This document shows positions 1 to 64,000 of a DNA stretch of 64,000 nucleotides, piece after piece (positions within the stretch are counted from its first letter, which is position 1; each line of letters opens with the position of its first letter). A model generated the notes under the pieces. That model did no database searches. It saw only the letters and a list, made by a program, of their open reading frames with translations, and was not told the DNA's origin. The translations under genes and the position numbers were made by a program. This DNA is from Verrucomicrobiia bacterium. Lineage in GTDB: Bacteria > Verrucomicrobiota > Verrucomicrobiia > Limisphaerales > JAEYXS01. The stretch is from NCBI GenBank assembly GCA_036405135.1, contig DASWYF010000033.1, forward strand, positions 1 through 64,000. The letters are read 5' to 3'.

Positions 1-751
1 CTTCCAAATGCAGGTCATCAAGGAACTGGACCTGCGTGAAAATCAAACCCAACCAGTTCCTAAAACCTGATGCACTGGCCAACTCAAAATGTGTCCACCA
101 TGTCCCCGCACACCTGTCCACCATCTCTCCAGTCTTTACACGAGGGGAGAAGGAAGAAAGAGGCCGTCCCTTATAGGATATGTGGGTGTATCGGGTGCTG
201 GATCGGGGCTCGTAAGCTGGAGGGAGAACGGGACGTCGGTGGGCGTAGGATTGTATGTCTCACCGGGGAATCCTCAGTAGCCACTGCGGAACCAGCCGGG
301 TCAAGGACAGCGCCAGAGTCTGGCCTCCCTGTGAGGAGGAGCCATAGGCCAGATACATCAACAGGGGTCGGATGGTTTCATTGCTCTTTGACATAGTTCC
401 TTAGCCATCCAAGGGATGGAGTGGGAAGTTTTCAGTGTTCAGTTTTCAGAGGAACACGAAAGCCGAAGATTCTGCCTTTGCTCTAGATTCAAAGCGTCGA
501 GGACGACGACGAGAACGAGGACGAAGGACGATTGGGTGGTGTTGGAGTGGCTGGCGAGGGTCGGATTCGGATTGGTGTGGACTGGTGGCTAGAGTGCCGC
601 AGAACAGGATGCCATCGAGAAGAGGGAGCATCGACCGGACGAGATGGGAAGGCGACTTCGGGGGAACGGATGAATTATGAAGGATGAGGTATGAAGGGAG
701 AAACGTCCAACTTCCAACTTTGAACGTTCAACGTTCAGAGGGGAAACCAGG

Positions 752-1543
752 ATGGTGGCGGGGAGGGTGGCAAAACTTTGGGCTTTGAACTTTGCCCGGC
801 TCCCCGCCATTCTGTCCCCCGTTTCTATGACTGTGACTTTGTTTGTGCCTTGCTTCGTTGATGCGTTGTTCCCGCAGGTCGGGATCAACATGGTCCATAT
901 TTTGGAGAAGCTGGGTCATCGCGTAGAATGTCCGGAGGAGATCGCTTGTTGCGGTCAGCCAGCCTTTAACTCCGGTTATTGGGATGAGGCGCGGTGTGTG
1001 GCGGAGCCGGTGGTGAAGCGCTTGAAAGATTCGGAGGCGGTGGTGATCGCGTCGGGATCTTGCGGCGCGATGTTAAAGGTGTTTTATCCGCAGCTTTTTG
1101 AGAACAAGCCCGAGGCGTCTGCGGCGCATGAACTCTCGCACAAAGTTTGGGAGTTCTCCGATTTTCTAGTGAAGAAGCTGGGCGTGACGGATCTGGGCGC
1201 GAAGTTCCCGGCGAAGGTGACGTTCCATGATGGTTGCCACGGGTTGCGTGAACTGGGCATCAAGTCTTCTCCGCGCAAGCTGCTGGAGAAGGTGCAAGGG
1301 CTGGAGCTGGTGGAGATGCAGGATGCCGAGACGTGCTGTGGTTTCGGTGGGACGTTCTCCGCGAAATTTCCGATGATCTCCACGGCGATGGGTGAGGTGA
1401 AGTGCGCGAGTGCCAAGGATACGGGTGCGGATTACATCGTCTCGAACGACTCGAGCTGCCTGATGCATGTGCAGGGGTTGTTGAGCCGTGAAGGGCACAA
1501 GCTCAAGACCATCCATCTCGCGGAGATCCTGGGTAAGAACTGA
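752..1543 (+). CDS. lutA: Lactate utilization protein A, (Fe-S)-binding protein with cysteine-rich CCG domains
   Basis: ORF track, 263 aa. Contains CCG-domain motifs (..ACCGQPAFNSGYW.. and ..ETCCGFGG..) typical of LutA/GlpC-like proteins. A GAGGGGA RBS-like sequence lies 8 nt before ATG 752. An alternative ATG at 827 gives the conventional N-terminus MTVTLFVPCFVD. The gene is followed by lutB and lutC. Confidence 0.8.
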   Translation: MVAGRVAKLWALNFARLPAILSPVSMTVTLFVPCFVDALFPQVGINMVHILEKLGHRVECPEEIACCGQPAFNSGYWDEARCVAEPVVKRLKDSEAVVIASGSCGAMLKVFYPQLFENKPEASAAHELSHKVWEFSDFLVKKLGVTDLGAKFPAKVTFHDGCHGLRELGIKSSPRKLLEKVQGLELVEMQDAETCCGFGGTFSAKFPMISTAMGEVKCASAKDTGADYIVSNDSSCLMHVQGLLSREGHKLKTIHLAEILGKN

Positions 1544-1555
1544 TTTATTTGTTGT

Positions 1556-2269
1556 ATGGAAGTGACTGCCAATCCTCTTGATCCCGTCAGCGAACAGCTC
1601 GCGTATTATTGCGCGCGCGCGCCAGAGTATGATGAGTGGTGGTTTCGCCTGGGCCGCTACGACAAGGGCCAGGAGCAGAACACGCAATGGTTCAGCGAAG
1701 GCGCGATCGTGGCGGAGGCGTTGCACGCGTTTCAGCCGGTTGGCGAAGTGTTGGAACTGGCGGGTGGCACGGGCATCTGGAGCGAGCAATTGCTCTCGCA
1801 CGCAAATCATCTCACGGTGGTGGATGGCTCCACGGAGATGCTGAAGCTGAATGCGGCGCGGTTGCATTCCTCCAGCGTCACTTACGTGGCGGCGAACATC
1901 TTCGAGTGGCAGCCGACGGATCGTTATGATGCGATCTTCTTCGGCTTCTGGCTCTCGCACGTGCCGCCGGAGAAGTTCGATGCGTTCTGGGAATTGGTCC
2001 GCAAGAGTTTGAAACCGGGTGGACGATTTTTCTTCGTGGACTCCAAGCTGGCGAGTTCGTCCATGGCGGCGAATCATCAATTGCCGGACAAGGATTCCAC
2101 GACGCATATCCGGCGCTTGAATGACGGTCGCACGTTCCAGATCTACAAGGTATTTTACGAGCTGGATGAATTGGCGGCGCGACTGAAACAAAAGGGCTGG
2201 TATGTGGACCTGCGCCAGACACAGAATTATTTTCTCTACGGCTCGGGTTCGCTCACGCAACCCGCATAA
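1556..2269 (+). CDS. Class I SAM-dependent methyltransferase
   Basis: 237 aa. Motif I-like VLELAGGTGIWS (glycine-rich SAM-binding loop) and downstream acidic beta-strand LTVVDGS. It is inserted between lutA and lutB. Confidence 0.65.
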   Translation: MEVTANPLDPVSEQLAYYCARAPEYDEWWFRLGRYDKGQEQNTQWFSEGAIVAEALHAFQPVGEVLELAGGTGIWSEQLLSHANHLTVVDGSTEMLKLNAARLHSSSVTYVAANIFEWQPTDRYDAIFFGFWLSHVPPEKFDAFWELVRKSLKPGGRFFFVDSKLASSSMAANHQLPDKDSTTHIRRLNDGRTFQIYKVFYELDELAARLKQKGWYVDLRQTQNYFLYGSGSLTQPA

Positions 2270-2272
2270 ACC

Positions 2273-3685
2273 ATGAGCAGTCATTCACAGGAATTTTTGC
2301 AGCAGGCAGATGTCGTCACGAAGGATCTGCGCCATCGCGGCCTTATCCAGACGGCGCTCCGCAAGTACGAGGTGGCGCGCGACAAGAAGAAGGCCGCGTT
2401 CGGTGATTGGCAATCCGCGCGCCAGGCCGCAGCCGAGACGAAGTGGGAAGCCATCAACCACATGGACCAGTATCTCGCGGAGTTCGCCGACAAGCTGGAG
2501 GCGCGCGGGACGAAGGTGCACTGGTGCAGCACGGCGGATCAGGCCCGGGATATCATCGTGAAGATCATCGCGGACAAGAAGGCGCGGTGCGTGATCAAGT
2601 CCAAGGCGATGACGGCAGAGGAGATCCACCTGAACGCCGCGATGGAGAAGGCGGGCTTCGAAGTGGTGGAGAGCGATCTGGGCGAATACATTGTGCAGCT
2701 CCGCAAAGAGCCGCCGTATCACATCGTCTTCCCCGCGATGCATCTCACGCGCGATGACATCAGCGATCTTTTCCAAAAAGAACTCGGCAGCGCGCCGACT
2801 CGCGAACCGGAAGAGCTGACGATGATCGCACGTCGGGCGCTCCGTAAGAAATACATCGAGGCAGACATCGGCATCACGGGCGCGAACTTCGCCATCGCAG
2901 AGACGGGCATGATCTCGCTCACGGAGAATGAGGGTAATGCGCGGCTCACGGCGGCCTTGCCCAAGACGATGATCACGCTCATGGGCATCGAGAAGCTGTT
3001 GCCGAAGATGGAAGACCTCGCGCTCTTCCTGCCGATGCTTGCCACAGCAGGTGCAGGCCAGACGGTGACGGGCTACAACACGCTCTACGGTGGACCGAAG
3101 CAACCCGGTGAAGTGGATGGGCCGGAGGAATGGCACGTGGTGCTGCTGGATAATCAGCGCAGCATCCTGCTCGCCGATCCGGAGCAACGCGATTCACTGC
3201 ATTGCATCCGTTGTGGTGCATGTCTGAATGTGTGCCCGATCTTCCGTAACGTGGGCGGCCATACTTACGGCACCACTTACAGCGGTCCCATCGGCAGTGT
3301 CATCACGCCGCATCTGCGCGGGCTGCAGAGCTGGAAGCATCTCAGCGGTTCGTCGTCACTTTGTGGGGCTTGCACGGAGACGTGTCCGGTGAAGATCGAT
3401 CTGCATCATCATCTCTTGCAGAACCGTCGCAACGCCAGCCAGGAAGAGCCGAACGCGATGGAGCAGACGGCCTACAAAGCATTTGGCATGGTGGCGAACA
3501 GCCCTGGCATGTGGCAAGTGGGCAAGGAACTCGCGCGCATGTTCCAGCCGCTGCACAAGTTCGTGCTGGGCAGCAAACTCGATCCTGCCAAACCATGGAC
3601 CGCGACGCGCGATGTGCAACCGGTGGCGCAGGAGAGTTTCAAAGAATGGTGGCAGAAGCATAAGTCCGCGAAGCAAGCGAAGTAA
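2273..3685 (+). CDS. lutB: Lactate utilization protein B, 4Fe-4S cluster-binding
   Basis: 470 aa. Two ferredoxin-type motifs, CIRCGACLNVCP and CGACTETCP. The size and position between lutA and lutC fit LutB. Confidence 0.85.
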   Translation: MSSHSQEFLQQADVVTKDLRHRGLIQTALRKYEVARDKKKAAFGDWQSARQAAAETKWEAINHMDQYLAEFADKLEARGTKVHWCSTADQARDIIVKIIADKKARCVIKSKAMTAEEIHLNAAMEKAGFEVVESDLGEYIVQLRKEPPYHIVFPAMHLTRDDISDLFQKELGSAPTREPEELTMIARRALRKKYIEADIGITGANFAIAETGMISLTENEGNARLTAALPKTMITLMGIEKLLPKMEDLALFLPMLATAGAGQTVTGYNTLYGGPKQPGEVDGPEEWHVVLLDNQRSILLADPEQRDSLHCIRCGACLNVCPIFRNVGGHTYGTTYSGPIGSVITPHLRGLQSWKHLSGSSSLCGACTETCPVKIDLHHHLLQNRRNASQEEPNAMEQTAYKAFGMVANSPGMWQVGKELARMFQPLHKFVLGSKLDPAKPWTATRDVQPVAQESFKEWWQKHKSAKQAK

Positions 3686-3689
3686 CAAC

Positions 3690-4379
3690 ATGACTGAGCG
3701 CGAAAAGATTTTAGGCCGTATCCGCGAGGCGTTGACACTGAGCGCGCCGCATCCGGGCACGCATGGTGGGCATGAACCGGCGCAGACCTTCACGGGTCGC
3801 CCGGTGCATTCCGCGCAGCCGTGGTTGCCACAAGGCGGCGAGACGGCGGAAGAGCAGCTTGAACGTTTCCGTGCGGCTTCGCTCGATCTCAAAACTGATT
3901 TCCGCGATGGAGCGGATGAAGCATCGGCCATGGCTATCTTGAAAGAGATCGCGCAGGTGGAAGGCTGGAAGAAGGTTGCCGCTCATCGCAGCACCTTGAC
4001 GGACAAGGCGACGCAAGCGCTGGCTCTGCCGGTGCTGCGCACGGACAGCGGTTACGACAAGCATGAGATGGAAGCGTGCGATGTAGGCATCACGGAGTGT
4101 GATGTCCTCGTAGCGCAGACGGGCAGCCTCATCGTGACGAGCCGCAGTTCCGGTGGGCGTGCGCTTAGCGTGCTGCCACCGCATCATGTGGTGATCGCTC
4201 GGCGCGAACAGCTTGTGCGCGATCTCTCCGCGGCATTTGCACTCATTCAGCAGAAGTATGCGGATAATTATCCCAGCATGATTTCGCTCGTCACCGGGCC
4301 GAGCCGCACGGGAGATATTGAGCGTATCCTCGTGCTCGGCGCGCATGGGCCGAAGAAGCTCACGGTGATCTTGTGGTAA
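3690..4379 (+). CDS. lutC: Lactate utilization protein C (LUD domain)
   Basis: Internal ATG at 3690 (MTEREKILGRIREAL..), 5 nt after the lutB stop. About 229 aa, LutC/LUD-like. The longer ORF-track start at 3483 overlaps lutB and is rejected. Confidence 0.75.
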   Translation: MTEREKILGRIREALTLSAPHPGTHGGHEPAQTFTGRPVHSAQPWLPQGGETAEEQLERFRAASLDLKTDFRDGADEASAMAILKEIAQVEGWKKVAAHRSTLTDKATQALALPVLRTDSGYDKHEMEACDVGITECDVLVAQTGSLIVTSRSSGGRALSVLPPHHVVIARREQLVRDLSAAFALIQQKYADNYPSMISLVTGPSRTGDIERILVLGAHGPKKLTVILW

Positions 4380-4407
4380 GCCATAAGCAAACAGGCGAGG
4401 GCGCCCG

Positions 4408-4424
4408 CCCCACTACGCCAGCAG
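4408..4424 (-). other. Stop-adjacent conserved motif CGTAGTGGG + GC hairpin (copy 1)
   Basis: Minus-strand sense reads TAG-CGTAGTGGGGCGGGCGCCC immediately after the DUF1501 stop. The same 9-mer plus hairpin follows two other minus-strand genes (14952-14966 and 24500-24528). Confidence 0.5.
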
Positions 4425-5852
4425 CTTCGTCACGATCTCCCCATGCACATCGGTGAGGCGGAAATCGCGGCCTTGGAAGCGGTAGGTGAGTTTCTTGTGA
4501 TCGAAGCCCATCAGATGCTGCAAGGTCGCGTGGAGATCATGCACGTGGACTTTATCCACGGTGGCGTTGAAGCCGAGTTCATCGGATTCGCCGAGTGTGA
4601 TGCCGGGCTTGATGCCACCACCAGCCATCCACATGGTGAACGCGTTCGGGTGGTGGTCGCGACCATCGTTGCCACCTTGCACCATCGGTGTGCGACCGAA
4701 TTCACCGCCCCAGATGACGAGCGTGTCTTCCAAGAGGCCACGTTGCTTGAGGTCCATCACAAGGGCGGCGCTAGCTTGATCGGTGTTCTTGCAATTCTTC
4801 TTCAGGCCGTTGACCAAGTTGCCGTGCTGATCCCAAGCTTCGTGAAAGATCTCCACGAAACGCACGCCGCGCTCGATGAGGCGACGCGCGAGCAAGCAAT
4901 TGTTCGCGAAGGAGGCCTTGCCCGGCTCCGCGCCATACATATCGAGGATGTGCTGCGGTTCTTTCGAGATGTCCACCACATCGGGCGCGCTCGCCTGCAT
5001 GCGATACGCCATCTCGAAGGAGTTGATGCGCGTGGCGATCTCCGGATCACCCGTCACATTCAGACGCATGCCGTTCAGCTTGTTCAGCGTATCGAGGGAC
5101 TCGCGCTGGAGCGATTCATCCACACCCTTCGGATTGCTGAGATAGAGGACGGGCTCGCCGCTGTTCCGGAATTGCACGCCCTGATAGACGCTGGGGAGAA
5201 AGCCGCTGCCGAAGTTCGAGCTGCCGCCGCTCGGGCCTTTATCACCCGAGCTGAACACCACGAAGCCCGGCAGATCATTCGCCTCACTGCCGAGGCCGTA
5301 GCAAGACCACGCGCCAAAGCTCGGGCGACCAAACTGCTGCGAACCCGTGTTCATCATGATCTGGCCGGGCGCGTGATTGAACGCATCCGTGACCATGGAT
5401 TTCACGATCGCGATCTCATCCGCGATCTTCGCCGTGTAAGGCAGCAATTCAGAAAGCTCGGCGCCACTACGACCGTATTTCGCGAACTTAAATTTCGGTC
5501 CCAACAACTTCGACTGCGGATTGATGAACGCGGAACGATAACCCTTCAGCAGTTCTGCGGGCGGCAATGTGCCATCAAACTTCGCGAGCTGTGGTTTGTT
5601 ATCGAACAATTCGAGATGACTCGGCGCGCCGGCCATGAAGAGGTAGATGACACGCTTGGCTTTCGCGGCGTAATGCGGAGCGCGGACGGCGAGCGGGTTC
5701 GTTGCGTCCGCTTTGCTCATCGCGTTCGCAGCGGGCGACATGAGCTGATTCAGTGCGATCGCACCCAAGCCCACACCACACTGTTGCAGAAACCAACGGC
5801 GGCTGACCTCTCTCGGATCCTGTCCGCGATAAAGATGAGACTGGCAGTTCAT
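4413..5852 (-). CDS. DUF1501 family protein (sulfatase-like fold), Tat-secreted
   Basis: Start at the internal ATG giving [34 protein letters not shown], a twin-arginine signal. Sequence is typical of Planctomycetes/Verrucomicrobia DUF1501 proteins. Only 5 nt separate it from the upstream PSD1 gene stop. Confidence 0.85.
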
Positions 5853-5857
5853 ACGAC

Positions 5858-8800
5858 TTATTCCTTCGTGATCGTTTCGTCGAGGTTCAGCAGCACGCGG
5901 GAGACAGCGGTCCACGCGGCGAGCTGGGCTTCGTTGATGCCTGAGGGCAATTTGCTGACTTCATTGCTCGCGAGTTCGAGCGGCTTCGCATCTTTCGCGC
6001 TGAAGCGGTCGAGCTGCTTCTGCAAGAGCGCTTCGAGTTCTTTTGCTTCATCTTTCGAGGGCTTGCGCGAGACGCAGCAGCGGAAGGCGTATTCGAGACG
6101 GCTCGCATCCGTGGTGCCGCCTTCACGCAAGACGCGTTGGGCAAGGCCTTGGGCGGTTTCCATGGAGATAGGATCGTTCAAAGTCATGAGTGCTTGCAGC
6201 GGGGTGTTCGAGCGACCGCGGCGCACGCAGGAGAAATCACCGTTCGGCGCATCGAAGGCTTGCAGAAGCGGATACGGCACGGAGCGATAACGGAACGTGT
6301 AGAGCGCGCGGCGATAACGGTTCTCGCCCTTCTCCTCTTCCCAGAATTTCGGACCGTAACTGGTGGGCGGCAGGAACAGGAATTCTGGTGCGGGCGGATA
6401 CACACTCGCGCCACCAACTTTTTGATTCAGCAGACCGCTGGCGCTCAGGCCGATGTCACGCACTAGTTCGGCATCCACGCGGAAGCGGGAACCACGGGCG
6501 AGCAAGCGGTTGTTCGGGTCCAGCGCCAGCAGCTCCGGCGTGACGGAAGAGGCTTGGCGATAAGTGGAGGACGTGACGATGAGACGGTGGAGTTTTTTCA
6601 TACTCCATTTGTTTTCCATGAAGTTCACAGAGAGCCAGTCGAGCAATTCAGGATGTGAAGGCGCTGGCGCTTGCACGCCGAGGTCTTCGCTCGTCTCCAC
6701 CAGGCCGATGCCGAAGTAGGATTGCCATACGCGGTTCACCATGGAGCGCGCAGCCGTCGGGGATTTTGGATCGACGAGCCATTTCGCGAAGGTGAGGCGG
6801 TTGCCTTCATTTTTCTCCGGCAGAGGATTCAGCACCTTGGGCACACCGGTGGTCATCTTGTCCGCGGGCTTGGTCATGTCACCGCGCTTGAGGAGGAAGG
6901 TATCGCGCGGGTTGTCCATGCGGTTCAGCACCATCTGCGTGCTGCCTTGTGGATGTTGCTTCCAGAGGGCGGCGATCTGCGCGTTGGCATCCTTCCACTC
7001 CGGCACTTGCTGACGCCAGTAGGTGAAGAGATCGGCTTTCTGGATGCGTGTGCGCTGGGCGGCAGGCGTCTCCAAGATGTTCAGGATGTGATGCGGCAAG
7101 GTCGGTGCAGTCTCCGTCACATCCCCGGCGTAAGAGACGCGGAAGCGGCCGAGGTTCAGGTTTTGGTTTTGGTCGCTGTTCGGGCCGCCGTGCTGCTGCT
7201 GGATCTCGAAGGTGAACTTCGTGCCCGCTGGATAAGCGAAATTATTCGTGGCGATGAAGATCGCGGTGCGATCCTGATTGCGCTGGCCGGGTCCGGCATC
7301 GATGCCCCACGCGGTCTTCACGTCTTTGTCGATCGCATAGCTGATCGGGCCAGTGACGCGGTATTCGTTTGTCTTGTAATTCCCTTGCAGCACCTTCGGC
7401 AGCACCATCTCTTCGTTGCCGAAATCGGCGATGGCTTTCGCGAACTTCACGCCCGTCTTCTCGTTCGGCTTGGTGGCATCTTCCGTCACCACGCGGAATT
7501 CGGTGAGCGCCATCAAACCTTCCGTGGAACGCCCCGGGCCACCGGCAGGTAGATTCGGATCGGTCATCAATTCGAGACGGAACGCATTGATGTTCGTGGC
7601 GGTGACATTGTTCGTGAAGACGGCGGTGAAGCGCGTGGGCGCGTAGCCGGAGCCCATCTGCGAACCATCGGGGAAATCGTAGTAGCGTTGGGCATTGTCA
7701 CCAGCATTGCTCAGCGGCAACACCGTCCACTTCGGCGAACGTTGCTTCACGGATTCTTCCCACGCGGTGAGTTTCTTCTCCCAATCCGGCGTGCGATGCT
7801 TCAGATCTTCCTCGATCTTCGCGATGTCGCCGAGCAGTTGCGCGCGGCGCATGTTTTGATCCGGCGAATACACATTCATGCTGCCTTCCGTGCTGTCATT
7901 GATGAAGGCGAAGAGCTGGTAATATTCTTTCTGCGAGATGGGGTCGTATTTGTGATCGTGGCATTGCGCGCACTGGACGGTGAGGCCCATCACGCTTTTG
8001 CCGATGGCGTCGAGGCGATCGAACATCGCCTCCATGCGGAACTGCTCGGGATGCACGCCGCCTTCCTCATTGATCATGGAATTGCGGAGGAAACCGGTGG
8101 CGACCTTCTGGTCCTGCGTGGAGTTCGGAAGCAAGTCACCGGCGATCTGCTCGATGACAAACTGGTTGTAAGGCAGGTCGCGATTGAAAGCGTTGATGAC
8201 CCAATCACGGTAGAACCACACATCGCGCGGCTTGTCTTTCTCGAAGCCATCGGAATCCGCGTAACGCGCGCCATCCAACCAAATACGCGCCCAGCGTTCG
8301 CCGTAATGCGGTGAAGCGAGCAGTCGCTCCACCTGTTTCTCATAGGCATTCGCGGAACGATCGGCGAGGAAAGCATCCACTTGCGCAGGCGTTGGCGGCA
8401 GGCCGATGAGGTCGAGCGAGAGGCGACGCAACAAAGTGACCTTGTCCGCTTCCAGCGAGGGCTTGAGCTTTTCGTGCTCCAGCTTGGCCATCACGAAGCG
8501 GTCGATGGGATTCGCCACCCAGCGCGTGTTCTTCACCTTGGGCAGTTCCGGTTTCACGGGCGTCTTGAAGGCCCAATGATCTTGCCCCGCCGAGGCGAGT
8601 TTCACGGAAGCACTCTCCGGCCACACGGCGCCCTGATCGATCCATTGCTTGATGAGCGTGATTTGCTCTGCGGTTAGGCGTTCGCCCTTCTTGGGCATTG
8701 GATCCACTTCCTTGTGCGTGGCGGTGATGACTTGGAAGAGCACGCTCTTGGCGCTGTCACCGGGGACGATGGCGGCACCGTGATAGCCGCCTTTGAAGGC

Positions 8801-8992
8801 GTTCTCTTTGCTATCCAGGCGCAGGGCGGACTCCTGTTTGAAGGAGCCGTGGCAATCCGTGCAGCGCGAGGTGAAAATGGGCTGGATATCGCGGACGAAG
8901 TCCACGGAAGCGGCGTTCAAGCTGCACACACCGGCCAGCAAGACCATGATACCGGCGGCAAGGCGCGACGTTCTTTCAGGCAACAAAGACAT
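5858..8992 (-). CDS. PSCyt1 (Planctomycete cytochrome c, CxxCH) / PSCyt2 (DUF1549) / PSD1 (DUF1553) multidomain protein
   Basis: 1044 aa. N-terminal signal peptide, then SRCTDCHG heme-binding CxxCH. Length and co-operonic DUF1501 partner match the classic PVC gene pair. Confidence 0.85.
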
Positions 8993-9085
8993 ATTCAGGC
9001 TATTACTAGATACTAGTGCATCCGCGCCGTGCCGGAATAGAGAAAATTGCTTACCTGTATGGAGGATTCAGCCATGTTCAAAAGG

Positions 9086-9136
9086 AAACATCGAACATCC
9101 AACATCGAACATCCAACATCGAACTCTGAACATCGA
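9086..9136. repeat. Tandem heptanucleotide repeat (AACATCS)x7
   Basis: aacatcg|aacatcc|aacatcg|aacatcc|aacatcg|aactctg|aacatcg read directly. The repeat lies about 95-145 nt upstream of the PSD1-DUF1501 operon start, on the other strand. Confidence 0.8.
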
Positions 9137-9191
9137 AAGCGGGATGACCAGAAATAGTTAGTTCTGCCTCCTCATCCCGCATACGGGACAG

Positions 9192-10100
9192 CTACGAGGA
9201 GGTGCCGCGTTCGCGTTTACGGAAGTCGGTGGGGGTGAAGCCGGTGACTTGTTTGAAATCGCGGCTGAAGAAAAATTGGTCGCTGTAGCCGCACTGGCTG
9301 GCGACTTGTTTGATGGCTTCATCCGTTTCGATGAGGCGGCGCTTGGCGTGGGTGATACGCTCGCGGCGGAGCCATTCATGCGGGCTGGTGCCGAGGTGTT
9401 GCTTGAAGACGCGAAAGAAGTGCGAGGGGCTCATGCCCGCCATGGCAGCCAGTTCAGGCACGCGCCAAGGCTGGAAAAATTTCAGCCGCATCGTCTCGAT
9501 CGGCTTGCGCAAGCGCTCGGGCATGGTGTGATCACCGCCCGCCAGGAGACCACTGGCCTGCCGCGATTCCGTGAGTATGGCGACGAGTTGGGCGAGATCG
9601 CTGTTCAGCCACGCATCGGTGCTGACATCCGGGGCCTGCAACCGCTCGAAAATGCGATCGAAAATGGCACGGATGGGACGCAACGCCAACCCCGCGAAGA
9701 TCGGGTGCGTCTTCACGGCGAGATTCGTGGCCCATCGCGCGCCTTGCGGTCCATCGAAGCGTAGCCAGTAAACTTCCCATGGATTCTGCGGCACACACCG
9801 GAACACATGTGGCTGCCCGCAATCGATCCACACCAGCTCGCCCGCCTTCACCGGCCAGACCTTGCCCTGCACCTGCACCTCACCCTGACCTTTGAGGCAG
9901 AGAATGAGTTCATGACCTGGATAATGGTCCCGCGTGATGTGATGCTCCGGCCCCGCGATGAGATGTCCGGCGCGCACGACGCTGTGATGACACGCGAATG
10001 TCTCCGCTGAAGGAGTATGATACAGCGAGCTCAAAAAACGCGTTGTCGCCGCCGGTTTGGTCACATGTGGAGCATGCGGGGAAAAAGGACGGATGTCCAA
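9192..10100 (-). CDS. AraC family transcriptional regulator (cupin sensor + HTH_AraC)
   Basis: 302 aa. C-terminal AraC-type helix-turn-helix (..SPSHFFRVFKQHLGTSPHEWLRRERI..QCGYSDQFFFSRDFKQVTGFTPTDFRK). The N-terminal beta-rich region is cupin-like. Confidence 0.8.
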   Translation of the reverse strand: MDIRPFSPHAPHVTKPAATTRFLSSLYHTPSAETFACHHSVVRAGHLIAGPEHHITRDHYPGHELILCLKGQGEVQVQGKVWPVKAGELVWIDCGQPHVFRCVPQNPWEVYWLRFDGPQGARWATNLAVKTHPIFAGLALRPIRAIFDRIFERLQAPDVSTDAWLNSDLAQLVAILTESRQASGLLAGGDHTMPERLRKPIETMRLKFFQPWRVPELAAMAGMSPSHFFRVFKQHLGTSPHEWLRRERITHAKRRLIETDEAIKQVASQCGYSDQFFFSRDFKQVTGFTPTDFRKRERGTSS

Positions 10101-10457
10101 TCTGGAGGCTTAATAAGCTCAAAGTTCAAAACTCAAAGCTCAACGGAGGGAGACATGGAAACTCCAACATCGGGAGGAAGGCGTCGTAACATCTCTTCCG
10201 TGGAAGAGTGTTCTCGCTCAAGTTGTTTGCATGCCAAAAGCGTCCAGCAGGAAAGTGGTGGGCGGTGGACAGGCTGCGGCTGTAGTTAAGAAGCCGAAGA
10301 CGCAGGCGGGGCGGATCATGTATATCGAGTGCAAGGCGGGAGCTTTGCAGGGGGAGAGGCACGCATCGGGCGGGTGACTTTTCCAAGACAGGACGCACAC
10401 TCTACTCTCACGGACAGAAATTCCAGAGTCTCTAAGGCAAGTCCCCATACACATTGC

Positions 10458-10499
10458 TTGACAAAGTGTATCAAGTGTACTATTACTACTAATACACTA
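10458..10499 (+). promoter_or_regulatory. Sigma70-like promoter (TTGACA-17-TATTAC) with AGTGTA half-site operator for the gntR/ytrA operon
   Basis: TTGACA at 10458-10463, a 17-nt spacer, then TATTAC at 10481-10486. Half-sites AGTGTA-tca-AGTGTA ... TACACT overlap the -10 region. The GTG start of the GntR gene follows at 10510. Confidence 0.5.
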
Positions 10500-10509
10500 A
10501 TAAATCATC

Positions 10510-10908
10510 GTGCCATTCACCTTCAACATCGCCACTGGATCCAATGTTCCGATCTACAAACAGATCGCGGATCAGGTGCGGCTGGCGGTGGCGAATGGCA
10601 AGCTGGCGGTGGAGACGCAGCTCCCCAGTGTGCGCGCGCTTGCCGAGGAGTTGGTGGTGAATCCGAATACGGTCGCCCGCGCTTACACCGACTTGGCGCG
10701 CGAAGGCTTCATCGAATCACGTGCGGGGAAGGGCGTCTTCATCATCCCGAAGCGCAAGGTGGTGAGCCGTGAGGAGGGCTGGCGACGTTTGGAGCCTTTG
10801 ATCGATGGCCTTATCGGTGAGGCCGCCGCCTTGGATTTCTCCCGTGAAGAGCTGGAACAGGCGTTCCGCAAAAAACTTTCCCAGTGGAAGAACCCGAACA
10901 AGCTATGA
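10510..10908 (+). CDS. GntR family transcriptional regulator, YtrA subfamily (short C-terminal domain)
   Basis: 132 aa with a GTG start. A winged-HTH GntR motif (..VRALAEELVVNPNTVARAYTDLAREGFIESRAGKGVFI..) and a short effector domain, typical of YtrA-type regulators of ABC exporters. There is a 4-nt ATGA overlap with the downstream ATPase. Confidence 0.8.
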   Translation: MPFTFNIATGSNVPIYKQIADQVRLAVANGKLAVETQLPSVRALAEELVVNPNTVARAYTDLAREGFIESRAGKGVFIIPKRKVVSREEGWRRLEPLIDGLIGEAAALDFSREELEQAFRKKLSQWKNPNKL

Positions 10909-11834
10909 GCGATTCACCCGTCATCCAATTGCGTGGCCTGACGAAATATTTCGGCAAGAGTCCCGCGGTCTATGAGCTGAATCTCGAAGTGCCACGCGGT
11001 TGCGTCTTCGCTTTCCTCGGTCGCAACGGCTCGGGCAAGACCACGACCATCCGCATGATGCTCGGCCTCGTCCCGCCGACGCGTGGTAGCGGCACCTTGC
11101 TGGGTTGCGACATCCGCTCGCTCACACCGGAGATCCGTGGCCGCGTGGGCTATCTCACCGAGGAACATCAGCTCTATGCGTGGATGACGGTGAAGCAGTG
11201 CGGTGAATTTCAGTCCTCCTTCTATCCGCGCTGGAACGACAAGGTGTTTCGCGGTGTAGTCGGCCATTTCAAATTGAAGCCGGAAGCGAAAGTGAAAGAC
11301 CTCTCGCGTGGCGAACGCGCCGGTCTTTGCCTCGCCCTCACGCTCGCGCCCGATCCCGAACTGCTCATTCTCGATGACCCCGCACTGGGCCTTGATCCGG
11401 TAGCTCGCCGTTCCTTGGTGGAATCGATGATCTATCTTACGCGCCGTTCGGACCGCACCATCTTCTTTTCCTCCCACGACCTCGCGGATGTGGAGCGCGT
11501 GGCCGATCACATCGCCGTGATGGATCGCAGCATCTTGCGCGCTTGCTGCCCCGTAGATGTCTTCCGCGAGAAGGTTCGCCAAGTGCGCCTGAGCTTCAAT
11601 GGCGAGCCACCACGCCTGCCGGAAATCCCTGGCCTCTTGCAAGCCTACCGCACCGCCCATGAACTGCGCGTCGTATGTGTGGATAGAAATGGTGCGACAC
11701 GGCAGGCCTTGAACGCACTCGCCCCGGCAAAAGTGGAAACGATGCCATTGAGTCTGGAAGAAGCGTTCTTGAGCTATCTCGGTGATCGTGGGGAGAAATC
11801 ATTCATCTTGGCAGACATGGAGGAAAAAGTATGA
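10905..11834 (+). CDS. ABC transporter ATP-binding protein
   Basis: Walker A GRNGSGKTT, signature LSRGERAGL, Walker B LLILDDP. The ATGA overlaps couple it translationally to the GntR gene and to the downstream permease. Confidence 0.85.
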   Translation: MSDSPVIQLRGLTKYFGKSPAVYELNLEVPRGCVFAFLGRNGSGKTTTIRMMLGLVPPTRGSGTLLGCDIRSLTPEIRGRVGYLTEEHQLYAWMTVKQCGEFQSSFYPRWNDKVFRGVVGHFKLKPEAKVKDLSRGERAGLCLALTLAPDPELLILDDPALGLDPVARRSLVESMIYLTRRSDRTIFFSSHDLADVERVADHIAVMDRSILRACCPVDVFREKVRQVRLSFNGEPPRLPEIPGLLQAYRTAHELRVVCVDRNGATRQALNALAPAKVETMPLSLEEAFLSYLGDRGEKSFILADMEEKV

Positions 11835-13813
11835 AGGCACTCATCTGGAAAGAATTTCGTGAACAGCGCGTGCTGACGGTATTCGCGGCCTTGGTGATGG
11901 TGGTGATGCTGATCAGGGCCGGTTGGATCTCGGTCAGCAGCGCTTTATCTGAAAGTATGGGAAAGGGCGGGGTGATACAGATGCTGCAGCCATTGATGGC
12001 CGAGGACTTTCATTTGTCCGTGGCCGTGATCTGCGGCTTGTTTGCAACGATCTTGGGATGGATGCAAATGTTTAACGAGCGGCATCGTGATCTTCATGCC
12101 TACCTCTTACATCGCCCCCTTTCTCCCCAGACTATCTTTCGTGCGAAAGTCACCACCGGGATGGCGCTCTATTTTCTGGCGATGGGCTTGCCTTTGCTCG
12201 TCTTCATCTTGTGGGTCTCTTTTTCCGGCCGAGTCGCTGCACCTTTTGAGTGGAGCATGGTTCTTCCGTCACTGGCCTATTTCTTGAGCGGTACAGTTTG
12301 CTATTTTATAGCGATGCTGGTGTGTGTCCGTCGTGCGAAATGGCAAGGTAGCCGTATTTGGCCGATGGGAGTGGGAATTCTATTATATGCCTCATGTGCT
12401 GTTTTACCTCTTTTCTGGATGGTGGGGCTCGTGATCGCCATCTCCATCGGCCTGACGGCCTTGGCAGCAGCCGGTGCTTTTGCCGCTAACGGCGAATACG
12501 AAAGCCAAAGTCCGTTGGAAAAAGCCGCATTGACGGGAAGCCTTACTGTGGGGGCCACCATCATCTGTCTCTTCTTTGGGGTCGTGATCCATAACACCTT
12601 TGAAAACCGTAATGATCGTTCCTCCTTCCGTTATCAGATCGGCCGGGACGGCACCGTGTATAAAATATCGATGCGCGGAAATGTCCAGGAAGTGACAGAC
12701 CTTGAGGGGAAACCTTTGATCGATGCGAACGGACAGAAGATAACCTTTCTACGTCACCCATATGGACTGGCCACATATGGCAGCCTGTCGCTGTACCGTG
12801 ATGACGATTTCAAAAATAGGAAACCAGCCTTCCAAAGCAGCTTCACATACTATCGCTATTGGAAATCAGGAGAAGGCATCATCTGGTATGATTGGCTGCG
12901 CTATGGTCGCTTGGTTGGGTTCGATGGCAAAACTGGGAAGATAGTCGGAAGCATCGGCCCGGAGGGGTTTGCCGAAGGGCTTGCCGGGAAAAGCCGGTTT
13001 GCCGTACCGGACGATAACTATTGGTATCCCCGCAGCACCTTGGTGGATGAACAGACAGCTTATGCCATAGACGAGCGTGAAATGACGGCGAAGCCATTGC
13101 TGAGAGTCAGTGATACCAATCAAATCTTGGAAGCCAGAGTGATCCAGACAGGAGAAGGTCCGCGCTACACAGCAGTGGCCACACGCAGTTCGTTGCACTT
13201 CTTCACTCCGGATGGCAAACAATTGTGGCAAATACCACTGACGAAAGACCCCAGAGAATACAGCCAGATAGGTGTGCATTTACTGGATGTCGCCGGCAAA
13301 TTTGCGGTGACCGTGAAGCCGTCTTACAAACTGAATGAGGAACGCGGCGGGAAAATGCCCACCTATTACTTCTTGGTGGCCAGCGGCGGTACCATTGAAA
13401 AACAGATGGAAGTGCCCGCTGATTTCTATGGCAAGGAAAGCGTCAGCCTTCTCGAAAAAATCACCATGGGCAGCATGCCTTTGTGTATGCATCTGCTTGT
13501 GGAATCAGACCATCCGTTTGTTGCCGCAGCCCTTGTGTATTCGACTGTGGCGATGATCATCGGAATCATCTTGGGACGACGTCATCGGATGTCTCTCAAA
13601 GCCCAGTCTGCCTGGGCGGTATTCCATTTCGTGACCGGCGTGGGCGGCTTGCTGGCGTTTATCTTCACGCGCAACTGGCCGTTACTGGTTAAATGTCCAA
13701 GCTGCCAGAAATTGCGTCAGGTAGAGCATACGCATTGCGAGCATTGCCAGGCACCTTTCCCCGCACCGGAAAGAAACGGTGTGGAAATCTTCGAGACCGC
13801 AACGGCTGAGTAA
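11831..13813 (+). CDS. ABC-2 type permease fused to a large aromatic-rich domain, two extra TM helices and a C-terminal CxxC..CxxC zinc ribbon
   Basis: 660 aa. N-terminus MKALIWKEFREQR with about 6 TM helices, typical of ABC-2 permeases. Then about 300 aa rich in W/Y/G, then 2 hydrophobic helices. C-terminus CPSCQKLRQVEHTHCEHCQAPFP. Confidence 0.7.
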   Translation: MKALIWKEFREQRVLTVFAALVMVVMLIRAGWISVSSALSESMGKGGVIQMLQPLMAEDFHLSVAVICGLFATILGWMQMFNERHRDLHAYLLHRPLSPQTIFRAKVTTGMALYFLAMGLPLLVFILWVSFSGRVAAPFEWSMVLPSLAYFLSGTVCYFIAMLVCVRRAKWQGSRIWPMGVGILLYASCAVLPLFWMVGLVIAISIGLTALAAAGAFAANGEYESQSPLEKAALTGSLTVGATIICLFFGVVIHNTFENRNDRSSFRYQIGRDGTVYKISMRGNVQEVTDLEGKPLIDANGQKITFLRHPYGLATYGSLSLYRDDDFKNRKPAFQSSFTYYRYWKSGEGIIWYDWLRYGRLVGFDGKTGKIVGSIGPEGFAEGLAGKSRFAVPDDNYWYPRSTLVDEQTAYAIDEREMTAKPLLRVSDTNQILEARVIQTGEGPRYTAVATRSSLHFFTPDGKQLWQIPLTKDPREYSQIGVHLLDVAGKFAVTVKPSYKLNEERGGKMPTYYFLVASGGTIEKQMEVPADFYGKESVSLLEKITMGSMPLCMHLLVESDHPFVAAALVYSTVAMIIGIILGRRHRMSLKAQSAWAVFHFVTGVGGLLAFIFTRNWPLLVKCPSCQKLRQVEHTHCEHCQAPFPAPERNGVEIFETATAE

Positions 13814-13864
13814 GGCTCGTCTTATCCACTATGCAGGACTGTTCCCTTCTGCTTAGCTGGCGGC

Positions 13865-14851
13865 ATGCAACCCCGAATTCTTTCCGCAGTCGCCGCCTTG
13901 CTCTTGCTGGGCAGCCAGTCTTACGCTGCCGATGCCAAAGCCAAGGCTGATGATAAGGCTAAACCCGTAGTTGATGATAAAACCAAAGCCCCTGGCCAAC
14001 GTCTGCCGACCGAGGCGAATGTGCGCTACGGCACCTTTGAGCGGAATGTCCTGGATTTCTACAAGGCGGCATCAGACAAGCCTACGCCGCTCGTATTTTA
14101 TATCCATGGCGGGGGCTGGCTCAATGGGGACAAGGCGCGTGTCGGTGATCTGGAGAAGTATCTCGCAGCGGGCATCTCGGTGGTCTCGATCAATTATCGC
14201 TACACCTCGCAATCGCAGGATGTCGTGCCGCCGGTGAAGGGGCCGCTGCATGATGCGGCGAGAGCGTTGCAATTCGTGCGCAGCAAGGCGAAGGAGTGGA
14301 ACATCGATAAGACACGTATCGGCGCGACAGGCGGTTCCGCAGGCGCATGCTCCAGCTTGTGGCTGGCGTTTCATAATGATCTGGCGGATGCGAAGAGCAG
14401 CGATCCGATCGCGCGCGAATCTACGCGATTACTTTGTGCAGCAGTGAATGTGGCGCAGACGACGCTGGACCCTCAGCAAATGAAGGAGTGGACGCCGAAC
14501 AGCCGTTATGGCGGGCATGCGTTCGGCTTCAAGGGTGACAAGGAGAAGAAGCTCTCGCAGTTCGATGAGTTCCTGGCCAAGCGGGATACTATCCTGCCAT
14601 GGATCGCAGAGTATTCGCCTTATGCGCTCGCTACCTCGGATGATCCGCCGATCTATCTCTACTACGGCGAGCCGCCAGCCATCGGGCAGGAGCAGAAAGA
14701 CCCTACGCACACGGCGAACTTTGGTGTGAAGCTGCAGGAGCGTCTGAAGGAATTGAATGTGCCTTGCGAACTGGTCTATCCGAAAGCACCGGATGTGAAA
14801 CATCCGGCGATCCGCGATTTTCTGATCGAGAAGCTGACGGCGAAGAAGTGA
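13865..14851 (+). CDS. Secreted alpha/beta hydrolase (esterase/lipase, HGGG-type)
   Basis: Signal peptide MQPRILSAVAALLLLGSQSYA. Oxyanion motif HGGGW and nucleophile elbow GGSAGA (GxSxG). Confidence 0.75.
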   Translation: MQPRILSAVAALLLLGSQSYAADAKAKADDKAKPVVDDKTKAPGQRLPTEANVRYGTFERNVLDFYKAASDKPTPLVFYIHGGGWLNGDKARVGDLEKYLAAGISVVSINYRYTSQSQDVVPPVKGPLHDAARALQFVRSKAKEWNIDKTRIGATGGSAGACSSLWLAFHNDLADAKSSDPIARESTRLLCAAVNVAQTTLDPQQMKEWTPNSRYGGHAFGFKGDKEKKLSQFDEFLAKRDTILPWIAEYSPYALATSDDPPIYLYYGEPPAIGQEQKDPTHTANFGVKLQERLKELNVPCELVYPKAPDVKHPAIRDFLIEKLTAKK

Positions 14852-14872
14852 GGGAGTTTCTCTGAATGCGAA

Positions 14873-14905
14873 AAGCCCACCGTTGAGGAACGGTGGGCTT
14901 TTTGT
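14873..14905. terminator. Rho-independent terminator between convergent genes
   Basis: aagcccaccgttgaggaacggtgggcttttt: a GC stem followed by a T-run. Confidence 0.7.
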
Positions 14906-14951
14906 CGTTCTATCTTTGATAGATAGAAAATAAGTTCACTGAAGACAAGGT

Positions 14952-14966
14952 GCCTGTCCCACTACG
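14952..14966 (-). other. Stop-adjacent conserved motif CGTAGTGGG + hairpin (copy 2)
   Basis: gcctgtcccactacg immediately 3' of the TAA of the minus-strand gene 14967-15713. It matches copies at 4408 and 24500. Confidence 0.5.
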
Positions 14967-15713
14967 TTACTTCGTCGCCACGCCTTCGATGCGCAGGATC
15001 TGGCCTTCTTGCAGACGGATCTCTCCACCGCGGAATTTCACCACACGGCCATCACCAAAGACCCGCGTGCCGTCATTCATGGTGATGCTGCGGTTCGGTG
15101 CCACGTTGATGTTCTCGCCGTTCAGTTGCACCCTCACCTGCCCCGCGACCATGGTAGCGGAGTCCACAGCTTCGATCTTGGCTCCGCTGAGCTGCAGGAT
15201 CATGCCTTCCACCAGGAAGCGGCGTTTGCCCTCTTTCTGGATCTGGCCATCCGGGGTGACGGTGGAGCCATCTCCCAAAGTCAATGGTGCGGTCAGGGGC
15301 CCGGCCACGCCGTCTTTGACCAGAGTGACGACACCGCCTTTTTTAGTCACATGATCTTCCACCGGGACGATGGAGCCATCCGCATCGGTGAGACGACCAT
15401 CCTTGCCGAGGACCTGGCCTGGCTTGAGGGTGCGGGGCGTGCCTTGCTCACCGATCTTGAAGGTGCCGTTGGTGTTGACGATGATGGTGCCCAACTGCAC
15501 CACGTTCGTGATCAGGATGGGCTCCGGCAGGTTTGCAGCCAGCCCGTAAGTCTGGTTGTCCTTGGCCGTCACGCTTTCGTAAGCGACGGTAGCTGCAGGA
15601 GCGGCTGCCGGTTCAGCGGCGGGCTGTTCTTGCGCCTGGGAAACAGCGGAGGCACAGGTGAAAGCCAAGGCGCTCAAGGTGGTGGACAGCAGCCTGGAAA
15701 GATTGTTTTTCAT
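14967..15713 (-). CDS. Hypothetical secreted protein (signal peptide, Ala/Pro-rich linker, beta-rich C-terminal region)
   Basis: 248 aa. N-terminal signal MKNNLSRLLSTTLSALAFTCASA, then linker QEQPAAEPAAAPAA. No recognisable catalytic motif. Confidence 0.5.
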   Translation of the reverse strand: MKNNLSRLLSTTLSALAFTCASAVSQAQEQPAAEPAAAPAATVAYESVTAKDNQTYGLAANLPEPILITNVVQLGTIIVNTNGTFKIGEQGTPRTLKPGQVLGKDGRLTDADGSIVPVEDHVTKKGGVVTLVKDGVAGPLTAPLTLGDGSTVTPDGQIQKEGKRRFLVEGMILQLSGAKIEAVDSATMVAGQVRVQLNGENINVAPNRSITMNDGTRVFGDGRVVKFRGGEIRLQEGQILRIEGVATK

Positions 15714-15862
15714 AAACTCAGCCCCAAATCCGGTTGATTCAATGAATCCATAGCAAGTTACCCGCCAATCGCACTTGTGGCAAGGCCGGTTGCACCCGCA
15801 GGCCCAAAGCTATGACTCTCGGGGAAACTCTACAAACACTCACAGCTTTTGCTCAGGCACAT

Positions 15863-16182
15863 GGCTGCGACTCAGAGAGTCGCTCCCCATCTGGTAGAGA
15901 CGCGTTGCCACGCGTCCCTGACTGATCCTTGGGGTATCCGCATGACCAGAGCAGGGACATGGAATCTTAAAAGCGTCTCAGATGTTGCCCCAGCCCCTTT
16001 ATTTGCTGGTGGATATGCTCAGGTCTGGCAAGGGAACGCGGAGCACCGCGTCCCTACGGATTTGGCTTTGTTCGCGTAGCGAACCCAAGATTCCTAGGCA
16101 TGGGTTTCAACCCATGCACCTGCAAAAGCAGAAACACCGTCGCGTAGCGACGGAAGAGGAGCGCGACTCTCCGAGTCGCAGC
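15863..16182. mobile_element. MITE-like repeat family 1, full copy A with terminal inverted repeats
   Basis: 5' end gctgcgactcagagagtcgc and 3' end gcgcgactctccgagtcgcagc are reverse complements. Internal stem-loops include gcatgggtttcaacccatgc and ccgtcgcgtagcgacgg. Confidence 0.6.
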
Positions 16183-16287
16183 AACGTACCTGAGCTAAGA
16201 CAGGCTAACTTCGCACTGTCCCCAGCAAGAGAAAAACTTCTGCCGAACGCGCTCAAACTTCTGCAAACTGACTGACATATGAACATA

Positions 16288-16446
16288 GCTGCGACTCGGA
16301 GAGTCGCGCTCCACCGGTAGGGACGCGTTGCTGCGAGTCCCTACCGGATTCGGCTTTGTTCGCGTAGCGAACCCAAGACTCCTAGGCATGGGTTTCAACC
16401 CATGCACTCGCGATTGAAACACTCCGTCGCATAGCGACGGAAGAAC
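16288..16446. mobile_element. MITE-like repeat family 1, copy B (3' TIR missing)
   Basis: Starts with the same 5' TIR gctgcgactcggagagtcgcgc. The core ggctttgttcgcgtagcgaacccaagactcctaggcatgggtttcaacccatgcac..ccgtcgcatagcgacgg is nearly identical to copy A. It ends about 37 bp from the stop of the low-GC membrane protein gene. Confidence 0.6.
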
Positions 16447-16482
16447 CGGAGCACTAAATCTCCTTCCCGACGGACGAGTTTT

Positions 16483-17190
16483 TCAACTCCCCGTCTTAGA
16501 ATCATTTGGAATACCGTCTTGCTTGTCCAGCAGGCCAGTCATTGCATAGATGCGATTTAGGAAATGATTCTGACCGGACCAGGCCATCAAGCCTGTGACA
16601 GATACAACCACCAGCCCAAAAATCCAGTCGCGCAGTACGTTTTCAGAACCCCAAAGCGATAGAAGAGCGGCCAATAAGGCAACCAAGCCCATGATAAAGC
16701 AGCCTTTGATGTTCTTTTGCTCTTCTTTCACACAAAGTTCATAAATTTCTCCGGTGCAATCGCTAGAAGTCATTCGCTGAATCAATCGGATCGTATTCTT
16801 AAGAGCAAAAATCGAAACCAAAAGGAATAGGGCAAAACTTGCCCACCACACAGATGGTTGATTCAAATGATAAATTGGGATTGTCTGAGTCAGTCCAAGA
16901 ACTAGCGGTAAAACGGTCTCCCTGAAATCGGGCGGAGACCATGTCACAGACCAAAACCAGTTGTACAGAAAAAAGACCATTATAATGCTGATAAATGAGA
17001 TAAGAGCAAAAATCCAATACTTCACTTGCAGCATCCCTCCATGTTCACCTTCGAAAACTTTCTGCAGCAGGACTGCCAACGCAAGCCCTTGAATAACACT
17101 GATCAAAGTCATGTAGTTGGGTGTAGAATGCTCAAATAGACGAGATCGGAGCTCCTCCCTAGTAAAACCTTGGTAATATGGTTTCTTCAT
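16483..17190 (-). CDS. Hypothetical multi-pass membrane protein (low-GC gene)
   Basis: 235 aa with about 6 hydrophobic helices. G+C is visibly lower than surrounding genes. It is flanked by family-1 repeat copies B and C. Confidence 0.55.
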   Translation of the reverse strand: MKKPYYQGFTREELRSRLFEHSTPNYMTLISVIQGLALAVLLQKVFEGEHGGMLQVKYWIFALISFISIIMVFFLYNWFWSVTWSPPDFRETVLPLVLGLTQTIPIYHLNQPSVWWASFALFLLVSIFALKNTIRLIQRMTSSDCTGEIYELCVKEEQKNIKGCFIMGLVALLAALLSLWGSENVLRDWIFGLVVVSVTGLMAWSGQNHFLNRIYAMTGLLDKQDGIPNDSKTGS

Positions 17191-17329
17191 GGATTCACTG
17201 TAAAAAACATTTTACTTCATGGCGATTACTTAAACCTTTCCATTTTCTAGCCCGAGCTACACTTCTCATTCGCGATTCGAAGAACCGAAACAATCAACGA
17301 ACAATTCTTGTGCGACGTAATGTCTCGGT

Positions 17330-17422
17330 CCAAATCCGTTTGCTTAGCAAACCCAAGATTCCTAGGCATGGGTTTCAACCCATGCACTCGCTTGAAACTC
17401 ATCGTCGCATAGCGACGGAAGG
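17330..17422. mobile_element. MITE-like repeat family 1, partial copy C (core hairpins only)
   Basis: ..agcaaacccaagattcctaggcatgggtttcaacccatgcactcgcttgaaactcatcgtcgcatagcgacgg. Lies between the 476-aa gene and the membrane protein gene. Confidence 0.55.
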
Positions 17423-17429
17423 AGTGGTC

Positions 17430-18860
17430 TTAGAAACGGTAACCCAACTTGAGCTTGCTTGCTGATGGGGCGTTAAATGCCGAATACGCGTCAACAATCA
17501 CCAAGTCAGGGACCCTTTGTTTTGCGCGCTTCAGTTTCGCATGCGCTTTCTTAATTTCATCCACTTTTGTTCGAGTAGGTCCTACCACAATCAAAAGATA
17601 GCAACTGTGCTGCGCCTGTTCTGCCTTTGCATACTCTGGTAACTGAACGAGCAAGCCACTAAGCGCACCGCTGTTTGAGGAGAGTTTGAGTTCTACCACT
17701 ACTTTGGTGTCATATCCCTTGTCCACTTTAAAGTCGACCGGTCCACGTCCAGCATTAGGTTCAGCGCTTACAGCAAGGTTATTGGCTTCGCAGTAAGAGT
17801 CCGCTATTGCGTAGAAAAGAAGTTGGGAAAACTTTTCAGGCCTCTGCCTCCCCGATTCATCAAACAAATGCTTGGATAATCCGTTATACTCTACAAGCTG
17901 CTTGAACTTCTTGATCATTTTTCTAACTGCTTCAATGAGTTCTTGCTCAGAAGTGGGTTGAGAAAGGAGAAGTTCGTTACTCTCAGAAAACTCCTTTCCT
18001 ATCCCTTCCCAAACCACCTCGCCAAGCGGATCATTCTCAAAGTCATAGGCTTTTGGTTTGCGAGCGCGATACTCTTGAATTATGCCCTTAAACAGTTCAG
18101 GGTTGGACAACAACAGCTTCCTCATCTCTGTCTTGCTGTAACGCTTAGAATATCTCGACCAAGATGACCCCAAAATTCGATTCAGTTCATCCCGCACTTT
18201 ATCGTTGTACTGCGTGATCGAATCGATATCTGAAAAACATTTTGCTTCTGGCAATGAAGCCAGAAGTGATTGCGGCAAGAGAAGGATAGGTTTTCCTGTG
18301 GATACTGAATAGGCCGCTGTAGCCGTTTGGTTACCTGCTTTAATCTGCTTGGTTTGAATGCCCAGTTTAGAACAGACACGTTCGTTAAATGCGCTAACGT
18401 CCTGCAGAATAACGTAAAGCACCATGTCGCTTATCAAATCGGGCCCGAATCCATCTTCAAAGACAGCCGCAAGTTCAAAAATTGCAGGATCTTTGATCCC
18501 GGCGTTTACGATTTCTTTTGCCGTTCCGTACATTTGACGCGCAAGGACTCGTGAAACGCCACGCCCGTGGCTTGACGCCTCCGAAAAACCTAACGCTGCT
18601 TCATCAATTTCAGGGAAAATCAATCTATCGATTGACTGACGTTCAAGCGCACCGCCTGGCGATGAATGTGAAAGCAGAACTAGAACCTCCTCAAAATATT
18701 TTTCGAATCGAGATAAACTTTTCTTAAACTCATGTACGCGTGTTGATCTTAAAAGTGCTGGGTCAATGTGCAGGCGCGAGTCGATGCCTAAGTATGCGTC
18801 AAATACTCCCTGTTTCCAGAGTTTGCCAGACGTCACTCCTAGAGCTTCGCTAATCTTCAC
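17430..18860 (-). CDS. Hypothetical protein with C-terminal PD-(D/E)xK-like nuclease motif (McrC-like candidate)
   Basis: 476 aa with a GTG start. The C-terminal segment ..GRGPVDFKVDKGYDTKVVVELK.. fits a PD..(D/E)xK signature (Asp, a hydrophobic strand, then E-L-K). It is in the same frame as the giant ATPase, 12 nt after its stop: TAA-AGGAGG-tcgcgt-GTG, which suggests translational coupling. G+C is low. Confidence 0.6.
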   Translation of the reverse strand: MKISEALGVTSGKLWKQGVFDAYLGIDSRLHIDPALLRSTRVHEFKKSLSRFEKYFEEVLVLLSHSSPGGALERQSIDRLIFPEIDEAALGFSEASSHGRGVSRVLARQMYGTAKEIVNAGIKDPAIFELAAVFEDGFGPDLISDMVLYVILQDVSAFNERVCSKLGIQTKQIKAGNQTATAAYSVSTGKPILLLPQSLLASLPEAKCFSDIDSITQYNDKVRDELNRILGSSWSRYSKRYSKTEMRKLLLSNPELFKGIIQEYRARKPKAYDFENDPLGEVVWEGIGKEFSESNELLLSQPTSEQELIEAVRKMIKKFKQLVEYNGLSKHLFDESGRQRPEKFSQLLFYAIADSYCEANNLAVSAEPNAGRGPVDFKVDKGYDTKVVVELKLSSNSGALSGLLVQLPEYAKAEQAQHSCYLLIVVGPTRTKVDEIKKAHAKLKRAKQRVPDLVIVDAYSAFNAPSASKLKLGYRF

Positions 18861-18872
18861 ACGCGACCTCCT

Positions 18873-21800
18873 TTACTCACCCTGTTCCTTTTTCTCTCCA
18901 CTCGTCTTATTCCCCTGTTCCTTCCACTTCTTCTCCGCCTCAATGATCTCCCAAATCTTCTTCAACGTATCGCTCGAAATATTCGTCACCTGGAAATCCG
19001 AAGGTTGCGCCGGATCGATGAGCCGCAACGTCTTCACTTCGCGCTGATGTTTCAGGTGCTCGGCGATCGCGCCTTGGATGGACGTCAGCGTGTCGTTGAA
19101 CTGGTTCACCTGCTTGGACACCTGCTCCAGCACCGGTGAGGTCTTCGCGGCTTTCTTGTCGGCGGATTCGGCGGATTTCACGCCCTCGGCCAGCACGCCC
19201 TTGATGCCTTCCAGGTTTTGTCCGAACGCGTTCAGTTGCGCCACGATGCTGCTCACCAGCTTCTCCGTGTCGTTGCTGGGCTTTGCGAGGCGTTGCGCTT
19301 CGATGCCCTGCGCGAGCACGGCTTTGATGGATTCCAGGCCTTCCGAGAAGGTCGAGAGCTGCACCACCACGCGGCTCACCGGGTCGCTTTCGCTGGTGCC
19401 GGAGAAAAGCTGGTTGCGCTTGAACGTGCGCTTGATCTCGTCCCAGCGCGCCAGTTGCTCCGGCGTGATGACCTTTTGGATCTCCGCGAATTTCAGCAGG
19501 TTCGCCTCCGCACCCGTGGTGAGCGTCTGCGCCTCGTTCCGGTAATGGTCCTGGATGAGCGTCCAGATCTCGCCGTCGTTCATGATGGGGAGGACCTTCT
19601 CGGCCAGCCGGTTCATGTTGCGATAGGAGCCTTGCAGCTTGAAGGGCGGCTCCGTGCGGAAGGCCTCGGCCTGCGCAGCGGAGGCGATGTATTCCACATT
19701 CACGCGCAGCACGATGTCCCGGATGCGGATGAGCTTCCGCATCACGTTCACCATCTCGTTGATCTCCTCCACGGAGTAATTCCCCTCGAAAGTCACGCCC
19801 TCGCGCGAATCCGTGTCCGCGATCTTCGCGATGGCATACACATCCTTCTGGCTGCGGCTGGCAAGCTGGTTCAGCACACGGTTCGAGGTGAGCGCATTCT
19901 CCAGGTAGCTCAGCTTGAACGCATCTTCACTGCCGCCGATGATATCGCCGAGGTTGTACGTATCGGCGCGGTTCGCGAGCATGTCCGGGATCTTGAACTT
20001 GTCGCCGCTCTCCGTGTACGGGTTGCCCGCCATGACGACGGCCACGCGTTTGCCGCGCAAATCGTATGTCTTCGCCTTCCCTTGATACACGCCCTCGATG
20101 CGCCGCTGGCCGTCGCACAACGAGATGAACTTCTGCAACAGCTCGGGATTGCAGTGCTGGATGTCATCCAGATACAGCATCACGTTATCGCCCATCTCCA
20201 GCGCGAGATTCAACTTCTCGAGTTCCTCCCGCGCACTCGCGTTCTTCGCCTCCGCCGGATCGATGGACGTCACGCTGTGGCCGATGGCCGGGCCGTTGAT
20301 CTTCATGAACACGATGCCTAGTCGGCTCGCGATGTATTCCATCAACGTCGTCTTGCCGTAACCGGGCGGCGAGATGAGCAGCAGCATGCCCATGCGATCC
20401 GTGCGCGTGTTCGCACCCGCCACGCCCATCTGCTTCGCGAGATTGTCGCCGATGAGCGGCAGATAGACGGAATCGATGAGCTTGTTCCGCACGAAGGACG
20501 TAAGCACCTTTGGCTGAAATTCCTCCAGCCGCATGTCCTCGCGCTTCGCCTCGACGAGCTTCGCCTTCAACGCGTGGAAATGTTGGAAACGCGGTACTGT
20601 CACGCGTTCATGCTGCTGCAGCTTCGACATGAACGCGTTGTAATTCAGCGCGTAACCCTCCGGCGTGATGGCCGCATGCGCCCCCGCCAGTTTCGGGATG
20701 TGCGCATTCACCGAGACATCGATGACCGAGCGCAGCTCGAACGTGCCGCGCAGCACGATGGACGCCGCCTCGTTCCGATACTCCGCATTCGGCTTCGGCT
20801 CCGCCACGCTCAGGTAGCCATCCACCCACTCGCACACGAGCTGGAACGCACTGCGCGTGTCCTCGCTCACCGACTTCAACGCCGCCTCGAACTTCTGCGC
20901 GAAATGCTTCTGCCGCAAGAATGCCTGAAAGCCCTGATAGATCGTGGACGCCTCGATGCTCGTGACGAAGTGCTCATTCGTCGTGAGATCGTGGAAAAGA
21001 TATTCGCCTGCCTGCTCCGCCAGATTCGCCGGGAACAAGCCGCTCGTCTCACTGAACTGACGGATGAGCCCTTGCAGCTCCGCGATATACGTGTCCGGCT
21101 GCTCGCGACCGGGGAACAGTGTATTACGTAGGCGGAAACCCGCCAGCTTCGCCGTGAGCAACGGATTTTTCGGCGACTGATCCCGCCAGAAGACTGTCGC
21201 ACAGGCCCGCGCATGCGTGTGGTAGCGCAGCAGTCCGATGCTGGAGTGCATCCGCGCCAGCTCGCGCAGCAAGAGCGCGGCATCGTTATCATGGATGCCC
21301 TTCACATAGCCCTCCGCATAACGCGGCGCCATGAACTCCTGCACATGCGCAAACTGCTCCTCCGCACTGAGCTTCAGGAAACTCTCGACGCTCTGGCCAT
21401 GCGACTTCGCCTCCAGCGCCTTCAGCAATTCATACGCGAGGTATTCGCCGCGATACACCGTAGGGCTTTCGGAGACGATCTCCTGTTCCCACGCATCGCG
21501 CGTGCCGAGAAACTCCGCATCCGTCACCTTCTCGAAGAAATTTGTACCCGTGAGGTGATAGAACATCGCATCATCCCGCTGCACGACGGTGAGTTCCAGC
21601 GGCTGCGTGTTGACGTTGAACTTGTGCTTGCCGAACTGGATTATGTTCTTGCCATCGACGTACAGGTCCTGCTTGTCCTTGAGCTGGCGGACGGCGTCCT
21701 CGCGGATGGTCTTGAGGCGGCTCTGGATGTCGCCGGACTTCACCGTATCCTCCAGCTCCGTGAGCTGGCGCACGATGTCGCGCACCTTGTCCACCATCAG

Positions 21801-24212
21801 GTCGGAGGCGAAGTAGCCGTTGATGTCGTTGATCGACTTCATCGCCTCCACGCGATGCTTGATGCCCTTCAAGATGCGGTCCGCCGAGGACATCAACGAA
21901 CCCGCACGCTTGTTCCGCGCTTCGACCAGCGCGAGCTTGCGATTCTCAAACGCCGAATAAAGCTCATCGCGTTTCTCCGTGATCTGTGACTGGAACTCCT
22001 CGAAATCGGCGAAGCGGCCTTCCAGCTCCTCCACCTGCACCATGATCTTGGTGAGGTATTCGTCGCAACGCGCCGGCGTGTCGCAGATCTCCAGGTAATT
22101 CACCACGCTCTGGTCCAGCAACCGCATCTGCGAGGCGAACTGCGCGGTGCCCTCCACCGCCTGCAATTCCGAGCGGCGCTTCTTCAGCGCCACCTTGATC
22201 TGGTTCAGCGGCGCGTAGATGGCCGAGATGCCGTCGATGATCTGCGTGGTCTGCGTTGCGTCATCGATCTTCAGATTGCTGACGATCTCGATGAGCATTT
22301 CCAACTCACGTCCCGTCGCCGCGATCTGTTCCTCCAACACCTTCGCATCCGCCACCTTCGTGAGCTGCCCCACGCCTTCCTCATGCCCCTTCACCTTCGC
22401 CCGATACGGATCGAGCGATTCTTTCTTCAAGAGGAACTCAACACAACGCGCCGACAACTTCTCCGTATGCTCCGAGATCTGCTTCTCCAACGTCTCGACC
22501 AGCACCTTATCGAGATAGCGCAGTTCCTTCAGCGAGATCGTCTCACCACGCAACCCGCGCAACCGCGCGAGCTTGTCCACGAACTCCCCGATCTCTTGAA
22601 ATAATCCCGCCTCCACCTCACTGATCAGCGCCGTCGCCGCCGTGGAAACCCGCTCAACCTCATTCTTCGTGTTGCGCTTGATGCGGACGACCTTCTCATA
22701 TTCATCGATCGCGCCTGCAGCCGCATCCTTCACCGCTGCGAGCGTGGTTTTCAGGTCGAAGGCTTCCGCGTGATCCAGCCAGAAATAGGTATCGAGCAGG
22801 TCATTGACCGTCTTCACCATGTCCACGTAGAGGCCCGCGTAGCTGTCCTCTTTGTTCAGCAGCGTGAGCACTTCATGACACTCGGACATGCAGCGCACGA
22901 TGGCCGGGTTGCCGAGCTTGAAGAGGTAACTGTCCTTTCGCTCCGGCACGGGCAGGTTGCTGTCCAGATACGGCGTCTGCCACACTTGGATGACGTGATG
23001 CTTCTGCGGTTCCTCGCTCGCCTTGAACAGGATCAGCTCACCGTTCTCGAACGTCGTGAAACCATTGCAAACAATGGGTGCTTCGACCTTCTGTTCGATG
23101 AGGTTATACGGCATCAACATGTAGATGCCGTCCTGCCGGTTGTAGAATGTATGCAGCACGTCCTCGCCGTTCGGTGCTTTGATACGCCGCTCGAACAACA
23201 TCTTCGAGAGGGACGACGGGAACTGCTTGAACTCGCCGAGCTGCAGATAATAACCGTTCGAGAAAATGATGCCCTGATCATCCGGCAGCAGCACGCACGA
23301 GTCCTCGATGGCATCAATGCGCCGCACTTCCTTCAGCTTATCATTGAAGACGAGGTAACGGAACTTCTCCTCCTGATACGGCCGGATCTTCAGCAGGATG
23401 AGATTGCCGACGATGGCGTAGAAAATCTCCGCATCATCGAGCGTCTGGTCCTTGTGCTCGACTGGCTCGGTGTAGATGCCTTTGCCGACGTTCGTGTTGT
23501 CCTCGATCTTGATATCGAGATCACCACCGACCGTCTCCACGAACACGCGGTCCTCGATGGAGATGTGCGGGTGCTTGCCCTTGCGATGCTGATCCCGATG
23601 CGCGCGCTTCCACTCGAACTCATGCTGCGATGGATACTTGACCTCATGATCGAAGCGGTTGCCCACATACATGAGCACGCCGTCTTTCAGCGTCCACTTG
23701 AACGCCTTGAAATCCTCCACGCCCGCGCCGACCCGGAACTTCATGTAGAGGTTCGGGCCGATTGTCATGAACTTCGTGAAGATCGTGTTCTTGTAGTACT
23801 TGTAGAGCCCTTTGAAATCCGCCTCGAACTGCTCGTTATTGATCAGGTCCAGCGGCAGCGCGGCGAAGGTGCGGTCTTCCTTGAACTCATAGATGCCGAA
23901 CACATCGGCCAGTTTCGTCTCCGATTTCAGGCCGAAGAAAACATTGTAGCCGAAGAGGAATTTATTCTTCCCGAGGCAGACGATGTCGCGCGGGACGCAA
24001 TTGTTCTCCGTGGTGACCCGCTCAGTCGCAATGAGCGAGGTGGTGATGGAGCCGAAGACGTCCTTACGCGCGGTGTTGAGCTTGTCGAGACGCGTGCGGA
24101 GCTCCGCCGCCTGTGTGTTCAGACGCTTGCGGATGATCTCATACGTGCCGCCCTCCAGGACGACCTCGTCGGCCTTGGTCGGTTTCTGCGGCGCTGCCGG
24201 TGCTTCAGCCAT
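18873..24212 (-). CDS. Giant 1779-aa protein with a single AAA+ ATPase module of the AAA_5 (McrB/MoxR/dynein-related) type
   Basis: Walker A LLLISPPGYGKTTLM at about residues 1185-1200. Walker B/sensor LYLDDIQHCNPELL. An arginine-finger-like VAVVMAGNPYTESGDKFKIPDMLANRADTY. About 1150 N-terminal residues have no motif I recognise. The C-terminus carries three roughly 30-aa repeats (..F..LE.IK.VLA.G..). Confidence 0.85.
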   Translation of the reverse strand: MAEAPAAPQKPTKADEVVLEGGTYEIIRKRLNTQAAELRTRLDKLNTARKDVFGSITTSLIATERVTTENNCVPRDIVCLGKNKFLFGYNVFFGLKSETKLADVFGIYEFKEDRTFAALPLDLINNEQFEADFKGLYKYYKNTIFTKFMTIGPNLYMKFRVGAGVEDFKAFKWTLKDGVLMYVGNRFDHEVKYPSQHEFEWKRAHRDQHRKGKHPHISIEDRVFVETVGGDLDIKIEDNTNVGKGIYTEPVEHKDQTLDDAEIFYAIVGNLILLKIRPYQEEKFRYLVFNDKLKEVRRIDAIEDSCVLLPDDQGIIFSNGYYLQLGEFKQFPSSLSKMLFERRIKAPNGEDVLHTFYNRQDGIYMLMPYNLIEQKVEAPIVCNGFTTFENGELILFKASEEPQKHHVIQVWQTPYLDSNLPVPERKDSYLFKLGNPAIVRCMSECHEVLTLLNKEDSYAGLYVDMVKTVNDLLDTYFWLDHAEAFDLKTTLAAVKDAAAGAIDEYEKVVRIKRNTKNEVERVSTAATALISEVEAGLFQEIGEFVDKLARLRGLRGETISLKELRYLDKVLVETLEKQISEHTEKLSARCVEFLLKKESLDPYRAKVKGHEEGVGQLTKVADAKVLEEQIAATGRELEMLIEIVSNLKIDDATQTTQIIDGISAIYAPLNQIKVALKKRRSELQAVEGTAQFASQMRLLDQSVVNYLEICDTPARCDEYLTKIMVQVEELEGRFADFEEFQSQITEKRDELYSAFENRKLALVEARNKRAGSLMSSADRILKGIKHRVEAMKSINDINGYFASDLMVDKVRDIVRQLTELEDTVKSGDIQSRLKTIREDAVRQLKDKQDLYVDGKNIIQFGKHKFNVNTQPLELTVVQRDDAMFYHLTGTNFFEKVTDAEFLGTRDAWEQEIVSESPTVYRGEYLAYELLKALEAKSHGQSVESFLKLSAEEQFAHVQEFMAPRYAEGYVKGIHDNDAALLLRELARMHSSIGLLRYHTHARACATVFWRDQSPKNPLLTAKLAGFRLRNTLFPGREQPDTYIAELQGLIRQFSETSGLFPANLAEQAGEYLFHDLTTNEHFVTSIEASTIYQGFQAFLRQKHFAQKFEAALKSVSEDTRSAFQLVCEWVDGYLSVAEPKPNAEYRNEAASIVLRGTFELRSVIDVSVNAHIPKLAGAHAAITPEGYALNYNAFMSKLQQHERVTVPRFQHFHALKAKLVEAKREDMRLEEFQPKVLTSFVRNKLIDSVYLPLIGDNLAKQMGVAGANTRTDRMGMLLLISPPGYGKTTLMEYIASRLGIVFMKINGPAIGHSVTSIDPAEAKNASAREELEKLNLALEMGDNVMLYLDDIQHCNPELLQKFISLCDGQRRIEGVYQGKAKTYDLRGKRVAVVMAGNPYTESGDKFKIPDMLANRADTYNLGDIIGGSEDAFKLSYLENALTSNRVLNQLASRSQKDVYAIAKIADTDSREGVTFEGNYSVEEINEMVNVMRKLIRIRDIVLRVNVEYIASAAQAEAFRTEPPFKLQGSYRNMNRLAEKVLPIMNDGEIWTLIQDHYRNEAQTLTTGAEANLLKFAEIQKVITPEQLARWDEIKRTFKRNQLFSGTSESDPVSRVVVQLSTFSEGLESIKAVLAQGIEAQRLAKPSNDTEKLVSSIVAQLNAFGQNLEGIKGVLAEGVKSAESADKKAAKTSPVLEQVSKQVNQFNDTLTSIQGAIAEHLKHQREVKTLRLIDPAQPSDFQVTNISSDTLKKIWEIIEAEKKWKEQGNKTSGEKKEQGE

Positions 24213-24267
24213 GGTAAATTACGAAAGAGATTTCGATTCGATGCGCGAACGGCGAGCGCTCGCTAAC

Positions 24268-24443
24268 CTGGTAGGGCGAGACTCCGTCGAGCCCTTGCCA
24301 GACCTGAGCGTAGGCGCAAACCCTATGCGGTGCTCGGGCAATGCAGAAAACATTCGAAGCTCCCATGCATTGCCAGAGTTACTTTTCTGGTCGATGAATA
24401 TCCCGAGATCTAGTTTGGGCTCGACGGAGTCTCGCCCTACCAG
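24268..24443. repeat. 175-bp element bounded by perfect 27-bp inverted repeats (MITE-like or structured RNA)
   Basis: ctggtagggcgagactccgtcgagccc at 24268-24294 is the exact reverse complement of 24417-24443. The internal 9-bp inverted repeat is ggcaatgca..tgcattgcc. A 12-nt palindrome gcgagcgctcgc lies just outside at 24252-24263. Confidence 0.7.
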
Positions 24444-24499
24444 TTCAGGGTTGATTCGGTGGACGCTCATGGTGTGTTGATCACTCACACGGGTTAAGC

Positions 24500-24528
24500 G
24501 GGACAGGCATGGCGCCTGTCCCACTACG
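24500..24528 (-). other. Stop-adjacent conserved motif CGTAGTGGG + 9-bp hairpin (copy 3)
   Basis: gggacaggcatggcgcctgtcccactacg, located 10 nt after the flotillin TAA on the sense strand. It is not followed by a U-run. Confidence 0.5.
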
Positions 24529-24538
24529 TTGCGAGAGC

Positions 24539-26644
24539 TTACACCGTTTTCATCGCGGCGACTTTCGCCACCTTCTCATCCTGCACGCCGAAGCGTTTGG
24601 CAGCGTTGAGCAGGCGTTCGAGCGCGCCCTTGGTCTCGGTGTTATCAGACAGCGAGATCATCTGCGCGAGTGCGGCGGAGACCGTGAGGTTTTTCAAATC
24701 CTCGGAGGTCAGGCCGAACTGCGAGGTGAAGCCCTTGAACTGCTCGCGGAAGTATTCCGGGTCGCTGTTGAAGAACGTGTCGCGCACGGTCGTGAGCGAC
24801 TGGCTGTTGTCGATCACGCGATCCACGGATTTGCCCGCCGTGATGGCGTTCACGATCTTGTCGAAGAAGACATGGTCGCCGCCCACGATGTCGACCTTGG
24901 CGTTCTTGAGCGCTTCGGCGACCACCATGGCCTGGCTGGACGCGATGTCTTTCTGAATGTGGATGGACGCGAGTTCGACATCCTTCTCCTTGTTGAGGCG
25001 GAGCTTGAACTCTTCGTGCTCGCGACCGACGCCATCGAATATCTTCATGGCTTCGGCTTTCTCGGTGATGCCCTTGGCCTCGGCCTCGAACTTCAGTTCC
25101 ATGACCTTGGCTTCCGCAGTGCCTTGTTTCTCGGCAGCAGCAGCCTTCGCTTCGAGCACCTTGGCCTCGGCAATGCCTTGCTTCTCCGTTGCGACGGCGC
25201 GTGCTTCGAGCACTTGCGCTTCGCCCAAGCCAGGAGCCGCAGTTTCGACAACGACGGCTTCTGCCAGACGCTTCTTGGCGACGGATTCGCGCTCAGCAGC
25301 GGTTTGCTTCGCCTCGGCGGTGATGATGACTTCTTCGGCGTGAATCTCGGCCGCTTTCTTGGAAGCTTCCGCATTCTTCACCATGCGATACATGTCCTCT
25401 TCCGCCTTAAGCTCCGCGGCTTTCTTGGAAGCTTCGGCAGCCTTGATCTCTTTGACCAAGCCTTCTTCCGCTTCCATCGCGGCCTTGGTGAGTGTGACGG
25501 TCTTGGCGCGATCGGCACCGGCAAAGGCTTCGGTGTCCTTGATGCGTTCCTTCTCAGCCACGACGGCTTTCTCCACCATCACGCGTTCGCGGATGACGTC
25601 TTGAATCTTCTTCTGCTCGATCTCGATGACCTTGGTCTTCTCAATATCGGCCAGGGTGACGACGCGTTCGCGCTCGGTGACTTCCAGCAGGCGATCCTTC
25701 TCCACGCGCTCGGTTTCCACCGCGTTCGTGCGCTCCTTGTTCTTTTGCGCGACGATGATCTGGCGGTTCTTGTTCTCTTCCGCGATGGCCACTTCCTCTT
25801 CCGTGGCGATGCGTGCTTGTTCGGATTTCAACCGGTTCTCCTGCTGCACCTTGATGGCTTCTGCCGTTTCGCGGGCGGTGATGGCGGCGACTTCGCGTTT
25901 CTGCTTCTCCGTCGCTTCGGCGAGCTGGCGGTTGAGTTCGAGGATGGCTTCTTGAGCTTCGACGTCCTGCTTCTTGATCACTTTCTCGCGATCACGCGCG
26001 ATATGGTTCGCCAGCTTTGCCTGCGTGGCGGTGAGCTCGGTGATCTTCTTGATGCCCTCGGCATCGAGGATGTTGTTCGGGTTCAGGAATTCGAGCGGCG
26101 TTTGCTCGAGGTAATCGATGGCGGCGTCATCCAGCACATAGCCGTTCAAGTCTGTGCCGATGATGCGGAGGATCTGCTCACGGAATTTCTCGCGTGAGTT
26201 GTAGAGCTCCACGAAATCAAACTGGCGACCGACAGTTTTCAACGCCTCGGAGAACTTCGCCTCGAACAGTTCGGCGATGGCGGTGCGATCAGACGCGCGC
26301 ACACAACCGATGGTCTGTGCTACGCGGAGCACGTCCTGCTCGGTCTTGTTCACGCGCACGAAGAAGGCCACGGAGATGTCCGCACGGACGTTATCCATGC
26401 AAATCAGGCCTTGCTGGCCGCGACGGTTGATCTCCAGTCGCGTGACGGAGATGTCCATGTATTCCGCCTTGTGAAAGACGGGATAGATGAGCTTGCCGGA
26501 AAAGGTGACGCTGGTGCCGCCCGCGCCGTTCTTCACGAGCGCCTGCCCCTGCTGCACCTTGCGGAAACAGATGGTGTAAACGGCCAGCGTGCCGAGCACG
26601 GCCAGCCCCAATACTCCCAAGACGACGAATACTAGTGGACCCAT
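24539..26644 (-). CDS. Flotillin-like SPFH/Band-7 protein (YqiK/FloT-like) with long Glu/Ala-rich coiled-coil repeats
   Basis: 701 aa. N-terminal TM helix, SPFH domain, then EA-rich repeats (..EAKVLEAKAAAAEKQGTAEAKV..). The flotillin C-terminal region is present. Confidence 0.85.
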   Translation of the reverse strand: MGPLVFVVLGVLGLAVLGTLAVYTICFRKVQQGQALVKNGAGGTSVTFSGKLIYPVFHKAEYMDISVTRLEINRRGQQGLICMDNVRADISVAFFVRVNKTEQDVLRVAQTIGCVRASDRTAIAELFEAKFSEALKTVGRQFDFVELYNSREKFREQILRIIGTDLNGYVLDDAAIDYLEQTPLEFLNPNNILDAEGIKKITELTATQAKLANHIARDREKVIKKQDVEAQEAILELNRQLAEATEKQKREVAAITARETAEAIKVQQENRLKSEQARIATEEEVAIAEENKNRQIIVAQKNKERTNAVETERVEKDRLLEVTERERVVTLADIEKTKVIEIEQKKIQDVIRERVMVEKAVVAEKERIKDTEAFAGADRAKTVTLTKAAMEAEEGLVKEIKAAEASKKAAELKAEEDMYRMVKNAEASKKAAEIHAEEVIITAEAKQTAAERESVAKKRLAEAVVVETAAPGLGEAQVLEARAVATEKQGIAEAKVLEAKAAAAEKQGTAEAKVMELKFEAEAKGITEKAEAMKIFDGVGREHEEFKLRLNKEKDVELASIHIQKDIASSQAMVVAEALKNAKVDIVGGDHVFFDKIVNAITAGKSVDRVIDNSQSLTTVRDTFFNSDPEYFREQFKGFTSQFGLTSEDLKNLTVSAALAQMISLSDNTETKGALERLLNAAKRFGVQDEKVAKVAAMKTV

Positions 26645-26675
26645 AGCTTTGCTTTCTCTCTGCTTTGTTTCTCTA

Positions 26676-27326
26676 TCAGTTGCGGACTACGAAATAGATG
26701 CCGGAAGATTTGTCCTCGCGCACGACTTGCACGCGGTCTCCCTGCTTGTAAATTTTCCCGTTCTCGCTGCGCGCCTGCACGGTCAGGGGCGCGCCTTTGA
26801 TGTCAATGTTGATCGTGCCGAATTTGCCATCCAGCTCGCTGGTCATCACGGTGCCGACGAGGCCGACCATCGGCGGTGCCTTGTCATAATCCGTGTTCAG
26901 GTAGCGGTTCATCTTCGCGAACGGCTTCGCGACGAAGTGCGTGATAATGGCCGTCACCAGCAAGTTGGGAACGAACAAGCCCAGTGCCATGAGCACCGTA
27001 TGATCAGGATTGAAAAAGCGGTTCACAAGGATCGCAAAGATCCACATGCACAGCACCATGATCGTGACGACGCTCATCGCCGGGGCTTCGCCGATGTTCA
27101 AAAACTTGAGCACGGGTTGCAGCACGCCCTCATCCTCGCCTCCTCCTTCAGTCCCCCCGGCAGCGTCACCCACACCATCGCCACCGTCGAAGAAAGGGAG
27201 ATCGATATCGATCATCCCGATGAGCACGAGCAGCCAGTATAGAACGACGCCGCCGAGCATGACGGTGAAAGGCAGGTTGATCCACGCAAGTGAATCTCTG
27301 AACAGTTCCCAGGTTGATACGATCAT
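26676..27326 (-). CDS. NfeD-like / YqiJ-family membrane protein (N-terminal TM helices + C-terminal OB-fold-like domain)
   Basis: 216 aa. Two to three TM helices, an acidic Gly-rich linker, then a beta-rich C-terminus. Sits immediately upstream of flotillin, as in yqiJ-yqiK operons. Confidence 0.6.
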   Translation of the reverse strand: MIVSTWELFRDSLAWINLPFTVMLGGVVLYWLLVLIGMIDIDLPFFDGGDGVGDAAGGTEGGGEDEGVLQPVLKFLNIGEAPAMSVVTIMVLCMWIFAILVNRFFNPDHTVLMALGLFVPNLLVTAIITHFVAKPFAKMNRYLNTDYDKAPPMVGLVGTVMTSELDGKFGTINIDIKGAPLTVQARSENGKIYKQGDRVQVVREDKSSGIYFVVRN

Positions 27327-27762
27327 GACATTGTCGCTTTATTCATTGTCATCGCAAACCTCAGTGCGAAGACGTTTGCCTTCCTTATTTCTCTGCTCCC
27401 GGGTGTCCCGGTCCGGGAGTCACTTCGACGTGTGCATCAAACCAGATGCAGCCGCGAGCAGCATCTATAAATTCGTGATCCGTTTGTAAGTAACTCATGA
27501 GCAGGAAAGGAAGCAGTGGTTGGGTGCTTCGTTGCTCAATGAGTGAAGGGTTGTCGGTTTGGGGAGGAGTTTCAAGTTTTCAGTGTTCAGTTTTCAGCCG
27601 GTTGCGCCGGAGGCCAAAAGTTTCGTGTTTCTAGTTTTGAGTTTCGGGTTGGGAACTGACCACGGAGGTCCGGAGAACACGGAGTTCCAAGATGAAGAAA
27701 GAAGAGAGCGAGTTTTGATCCCTGCCCCACTGAAAACTGATTACTGATAACTGAAAACTTCC

Positions 27763-28155
27763 TCAATCCAGCTCTCGGTCAGCGAGGTCTTGTTCGTCCA
27801 GGCCGAGGTAGTGGCCGAGTTCATGGAGGAAGGTGGTTTGCACTTCTTCGCGGTAGAGCTCGGGGTCGTTCTCGCTGAATTCGCGGATGTTCTCCAGATA
27901 CAGGATGATCTGGGCGGGGATGACTTCAGGGCTGGCAACGCTATCCGGGAAAGGCTGGCCTACGAAGAGGCCGAGGGTGTCGGGTTCGATGTCATCGGCG
28001 ATCAGCTCGGGCGAAGGCGTTCGCTCGTAAGTGATGGGCAGCTTGATGACGTGTTCGCGCAGATCCTCAGGGAGTTCAGCAATGGTGGTTTCGACGGTTT
28101 TCTGCGCGACTTCCAGCCATTGAGGCCAGTCTTCACCGTCGAAGGGCGAGCTCAT
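27763..28155 (-). CDS. Zincin-like metallopeptidase family protein (HExxH)
   Basis: HELGHYLG zinc-binding motif near the C-terminus. Start taken at the ATG that overlaps (ATGA) the mntR stop. The longer ORF-track form would overlap mntR by about 100 nt. Confidence 0.6.
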   Translation of the reverse strand: MSSPFDGEDWPQWLEVAQKTVETTIAELPEDLREHVIKLPITYERTPSPELIADDIEPDTLGLFVGQPFPDSVASPEVIPAQIILYLENIREFSENDPELYREEVQTTFLHELGHYLGLDEQDLADRELD

Positions 28156-28601
28156 GCGGTCGGGGATTTTGCCGTAGCGGCTTTGCTGCGACGGGATTGT
28201 TGGAAGCGCTTGAGCGTGGCCGGGTTCTTTTCCAGGAACGTGGCGAGGTCGGCGAGGCATTCGAGTGTGACGGGACTCAAATGGTGTTCAATGCCTTCGA
28301 TATCGCGTTTCTGCGTTTCTTCATCGAGTTCCAGCAGGGAGAAGAAGCGGGAGAGCGTCTCGTGCCGGCTGCGGATGAAGCGGGCTACTTCGCGGCCTTT
28401 TTCCGTGAGGACGAGGCCACGGTATTTGACGTAATCCAAATAGCCGAGATCGCCAAGCTTCTGGACCATTCCGGTCACGGAAGCCTGGCGCACCTTGAGA
28501 GACGAGGCGATGTCCACCACTCGGGCGTAACCTTTTTCCTCGATCAGCTCATGGATGCGCTCCAGATAATCTTCCGCACTTTGGCTGGGGCCTGCAGGCA
28601 T
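28152..28601 (-). CDS. mntR: DtxR/MntR family metal-dependent transcriptional regulator
   Basis: Internal ATG giving MPAGPSQSAEDYLERIHELIEEKGYARVVDIASSLKVRQASVT.., a DtxR-type wHTH. About 150 aa. Confidence 0.8.
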   Translation of the reverse strand: MPAGPSQSAEDYLERIHELIEEKGYARVVDIASSLKVRQASVTGMVQKLGDLGYLDYVKYRGLVLTEKGREVARFIRSRHETLSRFFSLLELDEETQKRDIEGIEHHLSPVTLECLADLATFLEKNPATLKRFQQSRRSKAATAKSPTA

Positions 28602-28718
28602 GTTGGAGCCAATAAAGCATCGGTATGCGGGGAGTTTCAAGTGTTCTGTGTGAAGATTCAGCAGGAAGAACCTTTGAATAGGGTGTGCGTGAGCCGTCAG
28701 TGCCTCACCCCACCCGTC

Positions 28719-30092
28719 TCACTTGCCGAGGCAAAACTGGCTGAAGATCGAATCTAGCAAATCCTCAGTCGTCGTCTTGCCTACGATCTCTCCCACCGCA
28801 CCCGCAGCTATGCGCAACTCCATCGCCACCACTTCGAGTGTCTGGTCCATCTGCAAGCCCGCGATGCTCTGCTGCGTTGCTCTCCGTGCGCGTTGCAGCG
28901 CCTCCTGATGCCGGGAATTGATCATGACTTGCAACATCTCCGCACGGATTTGCCCGCCCCATACCTGTCTCTCAATAGCCTCTTTCAAGCCCTCGATCCC
29001 CTCGCCCGTCCGGCACGAGACACTGACCGTCGCTTCATTGATTGCTGGTGGCAGATCCAGCTTTCGCGGCAGATCCAGCTTGTTTAAAATCACCAGCCGC
29101 TTTTTCCCGGCGAACTCTTGGAGGAACTGTTCGTCCGCTGCCGTCAGCGGCTCAGATGCGTCCAGGAGATGCAGGATCAAATCGGCCTTTTCAAGCGTCG
29201 CCAGGCTGCGTCTTACGCCTTCTTGCTCGATGACATCCATCGCCTCGCGCAAGCCCGCAGTGTCGATGAATACCACCGGGATGCCGCGGATATTCGCGGT
29301 CTCCTCGATCGTATCCCGGGTCGTGCCCGCGATCGGCGATACGATGGCCCGCTCGTGCCCGAGCAGTTGGTTCAGCAGACTGGACTTGCCCGCGTTCGGC
29401 CTGCCGATGATCGCCGCGCGGATGCCGCGTCGCAAGATCTGCCCCTCGTTCGCCGTGCGCAGGAGCTGATCCATGAAGGCAGCGGCTGCCGCCAGCTTTT
29501 TTACCAGTTGCTCACGGGTATCCGGTGCGATGTCCTCATCTGGAAAGTCGATGTGCGCCTCCACATGCGCCAGCGTGCGCATCAAATCATCGCGCACTTG
29601 ATTGATACGGTGGGAAAGTTTGCCTTCCAATTGCTCCTGAGCGGCAGTCAGCGCCAGTTCCGTCCGAGCATGGATCAGGTCCGCGACCGCCTCCGCCTGA
29701 GTCAGGTCGATGCGCCCATTCAGAAACGCCCGTTTTGTGAACTCACCCGGCTGCGCCAGCCGCGCTCCGGCGGCGAGGACTGTGTCCAGGACCGCCTTGG
29801 CCGCGAGCAAGCCGCCGTGGCAACTGATCTCCACTACATCCTCCCGCGTGAAGGTGCGCGGCGCCAGCATCACCGCCAGCATCACTTCGTCCACGTGCAT
29901 GCCGTTCCGTATGATGTAGCCGTAGTGCAACGTGTGGGAGGCCGCTGCTGAAGGCTTCACTTCGCTCTTGCCCGGCGCTTGAAAACACCGGTCCGCCACT
30001 GCCAAAGCCTGCGGCCCGCTGAGACGGATGACCGCCAATCCGCCTTCACCCAGAGGTGTCGCGATCGCGGCAATGGTATCTTCGGCAAACAT
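28719..30092 (-). CDS. mnmE: tRNA modification GTPase MnmE (TrmE)
   Basis: 457 aa. N-terminal MnmE domain, G-domain motifs GRPNAGKSSLLN and DTAG. The C-terminal CLGK end is typical of MnmE. Confidence 0.9.
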   Translation of the reverse strand: MFAEDTIAAIATPLGEGGLAVIRLSGPQALAVADRCFQAPGKSEVKPSAAASHTLHYGYIIRNGMHVDEVMLAVMLAPRTFTREDVVEISCHGGLLAAKAVLDTVLAAGARLAQPGEFTKRAFLNGRIDLTQAEAVADLIHARTELALTAAQEQLEGKLSHRINQVRDDLMRTLAHVEAHIDFPDEDIAPDTREQLVKKLAAAAAFMDQLLRTANEGQILRRGIRAAIIGRPNAGKSSLLNQLLGHERAIVSPIAGTTRDTIEETANIRGIPVVFIDTAGLREAMDVIEQEGVRRSLATLEKADLILHLLDASEPLTAADEQFLQEFAGKKRLVILNKLDLPRKLDLPPAINEATVSVSCRTGEGIEGLKEAIERQVWGGQIRAEMLQVMINSRHQEALQRARRATQQSIAGLQMDQTLEVVAMELRIAAGAVGEIVGKTTTEDLLDSIFSQFCLGK

Positions 30093-30098
30093 GGCTGA

Positions 30099-30344
30099 TC
30101 ACTTGCGGCACGTGCCCTTGGTCGGCTCCATGCCCTGTAACAGCTGGCGCGCCTTTTCGTAACTTTTCCGTTGCAGGAAATGGACCAATTCCGGGTCCGT
30201 TCCTGGTGGCAACTGGCGTGCCAGCGTTTCCAGCCGGTCGAAGACAGGCAGCAAGTTCGGCTTCGGGTTCGCCGTCCTCATCTGCGCCACCTTCTCCTCC
30301 AAGTCGAGGAGCGTCGCGAGAATCGCCTTTTCCGTATCGTTCAT
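30099..30344 (-). CDS. Small hypothetical protein upstream of mnmE
   Basis: About 81 aa from ATG 30344 (MNDTEKAILATLLDLEE..). Its stop is 7 nt before the mnmE start. No recognisable motif. Confidence 0.4.
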   Translation of the reverse strand: MNDTEKAILATLLDLEEKVAQMRTANPKPNLLPVFDRLETLARQLPPGTDPELVHFLQRKSYEKARQLLQGMEPTKGTCRK

Positions 30345-30517
30345 ACGTATTGGATAGCGTACCCCGGAGGAAATGACCAAGGAGTTTCAAGTGTTCGATA
30401 CCGTGGAGACACAGAAGCCGCTGAAGGGCAGACCGGAAGAGGCGGCTCAGAGATCTGATGGCGCTTGACGGGGGTTGTCCGCAGTAGGATGGTCCAAGTG
30501 TTACAAAGGAAATCATT

Positions 30518-30979
30518 ATGCAAACCGTGACGTCTGCACGTTCTGCTACCGCTGCTTCATCATCATCCACTTTTCGCCGTCACCCTCTCATGGCCTTTGC
30601 GGGACTGCTGGTCCTGGGGCTTTTGATCGCTTGGGGGCAGCAGTTGAGGGCGGCGGAGGCGGCCAAGAATAAGTCCTGGTCTGGTACGTGGAATAACAAG
30701 AAGTATAACACGACGGGGGAGTTGACATGTGCGATCATCGGGGAGCAGAACGGGCAATGGATCGCGCGGTTCACGGGCACGGGTTTGGGCAAGCCGTTCA
30801 ACTACACCGCACTCATCACGCACAAGACCGTAGGTACGAACACCACGATGCAAGGGACGACGCGGGTGGATGGCGATATGTATAATTGGACCGGCACGAT
30901 CAGTGGTCAGAACATGACGGGCGGTTTTCGCTCCACGACGGGGAATAACGGGCAATTTGTCTTGAAGGAGAAGAAGTAG
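30518..30979 (+). CDS. Small secreted hypothetical protein (Ser/Thr/Asn/Gly-rich)
   Basis: AGGAAA RBS 5 nt before ATG 30518. N-terminal ..FRRHPLMAFAGLLVLGLLIAWG is signal-like. Alternative start at 30590. Confidence 0.45.
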   Translation: MQTVTSARSATAASSSSTFRRHPLMAFAGLLVLGLLIAWGQQLRAAEAAKNKSWSGTWNNKKYNTTGELTCAIIGEQNGQWIARFTGTGLGKPFNYTALITHKTVGTNTTMQGTTRVDGDMYNWTGTISGQNMTGGFRSTTGNNGQFVLKEKK

Positions 30980-31019
30980 CCGAGCCTTTTCATCACGGAG
31001 GCATTGAGGGCGCGGAGAT

Positions 31020-31382
31020 TTGTCTATGAAGACGGCGAAAGTTAAAGTTTACGCGGTGAGGCTGGCCTGGACCTTGGCTGTGTTGCTAGGGCTAGGACTC
31101 TTGGTCGGCGTATGGCTGCCGGATATCATCTTCGCTCCACGCATGACTTTGGCGAAGAAGACGTTGGCGGATGGGACAAGTTTTAAGGTGATCCAGTATT
31201 GGAACCGCAGTGATTTTTATTCCACGGAATTGCACATCAAAAGAATTGCTGGGGCAGACGAGATGGTAACTCTTGATGGAGATGATGCGAAGAGCTGGTG
31301 GGTGCCCTTACAGGTTGATGAGGGGGCGCGCTCCGTGACGGTCACGCTGGGTATCGGCAGGAGCAGTCAGGTCAATTACTGA
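31020..31382 (+). CDS. Hypothetical membrane-anchored protein
   Basis: 120 aa with one N-terminal TM helix (LAWTLAVLLGLGLLVGVWL). No known motif. Confidence 0.4.
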   Translation: MSMKTAKVKVYAVRLAWTLAVLLGLGLLVGVWLPDIIFAPRMTLAKKTLADGTSFKVIQYWNRSDFYSTELHIKRIAGADEMVTLDGDDAKSWWVPLQVDEGARSVTVTLGIGRSSQVNY

Positions 31383-31458
31383 GAGCCTGGATGCCAAATT
31401 CCAAAAGCTGACAAAACTTCTAGTGGGTTTTCTGCCGCATTTTTGAGAGGCTTGGCGT

Positions 31459-32931
31459 GTGGGCATTGAGCTTAACAAAGCCAGTTCGAGCGCTGCATCC
31501 CAGATGGGCATGGGTTGTCTGGTCTTGTTCGCATTGCCATTCGCTGCCGCCGGGACTGGCATGCTGATTGGCGGTATCAGCAAGCTCACGGCCGGTCGGA
31601 TGAAGGATGGAGGCGTGCTCACTTTGATGGGCGCGGTGTTCTCGCTGGTGGGTTATGGGATGATCATCGGCGGCATCTATGGATGGCGTCATGAGAAAGC
31701 CAAGACGAAGCGCAAGGACGCGCATCCGACGGAGCCTTGGCGTTGGCGGGAGGATTGGGCGCAAGGGCGGGTGGACTCGCAGGGGAAATCGAGTGCGATC
31801 GCGATCTGGGCATTTGCCATCATCTGGAATCTGATCTCGTCGTCGGTGTTCTTTGCGCTGCCTCAAGAGTTGGCGAAAGGGAACAAGGGAGTGCTGGTGG
31901 CGCTGATCTTTCCGGTGATCGGTGCGTTTCTGTTGTTCGGTGCGCTCTATACCACGCTGCAACGGCGCAAGTATGGGCAGCCGGTGTTCAAGCTCTTGAG
32001 CACGCCGTGTGTCATCGGTGGTCAGGCGACGGGGATGATCGAGATACCGGCGAAGGTGAAGGCGGCGAGCGGATTCAAGGTGCGCCTGCAATGTGTCGAG
32101 AAACTCACGACGGGCAGCGGCAAGAACCGCTCCACGCGCGAGAGCACAATCTGGCAGGACGCTGCGACGGTGACGCAAGATTTGCTGGGACATCAGCAGG
32201 ACAAGACGGGCATCCCGGTGCAATTCGCGATCCCCGCTTCTGCACCGGAAGCATCGCGAGAGGTGTGCAATCCATCGATCCACTGGCGATTGACGGTGGA
32301 GGCGGATGTGCCGGGTGTGGACCTGAATGAGACGTTTGAGCTGCCGGTGTTTCGCACGGCGGATTCGCCCGCCGCGACAGGTGAAGTGCTGGATGCGACA
32401 CCGCGTTGGGAGAAATCGGTGGAAGCTTACACGCCGCCAACGGGCAGTCGTGTGAAGGTGCAGCCTCAGCCTAGTGGCGGATGCGCGGTGGTGTTTCCGG
32501 CTGCACGCAATGTGGGGGCGATATTGTTTCTGCTGGTGTTCGCTGGAGCATTCAGCGGAGTGGTCGCAGTCACGATTGTGAAAAAAGCGCCGATCATTTT
32601 TCCGATCGTGTTCGGACTCTTTGATGCGTTGATGCTGCTGGGACTCTTCAACATGTTGCTGCACTCGAGCCGCGTGGAGGCGGATGCGAATGGCGTGCGG
32701 CTCTTTGATAGCTGGGTGTTCTACAAGAAAGAGAGCCGTTATGTGGCTGGTGAGATAGCCGATGTGGTGCTGAAGAAGGGAATGCAATCGGGCAAGACGG
32801 TTTATTATGATGTGCAGTTGCGATTGAGTTCGGGAACGGAGATCGGGCTGGGGAGTTCGGTGCCGGATGGGGAACATGCGGCATGGATCGCGGCGGTGAT
32901 ACGGCAGGCGGTGGGGGTGGAGAAAAAATAG
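31459..32931 (+). CDS. Hypothetical polytopic membrane protein (two repeated TM pairs with extracytoplasmic domains)
   Basis: 490 aa with a GTG start (GAGAGG RBS 8 nt upstream). An alternative ATG lies at 31504. Several hydrophobic helices. No catalytic motif recognised. Confidence 0.55.
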   Translation: MGIELNKASSSAASQMGMGCLVLFALPFAAAGTGMLIGGISKLTAGRMKDGGVLTLMGAVFSLVGYGMIIGGIYGWRHEKAKTKRKDAHPTEPWRWREDWAQGRVDSQGKSSAIAIWAFAIIWNLISSSVFFALPQELAKGNKGVLVALIFPVIGAFLLFGALYTTLQRRKYGQPVFKLLSTPCVIGGQATGMIEIPAKVKAASGFKVRLQCVEKLTTGSGKNRSTRESTIWQDAATVTQDLLGHQQDKTGIPVQFAIPASAPEASREVCNPSIHWRLTVEADVPGVDLNETFELPVFRTADSPAATGEVLDATPRWEKSVEAYTPPTGSRVKVQPQPSGGCAVVFPAARNVGAILFLLVFAGAFSGVVAVTIVKKAPIIFPIVFGLFDALMLLGLFNMLLHSSRVEADANGVRLFDSWVFYKKESRYVAGEIADVVLKKGMQSGKTVYYDVQLRLSSGTEIGLGSSVPDGEHAAWIAAVIRQAVGVEKK

Positions 32932-33105
32932 TTTCGAGTTTCTGGTCGGGAGTTTCTTGTTTTGAGTCGAGTCGAGCCGGAGGCCGGCACTCCGGATAAT
33001 GTGCTGGCGTGGATGACGCTTCCGGTGTTTCGTTTCTTGGACGTGAGTAATAAAGCGAAGAAAAAAGTTCTGAAGACCAAGCCCGTTCATCATGCCCTCG
33101 CGGAG

Positions 33106-33642
33106 ATGGAGACGGTGCTGTATGGCGAGCGGGATATTTTGCAGCGGGTGAAGGAGCTGGCGCAGGACATCGAGCGGGATTATGCGGGGAAGGATTTGGT
33201 GGTGGTATCGTTGCTGAATGGCACGGTGATGTTTCTCGCGGATCTGGTGCGGTATCTGAATCTGCCGTTGCGGCTCGATTTCATGGGCGTGTCCAGCTAC
33301 GGCAAGGGGACGAAGTCTGGCAAGCTGGTGTTCACGAAGGAGCTGAAGCTGGATGTGAAAGGGCGCGATGTGTTGCTGGTGGACGATATTCTGGATACGG
33401 GCAAAACGCTTTCACTCGTGACGAAGAAGTTGAAGAAGCTCAAACCGAAGAGCCTGAAGATCTGTGTGCTCTTGAGCAAATCAGCGCGGCGCGAGGAGAA
33501 GGTGACGGCGGATTACATCGGCTTCGAGATACCGGATGCCTTTGTGGTGGGGTATGGATTGGATTTTGCGGAACGGTATCGGAACCTGCCGTTCATCGGC
33601 ATCTTGAAGCCGGAGATCTATCAAGCGGTGGAGAAGAAATGA
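33106..33642 (+). CDS. hpt: Hypoxanthine phosphoribosyltransferase
   Basis: PRPP-binding motif VLLVDDILDTGKTLS. About 178 aa from ATG 33106. The longer ORF-track N-terminus is rejected. Confidence 0.85.
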   Translation: METVLYGERDILQRVKELAQDIERDYAGKDLVVVSLLNGTVMFLADLVRYLNLPLRLDFMGVSSYGKGTKSGKLVFTKELKLDVKGRDVLLVDDILDTGKTLSLVTKKLKKLKPKSLKICVLLSKSARREEKVTADYIGFEIPDAFVVGYGLDFAERYRNLPFIGILKPEIYQAVEKK

Positions 33643-33643
33643 G

Positions 33644-33889
33644 ATGATCACGAAGGTCCATTTTTACTCCTACTTCAAGGAGCTGACGGGTTGCGCGGAG
33701 ACTGCTGTGGAACTCGCGGAGGGGGCTACGATCGAGCAGCTTTATGCGGAATTGATCCGACGTTTTCCGAAGCTGGCGGCGATGAATCATTCCACGCTGA
33801 TCGCGGTGGGTGTGGAGTATCAAGGGCGCAGTTATGTGTTGAAGGCGGGGGATGAGGTGAGTTTGTTCCCGCCAGTGCAGGGGGGATAA
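33644..33889 (+). CDS. moaD: MoaD/ThiS-family sulfur carrier protein (C-terminal GG)
   Basis: 81 aa ending ..FPPVQGG. Followed by moaE. Confidence 0.7.
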   Translation: MITKVHFYSYFKELTGCAETAVELAEGATIEQLYAELIRRFPKLAAMNHSTLIAVGVEYQGRSYVLKAGDEVSLFPPVQGG

Positions 33890-33947
33890 AATAAAGCGGA
33901 ATTATTCCATGACAATGTCCGCAAACATTTACGAGAGCGATGTGTAC

Positions 33948-33979
33948 TCCCTCTCTCCTAGGGGTGAGGGGAAGAGAGT
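33948..33979. repeat. REP-like GC-rich palindromic repeat family 3, copy X1 (inverted relative to X2)
   Basis: ctccctctctcctaggggtgaggggaagagag. Its reverse complement shares cccctcacccc..gggagaagg with copies X2 and X3. Confidence 0.55.
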
Positions 33980-34022
33980 ATGCTGTGCCAGTGGTATTCC
34001 CGGTTTTTGTATATGGAGTGTT

Positions 34023-34063
34023 CCTTCCCCCTCATCCCGGCCTTCTCCCTTAGGGAGAAGGAG
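34023..34063. repeat. REP-like GC-rich palindromic repeat family 3, copy X2
   Basis: ccttccccctcatcccggccttctcccttagggagaaggag, with the internal palindrome ccttctccc-tta-gggagaagg. Confidence 0.55.
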
Positions 34064-34126
34064 TAACATTTACCATCTGCGGGGATATTATCACGCTTGG
34101 CTATTGTCCGTTTATTTTGTGAAAAG

Positions 34127-34516
34127 ATGAAACGTGAATTGACCATCACGAAGGAAGTGATCGATGAGGCGCAGCTGGTTGCCGGCCGGACGATGTCGCA
34201 TGGGATGGGGGCGGCGATCTACTTTGCGGGGGTGGTGCGGGCGGCAGAGGGAAAGGAGACGATCCGTGCGATCGATTATGAGGCGTTCGAGGTGATGGCG
34301 CGGCATCAGTTCGGCAAGATTTTCAATGAGGTGGAGAAGCGTTGGCCAATCGAGTCGGTGCGGCTTATCCATCGCGTCGGGGTGGTGGGGGTGAATGAGG
34401 CGTCGCTGTGGATCGAGATCATTTCACCGCATCGTGGTGAGGCGTTCGCGGCGTGCCAGTGGATCATCGAGGAGATGAAACGCGTGGTGCCGATCTGGAA
34501 GAAACCGGTGATTTGA
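34127..34516 (+). CDS. moaE: Molybdopterin synthase catalytic subunit MoaE
   Basis: Internal ATG giving MKRELTITKEVIDEAQL... MoaE-like, about 129 aa, separated from moaD by the repeat-containing spacer. Confidence 0.75.
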   Translation: MKRELTITKEVIDEAQLVAGRTMSHGMGAAIYFAGVVRAAEGKETIRAIDYEAFEVMARHQFGKIFNEVEKRWPIESVRLIHRVGVVGVNEASLWIEIISPHRGEAFAACQWIIEEMKRVVPIWKKPVI

Positions 34517-34659
34517 GGCGGCGAGACTCAGTTCTGCCGCCGGGGGATTGAATAATGCCCCCATTCCTCTGCGTCTTACCATTGTTCAAGATTGACCCGG
34601 CAGGCGATTGGAGTAACTTCGCCTCTACCCGTTGATCCCCGAAAACAAACATAGGCTTT

Positions 34660-36072
34660 ATGTCGCAACAAACGAACCATCCCTCGTCCGGCGATAACCG
34701 CCGGAGTTTCATAAAAAAAGCGGCCATCGTCACCGCTGCTGTCGCTGCCAATCCTTTCAAGACTCCCGTCTACGGCCAAAACAAGGCGCCCTCGACTGGT
34801 CGCGTGATCGGTGCGAATGACCGCATCAATGTCGGCTTCGTCGGCATCGGCGGCCAGGGCTTCAACGCCCACGTCCGCCAGATGAAGGAAAAAGCGGGCG
34901 AACACAACATCGCACAAGTCGCCGTCTGCGATGTCTCCAAGCACCGCATCGCGATGGCCAAGGAATTCATCCTCAAAGACAACACCGACGCGAAGGTGGA
35001 TGCCTACGAGGATCACCGCAAGATGATGGAGCGGAATGATATCGATGCCATCGTCTGCGCCACCGTCGATCACTGGCACACGCGCGTTTCATTGGACGCC
35101 CTCAATTCCGGCAAGCATGTGTATGTGGAGAAGCCGATGACCCGTTATCTCGGCGAAGCGTTCCAGCTCTATGATGCCGTGAAGAAGACCGGCAAGATCT
35201 TGCAGGTCGGTTCCCAAGGCTGCTCGGATAAGAAGTGGCACAAGGCCGCCGAGTGGATCAAAGCGGGCAAAATCGGCCCCATCGTCATGAGCCAGGGCTC
35301 GTACATGCGCAACAGCCCCTACGGCGAATGGAACTACACCATCCAGCCGTGGCTCACGAAGGAAGACGTCAACTGGAAGACCTGGATCTCCGGTGTGAAG
35401 AAAGGCACGGACTTCAATCCGGACCACTACTTCCGCTGGCGCAAATATTACCCTTATTGCTCCGGCCTTCTCGGCGACCTCTTCCCGCACAAGCTGCATC
35501 CCTACATGCTCGCTACCGGCAATCCGGAATTCCCGGTGCGCGTGGCTGCCTTGGGCTCGAAGAAATTCCAGACCGACCTCAAGAAGGAAGGCCGTCCTGC
35601 CGACAAGCAGACGGAATACGTCCGCGACGTGGAAGAGATCATCCAGCTCATCGCCGAGTTCCCGAGCGGCTACGTGATGCACATCACCAGCAGCACGGTG
35701 AATGAACAAGGCACGCAGGAGATGATCCGCGGCCACCACGCCACGCTCACCATGGCGGGCAACAAGGTGGAACTGAAGCCCGAGCGTCCGTTCGCTGACG
35801 AGATCGATCCGGAAACCAGCGAAGGCTTCCCGGGCGAGAGCGTTCCGGCGCATCACAAGAACTGGTTCGCGGCCATCCGTGGGCAGGAGAAGGCGAATGC
35901 AGGAATCGAACTCGCCACGCGCGTGCAGACGGTCATCTCGCTGGCCGAGATGAGCGATCGCCTCGGCGTCATGTGCTACTTCAACGAGAAGACCCGCAAG
36001 GTCACCGATGGTTCGGGCAAAGAGATTAAGCTGCTCGACTACGATACCGAAGTGCAGATGCAGAAGGCGTAA
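34660..36072 (+). CDS. Gfo/Idh/MocA family oxidoreductase with Tat signal
   Basis: Twin-arginine signal DNRRSFIKKAAIVTAAVAA. Rossmann motif GFVGIGGQGFNAH. Confidence 0.8.
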   Translation: MSQQTNHPSSGDNRRSFIKKAAIVTAAVAANPFKTPVYGQNKAPSTGRVIGANDRINVGFVGIGGQGFNAHVRQMKEKAGEHNIAQVAVCDVSKHRIAMAKEFILKDNTDAKVDAYEDHRKMMERNDIDAIVCATVDHWHTRVSLDALNSGKHVYVEKPMTRYLGEAFQLYDAVKKTGKILQVGSQGCSDKKWHKAAEWIKAGKIGPIVMSQGSYMRNSPYGEWNYTIQPWLTKEDVNWKTWISGVKKGTDFNPDHYFRWRKYYPYCSGLLGDLFPHKLHPYMLATGNPEFPVRVAALGSKKFQTDLKKEGRPADKQTEYVRDVEEIIQLIAEFPSGYVMHITSSTVNEQGTQEMIRGHHATLTMAGNKVELKPERPFADEIDPETSEGFPGESVPAHHKNWFAAIRGQEKANAGIELATRVQTVISLAEMSDRLGVMCYFNEKTRKVTDGSGKEIKLLDYDTEVQMQKA

Positions 36073-36236
36073 TCGCTCTGATAGACTTCAAAGCCCGCAA
36101 GGCAACGAGCCTTGCGGGCTTTTGCTTTTCAGTTCCCCGTGAATTCGTGAGGGGGAAAAGCAGTCAAACCCCTGAAAACAGCTTTGCCTCACCGCAAAAA
36201 GCTGCCATTTTAGCAGCCAATCCTATTTTATTACGC

Positions 36237-38609
36237 ATGGAACGCAGACAGTTAATCGCCGCCGTCATGGGCGCAGCTCTGGCCACCACGTCAGTGCTCG
36301 CTCAAACTCCGCCCGCTCCCAAGGCTCCTGAGAAAAAAGCCGAAGCCAAACCCGCCAAGCCCGAGGTCACCACGACCAAGTGGGACGCGATGGATGTCGG
36401 CCCGTTCTTCTCCGGCTATCTCATCACCCAGCCGGTGAACGGCAAGACGCAGAGCGGCCAGATGCTCGCGCTCAAAACCCTCTCCATCAAGCTGGCGGCC
36501 GATAACAAGGCTTCTGCCGCCTTCGATACCCAACTGATGCGCATGGCCTATGCGTGGACGGATGGTTTCATCAAGTTGCCCGTGAAGCGTGATGGTCTGG
36601 AAGGTTTTCCTGAAGTCATCGGTAACACTGTGTTCGCCACGCAACGCATCCCCGGCTGGGCAGATGCCAAGGGCAGCTTCACCGATCCGCGTGAACGTTA
36701 TGAAGGCCAGGGCGAACCCGTCGGCGCCATGCCGCATAATTGGCTCAAGTGGCGCGGCCATTACCTGAATGGCGATAAAGTCGTCCTCTCCTATCTCGTG
36801 AACGGTGCTGGTGTGCTGGAGCATCCTTCGGCTGAGTTCAGCAACGGGCAGACGGTCATCACGCGCACGTTCTCGATGGATGCGACTAAGAATGAGAATG
36901 TGTTGTTCCTTTTTGATGCGCCGCATACGGCTCCCAAGATCGAGGGCAACAAGATCACGTTGACCACGCAGGATGGTGGGGCGGCGATCATCGCCAGCTT
37001 GAGCGGCAATTCTGCGGGCAAATTCGAACGCACACCGGAAGGCAAAGTCCTGCTGCGTTTGCCCGCTGGTAAGGCGGTTGATTTCAAAGTCTCCATCTGG
37101 AGCGGTGCCACGGCCAATGCTGCTGCTGCCAATTCCGCACTGCAAGCTGCTGGGAAACTGGCTGATGTGAAGGCGCTCACCAAAGCCGGTCCGGCCCGTT
37201 GGACCACGCCGGTGACCACGCAGGGCAAGCTCGGCAAGGATGAAGGTCCGTACGTGACGGACACGATCACTGTGCCCGAGGATAATCCGTGGAAGTCATG
37301 GATCCGGTGCAGCGGTTTCGATTTCTTCAGCGATGGGCGCGCCGCGGTCAGCTCCGTGAGCGGTGATGTGTGGATCGTCTCCGGCATTGATGCCAAGCTC
37401 GACAAGCTCACGTGGAAACGTTTCGCCACTGGCCTCTTCCAACCGCTCGGTTTGAAGATCGTGAAAGATCAGGTCTACGTGCTGGGACGCGATCAGATCA
37501 CGCGCTTCACGGATTCCAACAAGGATGGCGAGGCGGACTTCTACGAGAACTTTAACAACGATGTCAGCATCAGCTCGCACTATCATGAGTTCTGCCTGAA
37601 CCTCGAAACGGACAGCGCGGGGAACTTCTATTTCATCAAGGGCGGCAACCTTGGCCCGGCCAAGATTCCGCATCACGGGACGATGAATCGCGTGAGCAAG
37701 GATGGTTCTAAATTGGAAGTCGTGGCCACTGGCCATCGCGCGCCGAACGGCATGAGCGTAGGCCCTAAAGATCAGCTCACCTCCAGTGATAACGAAGGCA
37801 ACTGGGTGCCCGCCAGCCGCGTGAACTGGGTAGTGCCCGGCGGCTTCTACGGCCACGTGTTTACTGCTCATCGTTCACCTGCTCCGACGGACTATGATCG
37901 CCCGCTCTTCTGGCTCCCACATCAGATGGATAACTCCTCTGGTGGGCAGATCTGGGTAACGAGCGAGAAATGGGGCCCGTTCAAGAACGACATGCTCCAC
38001 ACCTCCTACGGCAAATGCTCCCTCTTCAAGGTGATGTATGAAGAGGTGGACGGTCAGATGCAGGGTGCCGTGGTGCGTTTCCCGCTGAACTTCGATTCCG
38101 GCATCATGCGTGGCCACTTCAGCCCGTTCGATGGCCAGCTTTACATGGCGGGCCTGCGCGTGTGGCAATCCAGTGGTGCGCGGGAAGGTGCGTTCCATCG
38201 CGTGCGTTACACGGGCAAGGCGGTGAACATGCCGAAGGAACTGCATGTGAAGCCGAACGGCATCGAGATCACGTTCACGAATCCGCTCGATGCCGAACTG
38301 GCGAAGGATCCGGAGAACTACGCGCTCGATCAGTGGAATTACAAGTGGGCGCAGGAATATGGCTCCAAGATGTATTCCGTGGCGGACTCGACCAAAACGC
38401 TGGGTGACAAGGGCCAGAGCACGTTCAAGGGTGAAGACGTGAAGATCAGTGCCGTGAAGCTCTCGAACGGGAACAAGACTGTGTTCCTCGAGTTCTCCAA
38501 TGTGCAGCCGGTGATGCAGTATCGTATCCGTTACAACTTGGATTCGGCGGATGGCGATTTGGTGCGCCAGGAGATCTACGGCACCATCAACAAGGTGCCG
38601 AAGAGTTAA
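36237..38609 (+). CDS. Secreted beta-propeller protein of the 'membrane-bound dehydrogenase-like' (glucose/sorbosone-dehydrogenase-like) type
   Basis: Start MERRQLIAAVMGAALATTSVLA (signal peptide). Its beta-propeller region (..DGRAAVSSVSGDVWIVSG.., ..DGEADFYENF..) has the same domain arrangement as, and local sequence similarity to, the N-terminal half of the 44379-47117 protein. Confidence 0.6.
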   Translation: MERRQLIAAVMGAALATTSVLAQTPPAPKAPEKKAEAKPAKPEVTTTKWDAMDVGPFFSGYLITQPVNGKTQSGQMLALKTLSIKLAADNKASAAFDTQLMRMAYAWTDGFIKLPVKRDGLEGFPEVIGNTVFATQRIPGWADAKGSFTDPRERYEGQGEPVGAMPHNWLKWRGHYLNGDKVVLSYLVNGAGVLEHPSAEFSNGQTVITRTFSMDATKNENVLFLFDAPHTAPKIEGNKITLTTQDGGAAIIASLSGNSAGKFERTPEGKVLLRLPAGKAVDFKVSIWSGATANAAAANSALQAAGKLADVKALTKAGPARWTTPVTTQGKLGKDEGPYVTDTITVPEDNPWKSWIRCSGFDFFSDGRAAVSSVSGDVWIVSGIDAKLDKLTWKRFATGLFQPLGLKIVKDQVYVLGRDQITRFTDSNKDGEADFYENFNNDVSISSHYHEFCLNLETDSAGNFYFIKGGNLGPAKIPHHGTMNRVSKDGSKLEVVATGHRAPNGMSVGPKDQLTSSDNEGNWVPASRVNWVVPGGFYGHVFTAHRSPAPTDYDRPLFWLPHQMDNSSGGQIWVTSEKWGPFKNDMLHTSYGKCSLFKVMYEEVDGQMQGAVVRFPLNFDSGIMRGHFSPFDGQLYMAGLRVWQSSGAREGAFHRVRYTGKAVNMPKELHVKPNGIEITFTNPLDAELAKDPENYALDQWNYKWAQEYGSKMYSVADSTKTLGDKGQSTFKGEDVKISAVKLSNGNKTVFLEFSNVQPVMQYRIRYNLDSADGDLVRQEIYGTINKVPKS

Positions 38610-38632
38610 GGCTTCAAATCAGCAAATCGAAA

Positions 38633-38665
38633 ACCCCGCCCGCGACATACGCTGGCGGGTTTTTC
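38633..38665 (+). terminator. Rho-independent terminator
   Basis: ccccgcccgcgacatacgctggcgggttttt, directly after the 36237-38609 gene. Confidence 0.65.
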
Positions 38666-38695
38666 ATTTGGAAGCAGACATGTGCTTTGGAGTGG

Positions 38696-38862
38696 TCTTA
38701 GAGCGTTTTAAAAAATACTGTGGCCGGTTGGGGCGAGGCTTTGGCGAAGGAGCAGGTTCCAAAAGACCCTGTGACTGAGCCGAAACGACGTCAGAACCCA
38801 AAAAGACTGCCCGCTTCGCTCCCCAGACACAATCGACTGCAGTATTTTTTAGACCGTCTAAC
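38696..38862. mobile_element. MITE-like repeat family 2, copy 1 (about 165 bp with terminal inverted repeats)
   Basis: Ends agagcgttttaaaaaatactgtgg ... ctgcagtattttttagaccgtct are inverted repeats. Nearly identical to 47185-47345. Confidence 0.65.
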
Positions 38863-38934
38863 GCGAGAATAGAGGGATTGCGACGGTTGCACTTCCCCTT
38901 GGCATCCGACGCCGAGATTTGCTATTTCTTGAGC

Positions 38935-40380
38935 ATGTCCCGAATGCAGCGAACTCTAATCGCCGTTTTATTTTTGGCCGTTTGTCTGACGCGATTGCAG
39001 GCGGCTAATGCCCAAAAACCCAACATCCTCTTCATCCTCACCGATGACCAGCGGTGGAACACAATGGGTTGCGCGGGCAATCCGATCATCCAGACGCCGA
39101 ATATGGATGCGCTCGCGAAGGAAGGGGTGCGTTTCCGTCAGGCGTTTGCCACCACGGCCATTTGCGCGGCGAGCCGCGCTTCGTTGCTCACGGGTCTCTA
39201 TGAGCGCACGCATCGTTATACGTTCAGCACGCCACCCATCCAGGATGCGCATACGGACATCAGCTATCCGGTGCAATTGCGTCAGGCCGGGTATCGCACG
39301 GGCTTGATCGGCAAGTTCGGCGTGGATGTCTCACAAGGTCGCGCGACGAAGGACATGTTCGATTACTTCGTGCCGTTGAACCGGAATCCCTACATCAAGA
39401 AGCAACCGGATGGATCGGAGAAGCATCTGACGGATATCGCATTCGAGAAAGCAGTGGAATTCCTCGATAAAACGGACAAGAGCAAGCCTTGGTGCCTCTC
39501 ACTGAACTTCAATGAGCCGCATGCGGAGGATAATGATCCCAAACAATACTTCTGGCCGAAGACGGAAGATAATCTTTATCGCGATATCACGATTCCGCAA
39601 GTGAAGACGATGGCTGCGGAATATTTTGAGGCGAATCCCGAGTTCCTGAAAAACTCGGAGAGCCGTATCCGCTATAACTGGCGCTTCGACGAGACCGGCA
39701 AATATCAGGAGATGGTGAAAGGGTATTACCGCATGATCAGCGGCGTGGATCGCGTCATCGGGCAAGTGCGCGCGGAACTCACCAAGCGCGGTATGGCGGA
39801 GAACACGATCATCATTTTCACCAGTGATAATGGGTATTTCCTCGGCGAACGCGGTTTCGCGGACAAGTGGTATCTCTACGAGCATTCCGTGCGCGTGCCC
39901 ATGATCATCATGGACCCGAAAGCACCCGCGATCCGTCGCGGTGAGACGGTGGATCTCATGGCGTTGAACGTGGACATCGCGCCGACCATCCTGAGCTTTG
40001 CGGGAGTGAAAGTGCCCTCCCTCATGCAAGGCCGCAGCCTCATCCCGCTGCTCAACGGCAAAGCGCCGACGGATTGGCGCACAGATTTCTTTTACGAACA
40101 TCTCTTCGACCGGCACAACATTCCGAAAAGCGAGGGCGTGCGCACGGAGCGCTGGTCTTACATCCGCTGGTTCGAGCAGACGCCGGTGGTGGAAGAACTC
40201 TACGATCATCAGGTGGACTTCGAAGAGGTGAACAATCTCCTCAAAGACCCGGCCTATGCGAGTGTACTGGAGCAGATGCGGAAGCGGACGGACCAATTGC
40301 GCGATCAATACGGCGGCGTATTCAAGCCTTGGCTGAAACCGGAGCCGAAAGGGAAAGCCAAGAAAGCGAAGGCGGAGTAA
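38935..40380 (+). CDS. Sulfatase (formylglycine-dependent arylsulfatase family)
   Basis: Signal peptide, then LFILTDDQRWNTMGC and the C-x-A-x-R active-site motif (CAASRAS). Confidence 0.85.
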   Translation: MSRMQRTLIAVLFLAVCLTRLQAANAQKPNILFILTDDQRWNTMGCAGNPIIQTPNMDALAKEGVRFRQAFATTAICAASRASLLTGLYERTHRYTFSTPPIQDAHTDISYPVQLRQAGYRTGLIGKFGVDVSQGRATKDMFDYFVPLNRNPYIKKQPDGSEKHLTDIAFEKAVEFLDKTDKSKPWCLSLNFNEPHAEDNDPKQYFWPKTEDNLYRDITIPQVKTMAAEYFEANPEFLKNSESRIRYNWRFDETGKYQEMVKGYYRMISGVDRVIGQVRAELTKRGMAENTIIIFTSDNGYFLGERGFADKWYLYEHSVRVPMIIMDPKAPAIRRGETVDLMALNVDIAPTILSFAGVKVPSLMQGRSLIPLLNGKAPTDWRTDFFYEHLFDRHNIPKSEGVRTERWSYIRWFEQTPVVEELYDHQVDFEEVNNLLKDPAYASVLEQMRKRTDQLRDQYGGVFKPWLKPEPKGKAKKAKAE

Positions 40381-40440
40381 GTGCTTGCCCTTGGAGCGCG
40401 ACTCTCTGAGTCGCAGCAATATGCTTAAGCACAAGGGCCT
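40381..40440. repeat. Fragment of repeat family 1 (3' TIR region)
   Basis: gagcgcgactctctgagtcgcagcaa matches the 3' TIR of copy A (gagcgcgactctccgagtcgcagcaa). It is embedded in a gtgcttgcccttg..caagggc inverted repeat. Confidence 0.45.
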
Positions 40441-40607
40441 CGAGTTTCTAGTCAGCAAAGTTCATGACAGGGCTTGGTTGGTAAGTTCAACCAATTCATA
40501 CGCTGCTTGTTATCCTAACATTGCTGCGGGTCGGAGACCCGCTCCAAAAGCACCTGTAAGGCTTGCGCCATGCCAAACCTCGTCCTACCCTGACGCAGGA
40601 ATTTTCC

Positions 40608-42290
40608 ATGGTATCTGTGACCGCCAACCGCAAGCAGGCAAACGGGATACGGCAATGGGCCGTGCTCGCGTGCGTGACATTGGCGGCGCTTATGATGGCG
40701 AGTTGCAGCCAGCACAAGGAACGCGCGGATCTCATCATCATGAATGGCGCGGAGCCGGAGTCGCTAGACCCGGCGATCGTGACCGGTCAGCCCGATGGCC
40801 GCGTGGCCGGTGCACTCTTTGAGGGATTAACACGTTTCAACCCCAAGAACGCGAAGCCCATTCCTGGACTCGCGGAGAGATGGGACATCGCTGAGGACGG
40901 ACAGACTTACACCTTTTACCTGCGCACGAACGCCGTCTGGTCCACCGGTGAACCGATCACGGCGGAGGATGTCGTGTATTCCTGGCGGCGTGCCTTGGAC
41001 CCGCTGACTGCCAGCGATTACGCCGGGCAGCTCTATTACGTGAAGAACGGTGAGAATTTTAACACCGGCAAGACCAATGCCGCCACTGGCAAACGTTACA
41101 CGAAAGAAGATGTAGGCGTGAACGCGGTGGACACGCATACCGTGAAAGTGGACCTCGAAGGCCCCACGCCCTTTTTCCTCGATCTGTGCGCCTTCCGCAC
41201 CTTGGCCGTGGTGCCGCGGCAGGCGATCGAGAAGCACAAAGACCGCTGGCTCATGGTGCATCCGGTGCCCACGAGCGGACCGTTCACACTGGAATTCTGG
41301 CGCATCCATGATCGCATCCGCGTGCGCAAGAATCCGCGCTATTGGGACGCGCAGAACATCCAGAGTGAACTCATCGATTTGTTGCCCGCCGAATCCTCCA
41401 CCACCGCGCTGAACCTCTACGAAACCGGCGAAGCCGACGTTATCTGGGACAAGAACCTCATCCCGAGCGAGCTGATGGATGTGTTGAAGGGACGCGAGTA
41501 CGTTCACACCTACGATTATCTCGGCACCTATTTCATCCGCTTCAACGTGACGAAGCCGCCCTTCAACGATGTGCGGGTACGCAAGGCATTGACGCTCGTG
41601 CTCGATAAGGAACGTATCGTCAAAAACATCACCAAGAGCGGGGAAAAACCGGCAAGCTGCCTGACCCCGCCGGGCATGGAAGGCTACACCTCGCCCGAAG
41701 GCTTGGGGCGCGATCAGGAACTGGCGCGCAAGCTACTGGCCGAAGCAGGCTATCCGGGCGGCAAAGGTTTCCCGACCTTCAACTACCTTTTCAACACCAG
41801 CGAGATGCACAAGCAGATCGCGGTGGAATTGCAGGCCATGTGGAAGAAGGAGCTGGGCATCAACATGGAACTCCGTCAGGTGGAGTGGAAGGTGTATCTC
41901 TCCGACCAGAGCAAGATGCAGTATGATACCAGCCGCAGCAGCTGGATCGGGGATTACGTGGATCCGAACACGTTCCTGGACATGTTCATGAGCAATAACG
42001 GCAACAACCGCACCGGTTGGAAAAGCCCGAAGTATGACGATCTCATCCGCCAGGCGAATCAGGAACGTGATGCGACCAAACGCGCGAAACTCCTGCACGA
42101 CGCCGAAGTGTTGCTGGTGCGTGAAGACCCGCCGATCGCGCCGCTGTTCTTCTATGTAGGCGTGAATATCTTTGATCCCGCCGTGGTCGAGGGCGTGCAT
42201 CAGAACCTGCTGGATGAACATCCGCTCTGGCCCTTACGCCGGAAAGCGGGCGCTCCCAAACCTGGAACTAAACCGACGGAGGCGAGGTAA
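40608..42290 (+). CDS. ABC transporter substrate-binding lipoprotein (peptide/nickel/opine family 5)
   Basis: Lipobox LAALMMASC. Family-5 SBP length of about 560 aa. Followed by two Opp/Dpp-type permeases. Confidence 0.85.
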   Translation: MVSVTANRKQANGIRQWAVLACVTLAALMMASCSQHKERADLIIMNGAEPESLDPAIVTGQPDGRVAGALFEGLTRFNPKNAKPIPGLAERWDIAEDGQTYTFYLRTNAVWSTGEPITAEDVVYSWRRALDPLTASDYAGQLYYVKNGENFNTGKTNAATGKRYTKEDVGVNAVDTHTVKVDLEGPTPFFLDLCAFRTLAVVPRQAIEKHKDRWLMVHPVPTSGPFTLEFWRIHDRIRVRKNPRYWDAQNIQSELIDLLPAESSTTALNLYETGEADVIWDKNLIPSELMDVLKGREYVHTYDYLGTYFIRFNVTKPPFNDVRVRKALTLVLDKERIVKNITKSGEKPASCLTPPGMEGYTSPEGLGRDQELARKLLAEAGYPGGKGFPTFNYLFNTSEMHKQIAVELQAMWKKELGINMELRQVEWKVYLSDQSKMQYDTSRSSWIGDYVDPNTFLDMFMSNNGNNRTGWKSPKYDDLIRQANQERDATKRAKLLHDAEVLLVREDPPIAPLFFYVGVNIFDPAVVEGVHQNLLDEHPLWPLRRKAGAPKPGTKPTEAR

Positions 42291-42292
42291 CG

Positions 42293-43207
42293 ATGTATTA
42301 CCTGAAACGAATCGCGTTCTTGGTGCCGCTGCTGCTGATCATCAGCTTCCTGGCGTTCGCATTGGTGCGCGTGGCTCCCGGCGGTCCGTTTGACAAAGAA
42401 CGCGCCCCGGCTTCGCCTGAGATAGAGAAGAATATCAAGGAGAAGTACCACTTGGATAAACCTCTGCTGCAGCAGTATTGGATTTATTTGAAAGGTTTGA
42501 TGAAGGGTGATTTCGGGCCTTCGCTCAAGTACCGCAATCATTCGGTGAACGACATCATCGCCCAAGGGCTGCCGGTGTCTTTAACATTGGGCATCATGGC
42601 CTTCCTGCTGGCGCAAGGGTTCGGTATTCCGCTGGGCTTCCTGACGGCGGTGAAGAAAGGCGGCATCATAGATTACGGCGGCAGCTTCATCGCTTTGCTG
42701 GCCATCTGTATCCCGGGGTTTGTGGTGGGGCCATTGCTGGTGCTGATCTTTTCCATCCATTTCGGCTGGTTCCCTGTGGGTATGTGGGAGACGCCGATGC
42801 ATGCGGTTCTACCCACGATAGCGCTCGGCCTTTACTTTGGCGGCAAGGTCGCTCGGCTCATGCGCGAGGGCATGCTGAATACCCTGACCTCTGAATTCAT
42901 AACGACGGCGCGCGCCAAGGGCTTGAGCGAGACGCAAGTGCTGGTGAAGCACGCCTTTCGCATCGCCGTGCTGCCTGTGGTTTCCTACAGCGGCCCCTTG
43001 CTGGCCGATCTATTGGTGGGTTCTTTCGTGGTGGAAAACATTTTCCGCGTGCCGGGCATCGGGGTGTTCTTGGTGAACAGCTCCTTGAACCGTGACTACA
43101 CCATGGTGGTTGGTCTGGTGCTTTTATACGCCGTCCTGCTGCTGGTGCTGAACTTGGTGGTGGACTTCGCCTATGGGCTGCTGGACCGCCGCGTAAAGAT
43201 GGAATAA
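42293..43207 (+). CDS. ABC transporter permease (OppB/DppB-like)
   Basis: Six TM helices and an EAA-loop region ..TTARAKGLSETQVLVKHAFRIA... Confidence 0.85.
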   Translation: MYYLKRIAFLVPLLLIISFLAFALVRVAPGGPFDKERAPASPEIEKNIKEKYHLDKPLLQQYWIYLKGLMKGDFGPSLKYRNHSVNDIIAQGLPVSLTLGIMAFLLAQGFGIPLGFLTAVKKGGIIDYGGSFIALLAICIPGFVVGPLLVLIFSIHFGWFPVGMWETPMHAVLPTIALGLYFGGKVARLMREGMLNTLTSEFITTARAKGLSETQVLVKHAFRIAVLPVVSYSGPLLADLLVGSFVVENIFRVPGIGVFLVNSSLNRDYTMVVGLVLLYAVLLLVLNLVVDFAYGLLDRRVKME

Positions 43208-43209
43208 CG

Positions 43210-44148
43210 ATGGAAAACCTGAGCCCAAATCAACGTGCCTGGAAGCGGTTCAAGCAGAACCGGCCCGCCGTCGTCAGTATGGTCTTTTTGGTCGTGCTCT
43301 GTCTGCTGGTGCTGATCTGGCCATTGTTCAGCAAGCCGACCTTTGCCGGTGCTTTGCCTAAAGGCGTGACGCATTCTCCCGTGGAACTGTCCGATCAACC
43401 ATTTGCCAAACCGGATGGGACCTACTGGATGGGCACCGATGTGAACGGCCGCGATCTCTTGAGCCGCATCATGCACGGGGCGCGCATCTCCATTTTGGTG
43501 GGCATAGTGGGTGCGTTGGTGAGTCTGGTCATCGGCGTTATGTGGGGTGCCATCGCCGGTTATATCGGCGGTTGGTGGGATGGTTCGATGATGCGTTTCG
43601 TGGACATCCTCTATGCCCTGCCCTCCATCGTCTTCGTGATCGTGTTGATAACGACCCTGGAGGAGCTTGCGAAAGGCTGGTTCACCAAGACTTTTGGTGC
43701 GGACATCGCGCAATATACCCGTATGTCGTTCCTGTTCGTGGGCATCGGGGCAGTGTCGTGGTTGACGATGGCACGCATCGTCCGTGGTCAGGTGTTGACG
43801 TTGAAGAACCGCCAGTTTGTGGATGCCAGTCGTTCTCTGGGTGCTGGTCCTTCACGCATTTTGTTCCGGCATATCCTGCCAAACGTGCTCGGCATCATCA
43901 TCGTTTACATCACGCTGACGGTTCCGTCCGTGATTCTCTACGAATCCTTCCTCAGCTACCTGGGCTTGGGCATCCAGCCGCCGTTTGCGAGCTGGGGTTC
44001 CTTGATCTCGGAAGGGGCGGCGCAGTTGAATCCGGTGCGCATCAACTGGTGGCTGATCGTGTTCCCGGCGGCTACATTGGTGAGCACGCTGCTGGCGTTG
44101 AATTTCTTTGGGGATGGGTTGAGGGATGCGTTTGATCCCAGAGGATAA
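43210..44148 (+). CDS. ABC transporter permease (OppC/DppC-like)
   Basis: N-terminal extension plus a 6-TM permease core. No ATPase genes follow in this window. Confidence 0.85.
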   Translation: MENLSPNQRAWKRFKQNRPAVVSMVFLVVLCLLVLIWPLFSKPTFAGALPKGVTHSPVELSDQPFAKPDGTYWMGTDVNGRDLLSRIMHGARISILVGIVGALVSLVIGVMWGAIAGYIGGWWDGSMMRFVDILYALPSIVFVIVLITTLEELAKGWFTKTFGADIAQYTRMSFLFVGIGAVSWLTMARIVRGQVLTLKNRQFVDASRSLGAGPSRILFRHILPNVLGIIIVYITLTVPSVILYESFLSYLGLGIQPPFASWGSLISEGAAQLNPVRINWWLIVFPAATLVSTLLALNFFGDGLRDAFDPRG

Positions 44149-44378
44149 TGAAGTAAGTCGGCCATGAGCTAAATCCCAAATCCAAAGCTCCAAACACCAG
44201 AGAAACATCAACTCTCAAGTAACCGCATACCTTATTGGAGCTTTAGATTTCACTGGAGCTTGGTGTTTGGGATTTGGAGTTTCTTTTTGTTCCTTGGTCA
44301 TTCGGATTTCGTCATTGGACATTCTTTCGATTTTCCCCTTCCCTCCCTGCTCTGGTTGGTAAATCATCCTGCCACCTT

Positions 44379-47117
44379 ATGACCACTCGCCGAATTCTCG
44401 CCTGTGCCTTGGGCGTCGCTGCGCTCAGCATGGGCTCACATGCGCAGAATCAGCCCAAGCCTGCTGCCGCTGCACCTGCATCTGAGCAAAAACCCGTCAT
44501 TGTCCCCACGGAAATGTTCGCTGTGCCCGAAGGCCTCGAAGTCACCGTTTGGGCCACCTCGCCGATGCTGCACAATCCCACAAATATCGATACCGATGAA
44601 GCGGGCCGCATCTGGGTTTGCGAAGGTGTGAACTATCGCAGTCATGCGGGGCGCCGTCCGGAAGGCGATCGCATCATGGTGCTGCAAGACACGGATGGCG
44701 ATGGCAAGGCGGACAAGAGCCATGTGTTCGTGCAGGAGAAATTTCTGGAAGCGCCGCTAGGCATCGCCGTGATGGATAACAAGATCATCGTCTCGCAGAC
44801 GCCGAGCATGATCGTCTACACGGATGTGAACCGGAACCAGGTGTTCGATGCCGGTGACAAGCGCGAGGTGCTGCTTACGGGTATCAATGGTCGTAATCAC
44901 GATCACAGCCTCCACTCCGTCACTGCTGGGCCCGATGGCTTGTGGTATTGGAATAGCGGCAACTGCGGTGCGGTGTTCACGGACAAATCCGGCAAGACCT
45001 TCCGCATCGGCAGCCCTTACATGCCGAATTTGCGGAAGGAAGACGTGACCTTCGATCCGACGAAGATCGCGGGCAGCAAGAGCGATGATGGCAACGTGTG
45101 GATCGGCGGTTTTTCCGCGCGTATGAAGCCGGACGGCACTTACACCGAGATCATCGGTCATAATTACCGCAACAGCTACGAGCAATCGGTTTCCTCGCTC
45201 GGCGATGTTTTCCAAAATGACAACGATGATCCCCCGGCGTGCCGCGTCAGCTACGTGATGGAATACGGCAACGCGGGCTTCGCCTCTCGTGATGGCAAGC
45301 GCGCCTGGCGTGCGGACATGCGCCCGGGCCAGACGATCCAAAAAGCGGAGTGGCGCCAAGATGATCCGGGTACCATGCCTGCTGGCGATGTGTATGGCGG
45401 TGGTTCCCCGACGGGTGTGGCCTTCTATGAGAACGGTGCGCTCGGTAAGAAGTGGGAAGGCCAAGGCCTCCTGCTTACTTGCGAGGCCGGTCGTAACGTG
45501 GTGTTCGGCTATGTGCCGAAGCTCTCGGGTGCGGGCTTCCAACTGGATCGCTTCGACTTCCTCACCTCAAACAAAGAGAAGCAGTTTGCTGGTTCCGACT
45601 TCCTCGGTGGCAATAACAGCGTGAACCATGAGATGAAAACGCTGTTCCGTCCGTCAGATGTGCTCGTGGGTGCGGATGGTGCGTTGTATGTGTCGGATTG
45701 GTTCGATGCCCGCGTAGGTGGTCATGCTGACTTGGATAGCACGTTGTCTGGCACGATCTATCGCATCGCGCCGAAGGGCTTCAAACCCAAGATCCCGAAG
45801 TATGACCTGAGCACGACGGCTGGCCAGATCGAAGCACTCAAGAGCCCGGCGGTGAATGTACGCAACCTCGGTTTCACACGCTTGCAAGAACAAGGCGAGA
45901 AGGCCGTGCCTGCGGTGAGCAAAGTGCTGAACGACAGCAACAAGTTCATCGCCGCCCGCGCCATCTGGCTCCTTGCGCAGATGGGACCGAAGGGTGTGGC
46001 GAAGGTGGAAACGCTCTTGAAGGACAAAGACGAAGAGACGCGCATCGTGGCTTACCGCGCGCTGCGTCGCAGTGGTTATGACATCGTCACGCTGGCCAAT
46101 CGCATGGTGTATGATCCATCAGCGGCAGTGCGTCGTGAAGTAGCGTTGTCCTTGCGCGATCAACCGTTGAACCAGAAGCAGGAGTTGCTCGTGCGTTTGG
46201 CGGAGCAGTTCGATGGCAAGGACCGCACTTATCTCGAAGCGTTCGGCACGGCAGCGGACAATCAATCACCAGCAATCTACGCCGCTGTGGCGCAGAAGCT
46301 GGGCAACGGCAAGGCATCAACAGACTGGAGCGACAGCCTCGGTTGGATCGCTTGGCGCTTGGGCCCGCCCAAGGCTGTAGCGGACATGAAAGCGCGGGCG
46401 CTTTCTGCCAGCGTTTCGTCCGATCAACGCAAGCGCATGATGGATGGCATCGCATTCATCAAGACGCGTGAGGCCGCGATGGCCATGGTGGAGCTGGCAC
46501 AGGCGAAGGATTTCCCGCTCAAGGGCGAGGCGATGTGGTGGCTCTTCAACCGCATGGGCAATGATTGGAAGGAATTCGGCGTGGCCGAAGCCTTGAAGAA
46601 GAACGGGCTGTATGATCCGGAGACCGTGCAGATCTCTCCGGTGGAGATGCCTCCTGCTCCAACGACTCCATCCAAGCTGCCGCCGATCAAGGAAATCTTG
46701 GCGCTCAAGGGCGACGTGGCCAAGGGCAAGACGGCGGTGGTGGTCTGCTACACCTGCCATCGTATGGGTGATCAAGGCACGGACTTCGGTCCAGACCTTA
46801 CCCAGTTTGGCAAACAACAGACGCGTGAAGTGGTCTTGAACGCGATGATCAATCCGTCATCGGAGATCGCCCATGGCTTTGATGGCAGCGAACTGATCGC
46901 CAAGGATGGTGCGATCGTCCACGGCATGGTGTTGGCGAATGGTGACCCGGTCATCATCAAGTCCATGGCTGGCCAGACGCAGACGATCCCGCGCAGCAAG
47001 ATCAAGAGCGTGAAGAAGCTGGACCGTTCGCTAATGTTCAGCGCAGACATGCTGGGCCTGAGCGCGCAGGATCTGGCGGACATCACGGCTTACATGCAGT
47101 CGAATGAGTTGAAGTAA
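44379..47117 (+). CDS. Membrane-bound-dehydrogenase-like beta-propeller / HEAT repeat / cytochrome c (CxxCH) protein
   Basis: Start MTTRRILACALGVAALSMGSHA (signal). An N-terminal propeller like the 36237-38609 protein, a HEAT-like middle region, and a C-terminal VVCYTCHRMG heme-binding CxxCH. This is a classic PVC domain arrangement. Confidence 0.8.
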   Translation: MTTRRILACALGVAALSMGSHAQNQPKPAAAAPASEQKPVIVPTEMFAVPEGLEVTVWATSPMLHNPTNIDTDEAGRIWVCEGVNYRSHAGRRPEGDRIMVLQDTDGDGKADKSHVFVQEKFLEAPLGIAVMDNKIIVSQTPSMIVYTDVNRNQVFDAGDKREVLLTGINGRNHDHSLHSVTAGPDGLWYWNSGNCGAVFTDKSGKTFRIGSPYMPNLRKEDVTFDPTKIAGSKSDDGNVWIGGFSARMKPDGTYTEIIGHNYRNSYEQSVSSLGDVFQNDNDDPPACRVSYVMEYGNAGFASRDGKRAWRADMRPGQTIQKAEWRQDDPGTMPAGDVYGGGSPTGVAFYENGALGKKWEGQGLLLTCEAGRNVVFGYVPKLSGAGFQLDRFDFLTSNKEKQFAGSDFLGGNNSVNHEMKTLFRPSDVLVGADGALYVSDWFDARVGGHADLDSTLSGTIYRIAPKGFKPKIPKYDLSTTAGQIEALKSPAVNVRNLGFTRLQEQGEKAVPAVSKVLNDSNKFIAARAIWLLAQMGPKGVAKVETLLKDKDEETRIVAYRALRRSGYDIVTLANRMVYDPSAAVRREVALSLRDQPLNQKQELLVRLAEQFDGKDRTYLEAFGTAADNQSPAIYAAVAQKLGNGKASTDWSDSLGWIAWRLGPPKAVADMKARALSASVSSDQRKRMMDGIAFIKTREAAMAMVELAQAKDFPLKGEAMWWLFNRMGNDWKEFGVAEALKKNGLYDPETVQISPVEMPPAPTTPSKLPPIKEILALKGDVAKGKTAVVVCYTCHRMGDQGTDFGPDLTQFGKQQTREVVLNAMINPSSEIAHGFDGSELIAKDGAIVHGMVLANGDPVIIKSMAGQTQTIPRSKIKSVKKLDRSLMFSADMLGLSAQDLADITAYMQSNELK

Positions 47118-47143
47118 GGGGCAGGAACTTTTGAAACAAGAAA

Positions 47144-47179
47144 ACCGCGTCCAAGAGATTGGACGCGGTTTGTCTTTTC
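47144..47179 (+). terminator. Rho-independent terminator
   Basis: aaccgcgtccaagagattggacgcggtttgtcttttc. Confidence 0.65.
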
Positions 47180-47184
47180 AGGAT

Positions 47185-47345
47185 TAGAGCGCTTTAAAAA
47201 ACAGTGTGGTCGATTGGGACGAGGCTTTGGCGAAGGAGCAGGTTCCAAAGTCTCTGCGACTGCGCCGAAACGAAGCCAGAACCCAAAAAAGACTGCCCGC
47301 TTCGCTCCCCAAGACAATCGGCTACAGTATTTTTTACCGCTCTAG
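47185..47345. mobile_element. MITE-like repeat family 2, copy 2
   Basis: ttagagcgctttaaaaaacagtgtgg ... ctacagtattttttaccgctctag. The internal ggcgaggctttggcgaaggagcaggttccaaag..gactgcccgcttcgctcccca is shared with copy 1. Confidence 0.65.
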
Positions 47346-47788
47346 CCACAGATCAAACCCAGATGGGGCTGATCATTACCCATAAGTCTCGAGCGCTTGG
47401 AATAACGGGCATTTTCGATGGCCGGTTCGATTTTCGAGTTCGGCGGTGAAGGCCAAAGTTAGGGCAAAGCGGCAGCTTTGCCCCACCATAAGAGGGAACA
47501 GCGAGCCTTGGATCGCTCTTTTCTCGCCAAAATATTTGTGGGTAATGCTCAGCCGAAGGGAAGGAGGCAGCTAGGTTTGGCGGGTTCCAGCCTGTCGGAG
47601 AGTGATATGGTCGGGATATATCTAAGATCGAACCACATGCTGCCTGACGGATGCCCCGCTCCTGCCGTTATGACGGCGGCAGCACACTGAAGGCAGTCCG
47701 CAGATGCGCCAGCAGTTTCAGCTTTTCGGTTTCTTGGATTGCGTGATGAATCGGGAGGCTTATGCTTTGCCTTTTATCAGGCAAAGCT

Positions 47789-49246
47789 ATGCAGACGTAT
47801 CAGAATTTCATCGGCGGGGAATGGGTTCCGGCCAAGTCCGGCCAGGCATTTCAAAACACGAATCCGGCGAACACGCGCGAAGTAGTGGCGCAATACGCCC
47901 AGAGCGGCCAGCCGGATGCCGTGGCTGCGATCGAAGCGGCGAAGGCCGCTTTGGCCGGGTGGTCGGCTGCAACTTCAGTCGCACGCGGTCGCGTGTTGAG
48001 CAAGGCCAGCCAGCTGATCGAAGCGCGCAAGCCCGAACTCGCCAAGCTCCTCACGCAGGAAGAAGGCAAGACGCTCGCGGAAGCCACGGGTGAGGTGCAG
48101 CGCACGGCGGATATCTTCCGCTTTTTTGGCGGCTTGAGCTACACCGTGGGAGGTCAGACGATCCCGCACGATCTGCCGAACAACTTGCTTTACACGCGTC
48201 GTGAACCAGTCGGTGTGGTCGCGCTCATCACGCCGTGGAATTTCCCGATCGCCATTCCGGCGTGGAAGATGGCCCCGGCACTGCTCTGCGGTAACACCGT
48301 GATCATCAAACCAGCCTCCCAGGCACCAGCGATGACGATGGAGCTGGCGAAAGTCTTGACGGAAGCGGGGTTGCCGAAAGGTGTGCTGAACGTGGTGACG
48401 GGTGATGGCCGGGCCGTCGGTACGGAGCTTTCCACGAATCCGCACGTTGCTGCGCTCTCATTTACCGGTTCGCACAAGGTGGGTTCGGCGGTATATCAGC
48501 AGCTCGCCAAGAACATGACGCGCGCGCAGATGGAGATGGGCGGCAAGAACCCGACCATCGTCCTCGCGGATGCGGATCTCGATCTCGCTGCGCGTCTGGT
48601 GGCCATCGCAGGCTTCGGTCTCACCGGCCAGGCTTGTACGGCCACGAGCCGGGTGATCGTGGAGAAGAGCGTGGCGGAAGCGTTCACTGCGAAGCTGGTC
48701 GAGAAGGCGAAAGCCATCAAGGTGGGCAATGGCTTGAGCGAAGGTGTGACGATGGGGCCAACCGTGAACGAACAGGAGTTCAAGGGCAACTTGGACTACA
48801 TCGACATCGCGGTGAAGGAAGGCGCTACGCTCGCCTGGGGCGGCCAACGCCTCACGGAAGGCGATCTCGCACACGGTTACTTCATGCAGCCCGCGGTGCT
48901 CACGGGTGTGACACCGACGATGCGCATCGCACAGGAAGAAGTGTTCGGCCCAGTCGTCGCGATCATCCCGGTGGAGAGCTTTGAAGAAGCCATGACGGTG
49001 GCCAACGGTGTGGATGTGGGCCTGTCCGCAGCCATCGTGACGAAGGACATCAAGAAGGCCATGATCTATTCCGAGCGCATCCAGGCCGGCGTGGTTAAGG
49101 TAAACCAGATCTCGACCGGGCTGGCGCTGCAGGCGCCGTTCGGCGGGGTAAAGAAATCCAGCACGGATTCCTTCAAGGAGCAGGGGGCGGGCGCGATCGA
49201 GTTCTATTCGCGCATCAAGACCGTGTATCTGGATTACTCGGCTTAA
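47789..49246 (+). CDS. NAD(P)-dependent aldehyde dehydrogenase (alpha-ketoglutarate-semialdehyde-dehydrogenase-like)
   Basis: Start MQTYQNFIGGEWV, typical of the ALDH N-terminus. Catalytic region ..EMGGKNP.. and the Cys motif GQACTA. Confidence 0.85.
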   Translation: MQTYQNFIGGEWVPAKSGQAFQNTNPANTREVVAQYAQSGQPDAVAAIEAAKAALAGWSAATSVARGRVLSKASQLIEARKPELAKLLTQEEGKTLAEATGEVQRTADIFRFFGGLSYTVGGQTIPHDLPNNLLYTRREPVGVVALITPWNFPIAIPAWKMAPALLCGNTVIIKPASQAPAMTMELAKVLTEAGLPKGVLNVVTGDGRAVGTELSTNPHVAALSFTGSHKVGSAVYQQLAKNMTRAQMEMGGKNPTIVLADADLDLAARLVAIAGFGLTGQACTATSRVIVEKSVAEAFTAKLVEKAKAIKVGNGLSEGVTMGPTVNEQEFKGNLDYIDIAVKEGATLAWGGQRLTEGDLAHGYFMQPAVLTGVTPTMRIAQEEVFGPVVAIIPVESFEEAMTVANGVDVGLSAAIVTKDIKKAMIYSERIQAGVVKVNQISTGLALQAPFGGVKKSSTDSFKEQGAGAIEFYSRIKTVYLDYSA

Positions 49247-49321
49247 ACCCATTCAACAGACTAAGAAAAAGATCGGGCATCCGAGTTGGGGCGGGATGCC
49301 GGGATCAAGAGAAAGATAGAT

Positions 49322-50182
49322 ATGTTCAAACTCTGCCGTTATCTGAATACGAAGTCCCAGATCCGCATCGGTCTGGTGCATGATGACAACACCGTTTCGG
49401 ATCTTACCTCTGCCGGTGTGGAATTGATGACCCCTTTGCTGGAGAGCGAAGATCTGATCGCGCGTCTAACGGGCCTGTCGAAGACAGACATGCCGAAGCG
49501 CCCACTATCTGAAGTGAAGTTGCTTTCGCCTGTCGAACGCCAAGAGGTTTGGGCCGCCGGTGTCACCTATCTGCGCAGCAAGAAAGCGCGCATGGACGAA
49601 TCCGAGTTCAGCGCCTGCGCATACGATCGCGTGTATGACGCCGAGCGCCCGGAAATCTTCTTCAAATCCATGCCGGAAAAGACGGTACCGACCGGTGATG
49701 ACGTCGGTATCCGTCGCGATGCGAAGTGGAACGTGCCGGAGCCGGAACTGGCTCTGGTGATCAATTCGCGTGGCGGCATCGTCGGCTACACTATCGGCAA
49801 TGACATGAGCTCGCGTGACATCGAGGGTGAGAACCTGCTCTATCTCCCGCAGGCCAAGATGTATGATCGCTCCTGCGCGGTCGGGCCTTTTGTCGTGGTC
49901 GGTGTCACTGAAGAAATCGTGCGCACTTGGAAGATCGGCGTGGAGATCCAGCGCCTCGGCAAAACGGTCTTCTCAGGCGAAACGTCCATTGATCAGATCA
50001 AGCGCACGTTCAAAGAGCTAGCAGGTTTCCTCTGCCGTTCACAAACATTCCCTCATGGGGCGCTGTTGCTCACGGGCACAGGCATCGTGCCGAATGATGA
50101 CTTCACCCTGCAGCAAAAGGATGTGGTGCGCATCACTGTGTCCGGCATCGGAACACTTGTGAATCCGGTGGCGATCGTGTAA
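49322..50182 (+). CDS. Fumarylacetoacetate hydrolase (FAH) family protein
   Basis: Start MFKLCRYLN. FAH-fold motifs (..PEIFFKSMPEKTV.., ..NDMSSRDIEGEN..). Paired with the ALDH gene. Confidence 0.75.
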   Translation: MFKLCRYLNTKSQIRIGLVHDDNTVSDLTSAGVELMTPLLESEDLIARLTGLSKTDMPKRPLSEVKLLSPVERQEVWAAGVTYLRSKKARMDESEFSACAYDRVYDAERPEIFFKSMPEKTVPTGDDVGIRRDAKWNVPEPELALVINSRGGIVGYTIGNDMSSRDIEGENLLYLPQAKMYDRSCAVGPFVVVGVTEEIVRTWKIGVEIQRLGKTVFSGETSIDQIKRTFKELAGFLCRSQTFPHGALLLTGTGIVPNDDFTLQQKDVVRITVSGIGTLVNPVAIV

Positions 50183-50239
50183 AACTCGTTGTGGCCGGTC
50201 TGGCATCATTGGCAAGACCGGTAACAATTGAGGTTTTAT

Positions 50240-50962
50240 ATGCGCCGCACCATACTGGCCGTAGTCGTATTCTTGCTGGGTAATTTTTCACTACCAGCTG
50301 CTCATTGGTCTACGGACTATAACGCCGCGCTGAAGGCGGCGCAGGTCCACAAACGGCCGGTATTGATCAATTTCACCGGGTCCGACTGGTGCGGTTGGTG
50401 CATCCGGTTGAAGAACGAAGTCTTCAACACACCGGAGTTTGATGAGTTCGCCAAGAGCCGCTTGGTTTTGGTGGAGGTCGATTTCCCCAATCGCAAACCT
50501 CAGTCTGCTGCGCTGCAACAGGCCAACCAAGCCTTGCAAGAGAAATACCGCGTCACCGGCTATCCTACGCTGTTTCTGGTGGATGGATCGGGCAAGGTTC
50601 TGCAACAGCTCGGCTATATGGAAGGCGGACCGAAGGTATTCATCGAGCAATTGCTGAAAACGATGCCCGCCGCACCGCCAGCACCACCCAAGACGAACAC
50701 AGTAGTCGCGGCCCACCTCCCCGCGTCCAAAGGGCCGGTGGACAAATCGGTTTATGACAAGCTGGCCTTGAAAGGGATTTCGGGTACCGCGAAACCTGTG
50801 GCGCTGATCAATAACAAGGCATTTACTACGGGGGACAGTTTCAAACTGCACTTGGGTACTGCCAGCGTGCAGGTGACCTGCGTGAGCATCTCGGCGGATC
50901 ATGTGATGATCCGGGTGGATGGTGAGACGGAACCGCGCAAACTGGTGCTTGGAGCGAAGTAA
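50240..50962 (+). CDS. Secreted thioredoxin-like protein (WCGWC active site) with C-terminal extension
   Basis: Signal peptide, then the CxxC motif DWCGWC of a thioredoxin-fold protein. Confidence 0.65.
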   Translation: MRRTILAVVVFLLGNFSLPAAHWSTDYNAALKAAQVHKRPVLINFTGSDWCGWCIRLKNEVFNTPEFDEFAKSRLVLVEVDFPNRKPQSAALQQANQALQEKYRVTGYPTLFLVDGSGKVLQQLGYMEGGPKVFIEQLLKTMPAAPPAPPKTNTVVAAHLPASKGPVDKSVYDKLALKGISGTAKPVALINNKAFTTGDSFKLHLGTASVQVTCVSISADHVMIRVDGETEPRKLVLGAK

Positions 50963-50977
50963 TGATGCAGCGCACGA

Positions 50978-51430
50978 TTACTCGCGCAGCTTGGAATCGA
51001 TGATGATGGTCACCGGTCCGTCATTGAGGAGTGCCACTTTCATATCCGCGCCGAACTCACCGGTTTGCACTGGCTGACCCAAAGCAGTCGCCAGCGCTTT
51101 CACAAATTGCTCATACATGGGCACGGCGAATTCGGGGCGTGAGGAGCGAGTATAGGAGGGCCGATTGCCTTTGCGCGTGCTGGCGAAGAGCGTGAACTGG
51201 CTGACGACGAGCACCTGTCCTTGAGCCGCCGTGACGTCTAGGTTCATCACTCCTTCCGCATCATCGAACACACGCAAGCGCGCTACCTTGCCGGTGAGCC
51301 ATTCGATGTCTTCCGCAGCATCGGCGTCTTCGATCGCCAGGAGTACGAGCAGCCCACGGCCAATACGGCTCTTCATCTGGCCATCAATGGTCACACTCGC
51401 TTCACTCACCCGTTGGATCACTGCGCGCAT
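50978..51430 (-). CDS. dtd: D-aminoacyl-tRNA deacylase
   Basis: 150 aa. N-terminal MRAVIQRV and the SQFTL motif, characteristic of Dtd. Confidence 0.85.
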   Translation of the reverse strand: MRAVIQRVSEASVTIDGQMKSRIGRGLLVLLAIEDADAAEDIEWLTGKVARLRVFDDAEGVMNLDVTAAQGQVLVVSQFTLFASTRKGNRPSYTRSSRPEFAVPMYEQFVKALATALGQPVQTGEFGADMKVALLNDGPVTIIIDSKLRE

Positions 51431-51515
51431 GGACCATGTATAGCATTGTCACTGAACAAAATGAAGTGCGTAACGCAGGTTGCGGCGGTTGAAATGCCTG
51501 TATATTCTCTGGTGC

Positions 51516-52319
51516 ATGAACCGTCGCCGTTTTATCACCACCACTGCGGCTGCTGCCGCGATTACCGGCCTCACCTCCAACCTTTCTACTGCCATGGCTG
51601 CTGATTCCGCCAAGACCGCGAAACCTGAATACTACGAGTGGCGCACCTATTGGTTGAAGACGCCGGAGCAACTCGCCTTGGTGGAACGCCACTGGGCCAA
51701 GGCGGCGATCCCCGCGCTCAATCGATTGGGTATTCCCGCAGTCGGTGCCTTTCGCGAGCAGACGGCGACGACTCCGCTGAAATTCTGCGTGCTCATCCCT
51801 TACGTGAGCTTGGAACAATTTCAAACAGTGAACGACAAGCTGGCGGGCGATGCACAATATCAGAAAAACGGCGCTGAGTATCTGGGCGTCGAAGCCAAAG
51901 CACCCGCTTACGAACGCATCGAGAGCACGCTCATGCTGGCATTCGACGGCATGACGAAGCTCGAAGTCCCCAAGCTGAAAGGCCAGCCGCGTATGTTCGT
52001 ATTGCGCACGTACGAGAGCCACAACGAACCGGCGGGCAAAAAGAAGATCGAGATGTTCAACAAGGGCGAGATTGGCATCTTCCGCCGCACCGGTTTGACG
52101 CCTGTTTTCTTTGGCGAAACTGTCCTCGGCGCGAATCGCCCGAACCTTACCTATCTGCTCGTCTTCAAGGACATGGCCGATCATGACGCGAGCTGGAATA
52201 AGTTCCGGACAGATGCCGAATGGGTGAAGCTGAAAGCGATTCCCGAGTATGCCGATGCCAAGATCGTCTCGAAGATCGTGAAAACGTTTTTAGTCCCCGC
52301 AGAAGGTTCACAGATCTAA
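51516..52319 (+). CDS. NIPSNAP family protein with Tat signal
   Basis: MNRRRFITTTAAAAAITGL twin-arginine leader. Two dimeric alpha/beta-barrel-like halves consistent with NIPSNAP. Confidence 0.55.
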   Translation: MNRRRFITTTAAAAAITGLTSNLSTAMAADSAKTAKPEYYEWRTYWLKTPEQLALVERHWAKAAIPALNRLGIPAVGAFREQTATTPLKFCVLIPYVSLEQFQTVNDKLAGDAQYQKNGAEYLGVEAKAPAYERIESTLMLAFDGMTKLEVPKLKGQPRMFVLRTYESHNEPAGKKKIEMFNKGEIGIFRRTGLTPVFFGETVLGANRPNLTYLLVFKDMADHDASWNKFRTDAEWVKLKAIPEYADAKIVSKIVKTFLVPAEGSQI

Positions 52320-52335
52320 AGCAGCGAAATACATC

Positions 52336-53418
52336 ATGAACCGCCGCGATTTTATCACTGGTTCGGGAGCTGCATTAGGTGCGGCGGCATTGTTGCCACA
52401 CACGGTACTCGCCCAACCCGCAGGGCGATCAGGCAAAATCAAGATCGGCCAGATCGGAACGGGTCATGCGCATGCAGCGGGCAAGCTCGCGGCCATCCGA
52501 AAATTCCCGGAACACTTCGAACTCGTCGGCGTGGTAGAGCCTGATCCTGAGCAGCGTGAGAAAGCGATGCGCGACAAAGCGTATCAAGATGTCACCTGGC
52601 TTACAGAGGAGCAATTGCTCAACAGCAAAGGACTTCAAGCAGTTGCCGTGGAGACGGAAGTGAAAGACCTGCTGAACACGGCGGAGAAATGCATCGCGGC
52701 AGGTAAGCACATCCATCTCGACAAACCGGCGGGTGAAAAGTTTTCGCATTTTCAAAAGATCGTGGAGAATGCGCGCAAACAAAAGCTCACCATCCAGATG
52801 GGTTACATGCTGCGCTACAATCCGGGCGTGCAGCTCTGCTATCGCGCCGCAAAGGAAGGCTGGCTGGGACGTGTATTCTCCATTGAGGCGGCGATGAGCA
52901 AGGCGTTGGATAAAAATTCTCGCGAGGGGTTGAAGCGTTATCCAGGTGGTGCGTTGTTCGAGCTGGGCTGCCACGTGCTGGACTCGGCCATCTATGTGTT
53001 GGGCAAGCCACAAAAAGTGACCGCGTTCAACCGAAGCTCTTCCTCTGCCAACGATGGCTTCGCCGACAATCAGTATGCGGTATTGGAATATCCACACGCG
53101 ACGGCGGTGATCCATAGCGCGCTCGTGGAAGTAGGCGGCGAAGCGAGGCGGCAATTCACTGTGAGCGGCGAGCAAGGCACGGTGGAAGTGCGTCCGCTGG
53201 AAGCACCGAAGGCCCGCATGTCATTGGACCGCGTGCAAGGCGATTACAAGAAGGGCTGGCAAGACGTGGAGATGCCGAAGATGGGCGGCCGCTATGATTT
53301 GGAATTTCTGGATCTGGCGGCAGTCATCCGTGGTGAGAAAGCGTTCGCGTGGAGCTATGACCACGACCTCGCGGTGCAGGAGACGTTGTTGAAGGCGAGC
53401 GGGTTGAAGGTAGACTAA
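52336..53418 (+). CDS. Gfo/Idh/MocA family oxidoreductase with Tat signal
   Basis: MNRRDFITGSGAALGAAALL leader. Rossmann motif KIGQIGTGHAHA. Confidence 0.8.
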   Translation: MNRRDFITGSGAALGAAALLPHTVLAQPAGRSGKIKIGQIGTGHAHAAGKLAAIRKFPEHFELVGVVEPDPEQREKAMRDKAYQDVTWLTEEQLLNSKGLQAVAVETEVKDLLNTAEKCIAAGKHIHLDKPAGEKFSHFQKIVENARKQKLTIQMGYMLRYNPGVQLCYRAAKEGWLGRVFSIEAAMSKALDKNSREGLKRYPGGALFELGCHVLDSAIYVLGKPQKVTAFNRSSSSANDGFADNQYAVLEYPHATAVIHSALVEVGGEARRQFTVSGEQGTVEVRPLEAPKARMSLDRVQGDYKKGWQDVEMPKMGGRYDLEFLDLAAVIRGEKAFAWSYDHDLAVQETLLKASGLKVD

Positions 53419-53450
53419 TTTTCAAGCGAAGGAAAGCCTTCACGCGTGAA

Positions 53451-54026
53451 TCATCTTTGCGCCGGCTGCGCTGTCGGGAATTCCGCCTGGTAGTGTTTGA
53501 ACCGCTCCGCTACGTCGATGATGTATTGCTTTGTACCGGGGTAATCCATCGCAGTCATGAAGGCCGCGCTGTTGGTTGAAGCCGCTCCTTTGTTCCAGCG
53601 CAGCACATGGGTGCGACCCGCATTGTAGTCTGCCAGTGCATAGGGGAGCGGGTCATCTGTGTGCAGATAACGGCGCATCAATTTGCGCAGATACCAGGTG
53701 CCCGCGAGCGTGTTCAGTTTTGGGTCAAGGAGGTCTTTGTGTTCGAAGCCTTTTCGCTTCTCCGCTTCCGCCCATTCCATGGCGGCAGGTTCACGGATCT
53801 GCATGAGGCCGAGCTCTTGTGCGGAGCCTCGTGCATCGGCATCGAAACGGCTTTCTTTCCAAACCACCGCTTTGATGAGCGCCGGGTGCATGCCGTATTT
53901 GGTCGCGGCAGCCACGATCTCATTATCGTAGCGATGCTCTTTCTTTTGTGTCAGCCACAAGAATAGGAAGAGACCGTCCACAAGCGCGAGCACCAGGAAG
54001 AACCAGAGCCATTTGCGCTTGCGCAT
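53451..54026 (-). CDS. Lytic transglycosylase (SLT domain) protein
   Basis: N-terminal TM helix. SLT catalytic region ..KESRFDADARGSAQELGLMQI.. with the conserved ES and GLMQ motifs. Confidence 0.7.
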   Translation of the reverse strand: MRKRKWLWFFLVLALVDGLFLFLWLTQKKEHRYDNEIVAAATKYGMHPALIKAVVWKESRFDADARGSAQELGLMQIREPAAMEWAEAEKRKGFEHKDLLDPKLNTLAGTWYLRKLMRRYLHTDDPLPYALADYNAGRTHVLRWNKGAASTNSAAFMTAMDYPGTKQYIIDVAERFKHYQAEFPTAQPAQR

Positions 54027-54048
54027 GGGGAATCAACGATTAGGGAAT

Positions 54049-54096
54049 CACCCCTCACCCCGGCCCTCTCCCCTCCGAGGGGCGAGGGAGAAGAGG
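54049..54096. repeat. REP-like GC-rich palindromic repeat family 3, copy X3
   Basis: cacccctcaccccggccctctcccctccgaggggcgagggagaagagg. Shares cccctcacccc/ggcc/tctccc..gagggagaag with the moaD-moaE spacer copies. Confidence 0.55.
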
Positions 54097-54151
54097 TAGC
54101 GTGTCATGATGGACACGCCTTAAATTACGGAAATTTCGCTTAGCAGCTTGT

Positions 54152-55183
54152 TTAGAACAAGCTGTTCACCGCCGTGCCCAGCACGCTGAGCGGGCCGGTG
54201 TCTTCCAAGCCTTCGGTGGCTTTCTCCACCTTTTGCAGCGTCATCTTCACGTTCTTGTAGAAGCTCTCGTCGTTGACGAGCTTGCCGACAGAGCCTTGGC
54301 CTGAATTGATCTTCACGAGGATCTCTTTCAGATTCACCATGGCCGTGGTGGTTTCGTTGTAAAGCGTTTCATCCTTCAACAATTTGCCCATGGAGCCTTT
54401 GCCTTCGTTGATATCGTTCACGACTTTACGTGCATCGGTAAGTGCGCCTTCAGCCTGACCGAGTGCGCGGTTCGCGTTACCCACAATCGTGCGGGCTTCG
54501 CCGATGGCCACTTTGATATCTTCCGCCGTGGCGTTCAATGTGTTCACCGCGCCTTTGGCGTCGTTGAAGAGGCTTTCATCCGTCAGGAGCTTGCCGACGG
54601 TGCCTTTGCCTTCCGCCATCTGCGTGGAGACGTTCTGGAGGTTGCCGAGGATGATGCTCAGCTTGGGATTGTTCTCTTTCAGGAAGTCCGTCATCGGCCC
54701 GAGCACGTTCTGGATGCTGTCACCGCTGAAGCTCTTGGTGACGTTCTCGATGCCGGTGGCCACGTTATCCAGCTTGGCCATGATGGCGCTGAGGTCAGCC
54801 TGCTCGAGGGTCTCGATCGTGCCATTGTCTTCGAATTTAGTCGGTGCCATGCCGAGATTGATAGAGACGAAGTTCTGGCCCATGAGACCGGCGAACTTGA
54901 TCGCGGCCTTGGCGTCCGTCTTCACCGGCACGCCTTCATTGATCTTCATGGTGACCTTCACCTTGTCGTCCTCGAAGGCGATCTTATCCACGCGACCGAC
55001 TTCCACGCCGGCCATCTTCACGGGATCGCCCACTTTCAGCTCCTGCACGTTGGCGAAAAGGCCGTTCAGCTTGTAGCCGCGTTTGAAGAGGTTGGAGGCG
55101 CCGACCATCTCAAACAGGATGAAGGCGGCGATCATCGCAAGGGCGAAGAACAGGCCGAGCTTGGTTTCGAGCGTGTTTTTCAT
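54152..55183 (-). CDS. mlaD: MCE-domain protein, MlaD-like (extended C-terminus)
   Basis: N-terminal TM helix plus an MCE domain (..LKVGDPVKMAGVEVGRVDKIAFED..). Lies downstream of mlaF/mlaE homologues. Confidence 0.75.
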   Translation of the reverse strand: MKNTLETKLGLFFALAMIAAFILFEMVGASNLFKRGYKLNGLFANVQELKVGDPVKMAGVEVGRVDKIAFEDDKVKVTMKINEGVPVKTDAKAAIKFAGLMGQNFVSINLGMAPTKFEDNGTIETLEQADLSAIMAKLDNVATGIENVTKSFSGDSIQNVLGPMTDFLKENNPKLSIILGNLQNVSTQMAEGKGTVGKLLTDESLFNDAKGAVNTLNATAEDIKVAIGEARTIVGNANRALGQAEGALTDARKVVNDINEGKGSMGKLLKDETLYNETTTAMVNLKEILVKINSGQGSVGKLVNDESFYKNVKMTLQKVEKATEGLEDTGPLSVLGTAVNSLF

Positions 55184-55192
55184 AAGGCTGCT

Positions 55193-55954
55193 TTAATTTA
55201 AATTTTGGAAACTGGCGTTAAGAAATTTTTGGATCTGCGGATCTTTGGACTGCTGCAATTCCTTGGGCGTCCCTACTTGCAGGACTTTACCCTCGTGCAT
55301 CACGGCGATGCGATCGGCGATGCCGAAGGCGAGGTCACGATCATGGGAAACGACGATGGAGGTCACATCGCTCTGCTCATTCAGGGTTTTGATCTCCTGG
55401 CCGATGGTGACGGCGATGAGGGGGTCCAGCTCGCTGGTCGGTTCATCATAGAGGATGACTTGCGGATCGATGACGAGCGCACGGGCGATGGCCACGCGCT
55501 TCTTCATGCCTCCGGAAAGTTCCTCGGGCATGCGATGCTCCTGCCCTTTCAGACCGAGCGCCTCGAGCTTCTCCTTCACCAACTTGTCGATGTCTGTCTG
55601 CGGCATGAGCCGGTGCTCGCTCAAATAGAGGCCGACGTTCTCCGCCACTGTCAAAGAGTTCAGCAAGGCGCCTGACTGGAAGACCATGGCCAGGCGGTAG
55701 CGCTCCAGCATATCGGGCGATTTGATGGAGTGATCGTCGATCAGCACATCGCCGGAATCAGGTGTCTCGAGACCGATGAGGTGTTTGAGCAGCACACTCT
55801 TGCCGCTCCCGCTGGGCCCCATGATGACGAAGATCTCACGCGGCTTGATCTGCAGGTCGATGCCATGCAACACCTCAACGCCATGGAAACTCTTGCGGAG
55901 TCCCTTAACCTCGACGCTGACGCTGGGGTGCTGATTGGAGACAGCCTGGCTCAT
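55193..55954 (-). CDS. mlaF: ABC transporter ATP-binding protein, MlaF-like
   Basis: Walker A GPSGSGKS, signature LSGGMKKRV, Walker B ILYDEPTS. Confidence 0.8.
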   Translation of the reverse strand: MSQAVSNQHPSVSVEVKGLRKSFHGVEVLHGIDLQIKPREIFVIMGPSGSGKSVLLKHLIGLETPDSGDVLIDDHSIKSPDMLERYRLAMVFQSGALLNSLTVAENVGLYLSEHRLMPQTDIDKLVKEKLEALGLKGQEHRMPEELSGGMKKRVAIARALVIDPQVILYDEPTSELDPLIAVTIGQEIKTLNEQSDVTSIVVSHDRDLAFGIADRIAVMHEGKVLQVGTPKELQQSKDPQIQKFLNASFQNLN

Positions 55955-56697
55955 AGATTAAAATACAGGAGAATACGGGTGAGCACGTAATCCAGGATGA
56001 GGATCATCACGATGGAGTTCACCACCGCCTTGGTGACGGAACGGCCGATGCCGCGCGGTCCGCCGATGGTCTGCAAGCCTTGATGGCAGCAGACGACACC
56101 AATGGTCACCGCGAAGACGAAACTTTTGATCAGGCCGTTTACCACATCGCTGACCTCCACCACATTGCGCAAATTATTGAAATAGGTGGCGAACGAGATG
56201 CTGATGTCTTTGTTGAACACCGAGACGAGTGCGCCGCCCATCCAGCCGACCATCACCGCGAAGACCACGAGCATGGGCAGCGCCAGGCTGATGGCAACCA
56301 CGCGCGGGAGGACGAGGTATTGGATGGGATTGATGTTCATCGTCTTCAAGGCATCGATCTCCTGATAGACGCGCATGGAGCCGATCTCCGCGGCCATCGC
56401 AGAGCCGATGCGGCCGGTGATGAGCACCGCCATCATCACAGGGGCGAGTTCTTTGCAGACGGAAATGCCGACGATACCGCCGATCAAGCCGGCCAGGCCG
56501 CGCTCGACCATCACCGGACCCGTCTGGAGGGCCAGCACACCGCCGATGAAGAGGGAGAGGATGCACGCCATGAGGAGACTGGCGTTGCCGATCTCAAAGA
56601 GCTGCTCGAATGTCTTCAGGCGCTGCCGCCACAACTGCGGGAGCGACTGCAGCGTGCGCCAGAAAAGGATGATCATTTCGCCGATGTCCTGAAACAT
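55951..56697 (-). CDS. mlaE: ABC transporter permease, MlaE family
   Basis: 248 aa, 5-6 TM helices. MlaE-like N-terminal region. A 4-nt overlap with mlaF. Confidence 0.8.
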   Translation of the reverse strand: MFQDIGEMIILFWRTLQSLPQLWRQRLKTFEQLFEIGNASLLMACILSLFIGGVLALQTGPVMVERGLAGLIGGIVGISVCKELAPVMMAVLITGRIGSAMAAEIGSMRVYQEIDALKTMNINPIQYLVLPRVVAISLALPMLVVFAVMVGWMGGALVSVFNKDISISFATYFNNLRNVVEVSDVVNGLIKSFVFAVTIGVVCCHQGLQTIGGPRGIGRSVTKAVVNSIVMILILDYVLTRILLYFNL

Positions 56698-56700
56698 AGT

Positions 56701-58176
56701 CTATGACTTCGAGTTTGCGCCTTCCTGCACGGCAGGTTTCGAGCCAGTCGCCTTTTTGCCCAGCGGGATGTAGAACAACCGGTATTGCCGGGTCTCAGGC
56801 GTGGATTGATACTGGAAAAGACCGAACAGGAGCGAGCATTTTGTCTGCTCCGGGGATTTGTCCTTACGATAGAGATTCCACAAGAGCGAGTGGCTGGAGG
56901 CCTGTGTCTTGGGGTCACGCTCCGTGCGCCAGATGGACCAGAGCGGCGAGTAGCTGCGCTCGATGCTCTTGTTGTTCGGCAACATCGGTTCCAGCGGAGC
57001 AAGGATCTGGAGACGATACTTGTCATCCAAGCCCTTCTTCGAGGTGAAGAAGGGCCAGAAATCCACGCGACGCATGTGCTTGCCCGTATCGGTGTTCCGC
57101 TCGATCAAGTCAGAGTAGAGGAAGAACATGACGCGGGAACGTTCGCGGTCCAAGGGCGCGGACCGGATGCGGTTGTACTTCCACACCGGCCAGAGGTAGA
57201 AATCACTTTGCTTGAAGGAATTCTTCGCTTTGCCGAAGAGCGGCCAGACACGGTTCACCACTTTTTCACCGCGGGCGAAAACGATGAGGGGCCAGGGGAG
57301 GCCATACTCATGGTATTTCTTTGCGCGATCATCCGTGTAGGTGAAACCGAGCGGCCAGGGGAAGGTGTAGGAATCGCGCAAAGGGGACTCGTAGATGCTG
57401 TAGAGGGGCAGCAATACGCGAACTTTTTGAGGATCATCCGTACCGAGATTCAAGTCGTTATGATGGTAGAATGGCCAAAGGGCGAACCACTTGTCATGGG
57501 CAGCGACAGGCTCGACGTCACCGAAACCATTCGTCTTGGTGGTCATGCCTTTGAATTCATGGCCGAAGATAGGCCAGAACTGCCAGCCGCTCAAATTATC
57601 CCCTTTGCGCAGATGGAAGATGGGATAGATGTAATTATCCGTGACCACATCTTTCTTGCGGCTCTGTCCATAAATGGGGAAGGCCACGAAATGGATTTCG
57701 TCGCGGAACAGGCGGTTCTTCAACGTGCCATAGAACGGGAAGAATGCAGTGTAGTTATGGTTCGTATCCGGCGAGCGTTGCTGAAAATAAAAAGGGAACA
57801 GTGTGAAGCGGTCTTTCGGCACTTCTTTGTCCAACGTCTTGCCTCCTGCAAAAGCGAACACTTGGAGGATATGGAATCGATACTCCGCGCCGAAACGATC
57901 ATAGCTGACGAGCGGGTATAGAACATCCATCTCCGTCATATCCATCTCAGGATCGGTAGTGCGGGCAAAAAGAGGCGGGATGGCCCACAGGTTGTTGCCC
58001 TGGCTTTGCTGGTGGTAAAAAAGTGGTCCTAGCAGTTCGAACCGTTCGCCAGGTTGCAATGTCAAAGGGAAGACATGCGCCAACAACCCGGCCGAGAGGC
58101 TGTTGGTCTGGGCCGAGGCCGGGCGGGCGAATATGGCCAGCAGGACGGTCAGCAGAGTTAAATAGCGCAATGTCAT
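56701..58176 (-). CDS. Hypothetical secreted / outer-membrane-like protein (aromatic-rich, beta-rich)
   Basis: Signal peptide MTLRYLTLLTVLLAIFARPASA. Very rich in W/F/Y/P. Sits 3 nt upstream of mlaE in the same operon. Confidence 0.5.
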   Translation of the reverse strand: MTLRYLTLLTVLLAIFARPASAQTNSLSAGLLAHVFPLTLQPGERFELLGPLFYHQQSQGNNLWAIPPLFARTTDPEMDMTEMDVLYPLVSYDRFGAEYRFHILQVFAFAGGKTLDKEVPKDRFTLFPFYFQQRSPDTNHNYTAFFPFYGTLKNRLFRDEIHFVAFPIYGQSRKKDVVTDNYIYPIFHLRKGDNLSGWQFWPIFGHEFKGMTTKTNGFGDVEPVAAHDKWFALWPFYHHNDLNLGTDDPQKVRVLLPLYSIYESPLRDSYTFPWPLGFTYTDDRAKKYHEYGLPWPLIVFARGEKVVNRVWPLFGKAKNSFKQSDFYLWPVWKYNRIRSAPLDRERSRVMFFLYSDLIERNTDTGKHMRRVDFWPFFTSKKGLDDKYRLQILAPLEPMLPNNKSIERSYSPLWSIWRTERDPKTQASSHSLLWNLYRKDKSPEQTKCSLLFGLFQYQSTPETRQYRLFYIPLGKKATGSKPAVQEGANSKS

Positions 58177-58436
58177 TGACTTGTGTGGGCGCAAAGCCGG
58201 GCTAACTTTACGTTGCCTAGGCCAACCGTCAAGGAAGGTAGTGACGGATAGGAACGGAATTCAGATGCTCTACATCAAATCACTATATCGTTACCGTTTC
58301 CGCCAGTTTCCATATATTGACGCCTTTTTTGCAAAAACAGGGTTTGACTTTTTATTCACACTTTACTAATTTTGCACAATTCGATTGAGGCAATTACCTC
58401 GGTTCCTCCCGGCCCAGTGGCAATAGTGCATTATTG

Positions 58437-61157
58437 TCACTGGGTTTTTTGTATCTTCCAGCCCGTTCGCGAGAGGAAAATCAACAATGCGGGCAGGAAT
58501 GTTATCGATGCAATCATGCTGGCAGCGACACCGAGGGACATCACCCAGCCTAAACTCTGTATGCCTTGGTGCTTGGCCAAAATAAGGCTGCCGAAGCCCG
58601 CCACCGTTGTCAGTGCCGAAACGATCACGGCCTTGCCTGTGCTCTTGGCCAAAATGCTGGGATTCTGTTCTTCCGCGAACCGGTTCAAGATATGGATGCC
58701 GTTCGTCACGCCGATACCCACCACCAGCGGTAATGTCATGATGTTCGCGGGGTTGAAGGGAATTCCAAATGTGCCCATAATACCGAGCGTCCACATGCTG
58801 CCTAACAACACGGGCAGCAGCGCCAGGATCACACACACGAGCGATCGGAAATGGATGAGCACCATGATGGCGATGGCGATGATCGCATACCAGGCGGCTT
58901 CTTCATAACTTCTGCGTAGGAGGTCGGTGTATTCGAGCAACTGCACCGGTGTGCCGGTGATGATGGGATGATTGGTGCCTTGCGGATCCAGCGTCTGGCG
59001 CAGTTCACCCACGAACTTCTCCTGCACATCGCGCCGCCAAACATCATCTTTCGGATACGCCTGGATGAGGTACTTGCCGCCCACACCGATGAAACGATTG
59101 CGCAAAGCGGGCGGCAGATCTTCCGCCCTGAGCGGCGCGCTGTCATCCTGCGTCTTCAAGGAGGCAAAGGTTTCGCGCAGATCTTGCAGCAGGGCCTGCT
59201 GGTAAAAGGCGACCTGGTAGGAATTGAACTCCTTGTTTCCCGCGTTGATGCGATTGCGCAATTCACCGACGGCTTTCCAGATGGATCGCAGGCCGGCTTC
59301 CATTTCCGGCTCGTTCTTGCCCTGGATCATCTCCAGAGCTTTGCCGAAGTAACCTTGCAGAGAGTAAAGCGTCAGGCTCAGGTCATTGATGTTAGCCTTC
59401 CGGTCATCGATGCTGGCGAAGTGGATGTCCGCCACGGCCTCCTTCACTTTTCTGACATACTCCAGCTTGCGCGTCTGGTCTTCCGAGAGGTAGCGGCTCA
59501 TGGACTGCACATCCGCCACCGAGGAAAGGCCACGCAACTTTTTCTCGATCTCGATCGCCTCCGGCAAGGTGTCCGCGACGATCGCGCCGTAAAGCACGGA
59601 GTTGGAGGCGGAGTTGATCAGCTTCTTCTCATACACCACGGCGGGCAAACCGTGGGATTGCATGTTCAGCAGGTTGTAATCGAAGATCACGTGTCGCGCC
59701 TGCCAGAAACAAAGCGCCGTGAGGAGCACCGTGGCCGTCAGCACCAGTTCCGGGCGGTCCAGCCAGAGGCGTTCGATGCGCTCGCGCCGGTCTTCTTTGG
59801 GCGGATGCACGTGATCGATCACGTTCTGGCGCCCGCGCAATAGCAGGGCTGGCAGCATGGTCATCATGGGTATGAGGCAGACAAGGAGACCGCCACCGGC
59901 GATGACGCCCATCTCCTGGATGCCCTTGAAGTCCGTGAAACTCATCGCGAAAAACGCGCCCGCAGTGGTCAGACAGCCGGTGAAGATGCCCAGGCCGGTG
60001 TTCACCATGGCCTTGTGCAAGGCGCTTTGCTGGCTGGCGCCATGGCGCAACTCCTCCTCGTAACGCGTCACGAGATGCACGCCGAAATCAATCGCCAGAC
60101 CGATGAGCATCGGCGCAAAGGTGATGGTGAGGATGTTCAGATGGCCTACGGCCAAAGTGGTGTAACCCATGGTCATGCCAAGCCCCATGATAAGGCAGAT
60201 GGTCGCCTTGATGGGCCGGCCAGATTCTTGATATCCGTAGATGAAGATCAACGCGCAGAGGATCAGCGAGACGATGCTGGCCACCATCGTATCCTTTTGG
60301 GATTGGTTCATCTCGTCCAGCTCCAGAACGGATTCCCCCGTGATGCCTGCATTCACCCCCGGCACTTGTTGTTGAATCTCTGCCACTAATGCACGCAAGC
60401 GCCGGATGGCGGCACCCACTTCCTCAGGATCGGCCGCTTGAGCGGAGACGAGATAAAGGCGCCCGCCATCAAACGTGATATAAATCTTCTGCTCGGCCTC
60501 CTGTCCCTGTCCGAAGAGCGCGTTCACACCCGGTGAAGGCGGCATGCCGGGACGGTCCATCGAATCCTTCGCCTGCTTGATGATGCGCTGCAGTGCGGGC
60601 AGGGACTCCAGCATCGGCTTGATGTCGATGTTGGTGTTCATGCCCGCCGCGACGAACTGGCGGTTCATCTGCTGAAACATCGAATTCAGATTCGTGGCCT
60701 GGGCGAAGGTCTGGATAAAGGGCTTGTACTCCAGCAGCGTATGGTGAAGTTCCCCCAGTTGCTCTTCCGGCACGAAAAGGAGGGCCTTTGGCCCCATCAG
60801 TTTCAGGTCGCCCTTGTAAAAGACATCCGCGAAATGATTCGTCTCCGCCTCCATGCGGGCGCCGAGACGTTCGACGAACTGGCGGTTCTTCTCCGTGCGA
60901 TCGCTTTCCACCACCACCACCAGATCATCCTGCCGGGGAAACTGTTCCTTATACTTCAGGAAGTTCTGGTGATACTTCTTGTCCCCGCCGACCAGGTCAT
61001 TCCGCTTCGTGCTGAAGCCGAGGAATTTGACGGTGATGCCGACGCACAGGATGAAGACCAGCACCATCGGCCAGACGAACAATTTGGGCTTTTGGTAGAC
61101 GACTTCAGCCAGCCGGTTCAGCAGCTTTTCGGCAAAGGATTGTTTCGGTGCGGACAT
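58437..61157 (-). CDS. MMPL/RND-superfamily transporter (HpnN-like)
   Basis: 906 aa with two 6-TM bundles, each preceded by a large loop. Typical MMPL topology. Confidence 0.8.
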   Translation of the reverse strand: MSAPKQSFAEKLLNRLAEVVYQKPKLFVWPMVLVFILCVGITVKFLGFSTKRNDLVGGDKKYHQNFLKYKEQFPRQDDLVVVVESDRTEKNRQFVERLGARMEAETNHFADVFYKGDLKLMGPKALLFVPEEQLGELHHTLLEYKPFIQTFAQATNLNSMFQQMNRQFVAAGMNTNIDIKPMLESLPALQRIIKQAKDSMDRPGMPPSPGVNALFGQGQEAEQKIYITFDGGRLYLVSAQAADPEEVGAAIRRLRALVAEIQQQVPGVNAGITGESVLELDEMNQSQKDTMVASIVSLILCALIFIYGYQESGRPIKATICLIMGLGMTMGYTTLAVGHLNILTITFAPMLIGLAIDFGVHLVTRYEEELRHGASQQSALHKAMVNTGLGIFTGCLTTAGAFFAMSFTDFKGIQEMGVIAGGGLLVCLIPMMTMLPALLLRGRQNVIDHVHPPKEDRRERIERLWLDRPELVLTATVLLTALCFWQARHVIFDYNLLNMQSHGLPAVVYEKKLINSASNSVLYGAIVADTLPEAIEIEKKLRGLSSVADVQSMSRYLSEDQTRKLEYVRKVKEAVADIHFASIDDRKANINDLSLTLYSLQGYFGKALEMIQGKNEPEMEAGLRSIWKAVGELRNRINAGNKEFNSYQVAFYQQALLQDLRETFASLKTQDDSAPLRAEDLPPALRNRFIGVGGKYLIQAYPKDDVWRRDVQEKFVGELRQTLDPQGTNHPIITGTPVQLLEYTDLLRRSYEEAAWYAIIAIAIMVLIHFRSLVCVILALLPVLLGSMWTLGIMGTFGIPFNPANIMTLPLVVGIGVTNGIHILNRFAEEQNPSILAKSTGKAVIVSALTTVAGFGSLILAKHQGIQSLGWVMSLGVAASMIASITFLPALLIFLSRTGWKIQKTQ

Positions 61158-61256
61158 GGCGGAATCAGGCGGTCACACCGGTCTCTGCATTGGTATAAGG
61201 CGTTATCACGTTCTTTGATCCCGGTTGCCCCTGGTTTTCACATGGCGTTCTTCAAC

Positions 61257-61628
61257 TCAAGCACCGGGAATGGGCGGCACAGGCATGTTTTTCTGTTCCG
61301 TTTCCACCTGGACCGCGGTGCCGTAGCATAGCACCTCTGTGATGCCCACGCCAATCTCTGTGGCGTCATACCGCACACCGATCACCGCATTGGCGCCCAT
61401 CTCACCAGCCTGACTAAGCATCTGGCGGAAGGCGTCATCACGTGCCTGCTCGCACAGACTGGTATAGAGCGTGATGTTCCCGCCGAAGAAGGCCTGGATG
61501 CTCGCGCCCATGTTTCCAATAGCCGAACGCGAACGCACCACGATGCCGCGTGCCACTCCGCAGTTGCGGAGGATGCGGTAGCCCGGCAGTTCAAAAGCCG
61601 TGGTCGTGAGCGGATGCGTAAAACTCAT
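61257..61628 (-). CDS. ybjQ: YbjQ family protein (UPF0145)
   Basis: 123 aa. Glycine-rich YbjQ-like core (..[34 protein letters not shown]..). Confidence 0.7.
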
Positions 61629-61805
61629 ACGGTCGCGGGATTCAATACCAGCGGGCGAGGAAAGACAATTTTTGATTCAGCAAACCTTTGGACAATCAGA
61701 TGTGTAGAATGGACTCGATTCGGTGTGCTTTTTCAGCAGACTTGGATGCCATGGAAGCCAGCGCTGTTTGGGTTAAGGTAAGGAAATAGCAATTTTATAA
61801 AGGAT

Positions 61806-62213
61806 ATGAACCCCGGGATGAGAAACGCGTTGGGGATATATGCCCTGATCGCTGCAGGAATGATGGTGGTCTTTGTTAAAGATTTTTGGGATAAGCCCGT
61901 GTGGGTAACGGTTGCGATTCTTTTATTTGGGCATGGTGTGACGGGGGTAATGCAATCGTTTCGTGAAATCTCACCCGCAGAAAAGAAAGCTGCTGAAGTC
62001 TTCGCACAACAATATCCGCAGCTCGAAAATGGAGGAATGACAGTTCAGGCAGAGGAGAAAGACCGGGTCATCATCTTGGTTTATCACTGGGAAAAGGGCG
62101 GCCTGCCGTCCAAACCTTGCGCTTTAAAAATGTTTTCCGTGGCCAAGGATTTGAGTGCGGTCGAAGAGCTGGCGTGGGAACCGGGTTCTCCCTATTGGTT
62201 CGGGCGGAAATAA
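61806..62213 (+). CDS. Hypothetical small membrane protein (lower-GC patch)
   Basis: 135 aa with 2 TM helices. No motif recognised. Confidence 0.35.
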   Translation: MNPGMRNALGIYALIAAGMMVVFVKDFWDKPVWVTVAILLFGHGVTGVMQSFREISPAEKKAAEVFAQQYPQLENGGMTVQAEEKDRVIILVYHWEKGGLPSKPCALKMFSVAKDLSAVEELAWEPGSPYWFGRK

Positions 62214-62323
62214 AAAAGGTACGGTGCTTGTCCCCTCACCAAAAAAGGCTTGGCGTAGCGGTTGAATTATCAGGCAGATGCGCGCAACGTAATACCACGC
62301 ACAAAGCAAGAGGCGGCCTCAGC

Positions 62324-62863
62324 ATGAAGCTATTCTCTGATAAGCCCAAACCGATGGGACCAGTGGACGGGTGTCTGAAACTGGCCATCACTTTTGCGCA
62401 GGCACATGGTGCCACTAAGATCATATTTGGTGAGCCTCCGGCTGATGGTTGTCCGCGTACCCCTTCTCAAGCCCGCATGGAAGTGCCGATACCTTGGGCA
62501 GATGAAGATATGCTGCGGTTTAGCGGGGACAGGGCTACATATGAGCATAAGTGGGCACCTGGCCGTTCCTATCCCAATATTCCCATCTGGATGAAAACGG
62601 ATCAAGGATACGAGGAAAGGCCAGCCGTGCATGGCGTTCTTTGGCTGCCCATGCTGACGATGCTGGATGAGTGGAACGGCAGGCTTCTTTATCACAACGG
62701 CGAAATCGAGGATTGCCCTGATGAGTTTAAGACAGCGGATGACAGTGCGTTCATGTCCTGTTTCATCTACGAATCCAGCAAAGACCGCCGCTCCAGGGTT
62801 TCACTTGGCATGGAGTCGAACTATTGTTTTTCTCTGACACTCAATCCGCTGCCGCCAGCATAA
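62324..62863 (+). CDS. Hypothetical protein
   Basis: 179 aa from the internal ATG (MKLFSDKPKPMG..). No recognised motif. Confidence 0.35.
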   Translation: MKLFSDKPKPMGPVDGCLKLAITFAQAHGATKIIFGEPPADGCPRTPSQARMEVPIPWADEDMLRFSGDRATYEHKWAPGRSYPNIPIWMKTDQGYEERPAVHGVLWLPMLTMLDEWNGRLLYHNGEIEDCPDEFKTADDSAFMSCFIYESSKDRRSRVSLGMESNYCFSLTLNPLPPA

Positions 62864-62876
62864 ATATTTTAAAATC

Positions 62877-63449
62877 ATGACACGCATTCTGCTCTTCATC
62901 GGTGCTTTGCTGGGCTCAATGCTTTTATGCGGCTGTCGCTCCGCTCAGGAAGCGAAGCCGTCATCGCCCTTGCCAACGGCTGCTCAGTCAGTGGCAAAAC
63001 CAACCCCCAAGCCGCTTTACATGATTAGCGCAGGCGGACCGCATTCGGTCGTCGGCTTGGACCGGCCGCCAGAATCCAATCACGTGGCCATAGCTTTCTC
63101 GCGTCAAGGCGAAGCCAGCGGCATCTACCGCCTCACCAATCATGAACCGGTCCGGGTCTTGATCTGGAATGTGCGCGTGCAGGTTCCCGCCAAAGATTCC
63201 GGCACTGACGGCTTCGGTTGGAAAACAGTTCATGACGATTATCCCACCGGCCTCAAAGGTTATAACATTCCTCCCGGCGGTGCGGATGAGATTGAGGCAC
63301 CTATGTTTGGCGCAGGGCCGTGGCGCGTCTGCGTGCTCTATAGCAAAGAGAAGCTCAGTCCCGATGGAAAATATAGATTCTATGGAAGTTACGAGATCGT
63401 CAGCCGCGAATTGAACGAAGACCAGTTACGCGGTCCGATGATCCGATAG
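62877..63449 (+). CDS. Hypothetical lipoprotein
   Basis: Lipobox LLGSMLLCGC. Confidence 0.45.
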   Translation: MTRILLFIGALLGSMLLCGCRSAQEAKPSSPLPTAAQSVAKPTPKPLYMISAGGPHSVVGLDRPPESNHVAIAFSRQGEASGIYRLTNHEPVRVLIWNVRVQVPAKDSGTDGFGWKTVHDDYPTGLKGYNIPPGGADEIEAPMFGAGPWRVCVLYSKEKLSPDGKYRFYGSYEIVSRELNEDQLRGPMIR

Positions 63450-63452
63450 CTT

Positions 63453-64000
63453 ATGAATATCTCCGCTGCCCGCTTGTTACTGTTCGGTTTCTTGCTCATC
63501 CAATCGTCAGTCGCTTTCGCTGCCGAGCCGCGCACAGTCATCGTCTTCGGTGATTCCATCACGCACGGCAGTGCCTTGCCTAAGGAGCAACAGGGCCAGA
63601 TCTGGATGGCGCTCATCCAGAAACAGACTGAGGGCAAACTCAAGCTGGTGAACGAGGGCAAGGGCGGTCGCCCGACGAATTCCGTGAAAGAGTTCGAGGC
63701 CATGCTGCTCAAGCACAAGCAGGCGGATCAGCTCGTCATCTCGCTCGGCACGAATGATTCGCGTGACATCACGGACCAATGCGTGCCCAAGGCGGTGACG
63801 AATATCACCGCCATGATCACCAAAGCGCGCGCAGCGTATGGCGAGAAGCTGCCGATCCTGCTGGTCGGCCCGCCGAACATTAACAAAGCCGCGCTGGGAC
63901 CGACGAAGCCGATCGCCAATGAACGTGAAGGCAAGTTAAAGGAACTAGGAGCCGCGTTTGAGAAACTGGCTAAGGAGAAGAATTGCGATTACGTCAGCCT
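63453..64000 (+). CDS. SGNH/GDSL hydrolase family protein (3' end truncated by window)
   Basis: Signal peptide, then block I VIVFGDSITHG (GDS). The ORF runs off the end of the window. Confidence 0.6.
   Translation, partial: MNISAARLLLFGFLLIQSSVAFAAEPRTVIVFGDSITHGSALPKEQQGQIWMALIQKQTEGKLKLVNEGKGGRPTNSVKEFEAMLLKHKQADQLVISLGTNDSRDITDQCVPKAVTNITAMITKARAAYGEKLPILLVGPPNINKAALGPTKPIANEREGKLKELGAAFEKLAKEKNCDYVS

Follow-up and report, generated by a model that had tools for sequence, protein, structure and literature searches.

In a 64,000-nucleotide stretch of DNA from a Verrucomicrobiia bacterium (the window), the genes for a putative NfeD-type membrane protein and a flotillin-type protein are followed, on the same strand, by those for a giant AAA+ ATPase, a nuclease-like protein and a further membrane protein. 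The initial annotation took the five genes together as an arrangement that was not a described system, and proposed that the ATPase might act at flotillin microdomains. The question raised by this locus is which of the genes belong together and what kind of machinery they encode. The features are listed in Table 1. Upstream of these genes, the window encodes a Zincin_1 protein, an iron-dependent repressor and mnmE.

Table 1. Genes and sequence elements of the locus (positions of the window)
Feature	Position	Strand	Remarks
Putative YqiJ/NfeD-type inner-membrane protein	26676..27326	-	216 aa; ORF and YqiJ homology
Long flotillin-family SPFH protein (by homology)	24539..26644	-	701 aa; YqiK homology
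Flotillin-ATPase spacer	24213-24538		326 bp
GC-rich 12-bp hairpin, no U-run	24497..24525	-	begins 14 nt past flotillin stop codon
186-bp inverted-repeat element	24263..24448	.	27-nt perfect arms, 24268-24294 and 24417-24443
Giant cytosolic AAA+ ATPase	18873..24212	-	1779 aa; Pfam and AF2
DUF8370+DUF8371 protein, PD-(D/E)xK-like, accessory cargo	17430..18860	-	476 aa
Membrane protein, 5-6 TM, accessory cargo	16483..17190	-	235 aa
Three copies of ~100-nt three-hairpin repeat	16069..17421	-	16069-16165, 16357-16452, 17338-17421

The flotillin and NfeD-type pair recognised at the outset is real: both open reading frames lie on the minus strand exactly where they had been placed, separated by 31 nt, and the products are homologous to YqiK and YqiJ. 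The family libraries gave nothing for either protein, and the identity of both was set via E. coli YqiJ and YqiK from NC_000913. In a pairwise comparison the 701-aa protein is 31% identical to YqiK over 442 aa (E=1e-44), and its family profile matches YqiK with an hhalign probability of 99.9% (columns 6-426). More than 8000 homologs were found, under the source names 'flotillin' or 'YqiK'. A single N-terminal transmembrane segment (residues 1-28 by hydropathy) is followed by an SPFH domain, which aligns with the Band_7-bearing part of YqiK, by a long E/A/K-rich coiled coil of about 350 aa and, at the C-terminus, by ~150 aa that are specific to the subfamily. Residues ~200-550 consist of 52-68% E/K/A/R/Q, and their alignment with the coiled coil of YqiK extends to column 426. 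The protein gave no match to Pfam (including Band_7), NCBIfam, PADLOC, PHROGs or PDB sequences, even at E=10. The C-terminal Flot domain (PF15975) was likewise not matched in Pfam, and comparison of the C-terminal 222 aa with YqiK residues 380-553 gave E=2.2, that is, no similarity to the Flot domain. As the last ~150 aa are conserved within the subfamily, the tail is either subfamily-specific or diverged beyond detection. The subfamily is unusually conserved, with more than 50% identity across phyla. Judged by homology, the 701-aa protein is a real flotillin.

The 216-aa protein matches E. coli YqiJ in pairwise BLASTP with E=3e-6, and a profile of 67 family sequences aligns with YqiJ over the full length, including the YqiJ_OB region (E=3e-13, hhalign 97.7%). 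No match was obtained with the Pfam YqiJ_N and YqiJ_OB models, NCBIfam, PADLOC, PHROGs or PDB sequences, even at E=10. Hydropathy predicts about three transmembrane segments, followed by an acidic/Gly linker and a C-terminal beta-rich tail, putatively OB-like. This order of a multi-spanning N-terminus and an OB-like C-terminus, both homologous to YqiJ, is that of the NfeD/YqiJ family (DUF1449), and by this similarity the protein is a YqiJ/NfeD-type membrane partner of flotillin.

The 1779-aa ATPase matches Pfam DUF3686 (1.4e-182), DUF7902, AAA and, weakly, AAA_5. An N-terminal helix is followed by a beta-propeller (DUF3686, ~residues 59-412), a long coiled coil including DUF7902 (~429-850), a small beta domain, a helical domain, a single AAA+ module and a helical C-terminal tail. 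In AF2 models residues 59-412 are beta-rich and residues 429-850 form helices, and Foldseek matched the former region to WD40 and other propellers with a probability of ~1.0. The AAA+ module carries Walker A (GYGKT, 1284-1288) and Walker B (LDDIQH, 1348-1353). Its Foldseek matches include RuvB (top), NorQ/CbbQ, Rubisco activase and Cdc48, and its weak PDB sequence matches are VCP-like proteins and RuvB. The module could be assigned to no single AAA+ clade, as RuvB, NorQ/CbbQ (MoxR-like), Rubisco activase and Cdc48 score alike. Walker A, a sensor-like N1397 and R1415 are invariant in the family. Walker B is DD instead of DE throughout, and ATP hydrolysis may therefore be slow or regulatory. No transmembrane segment was detected by hydropathy, and no peptidase family in Pfam or NCBIfam.

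The same-strand adjacency of the flotillin and ATPase genes is present as claimed, and its frequency across genomes was tabulated, as had been suggested. Starting from the ATPase, 59 of 63 genome loci carried the flotillin gene directly upstream on the same strand; these loci cover at least seven phyla, the taxa being Verrucomicrobiota, Planctomycetota, Desulfobacterota, Bacteroidota, Calditrichia, Fibrobacter and Hydrogenedentota. Starting from flotillin, the ATPase gene was located downstream on the same strand in 62 of 64 metagenome loci, and all seven individually inspected contexts of flotillin homologs (7/7) kept the adjacency. The YqiJ-like gene was found directly upstream of the flotillin gene, in the same orientation, in at least 50/56 and at least 62/70 loci, as also in E. 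coli. All-vs-all clustering of 92 loci yielded only three conserved genes (YqiJ-like, flotillin and ATPase); further clusters comprised 9 loci at most. Conservation of an additional gene on the 3' side of the ATPase gene was considered and rejected, the closely spaced reading frames there encoding DFP, radical SAM, cytochrome, ADH, PspA or none; downstream neighbours across phyla are housekeeping genes, PspA or nothing. Upstream of YqiJ, Bacteroidota loci carry CesT/Tir-like and PspA-like genes. PspA stands beside the module in L002, L027, L050 and L086-L088, but is nearby in only ~10-15% of the surveyed loci, and none was detected in the 64-kb window by a small HMM built from five module-linked PspA sequences. 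The segment 18873-27326 on the minus strand is one copy of a widespread, conserved YqiJ-flotillin-ATPase module, and the link between flotillin and the giant ATPase is supported as an adjacency that is not accidental.

These results bear on the reading of the ATPase as a motor acting in DNA repair or on nucleic acids, its position next to flotillin reflecting shared regulation or genome architecture and not a joint machine. Both the database name of the protein, 'DNA repair ATPase', and the Pfam description of DUF3686 agree with this reading, as do the rank of RuvB among the structural and sequence matches of the AAA+ module and the terminator-like hairpin between the genes in most loci. The similarity to RuvB is, however, no higher than that to NorQ and Cdc48, apart from the generic AAA+ core the protein showed no domain for DNA binding, nuclease or helicase activity, and conservation of neighbours across at least seven phyla is confined to two membrane proteins, whose order and strand are fixed, reciprocally in more than 93% of loci. 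A literature search on DUF3686, PF12458 and flotillin with DNA repair ATPase gave nothing useful, and no paper in support of a repair role was found. We regard a repair motor as very unlikely, and DUF3686 proteins probably bear a misleading name in 'DNA repair ATPase'.

The spacer between the flotillin and ATPase genes had been called structured, and this is borne out by its minimum free energy of -152 kcal/mol (z=-10 against dinucleotide shuffles). Most of this structure is due to the 186-bp element, present as a single copy in the window. The part of the spacer holding it could not be aligned with L085-L087, the spacers of which hold other short repeats, and the element is a lineage-specific insertion. 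The short hairpin next to the flotillin gene is a candidate attenuator or mRNA 3' stabiliser; an equivalent was found right past the flotillin stop codon in about two-thirds of 64 related loci (z<-2, mononucleotide shuffles), followed on its 3' side by a T-run in the Bacteroidota loci L030, L042 and L045. Across loci the spacer has a median of ~155 nt with a strong hairpin, and some Bacteroidota have other genes between flotillin and ATPase, which are 0.7-3 kb apart. The two genes may therefore be separate transcription units, or their co-transcription may be attenuated. A sigma-70 and intrinsic-terminator consensus scan of the spacer gave no site, a scan that is uninformative for a Verrucomicrobial genome. 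No Rfam match was obtained for 15.5-28.8 kb at E<=1, indicating that neither the spacer nor the ~100-nt repeats belong to a known RNA family. The initial annotation had named two observations that would speak against a joint role, lack of the adjacency in relatives, and a strong terminator with an independent promoter in the spacer and anticorrelated expression. The adjacency proved conserved, whereas a strong hairpin after the flotillin stop codon is common and carries a T-run in Bacteroidota. The ATPase may be partly uncoupled from flotillin in transcription, but the conserved adjacency despite the hairpin still argues for a functional link.

The two genes downstream of the ATPase behave differently. 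In a survey of 160 module loci together with the close relatives L085-L088 and L173-L175, the genes for the 476-aa and 235-aa proteins were found in 0/160 loci and in none of these relatives, and the five-gene system is not supported. L173 and L174, with a 93%-identical ATPase, have nothing inserted downstream. At the same position other close relatives carry an HEPN (HEPN_RiboL-PSP), AIPR or cyclase-like gene or no gene, the HEPN_RiboL-PSP or AIPR genes starting 3-13 nt past the ATPase stop codon. The 476-aa protein matches phrog_30194 (E=1e-80), and its family shares an invariant C-terminal D...ExK motif (E367, D376, K378, E390 and K392 being invariant). A PDB profile search gave no relative, so the PD-(D/E)xK assignment depends on this motif only. 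Homologs occur where no DUF3686 ATPase is encoded: one setting is a restriction/Abi island that also holds AbiEii and an integrase, the homolog being flanked by hsdR and GmrSD, and in others the gene adjoins integrases or recombinases; elsewhere the DUF8370/DUF8371 family occurs in defence islands and mobile elements. The 235-aa protein has no Pfam, NCBIfam, PADLOC or PHROG match. A literature search on DUF8370/8371 and 'RiboL-PSP' gave nothing useful.

The GC content at 16-18 kb is 0.47, as compared with ~0.57 for the window. Copies of the ~100-nt repeat bracket the 235-aa gene and delimit the cargo on the 3' side of the ATPase gene. L085, L086 and L087 each have one copy on the distal side of the variable gene, and short-read contigs with an identical 476-aa gene all stop at this repeat. 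An integron-like cassette array was considered and rejected: by visual check, made without an attC covariance model, the repeats lack the GTTRRRY/RYYYAAC pair, and the neighbouring reading frames encode DUF6799, an esterase and an ABC-2 permease but no integrase. The genes for the 476-aa and 235-aa proteins are not components of the module but cargo, specific to the lineage and gained by horizontal transfer, at a variable spot 3' of the ATPase gene.

A membrane-anchored defence system of five genes, in which an McrBC-like NTPase-nuclease pair and the 235-aa membrane protein would jointly act at flotillin microdomains, is thereby rendered highly improbable. In its favour are the 12-nt gap between the ATPase stop codon and the 476-aa gene, which has its own RBS, the D...ExK motif and defence-island setting of that family, the HEPN_RiboL-PSP or AIPR genes at the same position in close relatives, and weak PADLOC matches of the ATPase (mad8, IetA), which cover the P-loop region only. 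Against these stand the absence of both genes from all surveyed loci and the nearest relatives, the occurrence of 476-aa homologs without the ATPase, the downstream neighbours across phyla (housekeeping genes, PspA or nothing), and the low GC and flanking repeats of the cargo. As in McrBC-type pairs, an ATPase with a weak AAA_5 match is followed by a closely spaced D...ExK gene, but the nuclease-like gene has not been conserved as a partner (0/160) and is not co-inherited with the NTPase, occurring alone in defence islands. What looks like a system of NTPase, nuclease and membrane protein is mobile cargo beside a conserved operon, and should not be propagated as a defence system.

A different link to defence can be envisaged, though we consider it distinctly unlikely. 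The triad would be an autonomous machine for sensing and repairing membrane damage, its ATPase remodelling polymers of flotillin or PspA, and in this Verrucomicrobial clade the 3'-terminal codons of the ATPase gene would serve as a landing pad for Abi-type effectors coupled to membrane stress. HEPN_RiboL-PSP, AIPR, cyclase-like and DUF8370/8371 nuclease-like genes would then be interchangeable effectors, each with its own RBS and starting 3-13 nt past the stop codon. Membrane stress caused by phage would co-induce the suicide or defence effector, and the hotspot would be delimited by the dedicated ~100-nt repeat.

The reading that we favour, and hold to be moderately probable, is that the module serves in membrane-stress scaffolding and remodelling, with a cytosolic ATPase acting on a flotillin or PspA-type polymer and the downstream genes being cargo. 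Membrane-stress scaffolding and remodelling is likely as the function, as suggested by gene context and by domain analogy. Flotillin, anchored by its N-terminal segment, would oligomerise on the inner membrane, on its cytoplasmic side, and YqiJ would be its partner in the membrane. The soluble ATPase, probably a hexamer like other AAA+ proteins, would dock on this assembly through the beta-propeller and coiled coil, possibly via the subfamily-specific C-terminal domain of flotillin, and, when the envelope is stressed or the membrane needs repair, ATP would be used to assemble, disassemble or remodel the membrane-bound polymer. This polymer might consist of flotillin itself or of PspA/ESCRT-III-like proteins, the genes for which are close by in some lineages and elsewhere in others. 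The logic would be analogous to that of Vps4 with ESCRT-III or of the AAA+ partners of other SPFH cages. Through the hairpin that follows the flotillin gene, the ATPase is probably expressed at a lower level than the abundant scaffold.

SPFH proteins pair repeatedly with AAA+ or NfeD proteases, as in HflK/C-FtsH, prohibitin-m-AAA and stomatin-NfeD. By this precedent, the module might be a scaffold for regulated proteolysis or membrane-protein quality control, its AAA+ unfoldase feeding a protease encoded elsewhere. The AAA+ core does resemble Cdc48/VCP-type unfoldases in the Walker A region, and a beta-propeller would suit substrate recognition. The ATPase lacks both a protease domain and a transmembrane segment, however, and is not a membrane-anchored AAA+ protease of the FtsH kind; the 216-aa YqiJ-type partner, with its membrane segments and OB-like tail, lacks the ClpP-like domain of long NfeD proteases; and no protease is conserved in the neighbourhood, where the recurring extra neighbour is PspA. 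A proteolytic role is, on balance, unlikely.

Membrane-stress remodelling remains our preferred function, and at the level of general organisation both HflK/C-FtsH and ESCRT-III/PspA-Vps4 would be comparable to the module, each combining a membrane-bound oligomeric scaffold with a ring-forming AAA+ ATPase; PspA recurs beside the module. Unlike FtsH and Vps4, the ATPase has no transmembrane segment, protease domain or MIT domain, and it includes a beta-propeller and a ~400-aa coiled coil. The comparison is one of function and, beyond the generic folds of AAA+ and SPFH proteins, implies no homology. The near-obligate pairing of a conserved flotillin subfamily with an ATPase of 1,700-1,900 aa offers a concrete, testable partner for bacterial flotillins, and suggests energy-dependent remodelling at SPFH scaffolds, a possible bacterial parallel to Vps4/ESCRT-III or FtsH/HflKC.

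The pairs yqiJ-yqiK of E. coli and yuaF-floT of B. subtilis encode homologous proteins and resemble the window in gene order and in the short distance between the two genes. Shared with them are the N-terminal transmembrane segment, SPFH domain and coiled coil of flotillin, and the three membrane segments and OB-like tail of the partner. The flotillin of the window differs from the E. coli and B. subtilis type in being ~150 aa longer, in escaping Pfam Band_7 and Flot, and in having another C-terminal domain, and no ATPase gene lies downstream of E. coli yqiJ-yqiK.

The closest counterpart is found in the survey of phage-shock-protein systems by Ravi et al. (2024, mSystems, PMC11237479), in which operons of YqiJ/YuaF, Band-7/flotillin and an ATPase with beta-propeller, coiled coil and AAA+ module were described, with or without CesT/Tir-PspA. 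The three-gene core, taken at first for undescribed, is already known from that study by comparative genomics; frequencies, a Pfam identity (DUF3686/DUF7902) and experiments are not given there. The window agrees with these operons in the three genes, their order and strand and, as far as the models indicate, the architecture of the ATPase. The same gene order is listed in their supplementary table for Dokdonia donghaensis, near ANH61663.1. Their full form, CesT/Tir-PspA-YqiJ-flotillin-ATPase, is reproduced by the Bacteroidota loci surveyed here. 'Abbreviated operons' without CesT/Tir-PspA are described in the same study as widely distributed, and the window, with neither CesT/Tir nor PspA adjacent to the module or elsewhere in the 64 kb, differs from the full form and fits the abbreviated one.

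Neither the 701-aa nor the 216-aa protein matched any sequence model of Pfam, NCBIfam, PADLOC, PHROG or PDB, even at E=10, and therefore the yqiJ-yqiK pair of E. coli K-12 was taken as the comparison. Pfam identified Band_7 and Flot in E. coli YqiK, and YqiJ_N and YqiJ_OB in E. coli YqiJ. YqiK could be aligned with the 701-aa protein over 442 residues (31% identity, E=1e-44), and a profile of 10 sequences of the 701-aa family matched YqiK with an hhalign probability of 99.9%, spanning the TM, SPFH and coiled-coil parts. The 216-aa protein, with about three predicted TM segments, matched YqiJ pairwise at E=3e-6, and the profile of its 67 orthologues matched YqiJ over the full length (E=3e-13; hhalign 97.7%). 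The pair is thus homologous to YqiJ and YqiK, and the YqiK alignment and the YqiJ profile bear out the initial annotation, which had proposed a flotillin and an NfeD/YqiJ-type partner. The flotillin carries a single N-terminal TM segment and an E/A/K-rich region of about 350 residues. Its final 220 residues or so do not resemble the Flot domain seen in YqiK, and they are kept within its own subfamily, a group of long proteins that are 50-68% identical across phyla; the whole family includes more than 8000 clusters, with the source labels 'flotillin' and 'YqiK'.

Features of the module locus, and content of the site behind the ATPase gene in the window and in close relatives (L numbers)
Feature	Position	Strand	Remarks
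216-aa ORF, YqiJ/NfeD-type	26676-27326	-	ORF call
701-aa ORF, flotillin	24539-26644	-	31-nt gap after 216-aa ORF
Spacer, flotillin to ATPase	24213-24538		326 bp
12-bp GC hairpin	24497-24525		begins 14 nt past flotillin stop
186-bp inverted-repeat element	24263-24448		27-nt perfect arms (CTGGTAGGGCGAGACTCCGTCGAGCCC); single copy in window
1779-aa ORF, ATPase	18873-24212	-	
476-aa ORF	17430-18860	-	GTG start; 12 nt past ATPase stop; AGGAGG RBS
235-aa ORF	16483-17190	-	
Three-hairpin repeat, about 100 nt	16069-16165, 16357-16452, 17338-17421	sense on -	brackets the 476-aa and 235-aa genes
Post-ATPase slot, window	junction 18860-18906		DUF8370/8371 gene and TM gene
Post-ATPase slot, L085	11673-11720		HEPN_RiboL-PSP gene, +13 nt
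Post-ATPase slot, L086	17790-17820		cyclase-like gene
Post-ATPase slot, L087	17820-17850		AIPR gene, +3 nt
Post-ATPase slot, L175			convergent SEC-C gene
Post-ATPase slot, L173/L174			empty, then convergent MoxR/DUF58/DUF4129 operon

The genes upstream of the YqiJ-like gene code for a Zincin_1 protein, an iron-dependent repressor and MnmE. Of two identical copies of a 22-nt motif, GTTTTCAGTGTTCAGTTTTCAG, with similar flanks, one (27576-27597) precedes the yqiJ-like start by about 250 nt and the other (428-449) lies upstream of ORF 752-1543; they could represent a dispersed repeat or an operator common to both. Elsewhere in the window, a direct repeat of about 150 nt (38698-38851 and 47184-47336) is present in two copies, 83-91% identical and 8.5 kb apart.

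The initial annotation had suggested that the adjacency of the flotillin pair and the ATPase could be meaningful, and its tabulation in both directions agrees. When the ATPase alignment was searched against one genome per species, relatives were detected in at least 575 stretches, from which 80 loci were kept, from Verrucomicrobiota, Planctomycetota, Desulfobacterota, Bacteroidota, Calditrichia, Fibrobacter-labelled and Hydrogenedentota genomes. Upstream sequence of at least 2.6 kb was available for 63 loci; in 59 of them the flotillin gene immediately precedes the ATPase gene on the same strand, and it is itself preceded by the YqiJ-like gene in at least 50 of 56. In the reverse survey, using the flotillin alignment against metagenome contigs, 64 loci extended at least 1.2 kb downstream of the flotillin gene, and in 62 of these the ATPase gene follows on the same strand; a YqiJ-like gene precedes the flotillin gene in 62 of 70. 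The contexts of seven individual flotillin homologs were all consistent with the adjacency (7/7). All-versus-all clustering of ORFs from 92 loci gave only three conserved genes, ATPase (88 loci), flotillin (75) and YqiJ-like (67), the next real ORF clusters being present in no more than 9. The three-gene linkage is near-obligate, reciprocal and co-oriented in at least seven phyla, and the link between flotillin and ATPase is well supported. Since E. coli yqiJK lacks the giant ATPase, the ATPase is tied to the long, highly conserved flotillin subfamily.

The ATPase contains DUF3686 (residues 37-477, E=1.4e-182) and DUF7902 (residues 599-682), with weak Pfam matches to AAA_5, AAA and RuvB_N at residues 1262-1400; no TM segment is predicted. 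In AlphaFold2 models built from 30-sequence alignments (pLDDT 72 and 74), the chain begins with an N-terminal helix and a beta-rich domain (59-412); long helices then take up about 400 residues, ahead of a small beta domain, a helical domain, a single AAA+ module and a helical tail. By Foldseek, the beta-rich domain resembles the WD40-type propellers of Sec12, DCAF1 and Vps11/18 (probability about 1.0), and the AAA+ module matches RuvB, NorQ/CbbQ (MoxR family), Rubisco activase and Cdc48/p97 about equally; PDB sequence matches were weak and of the same kinds. The family invariants are a Walker A GYGKT, a sensor-like Asn and an Arg. Walker B is LDDIQH (LYLDDIQH; hhhhDD, not DE; residues 1349-1350, nucleotides 20163-20168) throughout the DUF3686 family, without exception in 30 homologs, which suggests that hydrolysis may be slow or regulated. 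The eukaryotic protein set EukProt includes a 1711-aa homolog (P0296, 58% identical), either a contaminant or a DUF3686 ATPase of a eukaryote. The database names 'DNA repair ATPase' and 'MoxR-like ATPase' imply a nucleic-acid motor, but no domain supporting a repair role was detected and no supporting paper was found in the literature; such a motor is improbable, and the 'DNA repair' label on the DUF3686 ATPase is probably wrong.

The spacer between flotillin and ATPase is structured, as had been noticed initially, with a folding z-score of -10 against shuffled sequences that is due to the 12-bp GC hairpin and the 186-bp inverted-repeat element. This element, MITE-like or a structured RNA, is not shared by the corresponding spacers of relatives, which contain other small repeats. 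The spacer has no Rfam match, and a scan with E. coli-type consensus, which may not be that of the host, gave neither promoter nor terminator. Over 74 loci the median spacer is 155 nt, and for about two-thirds of 64 loci the folding z-score of the 80 nt that follow the flotillin stop is below -2 (mononucleotide shuffles), perfect stems of 10-20 bp being frequent. In Bacteroidota these stems carry a T-run like classical terminators and are sometimes followed by 0.7-3 kb of other genes. Given such hairpins and terminator-like stems, obligatory co-transcription of flotillin and ATPase is doubtful; the simplest reading would be a partial terminator that keeps the ATPase much scarcer than the scaffold protein. 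A short palindrome, CACCCCTCACCCCGGCCCTCTCCCC...GGGGAGAGGGC, REP- or terminator-like, is found repeatedly between genes of the window (54048-54095) and in flotillin-ATPase spacers of relatives (L085, 6287-6334; L087, 12376-12416).

The 476-aa and 235-aa genes, which the initial annotation had joined to the module as a five-gene system, were found in 0 of 160 surveyed module loci. The slot after the ATPase differs in content from one close Verrucomicrobial relative to the next (identity 84-92% for the flotillin or 89-93% for the ATPase), DNA homology to the window ending within the last 10 or so ATPase codons and the C-terminal tails diverging. The GC content at 16-18 kb is 47%, against about 57% for the whole window, and the region is flanked by a repeat (hairpins CCGTCGC-TAT-GCGACGG, GCATGGGTT-GA-AACCCATGC and GTTCGC-TA-CGCGAAC) with no Rfam match, its three copies in the window being confined to this region. 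One copy each is present in L085, L086 and L087, distal to the variable gene, and short-read contigs with the identical 476-aa gene end at this repeat. From the distribution, the variable slot, the low GC and the repeats, both genes were rejected as module components; a five-gene defence system is contradicted by the distribution and is the least probable of the alternatives. We read the region as variable cargo or a defence hotspot outside the module, and the hypervariable site after the ATPase stop looks like a hotspot of this kind. The family of the 476-aa protein has the domains DUF8370 and DUF8371, whose models postdate the Pfam release used; the protein matches phrog_30194 (E=1e-80) and is identical to a database entry from a Verrucomicrobiae MAG, named there a hypothetical protein. 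Its homolog in Chryseobacterium koreense is flanked by hsdR and a GmrSD gene, with AbiEii and an integrase nearby, and in another lineage a homolog adjoins integrases and a serine recombinase. The search of PDB gave no solved structural relative. The invariant residues E367, D376, K378, E390 and K392 are compatible with a PD-(D/E)xK motif, and a stand-alone defence nuclease is plausible.

We infer that flotillin and YqiJ would form a membrane-bound oligomeric scaffold, on which the soluble ATPase may dock through its propeller and coiled coil; under envelope stress it would spend ATP on remodelling the scaffold or PspA-type polymers. This logic is analogous to that of Vps4 with ESCRT-III, or of the AAA+ proteins that partner other SPFH cages. 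That the ATPase is instead a quality-control unfoldase, acting with an unlinked protease, is unlikely, though less so than a nucleic-acid motor.

PspA flanks the module in six loci (L002, L027, L050 and L086-L088); its linkage is recurrent in a minority of loci, and a small HMM detected none in the 64-kb window. In one Verrucomicrobiota genome, PspA and a 559-aa AAA protein are encoded divergently, directly upstream of the module (L002, 6207-8806), and in another locus a 606-aa AAA gene is directly downstream (L003, 18505-20325); some lineages may include a second ATPase in an extended system. The initial annotation had regarded the system as undescribed, but earlier comparative genomics had already remarked on the three-gene core, as a computational finding. 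In the phage-shock-protein survey of Ravi et al. (2024; PMC11237479), the supplementary table gives for Dokdonia donghaensis the order YqiJ-YuaF, Band-7+coiled-coil+flotillin, and beta-propeller+coiled-coil+AAA-ATPase, and abbreviated operons without PspA are stated to be 'more widely distributed'. Their full arrangement is reproduced in three Bacteroidota loci (L034, L048 and L062), with genes for a protein of about 135 aa and a PspA-like protein of about 210-260 aa upstream, and the window locus corresponds to the abbreviated form. That survey is computational and gives neither the link to DUF3686 nor frequencies; the main points of interest here are how strongly the genes are linked in both directions, the 'DNA repair' label that is probably wrong, and a slot at the ATPase 3' end whose effector-like content varies in this clade.
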